Translations under genes and position numbers: made by a program
Shown here: positions 1-64,000 of the stretch, one piece after another
Position numbering within the stretch: position 1 is the first letter of the stretch
Layout of the letters: the number at the start of each line of letters is the position of its first letter
Source: Felis catus
Taxonomy: Eukaryota
Direction: 5' to 3'
Length of the DNA stretch: 64,000 bases
Assembly (NCBI RefSeq): GCF_018350175.1
Contig: NC_058368.1
Location: 87,794,001 to 87,858,000 of the forward strand
The notes under the pieces: generated by a model
What the model saw: only the letters and a program-made list of their open reading frames with translations
The model's database searches: none
Told to the model about the DNA's origin: nothing

Positions 1-100
1 TGATCTCCAGAGTCCTGTAATCACTGGGGGGTCCTCTATAATTTCCAGACCTCTGGTCGACCCAAGTGAGCACAGGGTAGAAACAAAGGAGACATATTTC

Positions 101-313
101 TTTTTTTTTTTTTTTTATGTTTATTTTTGAGAGAGAGAGACACACACCCTGAATGCAGGAGGAGCAGAGAGAGAGGGAGACACAGAACCAAAGCAGGCCC
201 CAGGCTCTGAGTTGTCAGCACAGAGCTCCATGTGGGGCCCGAAACCACAAACCTTGAGATCATGACCTTAGCCACAGTCAAACGTTTAACTGACTGAGCC
301 ACCCAGGCATCCC
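101..313 (-). mobile_element. CAN-SINE (tRNA-derived carnivore SINE); representative of roughly 35-40 copies across the window
   Basis: GGG..CCTGGGTGGCTCAG head, (CT)n region, A-rich tail, TSD caaaggagacata on both sides. Other copies at approx 497-695, 1128-1360, 2123-2316, 2915-3123, 3783-4015, 7335-7535, 8220-8520, 10165-10985 (x3), 11647-11860, 12630-12838, 14650-15240 (x3), 17762-17955, 19662-19890, 22105-22303, 23848-24350 (x2), 24965-25160, 42665-42870, 43347-43560, 45680-45940, 46815-47005, 48110-48351, 50467-51680 (x3), 56150-56350, 59132-59880 (x3), 63398-63588. Confidence 0.92.
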
Positions 314-1059
314 AAAGGAGACATAGTTCTATGCCCACAGTTCTGGAGGCCATGTCCGCATGTGCATGACCACTGATTCAAGGGAAAAGACATGTTCGTC
401 ATTACCAGGAGACCACTGCCACTTTGCCATTGTTTTCCTGCCACCCATGCAGTTTTCCCTGACACAAAACCACCAACAATGACAAGAACTGTCCTTGGGG
501 CACTCCAGCAATTAAGCATCTGACTCTGGCTTCCTGCTCAAGGCATGATCTCAAGGTTCATGAGGTGGGGCCCTGAGTTAGGCTCTGTGCTGACAGGGCG
601 GAGCCTGCTTGGGATTTTCTCTCTCTCCCTCTCTCTGTCCCTCCCTCAGTCGACTGTCTGTCTCTCTCAAATAAATAAACTTAAAAAAAAAAAAAGAACC
701 TTCCTTTCTTCCACATGACTTTTTATGTGGCCTTTCGCATGTACATTGTGTCCTCAGATTCGCTCCATTTAGCAATACAGATTCAAGAAAAGTCATCAAT
801 GTGCTGTTTACTTAGTTTCCGATCATGACAGCAGGTGGGTCTACCCTGTGCTAAATCTCTCTGTGCTGCTTTGAGTTCAGCGAATGTTCCCCCATGTGTA
901 ACCTTTCCCCCCACCCCTGCCTCACTCCCAGGAGTCAGCCACCCTGCTCCGCTGACCTGGGGTGTGGCCACAGGTGGCAGGCCCAAAAAACCGCCCCTCA
1001 GCCAAATATTCTCTTTATCAAGAATCCACGATTATTACCCTGTGTGGGAGAAGGGAGGA

Positions 1060-1640
1060 AATCAATGATCTCCAGAGGAGGGGCTTTCCCTAGATTATCC
1101 TGGGCCTCAATGTAGTCACATGTCTCCCTTCTTCTTCTTCTTCTTCTTCTTCTTCTTCTTCTTCTTCTTCTTTAGTTTATTTTTTGAGAGAGAGAGCAGG
1201 GAATGGGGCAGAGAGAGGGAGAGAGAGAATCCCAAGCACGCTCCTCACTGTCAGCACAGAGCCCGATGCGGGGCTCTCGAACTCATGAACCATGAGATCA
1301 TGACCTGAGCCAAAATCAAGAGTCGGATGCTCAACCGACTGAGCCACGCAGGCACCTCCCAACATGTCTCCTGGTAGGAGAAAGGCAGAGGGAGTGTGGA
1401 CACACACAAGCGGAAAGGTGAACATGGAGGCAGAGATTGGGATCATGTGGGCACAAGCCAAGAGAGCCCCGAGGAGCTGGAAGAGACAGGAAGGGCTCAC
1501 CCCTAGAGCCTCCAGAGGGAGCGTGGCTCTGTGACACCTTGATGTTGGACTTCTGGCCCCCAAGCCCAGGAGGGTAGGGGAGCCCCTGTTGTAAGACCCC
1601 CAGGTTGTGGTAGTTCCTTAGGGCAGCTCCAGGAAGCTGA
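1060..1640 (+). mobile_element. MaLR LTR (MLT1-like) interrupted by a SINE
   Basis: Motifs GATTATCC..GGGCC, GGAGGCAGAGATTGG, CTAGAGCCTCCAGAGGGAGCGTGGCTCTG..ACACCTTGAT. Related pieces at ~2385-2575, 5600-6050, 18590-18830, 19950-20090, 22380-22700, 30880-31230, 39500-39780, 51115-51450, 57050-57410. Confidence 0.7.
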
Positions 1641-2347
1641 CCCACCACGGGTTCCCCCTGGCTGATGGCAGGTGGGGCGGGGGGGGGGGGGGAGGAGGAC
1701 CAGAAGCTCCCTTTCTGGAGCAAGGGCTTCTGGTGCAGCGACCCAGGTGCTCCTGTCCTGCACCAGAGACCCACACGCCCCAGAGAAGAGTGCTCCCCGA
1801 TGCCAGACAGGGAACATGTGAGTCAGGATATTAATAATAATAACAAGATCAGAAAAGATCTTGGCTTATTTACTAGTAGGGGTGAAAGACAAAAGAGCAT
1901 TGATTCTAGGTTTTATAATCCAGGATTCTCAAGAGACACAGAAGCTATAGTATATATACAGACAGATCTATTTTAAGGAATTGGCTCACGTAATTGTGAT
2001 AGTGGTGACTCTGAAATCCATGGGGCAGGCTGGGGACCCAGGAAAGAGTTGACAATATAGGTCTGCCTAAAGGAAATCTGAGGTCACTAAGGTGAGTCCA
2101 AATCCAGTATGCCTGGTGCCTTTGTTTTATTTGTTTTGAGAGAGAAATTGAGCAGGAAAGGGGCAGGGAGAGAGGGAGAGAGAGAGAGAATCCCAAGGAG
2201 GCCCTGCACCGTCAGCACAGAGCCTGAAGCATGGCTTGAACCCACAAACTGGGAGATCATGAGCTGAGCTGAAATCTAGAGTTGGATGCTTAACTGACTG
2301 AGCCACCCAGGAGCCCCATGACTGGTGCCCTTTTGAAAAGAGATTAA

Positions 2348-2385
<38 letters not shown>
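2348..2385. repeat. (CA)n microsatellite
   Basis: Perfect AC run. Confidence 0.95.
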
Positions 2386-2389
<4 letters not shown>

Positions 2390-3206
2390 GGGATGACCTT
2401 GTGAGGACACAGGGAGAAACAGCCATCTATACGCCAGGGAGAGGAGGCCTGGGAAGGGACCAGCCCCACCCCCGCCTGGATCCCAGACTCCCTGCCTCCA
2501 GGCCTGGGAGACAATACATGTGTGTTGTTCACGCTGCCCAGGCTGGGGTATCTGTTATGTCAGCCTTAGCAAATCAATACACAGGGACTCTGGCTCAATG
2601 CTCAGCTCATGCTCATGGTTTTATAAGACTGCTTTGCTACTGCACACAGTCGCATGGTCGACACCAAATGAACAACGCTTTTTTAAAATTTTAAAGAGAA
2701 AGGAAAAGAGTTCTATTTGAGCCCAAATTGGGACAGCTGCCTAGATACACAATCTTCACAAGGAAGAGAGTGGTCCATGGAAGGGACATTTGGTACAGGG
2801 TTATATATGCTTTTTTACATGAAGAATCATAAGTCATCATGGTGAAGCACACTCCAGAAAGTCACAGATTTTATCTTATATTTTTAGTATGTGCAAGGCT
2901 GTGTGACTTTAACCTTTTTTAAAAAGTGTTTATTTATTTTTGAGAGAGAGAGACAGAGAGACAGAGCATGAGTGGGGAGGAGCAGAGAGAGAGAGAGAGG
3001 GAGACACAGAATCCAAAGTAGTTGTCAGCATAGAGCCGGCCTCAGGACTTGAACCCAGGAGCCATGAGATCATGACCTCAGCCGAGGTCAGACACTTAAC
3101 CAACTAAGCCACCCAGGTGCTCCTGTATGACTTTAATTTTAAAAACCAGGGAGGTTTTTGTTTTTCTTATCTTTGTGTTTGGAGTGTTCCTTTTTGTTGT
3201 GTTTTG

Positions 3207-3239
<33 letters not shown>

Positions 3240-3753
3240 CAAAGCAGACATACAGAAATAGACACCACACTTTGAGGTTTTGCCGAATCATTATGGCTAT
3301 GGTAAATGTTAAAGTATAGCTTCCCTGGGACCCCAGGATTGGGGCCCACAAACATTAAAAGTTGAAACAGTTCTTCATCAATGCTTATAAGCTCTGTGTA
3401 GGATACTGTTGAGAAGTTTTATTACTGCTTATCATCTGGAAGACAGGATCTTCCTGTGTCATCAGGATGATGAGTGTGATTAATTATATCCCTGAAATAT
3501 CATACAAAATTCTTTCAGTCAACTGGGATGGCATAGGAACTCAGGGAAATATTTATGCATGAAATTATACAATATTTTGGATTTTATTTTTCAAAAGAAT
3601 CTGAGCAAGAGAAGGAAAGACGTATAAAGTCAAAATTGGTCTTCAGCTGATAATTGTTGAAATCTAGTCCACCTGACTATTTTGTCTACCTTTGTATGTG
3701 TTTGAAATTTTCCAGTTTTATAAAGAAAAAAAAAACAGTTATTTAACACATTA

Positions 3754-4343
3754 TAGTTGACCCTTAAACAACACAGGTTTATGGGGTGCCTGGGTGGCTC
3801 AGTAGGTTAAGGCATCCGACTTTGGCTCAGGTCATGATCTCGCAGTCCGTGAGTTGGAGCCCTGCGTCAGGTTCTGTGCTGACAGCTCAGAGCCTGGAAC
3901 CTGCTTCAGATTCTGTGTCTCCCTCTCTCTCTGCCCCTCTCTGCTCATGCTCTGTCTCTCTCTCAAAAATAAACAAACAATAAAAAAATAAATAAATAAA
4001 TAAAAATAAATTAAAAACAACACAGGTTTAAACTGTGCAGGTCCACTGATACATAGATTTGTTTTTTAATATAAACACAATACAATACTATAAATGTTTT
4101 TTCTCTTTCTTATGATTTTATTAATAACATTTTCTTTTCTCTAGCTTTATTGTACAAATACTGTATATAATACATATAACATAGAAAATGCATGTTAATT
4201 GACTGTTAATGTTTTTGGTAAGGATTCCCATCAACAGCAGGCTGTTTAGTAGTTAGGTTTTGGGGGAGTCAAAAGTTATACATTAATTTTCAACTGCTTA
4301 GGGGATCAGCACCCTAAACCCTGCCTTGTTCAAGGGCCAAGTG
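3754..4343. mobile_element. Tigger2-like (TcMar) non-autonomous DNA transposon with nested SINE
   Basis: Degenerate TIRs tagttgacccttaaacaa / ttgttcaagggccaagtg with TA on both flanks; internal SINE 3783-4015 has TSD aaacaacacaggttta. Confidence 0.8.
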
Positions 4344-4376
4344 TATTTTTGTTTTTCTTGAGTCTGAACCACAGAC

Positions 4377-4750
4377 TTTTTTTTTTACATTTTTTCCAAT
4401 ATATGAAATTTATTGTCAAATTGGTTTCCATACAATACCCAGTGCTCATCCCAAAAGGTGCCCTCCTCAATACCCATCACCCACCCTCCCCTCCCTCCCA
4501 CCCCCCATCAACCCTTAGTTTGTTCTCAGTTTTTAAGAGTCTCTTATGCTTTGGCTCTCTCCCACTCTAACCTTTTTTTTTTTTCCTTCCCCTCCCCCAT
4601 GGGTTTCTGTTAAGTTTCTCAGGATCCACATAAGAGTGAAACCATATGGTATCTGTCTTTCTCTGTATGGCTTATTTCACTTAGCATCACACTCTCCAGT
4701 TCCATCCACATTGCTACAAAGGGCCATATTTCATTCTTTCTCATTGCCAT
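4377..4750 (-). mobile_element. 5'-truncated felid L1 (3' UTR and polyA)
   Basis: T-tail then ttgtcaaattggtttccatacaatacccagtgctcatccc...; TSD tgaaccacaga. Confidence 0.85.
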
Positions 4751-4761
4751 TGAACCACAGA

Positions 4762-4987
4762 TTTTTTTTTTAATTTTTTTTTTCAACGTTTATTTATTTT
4801 TTGGGACAGAGAGAGACAGAGCATGAACGGGGGAGGGGCAGAGAGAGAGGGAGACACAGAATCGGAAACAGGCTCCAGGCTCTGAGCCATCAGCCCAGAG
4901 CCTGACGCGGGGCTCGAACTCACGGACCGCGAGATCGTGACCTGGCTGAAGTCGGACGCTTAACCGACTGCGCCACCCAGGCGCCCC
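4762..4987 (-). mobile_element. Young SINEC_Fc-type SINE
   Basis: CpG-intact head GGGGCGCCTGGGTGGCGCAGTCGGTTAAGCGTCCGACTTCAGCCAGGTCACG; perfect TSD tgaaccacagatttt. Confidence 0.92.
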
Positions 4988-6300
4988 TGAACCACAGATT
5001 TTTAAGGTCCCCTTATTTATCATGACCCTGATCATAAGGTCATAATGAAAACCATGGCCACACATGTGTTAAGCATACATCCTGGGAGGATGTAACTTTA
5101 TTACTGCCCTCATTTCTTTCCAGTGAGAGTAGACATATTCTGCTGTGAATACATTTTGTACCCATGTGTAACCCTAATGTCTGTTTGCTCCAACTTCCCA
5201 TGCATGCCCCCAGATTGTCCTATTCGTTCACTCAAGCAAGAAAAATATTCCCACCTTGCAAAAACTCAGACCTAACAGTGCCTTCTTTTCCACGTTAGGG
5301 CTCTCTGGCACACCTGAGTTTCATCAGGTCGTTTTTCTGAAAAAGAAAACGAAGTAAAAGGTGGCTTCCAGCTTTGTTATATCCCCTTTGATTGAGCCAT
5401 CTGTGAAGGTCCATGTGGAGATGTGAACCCTGCTTACACGTATGAGTCCACCTAGGGAAGAATGAGCTTTATTTTTACTACATAACCTCCCCGATTTGAA
5501 TAATAGACGACTAAGTAGGTCCCAAGGGAAAATCTGTTTATAGGTGTCTACAGTAGGCCGACTGCAGCCCCTACCCTCACCCGCCCCTGCAGGACCTGTC
5601 ACAGGGCTAAAGGGACTTTGCAGCTGTCATTAAGGCTACAGATTGAAGATAAGGGGGTCATCCTGGATGTCCCCCATATAATCACAGGCGCCTTAAAGGC
5701 AGAGAGGAAGAAAGACGCCGCACGGAAGTTGGACAGATTGGAAACAGGAGGGGGATGTGACCCGCCCCTGCTGGGGGCACCTGGGTCACCAGAGCGGGAC
5801 TGTGGGCAGGGTGTGGGCGAAAAGAGCCCACACGCAGTCAGCTAGGAAAGGAAGCCTGGGGGCGATAATCCAGAGCCCCAGGGAGGAAAGCAAGGTTGCG
5901 GACACCTTGATGTGAGCCCCTGAGCCTCCACAGAGGACCCGGTTGAGCCTCGACCTCCACTGGCAGAACCGCAAAAGAATAACTAGGCTTTGTTTTAAGC
6001 TGCTATTTTGGGAGGTAATTTGATACGGCAGCAATAGGAAACCAATATGAAATATTTTTATTTTTATTTATTTTTATAAAGTCTATTTTCAAAGTAGCTG
6101 GGAAGGTTTGAGTAACAGAGAGGGTCTTGGAATTTACCGCAGAAAAAAAGCAGCCCCCTTGCAGCTAGTGAGCCTGGGGATCTGGGCGTTTCCATCCTTC
6201 TAACACCAGCCACATCTCGCCGTCACTCCCTCCCAGAGCAGAAATGCGTTTCCAGTGCAGATGGCGCTGGTCCTAGAAAAGGTGGATGGCACCCCGGTAC

Positions 6301-6434
6301 TATTTATATGGATTATATGCAAATGAGGAATTGGGCAAACGCAACATGTGATTGGATCAAAGAACATTTTTAAATAGCCAGAGGCAGTGCGGCTGTCTGA
6401 TTGGATAAAATTGCTGGGGATGTCAGCCAGTCAG
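6301..6434 (-). promoter_or_regulatory. Orphan H2B/H2A-type divergent histone promoter cassette
   Basis: On the minus strand: ATATAAATA (6301-6309), extended octamer CTCATTTGCAT (ATGCAAATGAG on +, 6317-6327) and three CCAAT boxes (ATTGG at 6330, 6351, 6400). On the plus strand: decayed CCAGTCAG at 6427-6434. No histone ORF is visible on either side. Confidence 0.6.
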
Positions 6435-6754
6435 AACACAGATATCCCCAGAAGCCTTCCGAATACCGCTCCGGCCAGGCACTCCCAGGATGGGTTACTG
6501 GCATGAGTTGGAGACTTTCCCACCTGGGGAAATCTGTAAACATAACCCGTGATGTTGATGGTAAATTCACGATTCCTCATTGTCCTAAAACACGTAGCTC
6601 TCAAAGCCCAGCAAGACGTATAGGTGAAATCTATCATTCCTCGAGTATCAAAGAAGTCAGGGACTATATTCTGGAATATTAGAAAATGTAGAGAAAGAGG
6701 GTTTGGGAGTGTTTTTGTGGGTTTTTGTTTGTTTTTTTAATGCCTGGAAATCCT

Positions 6755-6927
6755 AGAGCAGTACAGAGTGTGGTCCTGAACCAGCATTGGGTCATTTGAG
6801 AACTTGTTAGGAATGCAAACTGGGGTTCAGCCCAGACCCACTGAGTCACAAAGGGGATGAGGCCCAGTCATCTGCTTTGGAAACCTTTTCAGGTGTTCAG
6901 ATGGATGTGAACCTTTGAGAGCCAGTT
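6755..6927. mobile_element. MER5A-like hAT-Charlie MITE relic
   Basis: agtgtggtcc...gaacttgttaggaatgcaaa...cccagacccactgagtca...tttgagagcca. Confidence 0.65.
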
Positions 6928-9270
6928 CCCCCACAGAAACAACTAAAACACAATTGAAAGGGCTCACTGGGAGATTCAGCGACACACAAAATTATCTTTC
7001 CTGTCTCCAAATGAGTCAGTAAAAAATCGAATGGGGAAAACTTTGCTCATTGTGGTAAATAAACAAGGGTAATCTTGGAAAAAGTAGAATTTATTTTCAT
7101 GAAAGTATAAACCTCATTGAGAGGTGGATAGAGGTTTAAATAAAACAGGGAGATCCCACTTCCTTGGCTACTAAATTTGAAAAAAAAAGATCTATTTTCC
7201 CTTAAATTGATCTATAAATTCAGGATTTTATTTGTTATTTGAAAAAAAAAATTGTAAAGATCTTGTACAAGGAAATAGAAAACAGGCAGGAAAAAACCCT
7301 TAAAAGTATAAGAATTTTCTTTCTTCCTTTTAAAAATGTTTTAATATTTATTTATTGTTGAGAGACACATAGAGTGTGAGTGGGGAGGGGCATAGACAGA
7401 GGGAGACACAAAATCTAAAGCAGGCTCCAGGCTGTCGGCACAGAGCCTGACGGACGCGGGGCTAGGACTCACAAACTCCAAGATCATGACCTCAGCCAGA
7501 GTCATACACTTACCCAACTGAGCCACCAGGGGCCCTCAGAAATTCTACCTTAAAATATTAGGTACAACACTAAAACAACAACAATGACAAATTTGAATTT
7601 CTTGGAGGAATCATAGAATCGTTCAGTATTGGAGAGAACGTAAGTCACCTCAGTTAGGTCTGAAGAGAAAAGAGATGCATATAAGAGATGCTTATATGCA
7701 TCTCTAATCTTTTATCATTTTTTGAAATTAATAATCTGTGAGTTAGGATCAGTGGAGGTCCAGCATCATGTTGCTGGTGAATTACTTTAGTGTGGCTGCC
7801 ATTAGGTCTGGAAACAAATCAGAGAAGCCCACTGTTGCCATTAGTATTTACCTTTATCCTGGAATGTCCACTGTCACTCAGTATTTGGCAAAGAAGAAAC
7901 TTTTAAAAGGTACCAGATATGCAGAAATGACAGAGTGCAGTTACACAATTACAAAACAAAAAACAAAAAAACAAAAACATAAACCCTGTGCCCATTCAGT
8001 AATCGATTACAAACAAGGAACAGGGAATGTAATAAGGACATCCATCCAGTAGAGCACAATAAATATATACATAAATATTAATATATTGTTGAAAAATTTT
8101 ACAGCTACAAATATCCTTGATGAAGTGTTTGCACATTGGGATGAAGAAAAGTGTGCAAGTTTGTAGATGAAATTCTACATTCTAATTCTACATTCTTCTG
8201 ATTCTAAGAAGCAGAAAGTGGGGCACCTGGCTGGGTAGGTTGGTGGAGTGTGCAACTCTTGATCTCCGGGCTGTGAGTTCAAGTCCCACATTGGATGTAG
8301 AAATTACATAAAAATAAAATCTTGGAGTGCCTGGGTGTCTCAGTCAGGTGAATTTCTGGCTCTTGACTTTGGCTCAGATCATTATCCCAGGGTTGTGAGA
8401 TCAAGCCCCACATTGGGCTCCATGCTCAGCGTGGAGCCTGCTTCTGATTTTCTCTCTCCTTCTGCCCTTCTCCCTTGCTCTCTCTCTCTTAATTAAAGAG
8501 GTAAAAATAAAATAAAATGTTTTAAAATATTCCCAGCTTCACCAAACTGCCAGAGGGGTTCATGAGGCCAAAAAAAGAAAAACAAAATTAAATTCTTGCT
8601 ATCTCTTCACACTAAACAGAAAAAGAAAACCTTCCGAAGAGGCCAAAGTTACAAAGCACGATTAGGAAATGTATTTAACCACATGGCAGAATTCTTTCTT
8701 ACTGTGGAGTCCATGGGGAATCACTGCAGTGGAGACAACCCCACACCGAGCCTCTTATGAAATGGGCTAAACGGGAAGAAGACCCTGTCCTGAGGACCCC
8801 ATTAGGGCTGGAGAAGAACCAGGCGCATTGCATGGTTTCGGAGCACTTTGGTGCCATCTGGATCCTTTGAATGCTGCGAGGTGGCTGATGGTGTGAGTGA
8901 CTGGGGCGAGCCCCATGCCCCTGGCACTGCATGGGGTTCTGGGCGACTCAAACTGAATGCTGTCTGTGCTTCAGGCCCAGAGAATGGGAAGGCAGGACCT
9001 GGACATGGTCAATGGGAGTTTCCTATAAAGGGGGCCAGAGAAATGGGGTACTAGCTGGGGTATCAGCAGGGTCCCTCCAACAACTGGGAACCCTAGCGTC
9101 CGCTGTAGCTGTCAGCTCTGGAGGGGCTTTCGCACACTGTTTACAGGACCACCTGCCCCTGCAAGAACCCCACTCTGCCTTTAGACTGAGCTCCTGAAAG
9201 TCCAGATGGTTCCCAGCTTGCTGTCACATGAGCAAGGGAGAATAGGGAGTTTTTATGCTGGAGAACGGCA

Positions 9271-9272
<2 letters not shown>

Positions 9273-9320
<48 letters not shown>

Positions 9321-9331
9321 GAGAGAGAGAG
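9273..9331. repeat. Compound (GT)n(GA)n microsatellite
   Basis: Visible directly. Confidence 0.95.
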
Positions 9332-10208
9332 ATGATGCACACGGTCAACCCTCTGTGACCTAAAATCCCCAAGGATCTACAACAAAGCACTACACACAAC
9401 CCCACATTTCCTTAGTTGTGTGTGCAAATTCCATGAGTGATGAGAGCAAGGGAAGAACATTCCAGGTTAGGGAGGGTTCCCCTCCAGCACTGGATGGTAG
9501 TCGGTGCTTGGTTGCCAAGCGCAATGGTCAAGAATGAATTCTTGAGACGTTTTATGGTGCAAAAAGATGCTGTTATCATAGCACAGGGACCAGACACATT
9601 GGGCAGAAAGAGTTGCCCTGGGATTGTGAGGAGTTACTGATAATATATATTTAAGTTTGTGGAGGGAGGCTGAGTAGAGATAATGCAAGTTTCTAAGGAA
9701 TTGCTGTACGCTAAGACTGACGTTTCCCGGACCTTGGAGGTCTGGCTGTTGTCAGGGTAAGTTTGGTTTTAGTCTCTACTAAAACATCAGCATGAAGGCA
9801 GCCATGAGTTACTTGAGGAAGGTCATGCTCCGCATGCCTCAGGGATTAATGAGTGGCCTGCAAGTTGTAGGGACACTTAACGTTAGCTACATCTCTCTTC
9901 CCTTTGTTCTCCCCATCAAAGTGATCAGCACCAAATGTATGCACAGACCTGATCTATAACAAAGTGTATGTGTCCTGGACAAGCCAGTATTTGGGAGGAA
10001 ATGCTTGCATCTGAAGCGCTCTTCAGAGAGACCAAATCTCTCAGGAAGTTTTTTTAGGGGATGTGTTTCCCTGGGCCTCAGTGCCTCTGAGGGAGTAGGA
10101 ACCACATGGAAGTCAGTTGCTGAGATCATGAAAACTTGCCAACTGAACCAACTGTGAAGAGGTTTTTGTTTTGTTTTGTTTTGTTTTTAAATTTGTTTAA
10201 TGTTTATT

Positions 10209-10252
<44 letters not shown>

Positions 10253-10436
10253 CATTGAGAGGGGGAGGGACAAAGAAGGAGACACAGAATTCGAAGCAGG
10301 CTCCTGGCTCCCGGCTCCAAGCTGTCAGCCCCACGTGGGGCCCAAACCCAGGAACTGTGAGATCATGCCCTGAGCTGAAGTCGGACGCTTAATCGACTGA
10401 GCCACCCAGGTGCCCCTAAAAAATAGGTTTAACATG

Positions 10437-11073
10437 TGATAAAGGAAACTCTCAACTTTTCTTTTTTTTTATTTTTTAAAGTTTATTTATTTTTGAGAGA
10501 GGGAGAGAGAGCACGGGCAGGCGATGGGCAGAGAGAGAGGGAGGTAGAGAGAGTCCCAAGCAGGCTTTGCGCTGTCAGAGCAGAGCCCGACACAGAACAT
10601 GACCCCATGAACCGTGAGATCATGACCTGAGCCAAAATCAAGAGTCAGACACTTAACTGATTGAGCCACCCAGGCACCCCAATTCTTGACTTTTCTGGTT
10701 TGTGGGATCTGCCTTCAGGCTCCCAGGGAAGCTATACTTTAGCTTTTACCAAGGTCAAAAAGACTTGGCAAGGGGTGCCTGGGTGCCTCAGTTGGTTGTG
10801 TCCGGCCCTTGATTTCCGCTCACATCATGATCTCAAGGTTCATGAGTTCGAGCCCCGTGTCAGGCTCTGTGTTGACAGCATGGAGCCTGCTTGGGATTCT
10901 CTCTTCTTCTCTCTCTGCCTCTCCCTTGCTCTCTCTCTCTCTCTCTCTCTCTTTCAAAAATAAATAAATAAGCATTAAAAAAAACTCAGCAGAACCTCAA
11001 AGCATGGGCTCTATTTCTGTATATCTGCTCCATTAAATATATATATATGTATATATATATACATACATATATA

Positions 11074-11118
<45 letters not shown>

Positions 11119-11460
11119 CGAAAAAGGAGCATTCCAAACATAAAGAAAAACAAAAACCTTCCCTGGTTCCCATAAGATTAAAGGCATACAGCCTTGCACA
11201 TACTACAAACATAAGATAAAGTCTATAACCTTCTGGAATGTTCTTCATTGTGATGACCTGTAACTCTTTATGTAAAAAATAAAGAATAATAATGATGATG
11301 ATGATACTAATGTAACCCTGCACCAAATGTTCCTTCCTTGGAACACGCTTTTCTTTGTGAGGATGGTGTATCCAGGCAGCTCATATAAAACTCTCCACTC
11401 TTCAAAATTTAAATAGGTGGGGGAAAATTTTTTTTAAAGGTTTGCTCAATTTGCGCTGAC
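10437..11460 (+). mobile_element. ERV-type solo LTR (SINE- and microsatellite-interrupted); related copy inverted at ~2660-3380
   Basis: TG...CA termini; colinear similarity with the reverse complement of 2660-3380 (e.g. cccagggaagctatacttta, cagccttgcacatacta). Confidence 0.6.
11037..11117. repeat. Compound (TA)n/(TG)n microsatellite
   Basis: Visible directly. Confidence 0.93.
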
Positions 11461-13768
11461 ACATGTAATGCAGATTATGGTTTCAAATCCCACTGCAGGT
11501 GGGGAGGGTGCACAATAGGCAGCCCCCAATTCCATGTTTTGTGTATTTGTTCAGACACATGGAACCAGGTAACATTCTGCCTCATGTCCAGGGAATAGAC
11601 TCAAGTCCCCTGGGAATCTAGAAACATAAATCTAAAAACAGAACTGAGGCGACAGGGTGACTCAGTTGGTTGGGTGTCCGACTCTTGATTTTGACTCTAG
11701 TCATGATCGTGCGGTTTGTGGGTTCAAGCCCCATGTTGGCCTCTGTGCTGATAGCTCAGAGCCTGGAGCCTGCTTCAGATTCTGTGTCTGCCTCTCCCCC
11801 ACTCACACTCATTCTCTCTCTCAAAAATAAATAAACATTAAAAAAAAAAGTAAAAATAAAACTAAAGCTCTTGTGGTCAGAAGGCCTTAGACATGCACCC
11901 AAACACTCTCAAAGTGCCACCTGGGTTTCCATCCTCAGCCACGTAGACAGAGTTGATCCCCAAAGGGCTCCTTCCTGGGTGCTCCTGTGCAAGTCACAGC
12001 TGGTGCCAGAAATCCAGCATCCACCCACCATTGTCCCCTTTAGCCCTTGGGACACCCAGAGCTCTGGACTCTGTCTGCCCTGAAATAGGGACAGCTCTGG
12101 GAGATTAACCAACAAGTCCCTGTCAGACTGCGTCAGATCCACACCATACACACCAGGAGACCTTAGGTGTGTCCCTTAGTCCCTCTTCCTGGTGCTCAGC
12201 CAACCCAACCTGACTCAGGGATGGCAGTGGGGATTCTGTGTGACAATCATTATCAAATAAAAAAACACGCAGATTTAGTAAGGAGAGATTTTATCTGAAA
12301 GGATTATTACAAGGCAGGGGAAAGGACTATTAGGACAGGAAAAATTCTTTTTTCTTTTTTTTTCAACTTTATTTATTTTGAGAGAGAGAGAGATGCATGG
12401 GAGGAGCAGAGAGTGAGGGAGAGAGAGAGGAAAATTCTTGCCTCTACTCATTTTAGGACTTGGCAGGGACTCTGTAACCAAAGACAGATTAAAGGAAAGC
12501 TTTTAGGTTTTATTGTGACACAGGACCCTTCAAAAGGGAATGAAGACTTACAGAAGGGGCAAAGCCTAAATGCTTTTACACTGGGTTGAACAGAGGCAAC
12601 TGTGGGAAAGTAACTTAAATGCAAGGGGTGGGGGCGCCTGAGTGGCTCTGGCGGTTGAGTGTCCCACTCTTGATTTCGGCTCAGGTGGTGCTCTCAGTTT
12701 GTGGGTTCGAGCCCCGAGTGGGGCTGTGCGGTGATTGTGTGGAGCCTGCTTGGGATCCTCTCTCTCCCTCTGACCTTCCCCCTGCTCATGCTCTCCCTCT
12801 CAAACTGTAAAACAAAGAAAAAAAAAAAAAAAAAAAAGACGTGGGCACACCGAAGGAAGATCAGAATTACGTCAGTAAGGCCTGTGAGTGCGGGGTCCGG
12901 TGGGTAATGATACAAACGCTTCTTTCCTCCAGGTACAGGTCAGTCTTCACACACAGGAGAATTACCTCCTGTTTTCAGGAAAGAAAACAGAGGCATCCGA
13001 GCTGTCCTCTTACGCCTGCCGTTTTTCAAGTGCCTTTAGCTCAGAATAATCCTTGCAGGGAAGTTGCATTTGAGGATGGCACATCGGGGTGCCCAAGTGT
13101 CACTGGGGTGGGGCAATGGGGGATCTCTTTCCATAGGATGAAAGGAACACGACAGGGCAGCTGACAGGACAGTGGGTCAGGGAAGGTTTGCCCTGGGCCG
13201 ACGGGTTCCCAGGAGGGGCCAGGGATCAGCACACGGAGCAGCACGGACGCTTCACCACATCCGGGCAAATGGGCACCTTGTTTGGATCCACCTATGGAGA
13301 CAGGCAGTTCAGCCAACTGTCCCTGGGGGAAGGGAAGGACGGGGATGTGGACAAGTTGTGCCCCATGGTGTCACGGGTCAGCAAAGGGGCACCCCTGATT
13401 CGCGTCAGAGTCAGGCAGACACGAGGGGTGGGGGACCCCTTTAACTGCTGGCAGGGAAAATTATGTGGTCACCCCGGAAAAGCTGAACTCAGAATGCAGG
13501 CTTCTAGAAGGGTCTTCGGGTCCTGGAGCGTTCGGGAGCCAAGAGGAGTGTTGAGGGGGAAAGGAGGGAGCTGTGTGGGAGAGGCAACGCCCACAACGAC
13601 GCCCTTGGCGAGATGACCTGACCTTGACCCTTACCCTGACCCTAGCCCCTGGCCTGCAAGCGCAAGAACAAACACTCCGTGGAACCAGGAGATCCCCTTG
13701 CTACTAACAGTCTTGCCGCAGAGGTGCGGAGATAAAGGGGCAGGCGGCCAAGTGGAGCGTCCCGCGGG

Positions 13769-13838
13769 CCAATCAGAGCACATCTTACCATCACGCCACC
13801 AGCGGTCGGCCAATGGGAAGGCCGAGGCCTCTATAAAA
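13769..13838 (+). promoter_or_regulatory. Histone H3 promoter: two CCAAT boxes and TATA box
   Basis: CCAAT at 13769-13773 and 13810-13814; TATAAAA at 13832-13838, ~80 nt upstream of the ATG. Confidence 0.85.
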
Positions 13839-13918
13839 GCTGACACTGCTTTGGTTTTTGTTTTTGACGATTTCCTTAGAGACAAGTGGCTTCGGTTTTT
13901 TCTGTAACACTGCAAGCC

Positions 13919-14316
13919 ATGGCTCGCAGGAAGCAGACAGCGCGCAGGTCCACGGGCAGCAAGGCCCCGCACAAGCACCTGGCCACCAAAGTGGCCCGCA
14001 AGAGCTCGCCGGCTACCGGCGGCATCAAGAAGCCGCACCGCTACCGGCCTGGCACAGTGTCCGCCACTACCAGAAGTCCACCGAGCTGCTGATCCGCAAG
14101 CTGCCGTTCGAGCGGGAGGTGTGCGAGATCGCGCAGGACTTCAAGACCGATCTGCGCTTCCAGAGCTCGGCCGTCATGGCGTTGCAGGAGGCGTGTGAGG
14201 CCTACATGGTGGGGTTCTTCGAGGACACCAACCTGTGCGCCATCCACGCCAAGCGCGTTACCATCATGCCCAAGGACCTACAGTTGGCGCGCCGCATTCG
14301 CGGGGAGCGCGCTTAA
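13919..14316 (+). pseudogene. H3-4: Replication-dependent histone H3 gene (H3-4/HIST3H3/H3t orthologue) disrupted by a 13-nt deletion
   Basis: ATG 13919 reads [29 protein letters not shown]...RYRPGTV. The histone fold ([16 protein letters not shown]...RRIRGERA*) continues in another frame to TAA 14316. Length is 398 nt vs 411 nt for intact H3, so 13 nt are missing between 14059 and 14060 (A47-E50 plus first base of I51). It has SAVM 87-90 and C96 (H3.1 type) and V24 (H3t signature). Position next to TRIM17 matches H3-4 synteny. Confidence 0.92.
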
Positions 14317-14370
14317 GCGCCACGCGCATGTGTGGGCCGCCAAGCCCTGAGTCGTCGCTCTCCCCCTAAA

Positions 14371-14412
14371 GGCTCTTTTCAGAGCCACCACCAGTCCACA
14401 AAGGGTGCTGTG
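14371..14412 (+). terminator. Histone mRNA 3' stem-loop and U7 histone downstream element
   Basis: Consensus GGCTCTTTTCAGAGCC at 14371-14386, preceded by AAA and followed by ACCAC; purine-rich AAAGGGTGCTGTG at 14400-14412. Confidence 0.92.
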
Positions 14413-16429
14413 CCAATCGGGTTCTTTCTGGCTGGTTCCAGCTTCCTTAGCTTCCAGTTAGCTGGTTGTGTTCCCTAGGGTTCACGCGGGGGTTTAACCA
14501 AATGAAAACCCTAACAACCGGGGTGGTTACCCATAAGTCCAAGAGTGGAGTGGAGTGGAGAGGAGCCCACCAGAGTAGGGCTACCTAGAGAATGCGGTTG
14601 GAGGGCTTTTTCCCACTGGGTGCCAGCATGTTTGGTTTTATTTTAATGTTTTTTATTTAAATTTTTTTTAACGTTTATTATTGAGACAGCATGAGCAGGG
14701 GAGGGGCTTCAAGTCTTTAAGCTGTCAGCACAGAGCCTGATGAGGGGCTCGAACTCACCCGCGAGATCATGACCTGAGAGGAAGTCAGTTGCTTAACTGA
14801 ATGGGCCACCCAGGTTCCCCTAATGTTTATTTTTTGACCCAGAGTGTGAGTGGGGGAGGGGGAGGGTAGCAAAAAGGGGGGGCAGAAGATCCAAAGCGGG
14901 TTCTGTGCTGACAGCAGAGAGCCCAGTGTGGGGCTCGAACTCCCCAACCGAGAGATCATGACCTGATCTCCGCTGCCCAACCGACTGAGCCATCCAGGCA
15001 CCGCACAAGCATGTTCATAATTAAAATTTTAGATTGATAGAACTCTAGGGGCTCCTGGGTGGGTCAGGCAGTTAAATGTCCAACTGGGCTCAGGTCATGA
15101 TCTCACAGTTGGTGAGTTCGAGCCCCGCATCGAGTTCTGTGCTGACAGCTCAGAGCCTGGAGACTGCTTCAGATTCTGTGTCTCTGTCTGTCCCGTGCCC
15201 ACTCATGTACCGTCTCTTTCAAAACCAAACTTTAAAATAAAATTTGTTTTTAAAGTTGGTAAAACCCAGTCGCTGGCCAGTGCTGGTCACCTTCAGACGG
15301 CCAGCCTACACTTCCCAGGTCCTCCTAGCTGAGTGAAGGCTCAGACGGAGAAACACTTGGTGTGAACGTGTTTGCGTGACAGCCCAATGCTGTCTGTGTG
15401 CAAGGGTGAATTTTCAACCTCAGACCCAGTTTGTTATCCGTTAGATTTCATTCAAAAGCTTCAATGAAAGTAGCACATGCAGAAGTGTGTTTTGAATGTT
15501 GAGAAGAATCCTGAAGTTTTAGGATGTACACAAGCTTACAGTGTTCAGGGAAGCCCATGTTCTGGCTTGAAAATCAGTGCTAACCTTTAATGCTAGGCTC
15601 CTTCTAAGTAGATCCAAGTCTGGCCACTGTGTCTTTACTGTGCTCACAAGTCCCTTTTCTTGGCAAGGGTTTTTCCAATGCGGGAGAGCTAACCCTCCAT
15701 GCCCTTCCCCACATTACCATATGACCTGGGGCTGGGCAACTAGCTACATCTGGGGAAACCCAGATGATGGGAAACCATGCAGATGATGTGTCCTTGGCAG
15801 GATAGGCTACAAATCATGATGGAAGACCATGGGGTGGGGGAGCGGGGCAGGTCCACATCATTCTGTTCTGTTCCAGAACAGACTCTGAAAGAGCATGTTC
15901 TGCCCGAGGACCAGAGGTGAGGAGCAAAGAAAAACAAAGAAGTGATGATAAAGGAAGAAGGTAACTGACATCCCTCACAGTCATATAAATGGATAGTGAA
16001 GGAAGCCTTTCCCACACACTTATCTGAACCTGTGGTTGTGTCCCTGCAGCAGGGGTGGGGGGGGTGGGGGGGGTGGGGGGGGTGGGAGGGGTTGGGGGGG
16101 TGCGAGTTGGGGAGAGTGGCGGCGGTTCCTCATTGAGCAAACCCTCTGCACAAAACCACCCTCGGGAGATCTGATCTGGGCAGAGCCACTGCCAAGGGAG
16201 ACACAGCCTCCTTGCTCTCCAGAGAACGTTCTGGCACCCTCGAAGCATGGCAGGGCACAAGAGAGAGGACCACGGGAAAAGTGGGAAAGGGAGACAGCAC
16301 AGGGGCAGGACGTGCCAGGAGTTGCCTCACTTGTGGTGTAGCTGGGATCCGTCAGCAAACACATATATATGCACATCGAGAGAGTGCTGTCATCTGAAGT
16401 GCACAATTGCATGAATATTTGTTTCAAAG

Positions 16430-17035
16430 TTTTTAATGTTTATTTATTTTTGAGAGAGAGTGAGACACAGAATCAAAGCAGGCTCCAGGCTCCAAGCTGT
16501 CAGCACAGAGCCCCACGTGGGCCTCGAACTCACGAACTGTGAGACCATGACTTGGGCCAATGTCAGACGCTTAACTGACTGAGACACCCAGGTGCCTCAT
16601 GAATATTTTTTGAATGTTTATTTACTTTTGAGAGACAGAGTATAAGCAGGGGAGGGGTAGAGAGAGGGAGACACAGAATTGAAGCAGGCTCCAGGCTCCG
16701 AGCTATCAGCACAGAGTCCGATGCAGGGCTTGAACTCAGGAACCGTGAGATCATGACCTGAGCCAAAGTCGGATGCTCAACCGACTGAGCCACCCAGGTG
16801 CCCCATTTTTTTATAATGGTTTATACAGATTAAATATTTTATTTTTTTAATGTTTATTGAGAGAGAAAGAAAAAAACACAATTGGGGGAGGGGCAGAGAG
16901 AGAGGACAGAGGATCTGAAGCAGGCTCTGTGCTGACAGCAGAGATCCTGATGCGGGGCTCAAACTCACAAACCATGAGATCATGACCTAAGCCAAAGTCA
17001 GATGCTTAACAGACTGAGCCACCCACGCACCCCTC
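16430..17035 (-). mobile_element. Three tandem CAN-SINEs
   Basis: Three consecutive T-tail/(GA)n/...GCCACCCAGG units. Confidence 0.88.
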
Positions 17036-18839
17036 AGGGACAGAAGTTGTAAAACTAAATGAAGGAAGGTAGGCCTGGACAGGATCGCTGGCTGAGGGTC
17101 AGAGTGGGACTACCTAGACAGACACCTGTGAGACAAGAACACACACACGTGCTCGAATTGATGAGAAAAAGCTAGGCTCTGATAAATCGAGATGGTTCAT
17201 GGTGGGGAGGGGGCAGGACGGGGCACATGGTGGTTCAGACATATCCCGTGGGCTAGCGATGTTCCTTTTCTCATTCATCATACCTCATGCATACTGTATT
17301 CCGGTGTGTGCATTTACTGCTTAGTAAAATGAATCTTTCTCCTTGTGCTCCTTACGGGCTGTGAATATGTGCCCTAATTTGGGGGGGGGGAGCAGGAGGG
17401 ATCCTCAGTGCCTGAAATATTGCCAGCACACACACACCCACAAAAAGTGCCACACTGAAAGAAGAGGATGGGCCACGTGGATTCCAGCAATCCGTGGAGG
17501 ACACAAGAGTGCTGGTTCAGGAGGCCCATGACAAGCCGTCATGGAAAGGAGGGCACAGCAGGTGCATTCAAGGACAGCCCTGTGGGGCTGGCACTCCAGA
17601 AGGACATGGGACATAAATAGCTGGGGTTGCACTGGGCCTGGGGCAGAGTGGTGAGCAGGCTGGGCTTCCCGACTAGGGAGTCAGGAGGAATCAGGGGCCC
17701 CCCACCCCTGACTCTTCTTAAAGGACAATGTTGGGGAATGACATCAAAAGACACAACCACCGTGGCACCTGATTAAGCATCTGACTCTTGATTTTGGCTC
17801 TGGTCATGATCTCACCGTTCGTGAGTCCGAGCCCCATATCCGGCTCTACACTGGCGTCGTGGAGCCTGCTTGGGATTCTCTGTCTCCCTTTCTCTCTCTG
17901 CCCCTCATGCACGCACTCTCTCTCTCAAAAGAAATGAACATAAAAAAAAAAAACAACACATGACCACTGATTGACCCGAGAGCTGGCCCCAGACATTCAG
18001 AGGCCCCTCACTTCCACCCCTTGTCTTAGGAATGTGGCTCCCACTTGCCTTTCCCACTCCCAGAGGCTGCTCCAAGATAGAGCCTTGAGATGCTGATGTG
18101 GTGTTGAAACAGCTATGTGATATACGTGGCTGAGTCCAGTTAAGGCCCCTTTACAAGTGTTTCAGATCTGGTGGGCCTGTGTGGGTATCTATTTGTCTTG
18201 CTGGCCCCCAAGACAAGCCTTGGGTGTAAGTTCCCTTTGCTTACCACAGCTGCCTCCTGCCATCCTCTCTCTTGGATGTCCCCCTGCCTTCCGAGTCCAG
18301 GGACCCATTCCAGATTGCACCTGGGGAGCTTCCCGGGGGGTTACAAACCAGCAGATGGCTCCTGGTCATCTGCCAGCCCCACTGCCTGAGATCTCCAGCC
18401 ATCCCACTGAGCCTGTCCTGCGGTTTTTGAAGGACATAATACCTTCATTTGAGTCCCTGACTCAGGTGTGCATATCCACCCTGAGCTGGGCCACAAGCCC
18501 TGGGCATAAGAATGTCTGTTCCCAGACCAGAGGGTTCCCAGAAAATCACATCAGAAAGTCCCACTAAGGGGATGCCCAAGTGTGTCCACTCCCTGTTATG
18601 GGGTGAATTGCGTATACCTCCAAACCCTGCAAAATTCCTGTGCTGCAGTCCAACTCCCAGGACCTCAGAATGAGACTGTGTTTGGAAAATGGGGCCTTTA
18701 AAGTGGTGTTAAGATAAAATGAGGTCACTATGGTAGGTCCTAATCCCCTAGGACCAGTGTCCTTATAACAGGATAGGACACAGACACGCACAGACGGGCG
18801 ACTGTATGAGGACATGGGAAGAGGATGGCTGTGATGCTG

Positions 18840-19640
18840 TGATTGATAATGAGACATATTTGGTCTCCCTCTGCATGCCTGGCATAGAGCTCCCAAAACC
18901 TTTGGAATTTTCTGTAATGAGAGTGATGGATGTCATGATGTCCATAACAGTCCCCTGTATCTGTGTTGTTGCAGTGACTTTGGAAAGCCCCCAGGGATGG
19001 TGGCTAGTGACTGGGGGACCCAACCATGGGACCAAAGGGTTAGAGGTTTCAGTGCCGCCTCCTGACCTCTGGGGAGGGGAGAAGGAATCAATCACCAATG
19101 GGCAATGGGTTAATCAATCATGCCTATACAATGAAGCCCCCATGAAAACCTAGAAGGATAAGGTTCAGAGGGCTTTTGGGTTGGGGAACAAGAATGCATC
19201 CACATAGTGGGAGGGTCGTGCTCTCTCCACTCCATGGGGACAGCAGCTCCTGCTGGCGGGATCCATCCAGATCATGCTGATGATTCATATGCTTTCATTT
19301 CTTCTGTAATAAGCCACGAATCTATCAAGTGAAACATTTCCCTGAGTTCTCTGAGCCCCTCCAGAACATCAAACCCGAGGAGGGCCCATGGGAAACTCTG
19401 ATTTGTCGCCTGTGGGTCAGAGCACAGGTGACATCTGGACTTGGGATTGGCGTCTGAAGTGGGGGTGGTCTTGTGGGGCTGAGCCTGGGGGGTCTGATGC
19501 TGACTCCATGTGGACAGGGCCAGAGCAGAGTCCACATAGATGATGTCCTAACTGAGTTGTGCTGTAGGACCCCCCCATCTGCTGTCGCAGACTTGCTGGG
19601 TGTAGGGAAAGAACCCCTCCCTCCCCCCTACATATATGTG
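18840..19640 (+). mobile_element. MER21-like LTR; related copy on minus strand at ~57930-58680
   Basis: atatttggtctc...ctggcatagagctcccaaaacctttggaattt..., tttccctgagttctctgagc, gacttgggattggcgtctgaagtggggg. Confidence 0.6.
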
Positions 19641-20784
19641 GTGATTAGAAGTGTCAGAGGAGGGGTACCTGGGTGGCTCAGTCGGTTGAGCATCTGATTT
19701 CAGCTCAGGTCACGATCTCCTGGTTTGTGAGTTCAAGCCCCGTGTCGGGCTCTGTGCTGACAGCTCAGAGACTGGAGCCTGCTTCGGATTCTGTGTCTCC
19801 CTCTTTCTGCCCCTACCCTGCTCACACTCTGTCTTTGTCTCTATCTCTGTCTCTTTCTCTCTCAAAAATAAATAAAAGCTAAAAAAAAATTTTTTTAAAG
19901 GAAGTACAAGAAACACACAGAAGTCCATTTTTTCATAGCAGGCTCATCTACACACCAGGGAGAGACACCTGGGGACGAACCAGCCCCACCACCACCTGGG
20001 TCTCAGACTTCCTGCCTCCAGGCCTGGGAGACAATGTATGTGTGACAATACACATCCAGGCTGTGGTATTTGTTATGCAGCCCAAGCTGACTGATATGCT
20101 ATCATCACAATTAAAATCAGCACTCAAATTAGTTGTTTTTCTCCCTCCCACTAGACAGAGGTTTCTAGATTTGGGGGCAAGAGAGACTTGCCTTACTCTT
20201 GTTCTGGTGGGTGAAGCTGAGACTCTGGGGCTGTTGGTCATGCCATTTAGCGTCATGTGAAGCTGGCCCAGGAAGCTGGGACCTGGATTCTAGGCTTTGT
20301 CCACTGCCCTCCTGCTTCTCCCTGTTTGATGGACCCCACCAGGAACTCCCTCTGACGGTCCCCTGCCCCGTCCCCAAGAAGAAAGACAGGTGCTACCCGG
20401 GGGCAGAGGGTGCACAGTGGACAGAAGGGCACATACAGAAGATGGTCACCCAGGAAAGGATAACATCAGACCCCAAAACAGGAAAGCCCCTGTGGTCTCA
20501 GCTGCCTGGATTGGGATATGGGAAGGAGCTGAGACATGGTCCTGGGGAGGCTGTCACCACCTGCTAAGGCAGCAGAGGCCCAAACAGACACTGCCAGCCA
20601 TCACTGCAGAGCCCTGGGCCTCAGGTCCCAATGGCTCAGATTCATTAGGGGTCTCATTAAGCCAGAGGAGCAACCTTCCCGCATTTTCTGGAGTCACTGG
20701 CTTTGAGAGCTGGTGACCCCCGTCACGTGGTAGAGGCTGTGAACTGGCCTCCTGACTGAGGATGTGTTGCCGTATGATCACCGA

Positions 20785-21340
20785 GAGGCTGAGGGAAATG
20801 GGGCTATGCTACCCCAAAATACACCACCTTGGCATCCTGATGATTTTAGCTGAAGGCAATTGAGAAACAGCAAACACAGGAGGAGCTCTCTGCCCTCCCA
20901 CCTATTCCACTTAAAAGCAAAGCAAAAATCCCCATTTGGTCAGGAAATTTCCATTGGCAAAGGTGCCCCCTCTCCTGTACCAGAAAGAGGACAGGGTGAG
21001 CTCCTATCACCAGAGATGGGACAGAGATGAGTCTGTGTAAACAACGCTTACCTATCATTGGTTCCTCCCTCAAGTTTCCCAGACACCCTCCTACAATTCA
21101 CCTCCAGAAGCCCCAATCCCCTTTCCTTTGTCTAGTTACTTCTCCACAATCTGTCACCCATAAGACAATTTGTGTTTTTGTTTCCTTTCTGTGAGGGCCC
21201 ATACACATAACATTACAAACATAAGATAAAATCTGTATGCCTTCTCTTCTATTATTCTGGCTGTTGTCACCTTAATTCACAGACCCCAGGTACAGAAGAT
21301 AAGAGGGTAGGAGAAAAGATCTCCCTCCTCCCCTACAAGG
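20785..21340 (+). mobile_element. ERV1-type solo LTR (MER34/CarLTR-like); related copies at ~12230-13090 (-), 22870-23370 (+), 36000-37020 (-), 43190-43900 (-)
   Basis: Shared motifs ccccaaaata..ccac.ttggcat....gattattttagctgaaggca and a ...aagagggtagga.aaaagat...cctcccctaca terminus. Confidence 0.55.
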
Positions 21341-24300
21341 TCCCTGGTGCCCATATAGTGAGTGTGAGAAACAACCCTTGCTGTGGTGAGCCTCCAGGAT
21401 GCAGAACTGTGTGCCTCTGCCACAGAATCCTCACAGATACAGCTGGTTCTGTGGTAACTGCAGATAAAAACAATCACGTTAGCAAGAAATTTGGAAACCA
21501 GGGTCTGCAAGAAATGGTGACAGCAATGCAGGTAGGGGGCTACAATCTGGTAGGCAGGGGACAGGGGGAATGGGGTGGGGTAGGGTGAGCCACAAAATTG
21601 AGACCTGCAGATATTTGAGGGACTACACGAGGTGGAAGAAGACAAAGATGACTCTGTGCGGTTTCCAAAGGAAAAGCCAGAACCCCACCTTGAAGCTGCA
21701 GGGTTGCCGGCACTTGACCTAAGGCTGCTCCCCCCAGATTCCTGGTACAGGACAGAAAAGCATGTCGCTTTCCAGGAGCCAGATGCCCATTGTGAGGGTT
21801 CCTGCAGGAAGGGTCCTGCTGTGTCAGGAGGGGGAGGGAAGGGGGAATGGCCCTCCAGCTTCCCCATCTACATCCCACATCACAGCTCTGAGGGCGTTCA
21901 GCACATGCTTCAGTGCTGACCAAACCAGCCAGGCCCCCTTGAGTTCTCTTCTCCACGAGTCACCTGTGGGACCTCACCCATGGACTTCTGTGCCCATCCC
22001 AGCAGAGCCCAGCTATAGCAAGAATCCTGCTGAGTCTGCCTGGTGATAGATCTCACCCTGCCCCGATGCTTGATGTCTGAGTAAGTTCCTCACCCCCCCC
22101 ATCTTTTTTTTTTTTTTAGGTTTTAAAATTTATTTTGAGAGGGAAAGAAAGTGAAAGTGGGGGAGAAGCAGAGAGAGAGGAAGAGAATCCCGAGCAGGCT
22201 CTGGGCTGTCAGCACAGAGCCTGATGAGAGGATCAAACCCACGAACCACGAGATCGTGACCTGAGCTGAAGTCAGATGCTTAACTGAGCCACCCAGGCAC
22301 CCCCCTCACCCCCCACTTCTGACATTTTTGTATATCCTTGACCCACCTGAGTAAGAATATTGAAAACCCACTGCCACCAACTAAAGGTTTGTGCCTCTCC
22401 AAAATTCATATGTTGAAACGTAACTGCCAGTGTTGTGGGTTTTGGAAGCAGGGTCTTTGGGAGCTGATGAGGTCTTGAGGGTGGAGCCCCACTGGTGACA
22501 TTTGTGCCCTTACAAAAGAGACTCCAGACAGCAGCACCGTTGCCCCATCCACCAGTGAAGACACAATGAGAACACACTTCCCACAAAACAGGAATTAGGC
22601 TTTCACCAGATACTGAATCTAGCAGCACCTTGATCTCAGACTTTCCAGCCTCCAAAATTATGCAAAATATGTTGTTTATAAGCCACCCTGTCTATAGTGG
22701 CCTGTTAGGGCTGAGCCCCTCTCTCACTCACTGGTAGAAATCTTCAGCTGTCTCTGCTGCATTCAGAGTTCAGCTCAGTTGAAGTGAAAAGAGCATCTTT
22801 CCATTCTTGCTGAATAAAATGCCTTTACCACCTTTACCTAGTAACCAGCTCTGTGTATCTCAGATCAAATATGTCAGGGAATCAAAATATGTCACCCCTG
22901 AACATTCCACTTTGGCATAAGGGTTATTTTGAGCACAGGATGGGCTTCTGCTCTTTTTCTATCTGCCTAAAAGCAGGGCATAAATCCCCCTTGTGAAGGA
23001 AACGGAGAATGACCTTATTACCAGAGATGGAGGCAGCACAGAGATGAATCTGCATAAGAAAAACCTTACTATAACCCCTTTTAGTTGGTTTCCCCCACAT
23101 ATATTTACCTTCTCATGATTTAACATCCAAAGAAGCCCAAACTCCCTTTTGTCAGTTCTGCACAATATATCACCCTTTGTTAAAATTGCATACAGACCCC
23201 CAAGTCTGTTGCTCTGGGTTTTTCAATTCTTTTCTATGAAGCCCCATGCACATAAAAAAAATAACATTAAATCAAATTCATAGGCTTTTCTTCTGTTATT
23301 CTGTCTTTGTCAGTTTAATTTGCAGACCTCGGGCTAAGAATCTAAGAGGGTAGAAAGATTTCCTTTCCCTACACCTCAGAAGCCCTAAAGACTAAACACT
23401 ACAAATGGACAAAAATCATCATTTGAAACTTTATATTTCCTTTCATACTTTAATTTTGTGTTTCTGTTCCTCTGACTAAAAGTGGCAAATGTGGATAGAA
23501 ACCAAACATCAAAATCTTTAGGTAAATCAGATCATGCTCTAAACCAACCTGGTTCACAACAGTGGCAGCATGTTAATGCTGGGGAAATATAATGAAATTT
23601 GCTCCCAACCCAGTGAAACAAAGAGAGAAATAAAGAAAGAAAACAATTTTGTTGTCGAATGAACATTCAACCAGACCACCCACCACGTGTTCCCAGTCCC
23701 TTCTTCAGACATTGAAAGGATGCATTTCAAAAGCACCAGGAGAAAGGAAGTCTCTTATTTTCAACAGAGAGAACCAAACCTCTTGTTTTTTATTGTATTT
23801 TTTTCTGACAGTGAGAGGCTTTCTGACAGCTTTAAAAATAGTGGTGCAGGGGCGCCTGGGTGGCTCAGTCGGTTAAGCATCCAACTTTGGCTTAGGTCAT
23901 GATCGCACGGTTCATGAGTTTGAGACCCGCGTCAAGCTCTGTGCTGACAGCTCAGAGCCTGGAGCCCACTTTGGATTCTGTGTCTCCCTCTCTCCCTGCC
24001 CTTTCCCTGCTGGTGCTCTATCTCTGTCTCCCCAAAATAAATAAATGTTAAAAAAAAATAGTGGTGCCAGATCCCTCCACAGAGATTCCGAGCTGCCCCT
24101 GCACAGAGTTGTGTAAAGCTCCCCGGGGGAGGGACCCCTGGGTAGCTCAGTCGGTTAAGTATCTGATTTCGACTCAGGTCATGAACTCACAGTTCCTGAG
24201 TTCGAGCCCCATCTCGGGCTCAGTGCTGACAGCTCAGAGTCTGGAGCCCGCTTCAGATCCTCTGCCTCCCTCTCTCTCTCTCTGCCCCTCCCCAACTAGT

Positions 24301-25579
24301 GCGTTCTCTCTCTCTCTCTCTCAAAAAAAAAAAAAAAATCAACATTAAAAATTTTTTTTTGAATTAAAGCTCCCTGAAGGAGACAGAGGGAGTCCCCACT
24401 GTGTAGCCCTCTTACAAAGCTCAGCTCTAAAGCAATCCTTCCTTGGCAAGGAGTTCCCAGGAATGACAGTCGATGGTGGTTATGTAAAAAACCCAGTTTT
24501 GGAGATGTGTGGGAAGTGTGGGGGCCACTCCGGACCCCAGAACTGCCACATTATTTTAAGACAAAATCACTTAAGATTCAACAGATGCAAAAGAAAGCTG
24601 CCTTGGGGCTTCTCTTGTTTGACTAAAAGCAGCAAGTTCTGGGAACGAGGTTGCTGGAAACCTCTCCATCCCCAAGGAGACGGAAAGACCACTGGCAGCT
24701 GTGGAGACAAAGCTTATCTCCTGTTCTCCCCCAAAAACCACTTGCCTTTCCTAAAGGAACCTGTTTTCCCCACAGAGGCTACCTGTCCCCCTCCCAGGTG
24801 CGCATGAAACTCACACCCCTTCTAACCTTTTCTGGCTCCCCAAGGATGCACAGTAAGGTAGTTTTTTGTCCTGTCATTCTGTCTGTCCTCCTCCAGGTAT
24901 TGTCTGGAGCAGGCACAAGATGAATCCAGTGCTGTCTGGGGTTTGCTTAAACAACACAACGTTTGGGGCGCCTAGGTGTTTCAGTCAGTTAAACGTCTGA
25001 CTTGGGCTCAGGTCATGATTGCACAGCTAGTGGGTTTGAGCCCCGCATTGGGCTCTGGTGCTGACAGCTCAGAGCCTGGAGCCTGCTTCAGATTCTGTGT
25101 CTCCCTCTCTTTCTGACCCTCCCCTGCCTGTGCTCTGTCTCCCCGCAGACAAAACAACAGGCCAGATATATCAAACGCAGTAAAAGGCTCATCTGGGCAC
25201 TTTATGCACGGGATTCGTTGCTCTCTTGTGGGTCTTCCTGACACCTTTTTACTCAAGGTTTGAACATTCCATGATTCTGTTCCCTGAAGGGAAAGACATC
25301 CTCCGCCCAGAACGCCCCAGCTGATGGAAAGGGCAGCAGAGGGGTCGTGGCTCTGGGAGGGGGGATTAGAATCAGCATCAGGCTGTCCACCTGGAGCCTC
25401 TTGCACCGCCCAGGCCCAGGCGCACATAAAAAGGGTGAGCGCCCAGCCTGTCCTGGTCCTGTGCGTCTACAGCCACATGCCTGTTTTCCCTGCCCTCTTG
25501 CCCTGGCCCAGCCTCAATTTCCTCATCTGTCGGGTCCCCCAGACCCTAGGACTTGGGGGTGCTCAGCCACCAGCGAGCT

Positions 25580-26460
25580 CTAGGTCCGGGTTGGGGGCAG
25601 CTACCCGCCGAAGCAACCTCCTGGCGGGGGCCGGACCCCAAGGGGTCGACCGCTCCCAGTGACGCGTCCAATATGATCCTCCTTTCCTAACCGGGGATCT
25701 GGACGACGCCCCCTCCCCTGGACCCGGCTCTGAGCACTAGCGAAGTCACCACCGGAGAGGTGGGGCTGTTGTGAGAGGGTCGCCCGCCCTGCTGCCTCCT
25801 CCAGCGACCCCACTTCATCCCCACCCACACCCAGCGATCCCTTCACCTCCCGCACCTCCCCCCCCCCCACCTCCACGCCGCAGGGATCCCAGACTTGCTC
25901 CGTCTTCTGCTCTCATCTCTTCCCCATTGTGGATCCACCCCTTGCCCCTTCCCCACCTCCCCCCTGCCTGCAACCCTCTTTTCCCACACCTCTCAGAAAG
26001 ATTACCCCCCACTGGCCTTTGCCCCTGCAATCTCTATCATCCCTCTTCCCTCCTCCCGGCTGGGTTGCCAAAACCGCCTCCGTCCCACCCCTGACCCACT
26101 CTGCGCTGGCCCCCGCCCCATCCCCAGGCTGCTGACAACCCGCCCCACAAAGCCTCCCGCCCCCATCCCCTGCCCCCACCTGATAACTAGCGCCCCAGCC
26201 CCACGCCGCCCTTGCCCCCGCCCCTGCTGACGCCACAAAGCCCAGCACCCCCGGGACCCCCACGACCTCTGTGACCACCGCCCCATGGTCTTCACTGCGC
26301 AAACGCAGGCTTTCCAGGGCGCTATTTGCGCGCGTGACTGAGGACGACCGCGGCCTGTGGCCCCCTCCCCGGTGGTGAGTACCGGTCCCTCCAGGGAGGG
26401 GGCAGGCGGCACGTCACCCCTTGTGCGCTGAGGCTCTGGTGGGGACTTCGTGCGCTGCCC
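25580..26460 (+). promoter_or_regulatory. CpG-rich promoter region and probable non-coding first exon of TRIM17
   Basis: High CpG/GC content, GC boxes, TGACG half-CREs (~25660, ~26228) and a strong donor GTG|GTGAGT at 26374/26375. The first coding exon has an acceptor 5 nt before its ATG, so an upstream exon is expected. Confidence 0.55.
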
Positions 26461-26940
26461 CTGTAGCAGACACAGCTTCCAGGATGGTTACAGCCTGGGA
26501 CCAGACGGGTGAACTGGTTTTGCCCCTTTACAGAAAAGCATTCTCGGACGGAGGGTGGCCTGTCCATCCTCACTGACCTGGGGCCCTTGGGGGTGTTGCC
26601 TCCATCCTGAGCCAGACCCCCAGCCCACCAGCTTGCCCCGCTGGCCCGCGTTTCTGTTGGGTGGGCAGCAGTGCCCCTTAGGGTGGAGAGAGCAGAGGGA
26701 CACCCTGACCTCACAGTGTCTGCAGAGACAGCTCCAGATAAATTGAACCAGGGTCTGGGACGTGGGAGGCCTGAGGCATCCAGCCGTGCTCACTGCAGAT
26801 GACTGCAGAGAAAGGAGCTGGGATAGTAAAGTCCAGAAATGATGTTCCAATCCCCTAACAGGGCTCGAATAACACCCTGCGACCTGCAGAGGGGGCTTTG
26901 GACCTCCCTGGCATAGGGTCAGGGGTACAGCCACACCCAG

Positions 26941-28020
26941 TGTGACCATGTGTGTGCATGTGTGTATGTGTGTGCTCTCATGTGTGCATGCATGTATGCA
27001 TGTACGTGTGTGCGTGTGTGACTGTGTGTGCATGTATGTGTGTGCTTGTGAGACTATGTGTGCGAGTGTGTATGCGTGTGCTCTCATGTGTGTGCATGTA
27101 TATCTGTGCGTGTGCTCTCGTGTGTGTGTGCATGTGTGTGCGTGTATGTGCTCTCGTATGTACGTACATGTGTGCATGTATGTGTGTGGCCGTATGTGGT
27201 TGTGCTGTCGTGTGTGCATGCATATTTGCATGTATGTGTGCATGTATGTGTGTGCATGAGTGACCGTGTGTGTGCATATACGTGTGTGCGTGCATGTGTA
27301 TTTGTGTGCATGTGTGCACTGTGTGTGCATATGTATGCTCTCGTGTGTGTGCACATATGTCTTGCGTGTGTGACCATGTGTGTGCGTGTGTGACCGTGTG
27401 TGTATGTGTGTGTTCTCATGTGTGTGCATGTGTGTATTTGTGTGTGTGCTTGTGAGACTGTATGTGGGCATGTGTGTGCATGCGTGTGTATGTCTCTGTG
27501 TGTGCATGTGTGCATCTGCGCGCATGTACATGTGTGTTTGTGTGCGTGTGTGTGCATGCATGTGTGCGCATGTGTGCGTACATGTGTATTTGTGCGCGTT
27601 TGTGTGTGCATGTGTGCTGTGTGTTCTGTGCATGTGTGCACACGTGTGTGCATATATGTTCTCTGAACATCTGTGCTCTCGTGTATGTGTGCATATGTGC
27701 GCATGTGCGTGTGTGCTCTCATGTATGTGCAAGAGTGTGCATGTGTTTGCATTGCGTGTGTATGTGCATGTCTGCTTGTGTGCGCATGTGCATGTGTCTA
27801 TGTGTGTGCACGTGTGTATGTGTGTTCATTTGTGCACATATGTGTGCAAGCATGCATGTGTGTGTATTTGTGTGTATGTGTATACATGTGTGCGTGTGTG
27901 TGTGTTCTGTGCATGTGTATGTGTGTATATGTGCACGTGTGTGCATGGGTGCGCTCTCGTGTGTGTGCATATGTGCACGTGTGTGTTTGCTCTTGTGTGT
28001 GTGCATGTCTGTGCATGCAC
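26941..28020 (+). repeat. ~1.08 kb degenerate (TG)n/(TGCA)n alternating purine-pyrimidine array
   Basis: Continuous TGTG/TGCATG/TGTA sequence with recurring breaks (gctctc, tgacc, tgagact). Confidence 0.95.
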
Positions 28021-28454
28021 TCACGCACACCAGGTGTCTTTTCTGCACTGCACCATGTGGCAGAACACCAGAGCTGACGCGTAGTCAGGACAGTAAAAAC
28101 AGACTTTGTTCAGGATTACTGTAATATAGGGGATGAGAGGTCCCAGCAAAGAACTGGCTCAACTCAGTATAGGGTGGACCAGAAGCGGGTCAGGGGAAGT
28201 GAGGGTTAGTGATGAAAAATCTCTGAGAGGGAGATTCTTGCCAAACTGGCCGAACAGGATTCTTGCTGTAGACAGGTCAGTGGGAGGTGAGGAGCCAGAT
28301 CAGACATCATGTGGGGGGTGGGGGGTTGGGGGGACGCTCTAATGCAACCTAGCAAGATCCCCCCTACAGTGGGTGGGGCCGGCCACAGACAAGGGTTTGG
28401 TGTGGAGAGGATCAAGGAGCATGTAAGGGACACTCCACTCCCTGCCCAGGAAGC

Positions 28455-28883
28455 ATGGATGCCTTGGAACTTGCCAGAAAGCTGCAGGAGGAGGCCACGT
28501 GCTCCATCTGCCTTGACTACTTCACGGACCCGGTGATGACCTCCTGCGGCCACAACTTCTGCCGCGAGTGCATCCGGCTGGCCTGGGAGAAGGCCAAAGG
28601 CAGGAAAGGGGGGAGGAAGCGGAAGGGCTCCTTCCCATGTCCCGAGTGCCGGGAGCTATCCCCCCAAAGGAACTTGCGGCCCAACCGCCTGCTGACCAAA
28701 GTGGCCGAGATGGCGCGGCAGCACCCGGGCTTCCAGAGCAGGGACCTGTGCACAGAGCACCAGGAGTTGCTGAAGCTCTTCTGTGAGGACGACCAGATCC
28801 CCATCTGTGTCGTCTGCAAGGAGGCCCGGGAACACAGGACCCACAGGGTGGTCCCGGTCGAGGAGGCCGTGCAAGAGTACAAG
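28455..28883 (+). CDS. TRIM17: TRIM17 coding exon 1 (RING + B-box2)
   Basis: Acceptor cccag ends at 28449, ATG 28455, C3HC4 RING, donor AAG|gtgggt. Confidence 0.95.
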
Positions 28884-31800
28884 GTGGGTCACAGGGACGT
28901 CCTGGTGCACATGTAGTAGGCAGGACAAGAGCCCCCATAATGCACAGCCCAAACGTCCACAAAGCTGGTGGCCTGGAGTCCACACTATTGGAGGCCCTGC
29001 CCCAGGTCCATGCAGTTAGGGCTCCAGCACCATGGGCTGATAGCCCTCATCCTGGTTCCCTGTCCTCGCTGGGCGGGGAGCTCTGTGGGGTCTGTTGTAT
29101 GATCACACTAATCCCATTCCTGGGGGCGCCACCCTCGTGACCTGATTGCCCCCCAGGAGCCCCACCTCCTCACTCCGCGCTGGGGGTTCGTATTCAGCAT
29201 GTGGGCTTGGAGACATGTGCCAAGCACAGCAGAAAGCAAATATAGGGAAACTCACAGAAGAGAAGGGTTGCTAGTGCACATGCATCGGGGCACCAGCTCG
29301 CCACCTTCCTGTAGGGCCATAAACCTTCCTGGGATGAGACCCCTGGCCCTCCTCTTCTTCTGACCTTTACTCAGTTAAGGGGAGCCCCGGGAAGGTCTAT
29401 TTCTGCAGTGCTGATCCTTGATTGGCTCCAGCTCATAATAACCCTCCTGCCCAAGGCACATGTCTCGGGTGCCATGTGTTCTTCCCCAGGACCCCCTCAC
29501 GTCCTTCTCTGGGGTGGGGGCACTGGGCAGATGTCAGGGCATAAGGGCCTCTGACCCCACACTCTGCGGTCCATGTGTCTCACAGCTGAAGCTGCAGGCC
29601 GACATGGGGCACCTTCGGGAGGAGATGATGAAGACTGGGAGGCTGCAGGCCAGGGAGAGACAGACCTTGGCTGAGTGGCAGGCAGGTGCCCAGGGACGGG
29701 GTGCACACACAGGAGCCCAGTGGGTTCGGACAGGCCACACAAGAGCTGTGTGGATGCGAACACATACCCGGAGCTCAGGATTCCCGCTAGAATCAGGATC
29801 CAGAACACAAGCCCAGCCCAGGCCGGCTGCCTTGGAGGTGCAGGGACCTTGGGTGCCGCTGCTTGGGGCTCAGCAGGTGACCCCCACAGAGGGGCTCCCT
29901 CCCCTGCTAGGCTAGCTTCTTCTCTGTGGGTCACCAGGACCCTGGGGGGTTACAGCGTCCTGGGAGCTGCCCTCCCATCTGGCTGGCGGGGAAAGGGAGT
30001 GGATACGGGTCCGGGATCCCTCACACCCGCAATCCCCCCTCCCCCACCGCTGGCTCCTGCAGGAGAAGGTGAAGGAGCAGAGGCGGCGCATCCTGGTGGA
30101 GTTTGAGAAGGTGGGCCTCTTCCTCCTGGAGGAGGAACAGCGCCTGCTCCAGGCCCTGAAGACTGAGGATGAGGAGGTGGGAGCCAGGCTGCGGGAGAGC
30201 TCTGCCGCCCTGGAGCGGCAGGGCCACTCCCTGGAGATGCTGCTGCTCCAGCTGGAGGACAAGAACCAGCACAGCCCACTGCAGATGTTGCAGGTGAGGG
30301 GGCGCCCTGCTCTCTGGGGGGAGGAGAGTCCTCAGTACACCTGCTCCCTAGGGGTGTGGCGAGTCCTCAGTGCACCTGCTCCCTGGGAGGGAGTCCCCAG
30401 TACACCTGCTCCCTGGGGAGTGGGGGAGAGTCCTCAGTACACCTGCTCACCTGGGGGAGGGGAGACCCCAGGACCCCTGCTCACTTGGGGGGGGGGAGAC
30501 CTCAGGACCCCTGCTCACCTGGGGAGGAGGGGAGACCTCAGCAACCCTGCTCACCTGGGGGAGTGGAGACTTCAGCACCCCTGCTCCCTGGGGGGAGGGG
30601 AGTCCCCAGGACACCTGATCCTGGGGGAGGGGAGACCTCAGCACCACTGCTCATATTGGGGGGTGGGGAGACCTCAATACAGCTGCTCATCTGGGGGGGA
30701 GGGGAGACCTAGCACCCCTGCTCACCTGGGGGAGGGGAGACCTCAGTACACCTGCTCACCTGGGGGGGGGGGGTAGGTGAGACCTCAGCACCCCTGCTCA
30801 CCTATCTGGGTGGGGGGGACTCATGCCCAGGTGTGGTCAGGTGGTGACTACAGTAACTAGTACACACAGGGGAAGGCTGTCTCAGCTCAGACTGCCTCAC
30901 AAAGACAACAGGAGGTGGTTCACACAGTGGACTGTGTCTCCTGGTTCTGGAGGCAGGAAGTCTGGGATCCAGGCACAGGCAGGGCTGGTTACTCCCCAGG
31001 CCTCTCTCCCTGACGTATACGTGGCCATCTTCTCCCTGAGTCCTCGCAGGGTCATCCCTCTCTGCCTGTCTGTGTCCTAAACTCCTTTTCTTGCAAGGAC
31101 ACCAGTGTTAGGGAATTAGGGTCCAACCCTAGTGACCTCACTTTACCGTAAATCGGCTCTTTAAAGACCCAATCACCAATACAGTCCCCCTCTGAGGTCC
31201 TGCGGGCTGGGGCTCCAGTGTGTGAATCTGAAGCCCAGTCAGCCCATTACAGGCTCTCGTCCTACAGATGTGTGTCCCCTCCCTTCCTAGCCCAGGGAGG
31301 TGGCCTGGGGGCGGCTGTCATTAGTGAGGTGATGTGGGGCACAGACACACTGGCCCAGATAGACACCCATGACTTCACAGGCAGGAGGGAGTCATGTGAT
31401 TGCACCCCAGGATGGCAGTCACGAGAGGCCACAGCTGGCCTTCCAAGGACAGACCGGCCCACCGAGGCCCTGAAAGCAGGGGGTTATGTTGGCCAACAAG
31501 TGGGTGATTCACCAACTATGTGGAGGGACGGAATCCACGGCGACAGATAAGATTGCACACACTCCTGTGTGCATGTTTCCACAAGAGAAGCAAATGCCAC
31601 ATGCAGGGAATCCATGCATCCATCCCGTTTGCCTGGCTCAGGCCCAGGTTTTTTTCTGTTGTCCTGACCTCTGTGGGTTTTGTCCCCAGGAAGGGGCCTG
31701 TTCTAGATGACAAGTTATGTGGTAGCTCAGGCTACGTAGCTCAGAGGAACGTTTTGTCTTCTATTAAAAAGCAACCTATCTACAAACTAACATGTGGACC

Positions 31801-33121
31801 TTTTTGTCACTCACAGTGATGCTGAACTACAAAAGGCACATTGATGGTCACCTGCCCTGTGCCCCCAATTCCACCCATGGGTTCACTGGCACAGCTTCCA
31901 TGTCCCCAGGCATTATGTGGGGAGAACAGGAGGCCTGGCCAGGCCAGTGCATAGGATTCCTGTGTGCAGCCAAGACCGGGTTACGCTCTGGAAAGTGGGC
32001 ACAGGGCTGTGGGAAAACATCTTAGCCTTTCTAGCACTACAGACCAGAAATGCAGGCACAACGCCCCAGATTCCTCACGAGGCTTTGCCAATCTCCCTCC
32101 TTCTGTGTCTTGCAGGACATGAAGGAGCTCCTGAGCAGGTACGTGGCCAGCTGCAGGGGAGGCACTGATGGGCGCAGGGAGGGCTCCCCGTGGGATCAGA
32201 GGGGACAATGACCCTGTGTCCACTGGAGGAGGAACAGCCTGAGTGTACAGTACCCAGAGGCCACCCCAACTGTGCTGAGGACAGTCTGCAGGGTCCCTGG
32301 GCAGATAGAGGTGCTGAAGAGTTTCCAAGGTAAGCAGGAGCCCAGCCGGGGGGACTGTCCTTTATGGGACATTCACACTCTGTGCCCTTTCTCTTCCTAT
32401 GGGGACACACGGTGAGGTGCCCAAATGGCCCCCCAGCTCCCAGCACCTTAGCACCACCAATATGGACAGTTGGGGGAGGGACCCCAGTGGCCCAGGTGTA
32501 CAGCTGGACTCAGCCCTGGAGCCTGGTTAGGGAGAGCACGTTTGATTCGCTGCCCCCTTCCCTCCATATGCAGAGGATGTGGTGCCGGACCCCGCCACCG
32601 CCTACCCCTACCTCCTCTTGTACGAGAGCTGCCAGAGGCGCTACCTGAGCACGCCACTGGAGGGCGCGCTCCACAGCAAGGACAGGTTCCTGGCCTACCC
32701 CTGCGCCGTGGGCCGGGAGACCTTCTCCTCGGGCAGGCACTATTGGGAGGTGGGCATGAACCTCACCGGTGACGCTCTCTGGGCCCTGGGCGTGTGCAGG
32801 GACAATGTGAGCCGGAGGGACAGGGTCCCCAAGTGCCCCGAAAATGGGTTCTGGGTGGTGCAGCTGTGCAAAGGGAAGAAGTACACACCCAGCACATCTG
32901 CCCCAACCCCTGTCACGCTGGCCGAGCCCCCCAGCCACATGGGGGTCTTCCTGGACTTCGAAGCGGGGGAGGTGTCCTTCTACAACCTGAAGGACGGGTC
33001 CCACATGCACACCTACGCCCAGCTGCAATTCTCCGGCCCCCTGAAGCCCTTCTTCTGCCTGGGGGCCCCCAAATCAGGCCAGATGGTCATCTCTACAGTG
33101 ACGCTGTGGGTGAAGGGATAG
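28455..33121 (+). CDS. TRIM17: E3 ubiquitin ligase TRIM17 (RING-Bbox2-coiled coil-PRY/SPRY), 475 aa, complete
   Basis: Coding exons 28455-28883, 29586-29681, 30063-30293, 32116-32138, 32229-32329, 32574-33121 (429+96+231+23+101+548 = 1428 nt, in frame). Starts [23 protein letters not shown], has the basic RING insert, ends ...[10 protein letters not shown]. The 96/231/23-nt exon pattern is typical of class IV TRIMs. Confidence 0.95.
29586..29681 (+). CDS. TRIM17: TRIM17 coding exon 2 (coiled coil, 96 nt, GC donor)
   Basis: cacag|CTGAAG...TGGCAG|gcaggt; [32 protein letters not shown]. Confidence 0.9.
30063..30293 (+). CDS. TRIM17: TRIM17 coding exon 3 (coiled coil, 231 nt)
   Basis: tgcag|GAGAAG...TTGCAG|gtgagg; [16 protein letters not shown]...PLQMLQ. 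Confidence 0.93.
30304..30822 (+). repeat. G-rich minisatellite, ~34-bp unit x ~15
   Basis: Unit approx CTGCTCACCTGGGGGAGGGGAGACCTCAGCACCC; ctgctc core recurs about every 30-37 nt. Confidence 0.92.
32116..32138 (+). CDS. TRIM17: TRIM17 coding exon 4 (23 nt)
   Basis: tgcag|GACATGAAGGAGCTCCTGAGCAG|gtacgt. Confidence 0.9.
32229..32329 (+). CDS. TRIM17: TRIM17 coding exon 5 (101 nt linker)
   Basis: [33 protein letters not shown]; donor AAG|gtaagc; acceptor is an atypical gag; same size as TRIM11 exon 5. Confidence 0.85.
32574..33121 (+). CDS. TRIM17: TRIM17 coding exon 6 (PRY/SPRY, B30.2)
   Basis: tgcag|AGGATGTG; motifs [33 protein letters not shown] 33119-33121. Confidence 0.95.
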
Positions 33122-33277
33122 GGGCACAGGCCGGGGGAAGGGGGGCGCGGGCATCCCTGGTTTCTCCAGAAGGTGAGGTGGCTCCACTCAGCGCAGGCCA
33201 CCTGCCAGACATATCTAAGGTGGTGGAGCGCTTGTGAGCCACTGGCTGGCTGCTCTCAAAGCTGAAGTGTAATCGCG

Positions 33278-33283
33278 ATTAAA
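33278..33283 (+). terminator. Probable TRIM17 polyadenylation signal (ATTAAA)
   Basis: First polyA-type hexamer, ~160 nt after the stop codon. Confidence 0.6.
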
Positions 33284-33699
33284 GCCTTTAAATATCAAGA
33301 GACTGTATTCACACATGCGTCATAAAGGAGGCTTTGAAAACCGCTGGGTTTCACAGTGGGCCGATTCTAAGTGGGGACCTCCCGTGCCCGGCGCAGCGTG
33401 GGATGCTGGTGTTTAGCCCCTCCTTCGACACACGCCCAAGCAGGGATGCTGCCTGCGCATGGGCTGCTTGTGACTCGCAGAGCAGGGCCCACCTTGTCTT
33501 CCAAAACTTCCACGTTTGCACGCACCTTTCGCGGGTGTCATGGGGAAGGGGGGGCCATGGGAAGATGACACTTTTCAAACTGCATCGCTGAAACCCTCAG
33601 AGCAGTCCAGCCTTGAAGGTGCACCTGCAGGGATCACGGGTCACGGGGGGGGGGGGGGGGGGCGGTGGTGGTGGTGGTGGGAGGAGAGTCCTTTCTGGC

Positions 33700-34850
33700 C
33701 CCCGCCCCCGCAGTTTCAGGCGCATTAACCGCCCTACGCCAGGCCGGGCACCCAGAATCCCAGTCGGTGTATGTCTACCTTAAGGCCAGAGTGCCTACAG
33801 GCCGAGCCCCTTCCTGCACTGATCCTGATCGTGCCCGGCGCAGGGGCGCACGGGAGACGGCTTGGGGCTCGCCGCCGCGGCCTCAGGCTCCCCTTGTCCT
33901 CGAAGTCGCTGTGCTGTGCGGGGAACCCAGTGAACGTGTGAGGCGCCCGCCGGCCCGGGTCCTGCAACCGGTCCTTCCCGGGACGCCAGGGATAGGTGAC
34001 CCACAGCCTGGAGCGCACGCGCGCGCGCGCGCAGACAGCGGAGGCTACGCCACAAGGTCAGCTGGCATGCAGCCTCCAATTCGGTTGGGCCCGCGGGCCG
34101 CGTGGCCGGCCTCAGCCAATCCGGAGCTAAAGCGGGTTGTTCCAAAAAAAAAAAAAAAAAAAAAAAACCAGCTGCTTCCTGCTTCCGCCGCGGCGCCTCT
34201 TCCTTCGCGCGTCCCTGGAGCCCCCGCGTCTCCGAGTGCTACCCGGAGTCTCGGTGACGGAGGCCACACCGCCCCAGCCGGCGGAAAGCGCCGCCCATCT
34301 CCGCCCGACCGGCGCCATGGCCGCCCCCGACCTGTCCACCAACCTCCAGGAGGAGGCCACCTGCGCCATCTGCCTTGACTACTTCACCGACCCCGTGATG
34401 ACCGACTGTGGCCACAACTTCTGCCGCGAGTGCATCCGGCGCTGCTGGGGCCAGCCCGAAGGCCCGTACGCCTGCCCCGAGTGCCGCGAGCTGTCCCCGC
34501 AGAGGAACCTGCGGCCCAATCGCCCGCTCGCCAAGATGGCCGAGATGGCGCGGCGCCTGCACCCGCCGTCGCCCGTCCCGCAGGGCGTGTGCGCCGCGCA
34601 CCGCGAGCCTCTGGCTGCCTTCTGCGGCGACGAGCTGCGCCTGCTGTGCGCCGCCTGCGAGCGCTCGGGGGAGCACTGGACGCACCGCGTGCGCCCGCTG
34701 CAGGACGCGGCCGACGACCTCAAGGTGCGCGGCGGGGCCCGGCTGGAGTCGGGGCCCGGGGGTGGTGGCTCGGCCCGGGCGGGATCCCGGGGGTGGTGTG
34801 CTCCTGGCTCGGGTGCAGGGAGTGCACGCAGCCGGCTTCACACAGCACCC
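33700..34850 (+). promoter_or_regulatory. TRIM11 CpG island promoter
   Basis: Dense CpG; CCAAT at 34076 and 34116; NRF1-like GCGCACGCGC at 34013; tandem ETS-like CTTCC at ~34175-34186. Confidence 0.8.
34317..34724 (+). CDS. TRIM11: TRIM11 coding exon 1 (RING + B-box2)
   Basis: ATG 34317; donor AAG|gtgcgc. Confidence 0.95.
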
Positions 34851-37800
34851 TCTGGTTGTCGGGGTTACCCTGGCCCGGGTTCTAAGGAGCATGGGATGTG
34901 AGTGCAGCAAGCCCACACCAGCATCCTCCTGGCTGGGGGTGCACCCTGGCCGGGTTGTAGGGGTGCGCGTGCAACGGAGACTGGTACCCTCTTGGGGGGG
35001 GGGGGTGTGTGCAGCCAGTCCCAGACCGGTACCATCCTGGCTGGGGTTTAGGGGAAACAGGGTCTGAGTGCAGCAAGCCTACACCAGCACCCTTCTGGCC
35101 AGCGAGTAGGGGACACAGGGTACCTGTACAGCCGGTCTAGGCTGGCACCTTCCTGGCCAGGGTCTAAGGACGAGGCACAGGGTGTGTGTGCAGTCTGTCC
35201 CAGACCTACTGGCTAGGACACCATTCACCAGTGGGGCACCGGCCTGAAAATCAGGAATGGAGCCCAGAGAAGGAGAAAGCAGGAAGAGAACCTTAGGTTT
35301 CTTCGTAGACAGAAGTGGGCTCAGCCCTCAGAGGGCCATGGGCGAGGCAGGGCTGTGGGGTGGAGATGAGATTTGAGGAATCACTGGGTTGGGATGGGTG
35401 GGGACACAGCCGTTGCCCTGGGAGGCAGGTGCCAGGGTCCCCGCAGCCCGTCAAGCTTTCCGAGTGGGATGCTTGGAGCCACTTGTGCCACCTGACATGG
35501 CAAGATCCACCCGCTTTGTTCTGGAAACACATTTCTTCAAAATCCAGGCCAGCCCTCACCCGACTGCTGAGAACTCAGGGCAGATACCCATGTGCGGTCC
35601 TCACTGGGCCTCAGGAGTGTTTGCTCCTGGAGCCCCAGGTATTGACTACACGGCTGACACCTTGCCAACGTTTGGATTGGTGTGCGTTGTGCTTCATGGC
35701 CCAGAGCGTCTGCTGGCTTGCTCCAAGGACATGGCGTAGCCACGTGAACCAGTACTTGGCCAGTTTGTCACTGTTCTAGAACCAACAGGACAAACTTGGA
35801 TCCTGATCTGCATCTGTGGGCTCATCCTGACGGAGACCCCTGAAGTCTTGCCTTCCACTTTGAGGCACAACACGCGGATGCCCCACCCCTTTTGTCGGTC
35901 CAGCAAATGTGCTCTGCCACTGAGCAGAAAGTGACCATGCCGCTCTCCAGAGGCCCCTCTCGGTTGGCCTGATAATGCCTCTTGGGGCAGCACTTAAACC
36001 CCTTCCTATCGTAGGGGAGGGCAAAGCTTTATGTCCAACTTGTTAGGTTCAGTGACTGAGGCTTGCAAATTAAGCTAACAAAGGCAGAGTAACAAGTGAA
36101 AAAAAAACATAATTTTATTAGTCTTTAAAGAAAAATTTTTTTTAGGGGCGCCTGGGTGGCTCAGTCGGTTAAGCATCCAACTTCAGCTCAGGTCATGATC
36201 TCACAGTTGGTGAGTTCAAGCCCCATGTCGGGCTCTGTGCTGACTGCTCAGAGCCTGGAGCCTGCTTCGGATTCTGTGTCTCCCTCTCTCTCTGACTCTC
36301 CCCTGCTCATGCTCTGTCTTTCTCTGTCTCAAAAATAAATTAAACATTAAAAAAAAATTTTTTTAATTTTTTTAATGTTTTATTTATTTTTGAGAAAGAG
36401 ACAGGGTGAGCAGAGGAGGGGCAGAGAGAGAGGGAGACACAGATTCCAAAGTAGGCTCCAGGCTCTGAGCTGTCAGCATGGAGCCCAATGCAGGGCTCAA
36501 ACTCGTGAACCTTGAGATCATGACCTGAGCTGAAGTATGACGCTTAACCGACTGAGCCACCCAGGGGCCCCATAATTTTATCAGTCTTTTAAATGTTCTA
36601 TGGCACAAGAGTTTCACAGAGGCAAAATGAAAAACCCTTTTAGATATGGGATTATGTTCTATTTTAACAAAGGGTGATGATAAACTGGGGAGAAGTGGCT
36701 AGGCAAAAGAAAGGGAATTAGGGCTTGTAGGGTCAGTAAGTTGTGGGAAAGGAACTAGGGAATATATGGGGGAACAAGTGATAGGTCAGGGTTATCTGAG
36801 TCGTAAAGTCCCTTCAGGCACAGTCCTGTCTGACAGACATTGTGATGAGTGCCGTCCCCTTCTGGGTACAGACAGGGAGGGCACCCTTGTGGGAAATTTC
36901 TGCTCTCCCTTGAGGCAGAAAGGAGGAGGGCAGAGGGCTTTTCTTACATCTCCAGAGAGTCCTTGTGCCAAAGTGGCTCCCTCTGGGCTGGCACTTTCTG
37001 ACCTCCTTCCCTGTACTAGCAGGTAGCTACCCTTCATGCTAGGGGTGCGCAGCACACCATCTTTACCTGCCCCCAAAGGGCTGTGCCTGGCATTTGCACA
37101 CCCTGGGGTGCTGGGTCCCCCAAAGCGCCACCTCCCCGGGCCTCAGTCCATCTAAAAGTTGGAGGGAGAGCGCAGTCAGGTGGAGAGGTGTGGGGCCTGC
37201 AGGGAGCCCAGAGCAGGCCTGGAGAAGGAAAGGGGACTGAGTCAGGGGAGGGCAAGGGGCCTCGGTGCTGGGGGGGAGGGGACTCGTAGGTTAATTTGAG
37301 GCTGTCCCATGTGTCATGCCTGGCCGGGTTGACTGGAACGGGGATGGGGCCCACCCAGCCAGGGTCACACTGGCCTTACCTTCCCGTAGGGTAAGCTGGA
37401 GAAGTCCCTAGAGCATCTGCGGAAGCAAATGGAGGACGCGCTGCTGTTCCAGGCCCAGGCCGAGGAGACCTGTGCCTTGTGGCAGGCAGGTGCCCCGAGG
37501 TGCCCAAGGTCGGGGGGTGGGGGTGGCAGGCAAGCGGGCGCCTGCCTCATGCTGTGTATGAGGAAGGCTCCCTGCGTGTAACCCGCCCAGGAGGGTGAGG
37601 CTGGGGACTGGACAGGACGTGGGGGCCCCAGGTGGGGGATGGATGAGGTCCCTGGGCCCTCAGCTGCCCTGTTCACCCTGCAGAAGATGGTGGAGAGCCA
37701 GCGGCAGAACGTGCTGGCGGAGTTTGAGAGGCTGCGCCGGCTGCTGGCAGAGGAGGAGCAGCGGCTGCTGCAGAGGCTGGAGGAGGAGGAGCTGGAGGTC

Positions 37801-40800
37801 CTGCCCCCGCTGCGGGAGAGCGCTGCCCGCCTGGGTCAGCAGAGCGCGCAGCTGGCCGAGCTCATCGCGGAGCTGGAGGGGCGCTGCCAGCTGCCTGCGC
37901 TGGGGCTGCTGCAGGTGAGGCACGCTGCGCCCTAGGTGTGCGCGTGCTGGCTCTGAGAAGGGATGGGCAGCGCTGTGCCCTGGGGGTGCCTGCGTGGGGG
38001 CTCTGGGCAGGGATGGGCTCATGGGGCAGTCTGCGCACTCAGCTCACCCAGGTGTCACCCACCTGTGAGAGGTGAGGGCAGGGTGGGGGGGTGGGGGGGT
38101 AGCTGGGACCGGCGATCCACATGTGGCTGCGGGTCCTGCAGAGTGGGTGCAGATCTGAAACTTCTCCCGGAACTGCTCCAGTGCCTGTCCTGTAGCCCTA
38201 TTGGACCGTGTGACAGGTGGCATCTGGGGTCTGTGGGTCACCAGGCTAGCTCCAGAGGTTCTGGTCCCCTGGACTGCGAAGGGCCGGCAGGAGTCCTGTA
38301 GGATTCCTGCGCCAGCCCTGTGGGGCCCTGAGACTCTGCCTGGCTCTTGGCAGAGGGTGGGAGTGAGGACACTGTGTGTAGCCCTGGGCGTCTCCCACGG
38401 GTGGTGACCCTCCTGCGTCTCACTGACCAGGCAGAGGCTCCTGGCTGCCCTCCTGGGGTCTGAACTTGGTCCTTCCGCCCTGCTGAGACACCAGGCAGGA
38501 TCAAGCCTGGGAAAGAGGAAGAACCCAAGACCAAGTATCTCGCGGGGTTTCAGGCAGAAGTAGGCTGTGGTCAGTGAGGCAGAGTCTGAGCCACCAACCA
38601 AGGAGGTCAGGGGAAGTGAACCAGGGTGGAGAAGGCAGGGACACCCCAAGTTCTGGAAAGAGGAGGGGTCAGCCCCAGACGTGAGATGATAACCCCAGGT
38701 CTGTATGAAACGTGATTTGGGACAATGTGAGATGTCCCAGTGGGTTCACTGGAGGCTCCAGTGGCGCGGGCACTGGGTTCACTGGAGGCTGTGGGTGGGT
38801 GGGTGGTCTTGACTGGCCTGCTGCACTCCTGAAAGTGGCCACCTGCCCCCCAGTGCCCCCTGCGTGTTTCCCCCACCTGCCCTCCACTGCCTCCCCCAAC
38901 CTGCTCACATCTCCTGGCCTGGATCTTTAGCTGGCTGGCTAGCTAGAGGGAGGACCCCTGTCCCTTCTCCTATCACCCCCCAGCCCCAGAGCCCCCCTTG
39001 CCTGTGCTAGGGGTGGGGTGGGGTCTGCCGTGTGGAGGGGCAGGAGAGCAGACCCCAGCAGTACCCTGTGTACTGGTGTGAGGGAGCGAGGTCAGGTGCA
39101 CCTGCACCCTCGGACCTCAGTGTTAGGCGGAGGACTGCTGCATGGGTTCTGGCACCTGGGTGGGTGGGGATGTGCACCCTCATGGACAGAGGAAGTGAGG
39201 GTTTGGGTGACTTCCAGGAACCCACACCTATGAGTCCCAGCTGTGTGACAGAGTCTGGGGGTCCCAGCTTCCCCCGCCAGGCTCACCCTGTAGCCATCCT
39301 CGGTCTGCTCAGAGCCTTTTCCTAAAGGGATATATGTGTCTCCAAGGGGCCATGTGGTCTGCATGGAGGCCAGCCCCTTTCCTGGAGCTCAGGGCCCTCC
39401 ACATGACCCTCAGGGTAGCTAGGGCCTTGCTCTCGCCTCAGGCCTTGTGACAACCAGAACTGCCCCCGTCATTCCCCAGTGCCCCCTGGGTGGGCTGCCC
39501 ACCTAGCAAAACTACCAAGGACAGGCTGTTTCTGCTTTGCATGCTACCCACACCAGGTTCCTTGTCTCCTCCCTGTATCTTCACATGGTTGTCCCTTGTC
39601 TGTGCCCCAGTCCCCCCTTCTGATAAAGACCCCAGTCATGTGGAATCAGGGTCCACCCTAGTGACCTCCTTTTACTCAAACCACCTCTGTAAAGTCCCCA
39701 TCTCCAAATCCAGCCCCGTTCTGAGGCCCTGGGGGTTAGGCCTCCAACATTCGGATTCGAGGGACACAGTCAATCCCTCATGCTGAGTACAATGCTTGTG
39801 TGTGTCATTATGGGAGAGAGGAATGTCCAAGTGGAGAGGCCTCACCTGGAAGGTGGGTGTGAGTCTGGGACCTGTGGGAGGGCAGGCAGCAGACAGCCAG
39901 GTACCCTTGAGCCCTGGAGGCCAGGACCCCGCCCACGTGTCCCGCCACCCAGGGGTGCTGGGGATTCTGGGTGGGCAAGGAAGTAGCCAGTGCCCTGCAT
40001 CCTCTAAGCACATGGGGGGTGTGAGGCCAGGTCTGCACGGTGGCTGAGCCCAGGGTCCCCATGTCCAAGCTGCACTTGGGACAGCCCACCGCTGGTTCCT
40101 GATCACTGGTGTATGAGTGTGTGAGTGAGCGTGAGACGGGGGGCAGAGCTGGGTCTTGGGGGACACTGGTGGCCAGGGCGTGGGGGGGCCCAGGGTCAGG
40201 GGACAGGCGCTGACTGGCGTGTGTCTCTCCCACAGGACATCAGGGACACCTTGCGCAGGTAGGAGCCCCGGCCTTTCCCCGGGGAAGGTGGGCAGGGTGC
40301 AGGGCAGGGCTGCCATGGGGGGTGACGCATGCTCTGCCCCCTCCAGGGTCCAGGACGTGAAGCTGCAGCCGCCTGAGGTGGTGCCCATGGAGATGAGGAC
40401 GGTGTGCAGGGTCCCGGGGCTGGTGGAGGCCCTGCGGAAGTTCCGAGGTGGGTACCCTTGTGGCCCAGAGGACGCACTGGTCCTGAGCTCCTGCAGGCAT
40501 GCAGGGTGGGTCTGTTCCTGTGGCGGACCAGTTCACAGAGACCTGGAAGGTTCAGGCACCAGACAGCAGCTAAGGGAGGGCCGGTCTGGCTGCTGGCCTG
40601 GGCGTGTAGGAAGAGCAGAGGTCAGACCACCCCCGGGGTGGACAGGTCCACCCGCACGGACCCCAGCTGTGGGGAGTCCAGGATGCGAGTAGGCTGGACA
40701 CTCCTCCCTTGCCCCAGGAACTGGAGGCGTGGCTGCAGGAAACCCTTGGGGTTTCACAGGTCCTCTGAAGGAGGGTGCATCGCGAGGGAGCCTGGACCTC

Positions 40801-41515
40801 CTTCTGGAACATTCCAAATTGCAATGGCAGGTGGTTAGGTGATAGCTTTCAGGGAGAGAGGCAACATGGGGCGTGGCCAGTGCACAGCCAGCCCCCACAG
40901 AGGTCCAGAGGGGTGCACAGGCAGGGCTGCCCACTTGCTCCCCCAGTGACCTCCACTCCATCTGCAGGGGATGTGACCCTGGATCCTGACACCGCCAACC
41001 CCGAGCTGGTCCTGTCAGAGGACAGGAGGAGCGTGCGGCGGGGGGACCTACGGCAGGCGCTGCCCGACAGTCCTGAGCGCTTCGACCCTGGGCCCTGCGT
41101 GCTGGGCCGGGAGGCCCTCACATCGGGTCGTCATTACTGGGAGGTGGAGGTGGGGGAGCGGGCCAGCTGGGCGCTGGGCGTCTGCAGGGAGACAGCCAAC
41201 CGCAAGGAGAAGGGCGAGCTGTTTGCCGGCAATGGCTTCTGGATCCTGGTGTTCCTGGGCAGCTACTACAACTCATCTGAGCGTGCCTTCGCCCCACTGC
41301 GCAACCCGCCGCGGCGCGTGGGCATCTTTCTGGACTACGAGGCCGGGCACCTGTCCTTCTACAGCGCCACTGATGGCTCCCTCTTGTATGCCTTCCCTGA
41401 GACCCCCTTCTCGGGGACCCTGCGGGCCCTTTTCTCACCTCTGTCCAGCAGCCCCACGCCCATGACCATCTGCAGGCTGAAAGGTGGGCCCGGGGATGCG
41501 CTGGCTCCCCAGTGA
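34317..41515 (+). CDS. TRIM11: E3 ubiquitin ligase TRIM11 (RING-Bbox2-coiled coil-PRY/SPRY), 468 aa, complete
   Basis: Coding exons 34317-34724, 37390-37485, 37684-37914, 40236-40258, 40347-40447, 40968-41515 (408+96+231+23+101+548 = 1407 nt, in frame). Starts [23 protein letters not shown] in a strong Kozak context (gccATGG); ends ...[10 protein letters not shown]. Confidence 0.96.
36145..36571. mobile_element. Adjacent tail-to-tail inverted CAN-SINE pair in TRIM11 intron 1
   Basis: Plus copy 36145-~36357 abuts minus copy ~36358-36571. Confidence 0.92.
37390..37485 (+). CDS. TRIM11: TRIM11 coding exon 2 (96 nt, GC donor)
   Basis: cgtag|GGTAAG...TGGCAG|gcaggt; [32 protein letters not shown]. 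Confidence 0.9.
37684..37914 (+). CDS. TRIM11: TRIM11 coding exon 3 (231 nt)
   Basis: tgcag|AAGATG...CTGCAG|gtgagg; [19 protein letters not shown]...LGLLQ. Confidence 0.93.
40236..40258 (+). CDS. TRIM11: TRIM11 coding exon 4 (23 nt)
   Basis: cacag|GACATCAGGGACACCTTGCGCAG|gtagga. Confidence 0.9.
40347..40447 (+). CDS. TRIM11: TRIM11 coding exon 5 (101 nt)
   Basis: tccag|GGTCCAG...TTCCGAG|gtgggt; [33 protein letters not shown]. Confidence 0.92.
40968..41515 (+). CDS. TRIM11: TRIM11 coding exon 6 (PRY/SPRY)
   Basis: tgcag|[49 protein letters not shown] 41513-41515. Confidence 0.95.
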
Positions 41516-42360
41516 CGGGGGAGCCTCGTGGCTCCTCACCCTGGCTCCGGGATTGGGGACTTCTGGCTACACAGGACCCTGGGTGGGTAGTGCTGTCCTC
41601 TGAGCCAGGGAGATGCACACGGTGCCGTGCACAGATGTGTGCACAGCGGAACTGAAGTGCTCTCGCTCCTGCAAGCGTGTGCTGGCATGTGCAGGGCCAG
41701 CTGCGTTCTTTCCTGGGGGCCACAGGGCGCTGAGACATCCCCAGTCTCTGGTTTCGGAGCCCTACAGAGGTCTAGGGAGAGGCACCACGGCCTGTGGGAC
41801 ATCCTCCGGCTGAAGCCTGAGCCCCCGACGGCCCCGGAGCTGCCGGCAGGAGGCCACTCCAAGCCTGCCACCCTGTGTCCAGGTCCCATCCACTACAAGG
41901 CAGGGCAGAATGGGCTTTGGAACAGCCAGGTACTGGGTGGTATGCGGAGGTGGCCAGAGGAAGCTGGGAGCGCAGGTCAGGGGGCCGAGTGACCATGCCC
42001 CTCCCCCAAATGCAGACCACTTGGGTCTTCCGGAAAATGCCCTTCCCTGGCTCCCGGTCAGGTGCAGCAGAGGTTAGGGCCCCCGAGGTGAGCAGGCACA
42101 GGAGCCCACAGTCTCCCCTGGGCTGAGAACCACCAGCTAGACAGTCACCCTCTCGCTGATCCCAGAACTCTGTGTACCCGGTCCATAGGCATCCCTGCCC
42201 TGCCTGGGGAAGGCTAGGCTCAGAGAGCCCCCTCCCTTTCCTGCTAACAGTCTGGGATTTGTCTTTGCTTTGTTCAGACTCTTGGTCACCCTGCTTAAAG
42301 GTGTGCTGCAAATTCTTTGTACCCTAGATTTTATTTATTGTAAGGACCGATGTCACAGCA

Positions 42361-42366
42361 AATAAA
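42361..42366 (+). terminator. Probable TRIM11 polyadenylation signal (AATAAA)
   Basis: First AATAAA after the stop codon (~850 nt 3' UTR), followed by GT-rich sequence. Confidence 0.7.
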
Positions 42367-44809
42367 TTAACTGTTGTCTGTAATCTGCTGTCTGCAGTTG
42401 TGGAGGTGAGGAAATGCACCAGTGAGGGGGATGGCCCCGGGAGGGTGACACATAGGTGGGACCCCCAAGGGCGAAGTCAGGGGCACAAGTCACCCCCATG
42501 GGCACAGCAGACTCCCAGCCGCGTTCTCCTGTGTTCATCTCATGCACCTGCCTCAGGAACATTTTTCTTGTTTTGTTTTTCCAGATACCCAGAAAGTGCA
42601 CAGTAGCTAAGTGCTCCATTTATTTGGTTATGCATTCTCCCATTTTTTGACTTTTTGCTATTGTTACTTTTCTTTTTATGTTTATTTTGAGAGCCAGTGT
42701 GCGTGCACAAGTGGGGGAAGGGCAGAGCGAGAGAATCCCAAGGAGGCCCATGCTGTGAGCACAGAGCCTTATATGGGCTCGATCCCACAAACCACGAGAT
42801 CATGACCTGAGCCACCATCAAGAGTCGTGTGCTTAGCGGCCTAAGCTCCCCCCCCCCCCCACCAGGTGCTCCTTGGCTATTGTTATAAATTTATACCACT
42901 TTGAACATCCTGGACAGCTCCCTCACGTTACATACCAATGGGCGAGTATTTTCTCAGTATAGCGGGGGTCTGGCAGTGTTTCCTACCTCTTCCCAAGTGA
43001 CTTCCTGTTGCGTCACTCCTGCTTGAGGATCAGGGAATACTGGGTGCTCCCACCTGCAGCAAGATTGGCCCTGTGGTTTGGGACTTGGAACAGTGGCCAT
43101 CAGGAATGCAGCCGGCAGCAGGACAGCCTCATGGGCGGGAGAGTGGACAAGCACAAAGCCACACCCAGGACACCAGGACAGATGCTCTGCCATGGCTTTA
43201 GGAGGGCACTGGGTGCTGGTGTAAGGGTGGAGACCTCATTTTTCCTCTGCCCCTCTGATGGCTTCACTGTGTTTTCGACACAGAGACTGATAGGAGATAC
43301 TTATGGAAAATGAGTAACTCAGACCAGCAGCTTAGAAAGGTAGTTTAGGGGTGGCTGGTGGCTCAGTCGATTAAGCGTCCCACTTCACCTCAGGTCATGA
43401 TCTCTCAATCCATGAGTCCGAGCCCCGCATCGGGTTCTGTGCTGACAGCTCAGAGCCTGGACCCTGCTTCAGATTCTGTGTCTCCCTCTCTCTCTGTCCC
43501 TCCCCTGCTCACACTCTTGAGTCTCTCTACCTCTAAAAAATAATAAACATTTAAAAAAAAAACAGTTTGAAAGTATGACTTCGTGCAGACGTCACAGGAC
43601 ACAGGAAGTGGCATCAAGCTTCAAGGTGCCACGGGAAGGTAAACTGAAAAGGCTAGTTAGTGGGATCATGTGGATCGCCCTCCCGCCTTGCCACATTCAG
43701 GCTGACTGTCTAGAGCTCTCTCCTGTGACCGGTAGTCCTTCCTGGCATGGAGGACAGATGGACACCTACATTTGAGTCCCGCTTTTAGGGACATAAAGGA
43801 AGGGTACAGAGCTCTTCTCATCTGCCTCCATCTCAAAATAATCCTAATGCCAAAGTGGGATATTTTCAGGTGGCGTATTCTGGTACCCTTCACCAGGCGA
43901 AAAGAGAGCAAGCTTCAGTGATGCCCATTCACAAGCACACACCCTAAATTCACACACTCACCTTTCCACCTGGTCTCCCTGCTTGACTCCAGCAGCCTGA
44001 GGGCGCCATCCACTGTTCTAGATGGTGGACAGACCACAGCAACATGCCAGCTCCTGCCTGTGGGGCTGATGCCCTTGTGCGGGGGGGGGGGGGGGGGGGG
44101 GGGGTGATGACCAGTGCATGATGTCCTACACTGGCAGCAGCAGCGGGTGTGAGCCCCTCCTCTGGTTTTCTCAGCCCCCTCATCCCCTCAGAGTGATGAG
44201 TGCTCTGGAGGCAGATAACTCAAGGCTGGGAGCAGAGAACCAGGATGCGCACCCGTGTGCTCAGCCAATCCAGAGGCTTCCACAATAACCCAGCACAGAG
44301 CCTACCACTTCCTAAAGTTCCCAGACGTCTTGCTCCCTGGTGGCTCAGCCGTCCAATGAGGAGACAGCAGAGAAAGCAGGTAGAGAAGAGAAACAGGCAT
44401 TGTGGGTTGTAATTCGTGGAATGAAGAAAATATTCAGGAAGGGAGCGCCTGGTCTAATCTCAGGGCATGGCTCCGTGGAGGTAAAAAGAACATTAAGAAC
44501 TAAAACCATCCCTGCTGGTGCTGGCTGCTGGTCATTCCCTGCAAGCCCTTCCCCTCCTGCACCTCTCCTGGTCAGGAAAACCTCCACAAGACTGTCTTAA
44601 CAGACAAGCGTCTTGTTCCCTGCACCTGCGGGGCACATTCCTGCATCTAGTGCAGCGGCCAGTAGTGAGGTCAGCACCATCCTCCCTCACACCCGCACAA
44701 TCTCCTGGAGCGCTGCCTGCATTCCAAAAGCTTTGCTGAGGACTCATTGTACCCCAACTTCACCTGCTGCAAACGTACAACTGGGTGATTTCCGTAAACT
44801 TGGGCAGAG

Positions 44810-45300
44810 TTGCGCAACCATCCGTGCGCACCGCGTCCCACCTCCCCGGCGCGCTGGAATCCCTCCCGGGGTGGAGCCCCCCACCCCCAGCGTCCCTGGG
44901 CTGGGCCGCATCTGCTTGCTGTGTCTACGCGCCCTGGAGTCCACACGACCCGCGGTGCGTTCAGGGGCTGCCGCGAGTCTCCGCACGTGCTGCGCGCGGG
45001 CGCGGAGACCCTGAGGGACCCGTGGAGGACAGCTCGGTCCCACCTGCGCTGCGCTCGATAGCCCCGCCCAGCACCCCCACAGACTGGGCACGTCCCCGGA
45101 ACCTGGCAGGCTCTACGATTTCCTCCCCTCGCCCAGATCCCTGTGTCCTAACCCCGCCCCCGCGGTCCTCTGAGATCCCCGTGTGCTCTGTCTCGCAGCC
45201 CGCGCATCCCCCGCCCTCCATGCCTCCCACGTACCCCACAGCCTCCCTGCTCCCCGCGCCCCAGTCCCCCACGTCCCCTGAGTGAGCGCGCCCGCCTGGC
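44810..45300. promoter_or_regulatory. Orphan CpG island downstream of TRIM11
   Basis: Abrupt CpG-dense stretch with GC boxes (ccccgccc); no recognisable CDS. Confidence 0.6.
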
Positions 45301-45740
45301 CCCTCTGCTTGGACCCCTGCACTGACCCCTCCCCTCCTGATTACCCCAGGCCCGAGGTCTAATTTTCACGCCAAAGAATGCAGCTGTCCCAAGCGCACAC
45401 TGGAGGGATTTTTACTAAATCCGCCCATCTTGCCTTCCTGGGTAAATCCCACTGGCTCCTGTTCCTCTTCTTGGACTCCGTGAGCTCGAACTGTGCCAGG
45501 GGGCTTGCATTCATACCTGGGGACCGGGGTCTCCGTTCCCCCGCCACTGTTTTCTGAGAACTAGCTGGCACAGGACTGTGCTGTGACCTCATCCGATTCC
45601 GGGGATTCTGGGGAGTCTCTGTTCTTTCGCTACCATCTCAGTTTCTTTGCTGTGGCAAGTCTGTTCAGATTTTACATTTCTTTCTTTTTCTTTCTTTTTT
45701 TTTTTTCTTTCTTCCTTTTTCTTTTCAATGTTTATTTTTG

Positions 45741-45774
<34 letters not shown>

Positions 45775-45959
45775 GCGTGAGCAAGGGAGAGGCAGAGAGA
45801 GAGGGAGACAGAACCCGAAGCGGGCTCCACGCTCTAAGCCATCAGCACAGAGTCCGACGTGGGGCTTGAACCCACAAACCCTGAGGTCATGACATGAGCC
45901 GAAGTAGGACACTTAACCCACTGAGCCACCCAGGCGTCCCTGCTCCTCTCTATCTGCTT

Positions 45960-48146
45960 CTTAAAATTGATTTCAGCGTCTGTTCTGACGCTGGCATTTG
46001 CAGCTATAAATTTCCCTTCATGCCCCACTTTAGCTGTGCCCTATAACTACTGTTTCCATTCCCATCTGGCCCAAAACGCTTTCTAATTATGTTCATGATT
46101 TCTTTCTTGACACATGGATTATTCCCAAATATATTGTCTAGTTTGCAAATGTGTGTGGCATTCCCGAGTTTCCTTGCATGGCTGACTTCTGATAGATTTT
46201 GCATGCTATTAGCTGTGAACAGTCTGGGGCAGGGCATCCCCTGGAAAATGTTCCAGGCACACCTGCGTTGTCCTGCTCATTCTGCTGCCAGTCAGTGTTA
46301 TATTGTGTGCACACAGGAGTTTAATTTATGGGGTGACCTGCTGAGCACTGGAAAGAATCCATTACTGATATGTCTCAAGAGAAAGGGGCATGCCAAGCCA
46401 CCCAGGGCCACTTCAGGGAAACAGCAGTTTTGGTAGGAGGCAGAAGAAAGTAGTGAAGGGAGAGACCCAGGTTTGTTCCCCTGGTTTCCACAGGAAAGAG
46501 AAAGCAGGACGGGGTAAACAGCTTAGCTTGGCTGGTTTAAATAATTCTAGTGGGCTGTGGGGCAGAGGGGCTAGCTAGCTGTCCCATACCTGGTCCTGCA
46601 TTGACTCAGGGCAGGGAGAATATTGGCTTGGTGGCTGAGAATCCAAGTTGGCTGGTGGTGTGGGATCTGCTCTGGATACCTTGCTTACAAAAGAAGAGCA
46701 TTTACTATCTCTAAGAATTTTTCAGCCTGGGAAGGGGTGGTCTTTCCCCCTCACCCCCGTCAGAGAGGACATAAACACCAGAGCATGAAAAATACAGAAA
46801 ATAAGAAAATATATGGGGCACCTAGGTGGCTCAGTCTGTTAAGCATCTGGCTTTGGCTCAGGTCATGATCTCACAGTTGGTGGGTTTGAGCCCCGCATCA
46901 GGCTCTGTGCTGACAGCTCAGAGCCTGGAGCCTGCTTCAGATTCTGTGTCTCCCTCTCTCTGCCCCTCCCCTGTTTGCTCTCTCTCTCTCTCAAAATAAA
47001 TAAACTTTATGTATAGATATATATTTAATACAACTGGCACTATGAGGCCAAATAGACAAATCTAGAATCTGAGAAAACACAGCATACTTATGGATGTCAG
47101 ATTTGCCAGGTTGCTTGATGGTGTTTGGTAATTCCATATTCTTGCTGTTTGTTTTCTATTTATCCTGTCCATTACTGAGAGGAAGCTATTGAAATTTCCA
47201 GCTGTTATTGTTCAAGTGTCTGTTTCTCCCTTTAATTCTGGCACTTTTTGCTTTATGATTTTTCAGACTCTTTTGTCAGGTGCATACATGTTTATAATTG
47301 TCATATCTTTGTAATATTAAATTTTTTATTATAAAACATCCTTTTTTTCTAGTAACCTTTTTTTGTTTTATAGATTATTTTTGATTATTTTATTAAAACC
47401 ACTTTAGCTTTTATTAACCATAAGACAGTTTGCAAGTTCAGCCTTTTTGATTTCAATCTATTTGTGTCTTAAAGTGTGTCTCTTATAAACACCACTTCTA
47501 TTTGTTTGTTTATCTATTTTGCTTTTTTGATCAGGGACAACTTTTGAACTCACCAGCTTTGTTTTTCTTTGTCAACATTGTTTTGGCTATTTTGAGTCCT
47601 TTGAGATTCCACATGAATTTTAGGATTTTTTTCTCTTTCTGTACAAAACAAAAATGTCATTTTAACAAGGATTGAATTACTTTGAATCTGTAGATGACTT
47701 TGGATGGTATGGACATTTTAACAATATCAAGTCTTCCAATCCATGAACATAGGATGCTTTCCATTTTTATTTGGATTTTCTTTAATTACTTTTGGCAACA
47801 TTTTGCAGTTTTTAGTATACAAGTCTTTTGCCAATTTGGATAAGTTTATTCCTAAATATTTTGTTCTTTTTGATGCTATTTTAAATTTTCATATTTTTGA
47901 CCCATAACTTGCACTCTAGGTATAAATCCAATTTAGTTATGATGTGTTTAGTTCATGTGTTGCTGAATTCAGTTTCCTCATATTTTGTTGAGGATTTCTG
48001 CATCAATATTCATGAAGGATATTGGCCTGAAGTTTTCCTTTCTTGTCATGGCTTTGCCTGGCTTTGGTAATGGGGTCTAACTGGCCTCAAAAAATGAGTT
48101 TTGGGTGTTTTTTATTTTTTAAAAATATTTTTAACATTTATTTACT

Positions 48147-48185
<39 letters not shown>

Positions 48186-49745
48186 ATGAGCAGGGGAGGG
48201 GAAGAGAGGGAGAGAAACACAAAATCTGAAGCAGTATCCGGGCTCTGAGCTGACAGCACAGACCCTGACACAGAGCTCTAACCCACGAAGTGTGAGATCA
48301 TGACCTGAACCAAAGTCAAACACTTAACCCACTGAGCCACCCAGGAACCCCTTGGAGTGTTCTTTAAAGTTTGATGAAATTCTCCATTGAAGCCATCTGG
48401 TCGTAGGTTTTTCTTTATTATGAAGATTTTGATTCCTGGTTAAATCTCTTTATGAGTTATAGGTCTGCTCAGGATTTTTATTTCTTTGTGATTCAGTCTT
48501 GCTACATTGTATGGTTCTAGGAATTTATCCATTTCTTCTCAATTACCCAATTTATTGGCATTCATTGTTCACAATAGGGTCTTGATCCTCCTAATTCATC
48601 TGGCATCAATTGTAATGTTTTCCTTTCATTTCTCAGTTTCGTTATTTGATTCTTTTTTCTCAATTATTCTAGCTAAAAGTTTGTCAGTTTTGTTGATCTT
48701 TTCAAAAAACTAACTCTTAGTTTCAATGATTTTTCTATAGTTTTCTATTCTGTTTTATTAATTTTTCCTCTAATATTACCTCTCTTCTGTCACCTTTGGG
48801 TTTAGTTTGTTCTTTTTCTAGTTTCTTGAGTTGTAAAGTTGGTTATTGATTTGAGACCCTTTTTTTTAATGTAGGCATTTACCACTATAAACCTCCTCTA
48901 GCACTGCTTTTGCTGCATTCCATATGTTTTGGCATGTTATGTTTTCATTTGTCTCAATATATTTTCTAATTTTCCTTGTGATTTCTTCTCTGGCCCACTG
49001 GTTGTTCAAGACCATTTGTTTAATTTCCACCTGTATACGTTCCCCCCCCCCCCCATTTTCGTTTTGGTATTGATCTCTAGTTTCATTCTATTGTGGTCAG
49101 AAAAGACACTTTGTATGACTCAGGTTTTTTATTTTTATTATTTTTTTTAAATAATTGATTGTCAAGGTAGCTAACATTCAGTGTATACAGTGTAGTCTTG
49201 GCTTCAGGAGTAGATTCCCGTGGTTCATCACTTACAAACAACACCAAGTGCTCATCCCAACAAGTGTTCTCCTCAATGCCCAACATCCATTTTCCCCACC
49301 CCCAACCCTAAGCCCAGCCACACATGAGTGAAATCATATGATATCTCTCTTCTTCTGACTGACTTATTTCACTTAGCATAATATCCTCCAGTTCCATCCA
49401 CATTGTTGCAAAATGACAATATTTCTTTCTTTTTCATCACCAGTCACTGTCTTTTTAAGTTTGTTAAGACTTGTGTTGTGGCCTAGCATGTGATCCATCC
49501 TGGAGGATGTTCTATGTTCACTTGAGAAGAGTTCATATTCTGCTCCTTTGAGGTGGAGTGTTTTGTATATTTCTGTTGGGTCCAATTCATCAGTAGTGTT
49601 GTTCAAGTGCTCTGTTTCCTTACAGACGTTTTGTCTGTTGTTCAAGCCATTGCTGAAAGTGAGGTACTGAAATTTCCTACCATAATTATATTACTATTTC
49701 TTTCCTTCAGGTCTGTCACCTCTGACCTCATGTATTTGGGTGCTC
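45960..49745 (-). mobile_element. Fragmented old L1 (ORF2 remnants) with nested SINEs, an LTR piece and a carnivore L1 3' end (~49125-49445)
   Basis: T-rich L1 antisense texture; decayed endonuclease peptides in the ORF track (NIIMVGNFSTSLS; FSSEHRTSSRMDHMLGH). Confidence 0.8.
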
Positions 49746-52700
49746 TGCTGTGGAGATGGGGAACAGAGCCACTCCAGGCTAACATGCCCCAGATGCCCCA
49801 TCCCCATCCTTGCCAAGGTTCAGGATATTCTGTTAAATAAATATTTTCAATTTGGTGTATGCTTTTTGTCAATTTTCAGTTTTTATATAGTTGCTTTGAC
49901 AACTTTGTCCAGTTTTAATGTTACTTTTTGGGGAGAGAATTTGCTGAGTTCCTCAGTCATCCATTTTTTAAGTGGCTGGGCAGGTTCTCCACTGTTCCCT
50001 TATTCATACAGGGATGAATGAGGCACTGGGAGATGGATTTCATGGACCTTGTAAGAAATATGTGCCCTGAAGTCTAGCTGTGTCCCCCTCAAACATACAC
50101 CCCTCCCAAGATCCATTCAGGCATTGGGACAATGGGTCACAGACCAACTAAGTTATCTTGGGGCCATCAGCTCCATGTCCTTGCCTCAATGGCCACTTTA
50201 CTCCCTCCAACCAGGTCCCCAGCACCCAGAAGACCCTAAGTGTACACTTCCAGACACTTGCAACCCAACTCCAAGCTTCTTGTGATGGTACAAAATTAAC
50301 GAACATTGGAGACAGTTACTTCCTCATCTTTTCCTATCCCATTTGGCATAAATTGAATTTTTACTCAAATTTTATTTCTAGATGGTTTTGTATGATTCTC
50401 TAAACTAATTAAAAATATTTCGCATAAGCATCCTAGATTAAGAATTGTCTGTATAAGAAGTAGTTATGGGGAGCCTGGGTGGCTCACTTGGTTAAACATC
50501 CAACTCTTGGTTTTGACTCAGGTCATGGTATTATACTTCATGGGATTGGCCCCTGCATTGGGCTCTGTGCTAACAATTCAGAGACTGCTTGGTATTCTCT
50601 CTCCCCCACTCCTGCACTCTCTCTCTCTCTCTCAAAATAAATAAATAAATTTTAAAGAAGAAGTAGTTATAACAAAAGTACTCTGATACTATCAGGTTTG
50701 TAAATTCTAAATTAATATTATTTGAGATTCATCCATTATGCAACTATAAAGACATACCCAATAGCTCAAGATTTACAGTAATGACACTATTTATCTCTTG
50801 TACAGATTATTATTTCATTTTTAAAAATGTTATCATTAGGGATGCCTTGTTGGCTCAGTTGGAGGAACATGTGACTCTTGATCTCAGGATTGTGAGTTCA
50901 AGCCCCGCATTGGGAGTAGAGATTACTTAAATAAATAAATAAATAAATAAATACTTTAATTTTTTTAAAAAAATAAATAAAATGCTATCCTATCATTAAT
51001 AAGCTGGCCCAGTAAACTCCTTTAAAATCTTTGGTTTTCATTCTAAATTGTGCTTGTCCAAAGATAACATTCATTTACTCATCCAACCAGCAAATATTTA
51101 TTGGGCACCTCTTTTAGTCTGCTTTCACCCCCATAACAAAATACTGTAAGCTGGAGGGGATTAAACAACAGATATTTATCTTCTCATATTTCTACTGGCT
51201 GAAAAGTCCAAGATCGAGGTGCCAGCTGATTTTATTCCTGGTAAGAGCCTCTTCCTGGCTTGCAGATAGCCACTTTCTTGCTGTTCCCTCACATGGTGGG
51301 AAGAGAGAGCTCTGGTCTCTTCCTTTTTTTATAAGGACACTAATCCCATGATGGCTGCTCTACCCTCATGACCTCATCTAAACCTAAGTACCTTTCAGTG
51401 GCCCCACTCCTAACACCATCACATTGGGAGTTAGGGCTTCAACATAAAAATTTTTGTAGGAACCCAGGGATGCCTGGGGGCTCAGTTGGTTAAGCGTCCC
51501 AATTTGGATCAGGTTGTGAACTCTTGGTTCATGGGTTCGAGCCCTGTGTTGGGCTCTGTGCTCAACAGCTCAGAGCCTGGACACTGCTTCAGATTCTGTG
51601 TCACCATTTCTCTCTGTCCCTCCCCCACTCATACTCTGTTTGTCTCTCTCAAATATAAATAAACATGTTTTTAAACTAAAAAATAAAATTTTTTGTAGGA
51701 AGACAAACATTCATCCCATAATAGTGCCTGTATCTGCTGGGCATTACTTATGGTGCTGGCGACAAACAAGTGAACTCAGATCCTCTATCCTCATAGAGAT
51801 GGAATGTGCCTCTTAGAGAAATTATTAATAAAACGGAGAGTCTTACATTGCGTGAGGTGGGAAGGACAGGCATATTTACACCAGAGAACACATTAGAGTT
51901 TTATACTTGTAAGGTGATCATTAGGTCACATCTTCATAACAAGTGATTTAAACCGAATCTGGCATGTTTCATAGCAACCCAAAAGGCCAACTGGGAGGGC
52001 ATGGAAGAATAAATCCCATGGTAGTATAACAATAACCAGAATAACATAACTATTCTAGAATAACACAGAACAACCCAGAATGTTTGTTCCACATGTGTGT
52101 GGTTAAGTGTCTGCTGGGTTCTGAGATGCCAGAATGGACATGGCCCTAGCACAAGAGGGAGACCAGCCAGATGGACATGGAAGAGGAAGTGGAGCTATGA
52201 ACAGAGAAAAGATTCCAAGAAAGTGGCATGGCTATTTGAGTGTGCCTTACAGAGAACCTATTGGGGCATGAGGAGGGGTTGGGGAGGGGACATAGGAGTT
52301 TGCAGGTGAAGATAAGTAAGGATTGACCTTATTCTATAAGCATTGGGAAGCCACTTGGGGGGACAGGATGAAATTTGTGTTTTCAAAAGTCATGGTGGTA
52401 TGGACAGCAGGCTAGGAAGCTAATTGGATGCAGAGGCAGTGGATAGGATACTGTTGTCATAGAAATGAGAGATGTTGGCTTGAATTGGAGTGATGGTCAT
52501 GCATGTGGGGGAGGGGAGGGAAGATCTGACAGACTCAGGACATGAGGGACAGGGTGGAGGGGATGATTGGGTATGGGAGTGCTATTTGAGGAGAAATTTT
52601 GGTACCTGTTTCCAGATTGAACATCTGAGAAATGATAGAGCCCCAGATGAGGTTTGGGCCAGGTCGGGTGTATCAGGTAGAGACTGCATTGTGAGTTTTG

Positions 52701-53609
52701 TTTGATGCTGAGTGTGTGGAGGTCTTCGAGGCCTCCAAGCAGAAGGGTTGAGCTGGTAGTTAGCCAGGAGTTTCGAGTTCAGGAATAATCACAGCAGATG
52801 CTGTTGGGGTGTGCACCAAGACCACCAGTGATTCACACAAGTACTCTCAGAACTCAGCAGAGTTATGGTTTATTATGGGGAAAGGTCACAGGTGAAAATC
52901 ACCTCAAGGAAAGAGGCACATGGGGCAGGGATACACGAAGGATACACCAAGAGCAAGCTTCCAATTGTCCTGTCTCAGTGGAGTTGTGGATAGCACTTAA
53001 CTGACCCAGAAACCATACATGGCAACATGGTGGCAGAGGAGCTCATGGAGCTTTGCTGCTCACAGAGACTTGGCTTATGGTCTGCAGTGCTGACCTCAGT
53101 ACTTTAGTCTCTCCAGGGGTCAAAGTGATGCTGCATAGGTCTTGATATCTTCATATGGTTTGGGGTTACTATCTAATTCATTTCAACCTCAAGGACTCCC
53201 ATACTCGTGTGTGTGTGTGTAGAGCAGTGGTAATAAACTCTCTAACCTTTACACCTGAAAGTCATTAACACTGTATGTTAGTTATACTTTAAGAAAAATG
53301 TGTTTAAAAATAAACCCTCTCACCTTTTGTTTATAAGGAAAGGTCTTAATTTCTCCCTGAGTTTTGAAGGACAGTTTTGCCAGCTATAGAGTTCTTAGTT
53401 GACAGTTTTCTTTTCTTTTACAACTTTTCAATCCTGCCTTCTGAGCTACAAGGTTTCTACTGAAAAATTGACTTATGATCTTATTTAGAATTCCTTGTAT
53501 GTGATTAGTTGTTTCTCTTGCTGCTTTTTTTTTTGTCTTTCTCTTTCAACAGTTTGATTATACTATGCTTCAGTTCTTAGTTAACCTTGTAGGAGTTCAT
53601 TAATTTTTA

Positions 53610-54350
53610 GTTTTTTTAATATTAAATATAATTTATTGTCAAATTGGTTTCCATATAACACCCAATGCTCATCCCAACAGGTGCCCTCTTCAATGCCCAT
53701 TACCCACTTTCTCCTTCCCCTCCCCCTCCATCAACTCTTAGTTTGTCCTCAGTATTTTAGAGTCTCTTATGGTTTGTTTGCTTCCTTCTCTGTAACTTCC
53801 CTCCCATCCCCCATGGTCTTCTGTTAAGTTTCTCAGGATCACATATGAGTGAAAACATATGGTATCTTTCTCTGCCTGACTTATTTCACTTAACATAATA
53901 CCCTCCAGTTCCACCCATGTTGCTACAAATGGCCAGATTTCATTCTTTCTCATTGCCAAGTAGTATCCCATTGTATATATAAACCACATCTTTTTTATCC
54001 ATTTGTCAGTTGATGGACATTTAGGCTTTTTCCATAATTTGGCTATTGTTGAAAGTCCTGCTATAAACATTGGGAGTACAAATGCCCCTATGCATCAGCA
54101 CACCTGTATCCCTTGGGTAAATTCTTAGCAGTGCTATTGCTGGGTCATAGGGTAGATCTATTTTTAATTTTTTGAGGAACTGCCACTCTCTTTTCCAGAG
54201 TGGCTGCACCAGTTTGCATTCCCACAGACAGTGCAAAAGTGTTCCCATTTCTCCACATCTTCTCCAGCATCTATAGTCTCCTGATTTGTTCATTTTAGCC
54301 ACTCTGGCATGAGATATGGTATCTCAGTGTGGTTTTGATTTGTATTTCTC
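53610..54350 (-). mobile_element. 5'-truncated felid/carnivore L1 (ORF2 C-terminus and 3' UTR), nested in an older L1
   Basis: Peptides [27 protein letters not shown] and PKCPSTDKWIKKMW; same 3' UTR as the 4377-4750 copy. Confidence 0.88.
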
Positions 54351-55093
54351 TGATAATAGATTTTTTTTAGATTCTTGGAGTTTAGGATTTCTATATTTCA
54401 TTAATTAGAATGTTTTTAGCCATTATTTCTTCAAATAATCTCTCTGACCTTTCTCTGTCTCTCTCTCACTTCTCCCTCTGGGATTCCCATAATGCCTGTG
54501 TTGAGACCTTTGATGTTGTGCCACAATCCCTTAGGCTCTATTCACTTTTCTTCATTTTGTTTCTTTCTGATACTCAGGCTACATAATTTCAAATGCACGG
54601 TCTCTTTATTATGCCTGCACAAATCTGCTGTTTAACTTCTTTTTTGGGGGACACCTGGCTGGTTCAGTCTGCGGAGCTGCAACTTTTGATCTTTGGCTGT
54701 GAGTTCGAGCCCCACGTTGGGTGTAGAGATTCCTTAAACATACAATCTAAAAATATATATAAACAATAAAATAAATTATCTTTTTCAATATATTTCCTGT
54801 ATTTTCAGCTCAGAAGTTCTTATCAGTTTTTTATGTATTTTCTATCGCTTTGTGGATATTCTCATTATGCTCATATATTTTTTCCTGAATTTTTAGTTCT
54901 TTGCATTTGTTTTCCTCTAGCTCTTTGGTTATACTTAAAGCAATTGTCTTCAAGTTTTTATCTAGTAAATCCAATGCCTGTGCTTCTTCAGGGACAGTTT
55001 CTGGAAATTTACTTTGTACCATTGGATGACCCATTTTTTCCCCTCTTCTTTATATGCCTTGTGATATTTGTTTTTTTAGAAAAGCAGACATTT

Positions 55094-55331
55094 GGGGCGC
55101 CTGGGTGGCGCAGTCGGTTAAGCGTCCGACTTCAGCCAGGTCACGATCTCGCGATCTGTGAGTTCGAGCCCCGCGTCGGGCTCTGGGCTGACAGCTCAGA
55201 GCCTGGAGCCGGTTTCCGATTCTGTGTCTCCCTCTCTCTCTGCCCCTCCCCCGTTCATGCTCTGTCTCTCTCTGTCCCAAAAATAAATAAATGTTGGAAA
55301 AAAAATTTAAAAAAAAAAAAAAAAAAAGAAA
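55094..55331 (+). mobile_element. Young SINEC_Fc-type SINE with perfect TSD
   Basis: TSD agaaaagcagacattt at 55078-55093 and 55332-55347; CpGs intact; long A tail. Confidence 0.93.
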
Positions 55332-55584
55332 AGAAAAGCAGACATTTGACAAAAGCAGTTACTTCCTCATGTCTTTTCTTGTTGGCTCTTGGCTGGTACA
55401 GTTCTCTACTGTTTAGTTGAACATGCTCCAAGCCTAGAGATCTTCTCAAGGTGTTTTGGGGAATTTTCTGATACATATTGCCTGGAACTCACTGACTTTT
55501 TAAATTCTCATGTACACATGGCTGCTTTTGAATGTCTTAATTTCTCAAAGAGAAATCTAGCTTCTCCTTAGGAGATAGATAGAT

Positions 55585-55980
55585 ATAACTCAGCCATCAA
55601 AAAGGATGGAATCTTACCATTTGCAAAGATGTGGATGGAGCTAGAATGTATCATGCTAAGTAAAAGAAGTCAGCCAGAGAAAGACAAATATCATATGATT
55701 TCACTCATGTGGAGTTTAAGAAACACAATAGGTGAACATTTGGAAAGTGGAGGAAAAGGAGAGATGAAAACATACAACAGGAGACTCTTAATGATAGAGA
55801 ACAAACTGAGGGTTGATGGAGGGAGGTGGGTGGGGGATGGGCTAGATGGGTGATGGGTATTAAGGAGGACACTTGTTGAGATGACCACTGGGTGCTGTAC
55901 GTAAATGATGACTTACTGAATTCTACTCCTGAAACCAATATTGCACTGTATGTTAACTAACTATAATTTAAATTTTAAAA
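55585..55980 (+). mobile_element. Carnivore L1 3' end fragment; further L1 relics at ~56380-56900 (-) and 58780-59690 (+)
   Basis: WMELECIMLS..SQ.EKDKYHMISL peptide followed by a typical 3' UTR. Confidence 0.8.
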
Positions 55981-58900
55981 ATGGAGCTTCCTAATGTGTC
56001 ATTTGACTAATGTCACTCTCTTACACTGATTAATTTTGAATCGTAAACCAACTTATTATTCCTAAGGTAAGTCTTACATTATCATCATGGTTATCCTTAT
56101 ATATTGTGGGATTCTATTTGCTCATATTTAGTTAGGTGGTTTTTTTAACTTTTTTTTTGAAAGTTTATTAATTTTGAGCAAGAGAGAGTAAACAGGGGAG
56201 GGGCAGAAAGAAAGGGAGAGAGAGAACCCCAAACATGCTCTTTGCTATCAGCACAGACCCCAATGCAGGGCTTGAACTCATGAACCATGAGATAATGGCC
56301 TTAGCTGAAACCAAGTTGGATGCTTAACTGACTGAGCCACCCAGGTGCCTAATTAGGTGTTTTCTTCTGTTCTTTTTAAAATAGAAGTATAATTGACATA
56401 TAGTGTTATGTTAGTTTCAAGTGTACAGTATAGTGATTTGACTAATCTATACATTACTCAGTGCTCATCACAATAAGTATAGTTGCCATCTGTCACCAAA
56501 CAATGTTATTATAATCTTACTGTTCTACTTTTCATCTCCACGACTTCTTTATTTTGTAACTGCAAATTTGCACTTTATCTATTTCATCGATTCCCGCCCC
56601 CCCCCCCACCTCCCTTCTGGCAACCACCAGTTTGTTCTCTGTATTTAAGAATCTGTTATTTTGTCTGTCTCTTTTCTTTGTTTTGTTCATTTGCTTTGTT
56701 TCTTAAGTTCCAGATATGAGTGAAATCTTATTTGTCTTTCTCTGACTTATTGCACTTAGCATAATACCTACTAGGCCCTTCCATGTTGTCACAAGTGAAT
56801 GGGAAGCTCTCCTTGTTTTCTAAGGCTGAGTGATATCTCATTGTATGCATGGACCCCATCTTCTTTACCCATTAATCAGTGGTTTAACACCTGGGTTAAA
56901 GAAAGTGAGATACTCCAAAATGGTAACTAAAGGACCCTCACTTCGGAAGACAATAGAGTATGTGAGCTTCTTACTATTCCCTTCACTAGATACAAATAAG
57001 TGCTCAGAAATTACATATAAAACAAACATAAGAAGACCCTTATGCTAGTCAACTCAGGCTGTATAATAAACACTAGGAGGTTTAAATAACAGACATTTAC
57101 TTTTCCCCACTCCCAGAGGCTGGAAGTCTGAGATCCAGGTATGGTCACGGATAGTTCCTCCCGAGGCCCCTCTCTCGTTGGTGTGTCCTCACATGGTCAT
57201 CCATCTGTGCCAGCCTGTGTCCTGATCTCCTCTTCTTATAATGACACCAGTCCTGTGGGGTTAGTGCCCACACTAGTGACCTCATTGTACCTTAATTAAC
57301 TCTTTAAACACCCTATTTCCAAATATTGCCACAAATATAGTCACCTCAGAGGTCTGAGGGGTTAGGAATTGAACATATAATTTGGGGGGGTGGGGCACAA
57401 GCCTACAACAACCTTGAAAGGTAGAGACACAAGGTGGACCGTAGGGAACTTGTGATCCTAGGAACAACACCATGGTGATTTTCCTGCATTTTCTTTTTCC
57501 CTCATGTATCCCAGACTTGGAGAACAAGAAGCCAACAACTCAGAAACACAAATGAGCACTGACAAAAAAAAATGTCCCCCAAAAGCCCACTCCTTCTAGC
57601 CATAGGACCAGGACAGGAACAGCCTAGCAGGACAGAAAACTTGAATATCCCAGACTTTGGCCCCAGCCAGGCTGTAATGAGCCTTCTCAAACCCACCCCT
57701 TCTGGGAGAGTTCCATAAAAGACCAAGTGGGGAGCTGGACTTTCAGCCTTGCTGTGCAATACCTGGGAGTCAGAGGAGACCAGAGGGTAGCTGCAATGCC
57801 CACCTCTGTTCAACAGTAACTAGAGCCCCCACCCTGCCAGCAATGTCAGTGGTACCCCTTCTCCCTCTGCCAGGCAGTAATGAGGTGACATCAAACCTTC
57901 CCCTGCTGGAGTAGTGTTGGAGACAGCCAGTCAGGGCTGCTTTCCATCACCAACAACCAATTCTCTTATTCTCTGGACATCAGCTAGGCAGCCAACAATT
58001 CAATTTGGTTTTGACACTGCATACCTAGAATTAACATTGGATTCCACAGGTTAAAGGTCCAGACCCCACAAGTCGTTCCCACTTACAATGCAAGGTGCAA
58101 GTCCTAGGCTACCTGTACTTCTGACCAACCAACAATAAATTGGAGACTCCCACAAGCTCCTCCCCAGGTTTGATGATTTGCTAGAGTGGCTCACAGAATT
58201 CATGAAACACTTAGGTTTACCAGTTTACTACAACGGATACAACTCAGGAACATCCAGGTGGAAGAGAGGCACAGGGAAAGGTACAGGAGCAGGATGGTGC
58301 TTTAATACCCTCTCTGGGGCATCACCCTTTCCGGCAAGTTGACCTGTTCACCAACCAAGAAGCTCTTGGAATCTCGTTGTTCAAGCGATTTTATAGAGCT
58401 CAAATTCCAGCCCCCTCCCCTCCCCAGAGATCAGGGATAGAGATGGAAGTTCCAATCCTCTAGGCACTTGGCCCTTTTGGTCATCCCGAGGCCACCCATG
58501 GTTCCCATCCTAAGTCACTTCATTAGCATAAACTAAGGTGTGCTCTAAAGGAACTCTTCAAGAGTAACAAAAAAAAAACATTTGCATCACTCAGGAAATT
58601 CCAAGGAGCCTGGAATTTTAGGGACTCTGTGCCAGGAATGTAGGACAAAGACCACATATACTTCTTCTTATATTACAGGCAGCTAAAACAGAAACCTTAA
58701 ATAAGAACCAGAGTCTCATAACATGTTATGAAAGTGTCCACATATCAGTAAAAAGTCATAACTTGTCATAACTAAGAACCAAAAACTAAGATCCCAAAAT
58801 GAGTGGAAAACGAAAAAAAAAAAAAAGACAAGGAATAGGCACCAATATTGACATGACAATATTGTTGGAATTATCTGATAAATGTTTTAAAGCTATTATG

Positions 58901-59258
58901 ATAAAAATACTTCAACAAAAATTACAAACACACATGAAACCAGTTATAAGTCAAATGTTTCAGCAAAAAAATCGAGAGTCTTAGGAAAGAAGTAGAGACA
59001 TAAAGAATAACCAAATGGAAATTTTGGAACTGAACAATACAATAACCAAAATATAGCTCAACAGCAGAATGAAGGGGACAGAGAATGGAACTGGTGAACC
59101 TGAAGATATGACAATAGAATTTACCCAATCTGGGGGCGCCTGGGTGGCACAGTCAATTAAGCGACAGACTTTGGCTCAGGTCAAGAGCTCAGGGTTCGTG
59201 AACTCCAGCCTCGCATCAGGCTCTGTGCTGACAGCTGGGAGCCTGGAGCCTGCTTCAG

Positions 59259-59299
<41 letters not shown>

Positions 59300-59357
59300 A
59301 ATAAACACTAAAAAGACTGTGGTTTGCCTCTCTTTTCCCCCCCATGTCTATTTGTTT

Positions 59358-59394
<37 letters not shown>

Positions 59395-61296
59395 ATCGTT
59401 CTAGGGGTGCCTGGGTGGTTCAATCAGTTAGCCATCTGACTCTTGATCTTGATCTGGTCTGGCTCTCAGGGTCATGAGTTCGGGTCCCTCACATTGGGCT
59501 CCATGCTGGGCATAAAGAGTACTAACAAAAGAAATAAAAATAAAAATTACTGTCCTAAAAAATTAAAACTTGCTCTTTGAAAGGCCTTGTTAAAAGGATG
59601 GGGAAAAAAGTTGCAAAGTGGAAGAAAATATTTGTAAGCCACATATATCACAAAGGATTAATATTCAGAATACACACATAATCTTCAAAATTCAGGAGCA
59701 CCTGTGTGGCTCAGTCGGTTGAGCATCTGACTCTTGATTTCTGCTCAAGTCATGATCCCAGGGTCATGGGATCAAGCCTTGTGTCAGGCTCCTTGCTGAG
59801 CGTGGAGCCTGTTTGATTGTCTCTCTCCCTTCTTCTGCCCCACTCTGTCCCTCTCTCAAAATAATAGACTTTAAAAAATCATTTTAAAAAGTTACCACAT
59901 CCTAAAGTACAACACAACTGTTAAAAACAAGTTGTGTTAGATTTGATCTTTAGAAACAGCTTACCAACGAAATAGTCATAACAGATAAATGCAGGGACTT
60001 TGGGGCTGAGTGAGTTCATTCAACAGGGTTCAGTCTGGGAAAAGGGTCATGGATCATGCCACATGACATTAGAAAGGGCAAGTCCAAAACAAGTCTGTGA
60101 GGACGCACTAGCCACTGTGTACTAAGCACAGGGGCAGAGTAACAAGGTAGAACTCTCAAGGACACCTGAGTTTGCTGGGAAGTTAGGCCAGCCACCAGCA
60201 AGGACCGAGGGAAGCTGAGCCACTGGAGGAGACATTGCCTCTCTGCAGCCCAAGTGAGTATCTCTCAACATGTGCTAGTCAGAGCTGGGCTGACCCTGCA
60301 AAATTAGATCTAAACAGGCTTAGACAAGGACATATCATCCCAGAACATCACACAGAGGAGGTTACCAAAGAAATGCAGTCTCAGAAGACAGGTTGCTCAA
60401 AGTCTCACCTGGGTCCCCACGTGCAGAGCCAAGCCAGCTGGGGCTGGATGAGCATGTGATGGAGAGGAAGGAGTGGGCTCAGATGTAGATCATGAGGACT
60501 GAGACTAGAGGTGTGTTCACTGTGTGTCTGAACAAGAGTGGTCAGGGCTACAGGACTGTGGAGGGACTCTCAGTAGAGGGCTCAGAGTCCCTGGGCACAG
60601 TGGACCTGTTCCAGAAGGGAGTGCTGGAGGGAGGCCATTCCTAACCGAAACTAGAATTAGAACTGGTAGAGATCAAACAAGGCAGCAAGTGCTCATGGCA
60701 CATCAGAACCACACATTCTTTCCAAATGAGATTTCCCAGTGAGAGTGGCCAGAACATCTAGCAGGAGCAGGAGGCAGGGGGTTGGGGGGACTCTGGTTCA
60801 GGATCCTTCTTCAGCCTCTATGGCCCTCCTGTATAAGAATCCACCTCTGCCTCCCTCTTGGGGGGGAGGGACTGCTGGTCACCCACCAGGCTCCTTTCTG
60901 CCTCCGACTGAGATAGAGCTGCTGTGGCCAATTCTGGAGGCCACACCAGGCCAGGGAGGTGACAATGGGGGCCAAGCTGATGATTTTCTATCCATGCACT
61001 TTGGCATCCAGGAGCCCAGGAGAGGTGCCTTGGGGGCCAGCTGGTGGGGCGAGGCTGGGGACCAACTGTCCCAGTTTCCCCAGGACTGTAAGCTGGATGA
61101 GCTGGTCACCTCCATTGAGGGTGCCCTGGCTGCCCCACTCCATGAACCAGGATGCCTGACTTCCACCCATTCCACAGGGAAGGGCAGTTCTGCTGTCTGA
61201 TTGTCCCCCAACCTCCAAGTGAGGTGGCGGAACCCTCTCCTCTTTCTCCAAACAAACCCACAAAGAAAGAGATAACACTTCATCCGGTTCTGCTTT

Positions 61297-61302
61297 TTTA
61301 TT
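61297..61302 (-). terminator. OBSCN polyadenylation signal (AATAAA)
   Basis: TTTATT on +, ~120 nt past the stop codon, with GT/T-rich sequence downstream on the minus strand. Confidence 0.8.
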
Positions 61303-61418
61303 GGCCTGTCTGTTCATATACAGCGAGTCCTAGAGCGGAGACTGAGGGGCGCAGCCCAGAAGGGCGACCTCCCACCCCCCCCCCATCACACACACACCCT
61401 CTCTGCCAGGCCGGGTGC

Positions 61419-61596
61419 TTAGTGCACCTGGGCCAAGTTGTGCTTCTTGTACAGCAGCGCCCTCTTCTTCTCTCGCTCGCGCACGAAGGCTCGAAGTCGC
61501 CCGGTGGAGAAGGAGACAGCCGCGGGCTGGGAGCCCGCAGGGCCCTCCTCGGTTAGCCATGGACACTGTAGGCAGCTGGTCGCGCACGGCCGGCCC
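61419..61596 (-). CDS. OBSCN: OBSCN terminal coding exon
   Basis: GRPCATSCLQCPWLTEEG...KKHNLAQVH*; stop at 61421-61419. Confidence 0.92.
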
Positions 61597-63825
61597 CTGG
61601 AGAGAGGGAAACGGTACCAGCTGAGCTCTGGGAGCGGAGGCCGAGCGGAGAAGGGACGTAGGGCGTGGGCCAGGCGGGGTGGGAGGGCTGGGCTCGGGGC
61701 GGAGCGCAGGGTGATGCGACGGACAGGACGGCCACTTTACCAGGGGTGCGCACACAACGTGCTCCGGAGAAAAGCCACCGCGCCGCCGGACAGCCCCGCG
61801 TAGCAGCAACCCAGACGGATGAGCCCCTTGCGCAAGGCTTTCTGCAGGTCGCGTGTCCCTTCACCGTTCACCGGGTACTCCGCGCTCAGCCTGCGCGCGT
61901 GGGGGATCAGGAGACTCAGGTAACCATCGGGTGTGGGGGGGGGGGACAGCGGGGGGTCTGGGATAACCCTCCGTGGATGCCCAGTCCTCCCCACCCCCCC
62001 CCCGCCCCTGCGCTTGGAGAACTCACATGATGAAGGCTGTCACGCCTATAGCCCAGATGTCGGTCTGTGGGACGGCACCCTGGCCCTCCAGGAGCTCGGG
62101 AGCTGGGAGTGAGTACAGGTCAGGGCACAGGTGAGAGGCTGGGGAGGGACGCAGGCCTGGGGGCGGGGTTTCCTCCTGGCCCACCCTTCCCCCCAGGTCA
62201 GGTTGGCGTCCGCTCCCAGCGCACCCATGGTCTCCACGTAGTCCTTGAACCTCTCGGAGGGCAGGACCTTCTCCTGGGCGAGGCTCTGGGCGTTGCCCAG
62301 GTCGACGACCTTGAGTAAGTTGTATTCGGTGACGATCATGTTCTCGGACCTGAGGTCCAGATGCAGAATGCGCTGGGCGTGCAGGTACTGGGCGGCGCTA
62401 AGCATCTGCCATAGGTAATCCTTCACCTCCGACTCTGAGTAGGAGACCCTGGGGGCGCGTGAGAAGAGGGACTCGGCTCTGTCCACGGCAGAAGGGGCGC
62501 GGAGACACGAGCCCTGCCCGTGGGCTTGGGAGGGGCACCCCCGCTCTGCTAAAGCTCCGGGACGTGGGCTGGTCGGTGGAGGCGGAGCCGGGAGGTGGTA
62601 CGCACCGCGCGCCCCTCCGCGCTCCGTCGCTCTTTACATTCCCGCCCCGGGACCAGCAGACAGGCCACCCCTCACCTCTCCGCCAGGCAGGGGAGCAGCT
62701 CGGGTCCCGAGCAAAGCTCCAAGATGAGGACCAGGTGCCGGGGGCTGAGGTAGGCGGCCTGCAGCTGGGCCAGGTGCGGGTGGCGCAGGCTCTTGAGAGC
62801 CTCGTATTCGCGCAGTACGGCAGTCCTGTCCTCGGGGCGATAGGGAACGATCTTCGCGGCCAGCGCGCGTCCGCTGGCCTTCTCCCGGCACTGCCGCACC
62901 ACGCTGAAGCGGCCCCTGGGCGAGGGGGCACCGGCCAGGCTTGTGAGGACACCCCCCACGCACCCTCCTTCCCAGTATCAGTAAAGCAAGCCCAGCGGGA
63001 GGTGACCAGAGCCTTCCGGGAAGGGGGAGGACGGCACAGAGGCTCTGAACCAAACTTGGGTGGAGGCGCCAAGTGGGCAGGGAGGCTGGGCCAGCGGGGT
63101 GGTGAGCTGTGGCGGGGAGGTCCGCCTTCCCTTTACCTTCGGATCTGCGTCTGGAAGGCGAACGTCTGCGTGCTGGGGAGGGGCTGGGCTGGCCGCGAGG
63201 CGCTGCTCTCCTCCTCAGAGGCTACGGGAGAAGGAGTCAGTGACGGAGGCACCCCTCCAGCCCCAGCTCCCCCCACCTCGTCTCCTCTCCTCCTTCCCAG
63301 GCACCCTGACAGGGGCCCTTCTGTGAATCCCCACACTTTGACCTCATTCCTTGGGCCATGGAGATGCAGAGACCTACAGGTTAAACCAAACTTTCCCAGG
63401 GGCAGTCCTGGGGGCTCAGTCCCTTAAGCGTCTGACTCTTGATTTCTGTTCTTGTCGTGATCTCATGATTGGTGAGTTCAAACCCACAGCTCAGAGCCTG
63501 CTTAGGATTCTCTCTCCCTTTCTGTGCCCCTCCCCTGCTCATGCTCTTTCTCTCTCAAAAATAAATAAAACAAAAATAAATTTAAAAAGCATCCCAGAGA
63601 GTACGTGTGACTGGAGTGATAGCGCATGGCCACCGCCCCGCCCAGCAGGCTCACCCAGGTGGCTGGGCCCTCCCAGGAGGACCGGCTCTGAGGGGCTGCT
63701 GTAAGGACCCATGCCCGCCTTGCTGACGCAGGCCGTGCGGAAGATGTATGTGCCGCCCCTCGAAAGCTTGCTGGCGCCGTAGCAGCAGTCAAAGATGTCA
63801 GAAGCCAGGGTGTTCCAGCTGCCAC
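61419..63825 (-). CDS. OBSCN: Obscurin, kinase-containing isoform: last 7 coding exons (end of Fn3 domain, C-terminal Ser/Thr kinase domain, C-terminus); gene continues beyond the window
   Basis: Minus-strand exons 63825-63655, 63221-63137, 62915-62676, 62448-62225, 62102-62027, 61890-61741, 61596-61419. All are GT-AG and phase-compatible. Motifs RGRFSVV, LAAK, HLDLRSEN, DLG, APE, DIWAIGV; ends ...RALLYKKHNLAQVH*. Confidence 0.95.
61741..61890 (-). CDS. OBSCN: OBSCN kinase exon (150 nt)
   Basis: LSAEYPVNGEGTRDLQKALRKG...FLRSTLCAHP. Confidence 0.92.
62027..62102 (-). CDS. OBSCN: OBSCN kinase exon (76 nt)
   Basis: APELLEGQGAVPQTDIWAIGVTAFIM. Confidence 0.92.
62225..62448 (-). CDS. OBSCN: OBSCN kinase exon (224 nt, catalytic loop)
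   Basis: VSYSESEVKDYLWQML...HLDLRSEN...VVDLGNAQ...YVETM. Confidence 0.93.
62676..62915 (-). CDS. OBSCN: OBSCN kinase exon (240 nt)
   Basis: GRFSVVRQCREKASGRALAAKIVPY...ELLPCLAE. Confidence 0.93.
63137..63221 (-). CDS. OBSCN: OBSCN exon (linker and start of kinase, 85 nt)
   Basis: SEEESSASRPAQPLPSTQTFAFQTQIR; tag/gtaaag boundaries. Confidence 0.88.
63655..63825 (-). CDS. OBSCN: OBSCN exon (Fn3 C-terminal half, 171 nt)
   Basis: GSWNTLASDIFDCCY...YIFRTACVSKAGMGPYSSPSEPV; ag/gt boundaries. Confidence 0.9.
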
Positions 63826-64000
63826 CTGGGCCACACAGGAGGGGCATGGGTGAACACTAGCCCAAGGCCCCCCTCCCCAGGGCCAGGGGGTGGACAGACC
63901 TCTCCTAGAGGGAGCACGGAGTTGGCTGGGCTCTGCCTGAGGCCCCCCAGCCAGGCAGGCTTCCCCGATGGGCACCCGGGGGACACCGGGACGGCTCGCA

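What the first reader, a model, noticed from the sequence alone, without database searches (positions are those of the whole stretch)
13919..14316. Testis histone H3-4 (H3t) orthologue appears pseudogenised in this felid
Seen: a 13-nt frameshifting deletion at 14059/14060 plus many changes at near-invariant residues (T3R, K9R, G13S, R17H, Q19H, A29S, V35I, R53H, Q68E, L70E, R72C, L100M, L103F, I124L). That load argues for real decay rather than one sequencing error. V24 and synteny with TRIM17 point to H3-4. Known: the mouse orthologue H3t is required for spermatogenesis. Inference: this lineage lost or replaced a germline histone variant that is essential in rodents.
Basis: partly seen in the sequence, partly recalled or inferred. 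Interest (0 to 1): 0.7.

Follow-up and report, generated by a model that had tools for sequence, protein, structure and literature searches.

The report
Cats' broken testis histone H3.4 gene
The cat copy of the testis histone gene H3-4 is broken by a 13-base deletion that lions, tigers, leopards and lynx share, a real but already published loss that cats likely tolerate by using ordinary H3 histones in sperm-forming cells.

Summary
Window 13919-14316 (+) is an H3 gene lacking 13 bases after 14059. The frame shifts after Val46 and stops at 14090-14092 (57 codons, no histone fold). All 14 listed substitutions plus A24V are present. Position (H2A/H2B pair upstream, two TRIM genes downstream), V24, C96 and a stem-loop fit H3-4. 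No intact V24-type H3 was found among 40 loci examined in this genome. It is already published: Komarov et al. (Nat Commun 2026, PMC13396413; preprint June 2025) report this deletion in Felidae. Their table lists it in 5 of 5 felids, with meerkat intact and separate losses in dogs, fox, sea lion and gorilla. Their cat sequence matches the window by eye. They also show that mice making H3.1 from both copies of this locus have normal testes, so the gene is needed mainly for H3 supply, which ordinary H3 genes likely cover in cats. My only addition, read by eye: 9 of the 14 substitutions are shared by all five felids, so decay began well before the Panthera-Felinae split. I have no read-level confirmation of my own. 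Real, known, low interest.

The parts
13769..13773 (+). CCAAT box, first of two
   Evidence: motif scan
13810..13814 (+). CCAAT box, second of two
   Evidence: motif scan
13832..13838 (+). TATA box, 87 bases before the ATG
13919..14316 (+). H3-4 (H3.4/H3t) pseudogene body, original ATG to original TAA, 398 nt, no intron
   Evidence: alignment to intact paralogues; matches the published cat H3-4 pseudogene row by eye
13919..14092 (+). Residual reading frame: 57 codons (Met, 46 H3 tail residues, 10 out-of-frame residues) and premature TGA at 14090-14092
13991..13993 (+). Val24 codon (GTG), the mark of H3.4
   Evidence: only exact match of the V24 pattern in the genome
14059..14060 (+). Junction of the 13-nt deletion (CDS 142-154; removes A47-E50 and the first base of I51)
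   Evidence: same positions listed for cat, leopard, tiger, lion, lynx
14371..14386 (+). Histone 3' stem-loop, identical to that of 13 of 14 clustered H3 paralogues
14400..14412 (+). Purine-rich stretch at the place of the histone downstream element (consensus recalled; function untested)
   Evidence: side-by-side print with paralogues
28455..28916 (+). Synteny anchor: first coding exon of a RING/B-box TRIM gene (TRIM17 by published gene order)
   Evidence: Pfam RING and B-box; order H3-4> TRIM17> TRIM11> for cat
34317..34901 (+). Synteny anchor: first coding exon of a second RING/B-box TRIM gene (TRIM11 by published gene order)

Best explanation
This is the cat's only H3-4 (H3.4/H3t) gene, broken by a 13-base frameshift deletion shared by five felid species and likely decaying without selection since before big and small cats split. 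Shown: the deletion, the premature stop before the histone fold, 14 further substitutions, the HIST3 position, and no intact V24 copy among the loci examined. Inferred: any product would be a tail-only peptide that cannot enter a nucleosome. Inferred: spermatogonia of cats fill replicating chromatin with H3.1/H3.2 from the 13 intact clustered genes, so the loss cost little. This rests on mouse genetics, where H3 supply from the locus is essential and the V24 sequence only adds efficiency. Whether the deletion came first or followed relaxed selection is not known.
For: Deletion, stop and substitutions. dN/dS 0.29-0.31 against H3.1 genes, 0.013-0.014 between H3.1 and H3.2. Same deletion in 5 of 5 felid rows, meerkat row intact. 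By eye, cat and lynx differ by 8 replacement and 2 silent bases, cat and lion by 9 and 6; published dN/dS is 0.024 for coding H3-4 and 0.46 for H3-4 pseudogenes. Ten intact H3.1 and three intact H3.2 genes, all A24. Mice homozygous for H3.1 at the H3f4 locus have unchanged testis weight, nulls lose 80% of it. Independent losses in other carnivores and gorilla.
Against: No expression or protein data from cat testis were examined, so compensation by H3.1/H3.2 is untested. Promoter motifs, stem-loop and CpG richness (observed/expected 0.88 over 13700-14400) persist, so the locus may still be transcribed. The 2022 nomenclature table lists cat H3-4 without the pseudogene suffix. Genome searches score only the best candidates, so the paralogue census is a lower bound.
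Confidence: 0.93

Rival explanations
1. The deletion is a sequencing or assembly error in this genome and the gene is intact.
For: None. I have no read-level confirmation of my own.
Against: Identical deletion positions in cat, leopard, tiger, lion and lynx assemblies. An error would not explain 14 substitutions, 9 of them shared by all five species.
Confidence: 0.005
2. This is a dead duplicate, and an intact H3-4 paralogue elsewhere does the job.
For: One other H3-like locus has Val24 (L038). Genome searches give lower bounds.
Against: L038 has a stop and gaps, Ser31, and is 84% like H3.3 exons and 67% like the window, so it is an H3.3 retrocopy. The V24 DNA pattern has 1 exact match, the window; the 4 non-clustered one-mismatch matches that keep a Val codon gave no H3 hit. 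No second H3 lies in the window or the 70 kb before it. The published survey found no V24 paralogue outside HIST3.
Confidence: 0.02
3. The locus is still transcribed in germ cells and its 56-residue tail-only peptide, or its RNA, has a role of its own, for example as a decoy for H3-tail readers.
For: Two CCAAT boxes, TATA box and stem-loop are intact. The ATG is kept in 5 of 5 felid rows. A single-exon message would escape junction-dependent decay (established knowledge, recalled).
Against: Eight of the 15 changes lie in the retained 47 codons and hit T3, K9 and R17. Lineages differ there: K9R and G13S in cat only, K14E in Panthera, R26C in lynx (by eye). Short motifs can survive this much drift by chance (inference).
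Confidence: 0.04

Closest known systems
Felidae H3-4 pseudogene of Komarov et al. 2026 (PMC13396413; Ensembl ENSFCAG00000046137 in their Supplementary Data 1)
   Same: Same gene, same deletion (nucleotides 142-154), same length (398 nt), same order H3-4> TRIM17> TRIM11>. The listed cat sequence matches the window letter for letter by eye.
   Different: Nothing in the sequence. In the sections I read the paper does not sort the substitutions by branch or date the loss.
Functional eutherian H3.4 / H3t (human H3-4, mouse H3f4, meerkat, bears, mustelids)
   Same: HIST3 position, V24, C96, single exon, 3' stem-loop.
   Different: Functional copies keep a 136-codon frame with dN/dS 0.024. This copy is frameshifted and carries 14 further changes.
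Other H3-4 losses: dog and dingo (25-nt deletion), red fox, California sea lion, polar bear, gorilla, New World monkeys
   Same: In-place loss of the single H3-4 gene in fertile species.
   Different: Different lesions, so independent events. The polar bear row rests on one assembly and looks like a local duplication (by eye).

Membership tests
H3-4 orthologue (HIST3 cluster) | [quoted passage not shown] | tested here: met
   Two RING/B-box TRIM first exons downstream on the same strand. Intact H2A and H2B about 22 kb upstream and a broken second H2B about 28 kb upstream. The names TRIM17/TRIM11 come from the published cat row.
H3-4 orthologue (HIST3 cluster) | Valine at position 24 | tested here: met
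   GTG at codon 24; all 14 clustered paralogues have Ala.
H3-4 orthologue (HIST3 cluster) | Cysteine at position 96 | tested here: met
   TGT at codon 96; stated for all eutherian orthologues.
H3-4 orthologue (HIST3 cluster) | Intronless gene ending in a histone stem-loop | tested here: met
   Collinear with intronless H3.1; stem-loop at 14371-14386.
H3-4 orthologue (HIST3 cluster) | Groups with H3-4 orthologues in a gene tree | not tested
   No tree built here. The paper states that the pseudogenes cluster with coding H3-4; I did not see the figure.
Functional H3.4 protein | Open 136-codon frame with a complete histone fold | tested here: not met
   Frameshift after V46, stop after 57 codons.
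Functional H3.4 protein | Strong purifying selection | tested here: not met
   dN/dS 0.29-0.31 against H3.1 genes, a proxy diluted by the long period when the gene worked; published 0.024 for coding copies.
Functional H3.4 protein | Expression in spermatogonia | not tested
   No testis RNA or protein data examined.
Unitary pseudogene | Disabled in place, with no working copy elsewhere in the genome | tested here: met
   V24 seen in 2 of 40 loci examined: the window and a broken H3.3 retrocopy. The census is a lower bound.
Processed H3.3 retrocopy (considered) | H3.3 residues (S31, A87, I89, G90) and a dispersed site without stem-loop | tested here: not met
   A31, S87, V89, M90, stem-loop and HIST3 synteny.

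The most novel reading that the evidence does not exclude
The broken gene is not silent. With its promoter boxes and stem-loop intact it is still switched on in cat spermatogonia and makes a 56-residue H3 tail peptide carrying V24 and K27, which acts as a decoy or modulator for H3-tail readers such as PHF1/PHF19. Cats would then have turned a histone variant into a tail-only regulator.
Probability: 0.04. Interest if true: 0.65.

Novelty: already known. Interest (0 to 1): 0.13.

Why it matters
As biology it is a good case: a gene whose deletion sterilises male mice has been lost several times in fertile mammals, which makes cats a natural test of how spermatogonia obtain H3 without H3.4. As a discovery it adds almost nothing, because the same deletion, its spread across Felidae and that reading were published in 2025-2026. 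What remains open and testable is which H3 genes cat spermatogonia use, and when on the felid stem the gene died.

Tried and rejected
Sequencing runs: 16 of 24 listed runs hold half or more of the sampled words of 13600-14600, at best 0.97. No lay was obtained, so I do not count them as evidence for the junction or for expression; the RNA holders are gut or mammal metatranscriptomes that may hold the stretch as DNA. Hidden V24 paralogue: DNA search (32 matches, 30 fetched), protein search with the first 47 codons (31 matches) and a V24 pattern (20 matches, 1 exact) gave none intact; two weak DNA matches were not fetched. Retrocopy origin rejected on residues, stem-loop and synteny. Pfam found no family in the first 47 codons, as expected for a tail alone. 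A link to poor sperm quality in cats: one paper search listed 5 papers whose titles and abstract openings do not bear on H3.4; not pursued, no claim made. Earlier findings of this scan: 0 by words, 0 nearby. I did not run protein-database or structure searches, as the identity was settled.

Full report
Observation. Window 13919-14316 (+) starts with ATG and ends with TAA but is 398 nt, 13 short of an H3 frame. Against intact H3.1 and H3.2 genes fetched from the same genome, the gap falls after base 14059, at CDS 142-154, in 3 of 3 alignments. It removes A47-E50 and one base of I51 and has no microhomology at its ends. The frame then reads 10 foreign residues and stops at 14090-14092, so the product would be 57 codons with no histone fold. 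dN/dS is 0.29-0.31 against the 10 intact H3.1 genes and 0.16-0.17 against the 3 H3.2 genes, while H3.1 against H3.2 gives 0.013-0.014. The excess of replacements is significant (Fisher p = 2.7e-4). Nine of 30 bases private to this copy are CpG-type transitions.

Identity. Two RING/B-box TRIM first exons lie downstream on the same strand, at 28455 and 34317, with a SPRY exon at 32756 and a kinase fragment near 62 kb. An intact divergent H2A/H2B pair lies about 22 kb upstream and a broken second H2B about 28 kb upstream. This is the HIST3 layout as described by Komarov et al.. V24, C96, no intron and a canonical stem-loop at 14371-14386 complete the match to H3-4. Two CCAAT boxes and a TATA box remain in the promoter.

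No replacement copy. I examined 40 loci: 30 of 32 DNA matches, 6 further protein matches and 4 pattern matches. Thirteen are intact clustered H3 genes and two are H3.3 genes, all with A24. V24 appears in the window and in L038 only. L038 has a stop, gaps and S31 and is 84% like H3.3 exons but 67% like the window, so it is an H3.3 retrocopy with a chance change. The V24 pattern has one exact match in 2.43 Gb, the window. These searches give lower bounds.

Already in print. Komarov et al., Nat Commun 2026 (PMC13396413): I read the abstract, sections 6, 8 and 15, part 1 of 2 of the Discussion, search passages, part 1 of 8 of Supplementary Data 1 and all 20 of its Carnivora rows. I could not see the figures or the supplementary figure PDF (too large), which holds their alignment and tree and may already sort or date the changes. 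The Discussion states a 13-nt frameshifting truncation of H3-4 in Felidae and a 25-nt one in Canidae, seen in several independent assemblies. The June 2025 preprint (10.1101/2025.06.19.660366; passages only) says the same. The table lists 'Truncation (nucleotides 142-154)' for cat, leopard, tiger, lion and lynx, and an intact gene for meerkat. The cat row matches the window letter for letter by eye. Of 20 Carnivora rows, 14 are labelled pseudogene and 6 coding; six of the 14 are dog breeds and dingo. The 2022 nomenclature paper (PMC9526256; passages and supplement rows) lists cat H3-4 without the pseudogene suffix, so some databases may still treat it as coding.

What I add, by eye. Nine of the 14 changes (T3R, Q19H, A29S, V35I, R53H, R72C, L100M, L103F, I124L) and the deletion are in all five felids and not in meerkat. 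R17H and L70E are shared by cat and lynx. K9R, G13S and Q68E are in cat alone. Cat and lynx differ by 8 replacement and 2 silent bases, cat and lion by 9 and 6. The tiger row has a run of N and was left out of these counts. A crude clock on replacements gives a stem-to-crown ratio of 1.6 (95% range 0.67-3.9). With a crown age of 11 million years (recalled) this puts the start of decay at 18-54 million years. The meerkat split caps it at 29.7-27.0 million years (PMC7886153, passages). Against an early date, about 8 silent changes also map to the stem by eye, which would mean constraint held over a good part of it. So the loss lies somewhere on the felid stem, and its date is loose.

How it most likely works. 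Shown in mice: deleting H3f4 cuts testis weight by 80% and removes sperm; expressing H3.1 from both alleles leaves testis weight unchanged; H3.1 from a single allele cuts it by a further 30% or more relative to heterozygotes, but males still breed. The locus is thus needed mainly as a source of replication-coupled H3 in spermatogonia, and V24 adds efficiency. Inferred for cats: H3.1/H3.2 genes supplied enough H3 in an ancestor, selection on H3-4 lapsed, and the gene decayed. The authors draw the same inference. I did not test it. The order of deletion and relaxation is unknown.

Rivals. Assembly error is excluded by five assemblies, although I have no read-level check of my own. A hidden intact paralogue is unlikely. 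A transcribed locus making a tail-only peptide is not excluded, since promoter boxes, ATG and stem-loop persist, but the retained tail carries 8 of the 15 changes and differs between lineages.

Verdict. It is a member of the H3-4 family by orthology and not a functional H3.4. Novelty: already known. Interest 0.13.

Noticed in passing
L032, about 6010-6330 (G000:C1 about 87,780,000-87,780,330), + strand: The second H2B gene of the HIST3 cluster is broken too: several deletions against the intact neighbour and a changed stem-loop. The 2022 nomenclature table names cat H2BC27P a pseudogene, so this is known.
   Followed up: yes
L031, about 870-1950 (G000:C1 87,784,870-87,785,955): Intact divergent H2B (126 aa, - strand) and H2A (130 aa, + strand) genes with canonical stem-loops, the H2BC26/H2AC25 pair by position.
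   Followed up: yes
L012:1499-1909: A clustered H3.1-type gene in the large histone cluster lacks its start codon and has R134P; stem-loop kept. Probably a young pseudogene; an assembly error is not excluded.
   Followed up: partly
L016:1484-1804, - strand: Partial H3 copy in the large cluster with a gap, altered ends and no stem-loop match.
   Followed up: partly
L038:291-695: Decayed H3.3-type retrocopy that has Val24 by chance; it could mislead a search for V24.
   Followed up: yes
window 26900-28100: Long GT-rich simple-sequence array just before the first TRIM exon; it yields spurious His/Thr and Cys/Val frames.
   Followed up: no
published table, polar bear row: The polar bear 'frameshift insertion' looks by eye like a V24 stretch joined to an A24 stretch, which could be a mis-assembly; two black bears are intact.
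   Followed up: no
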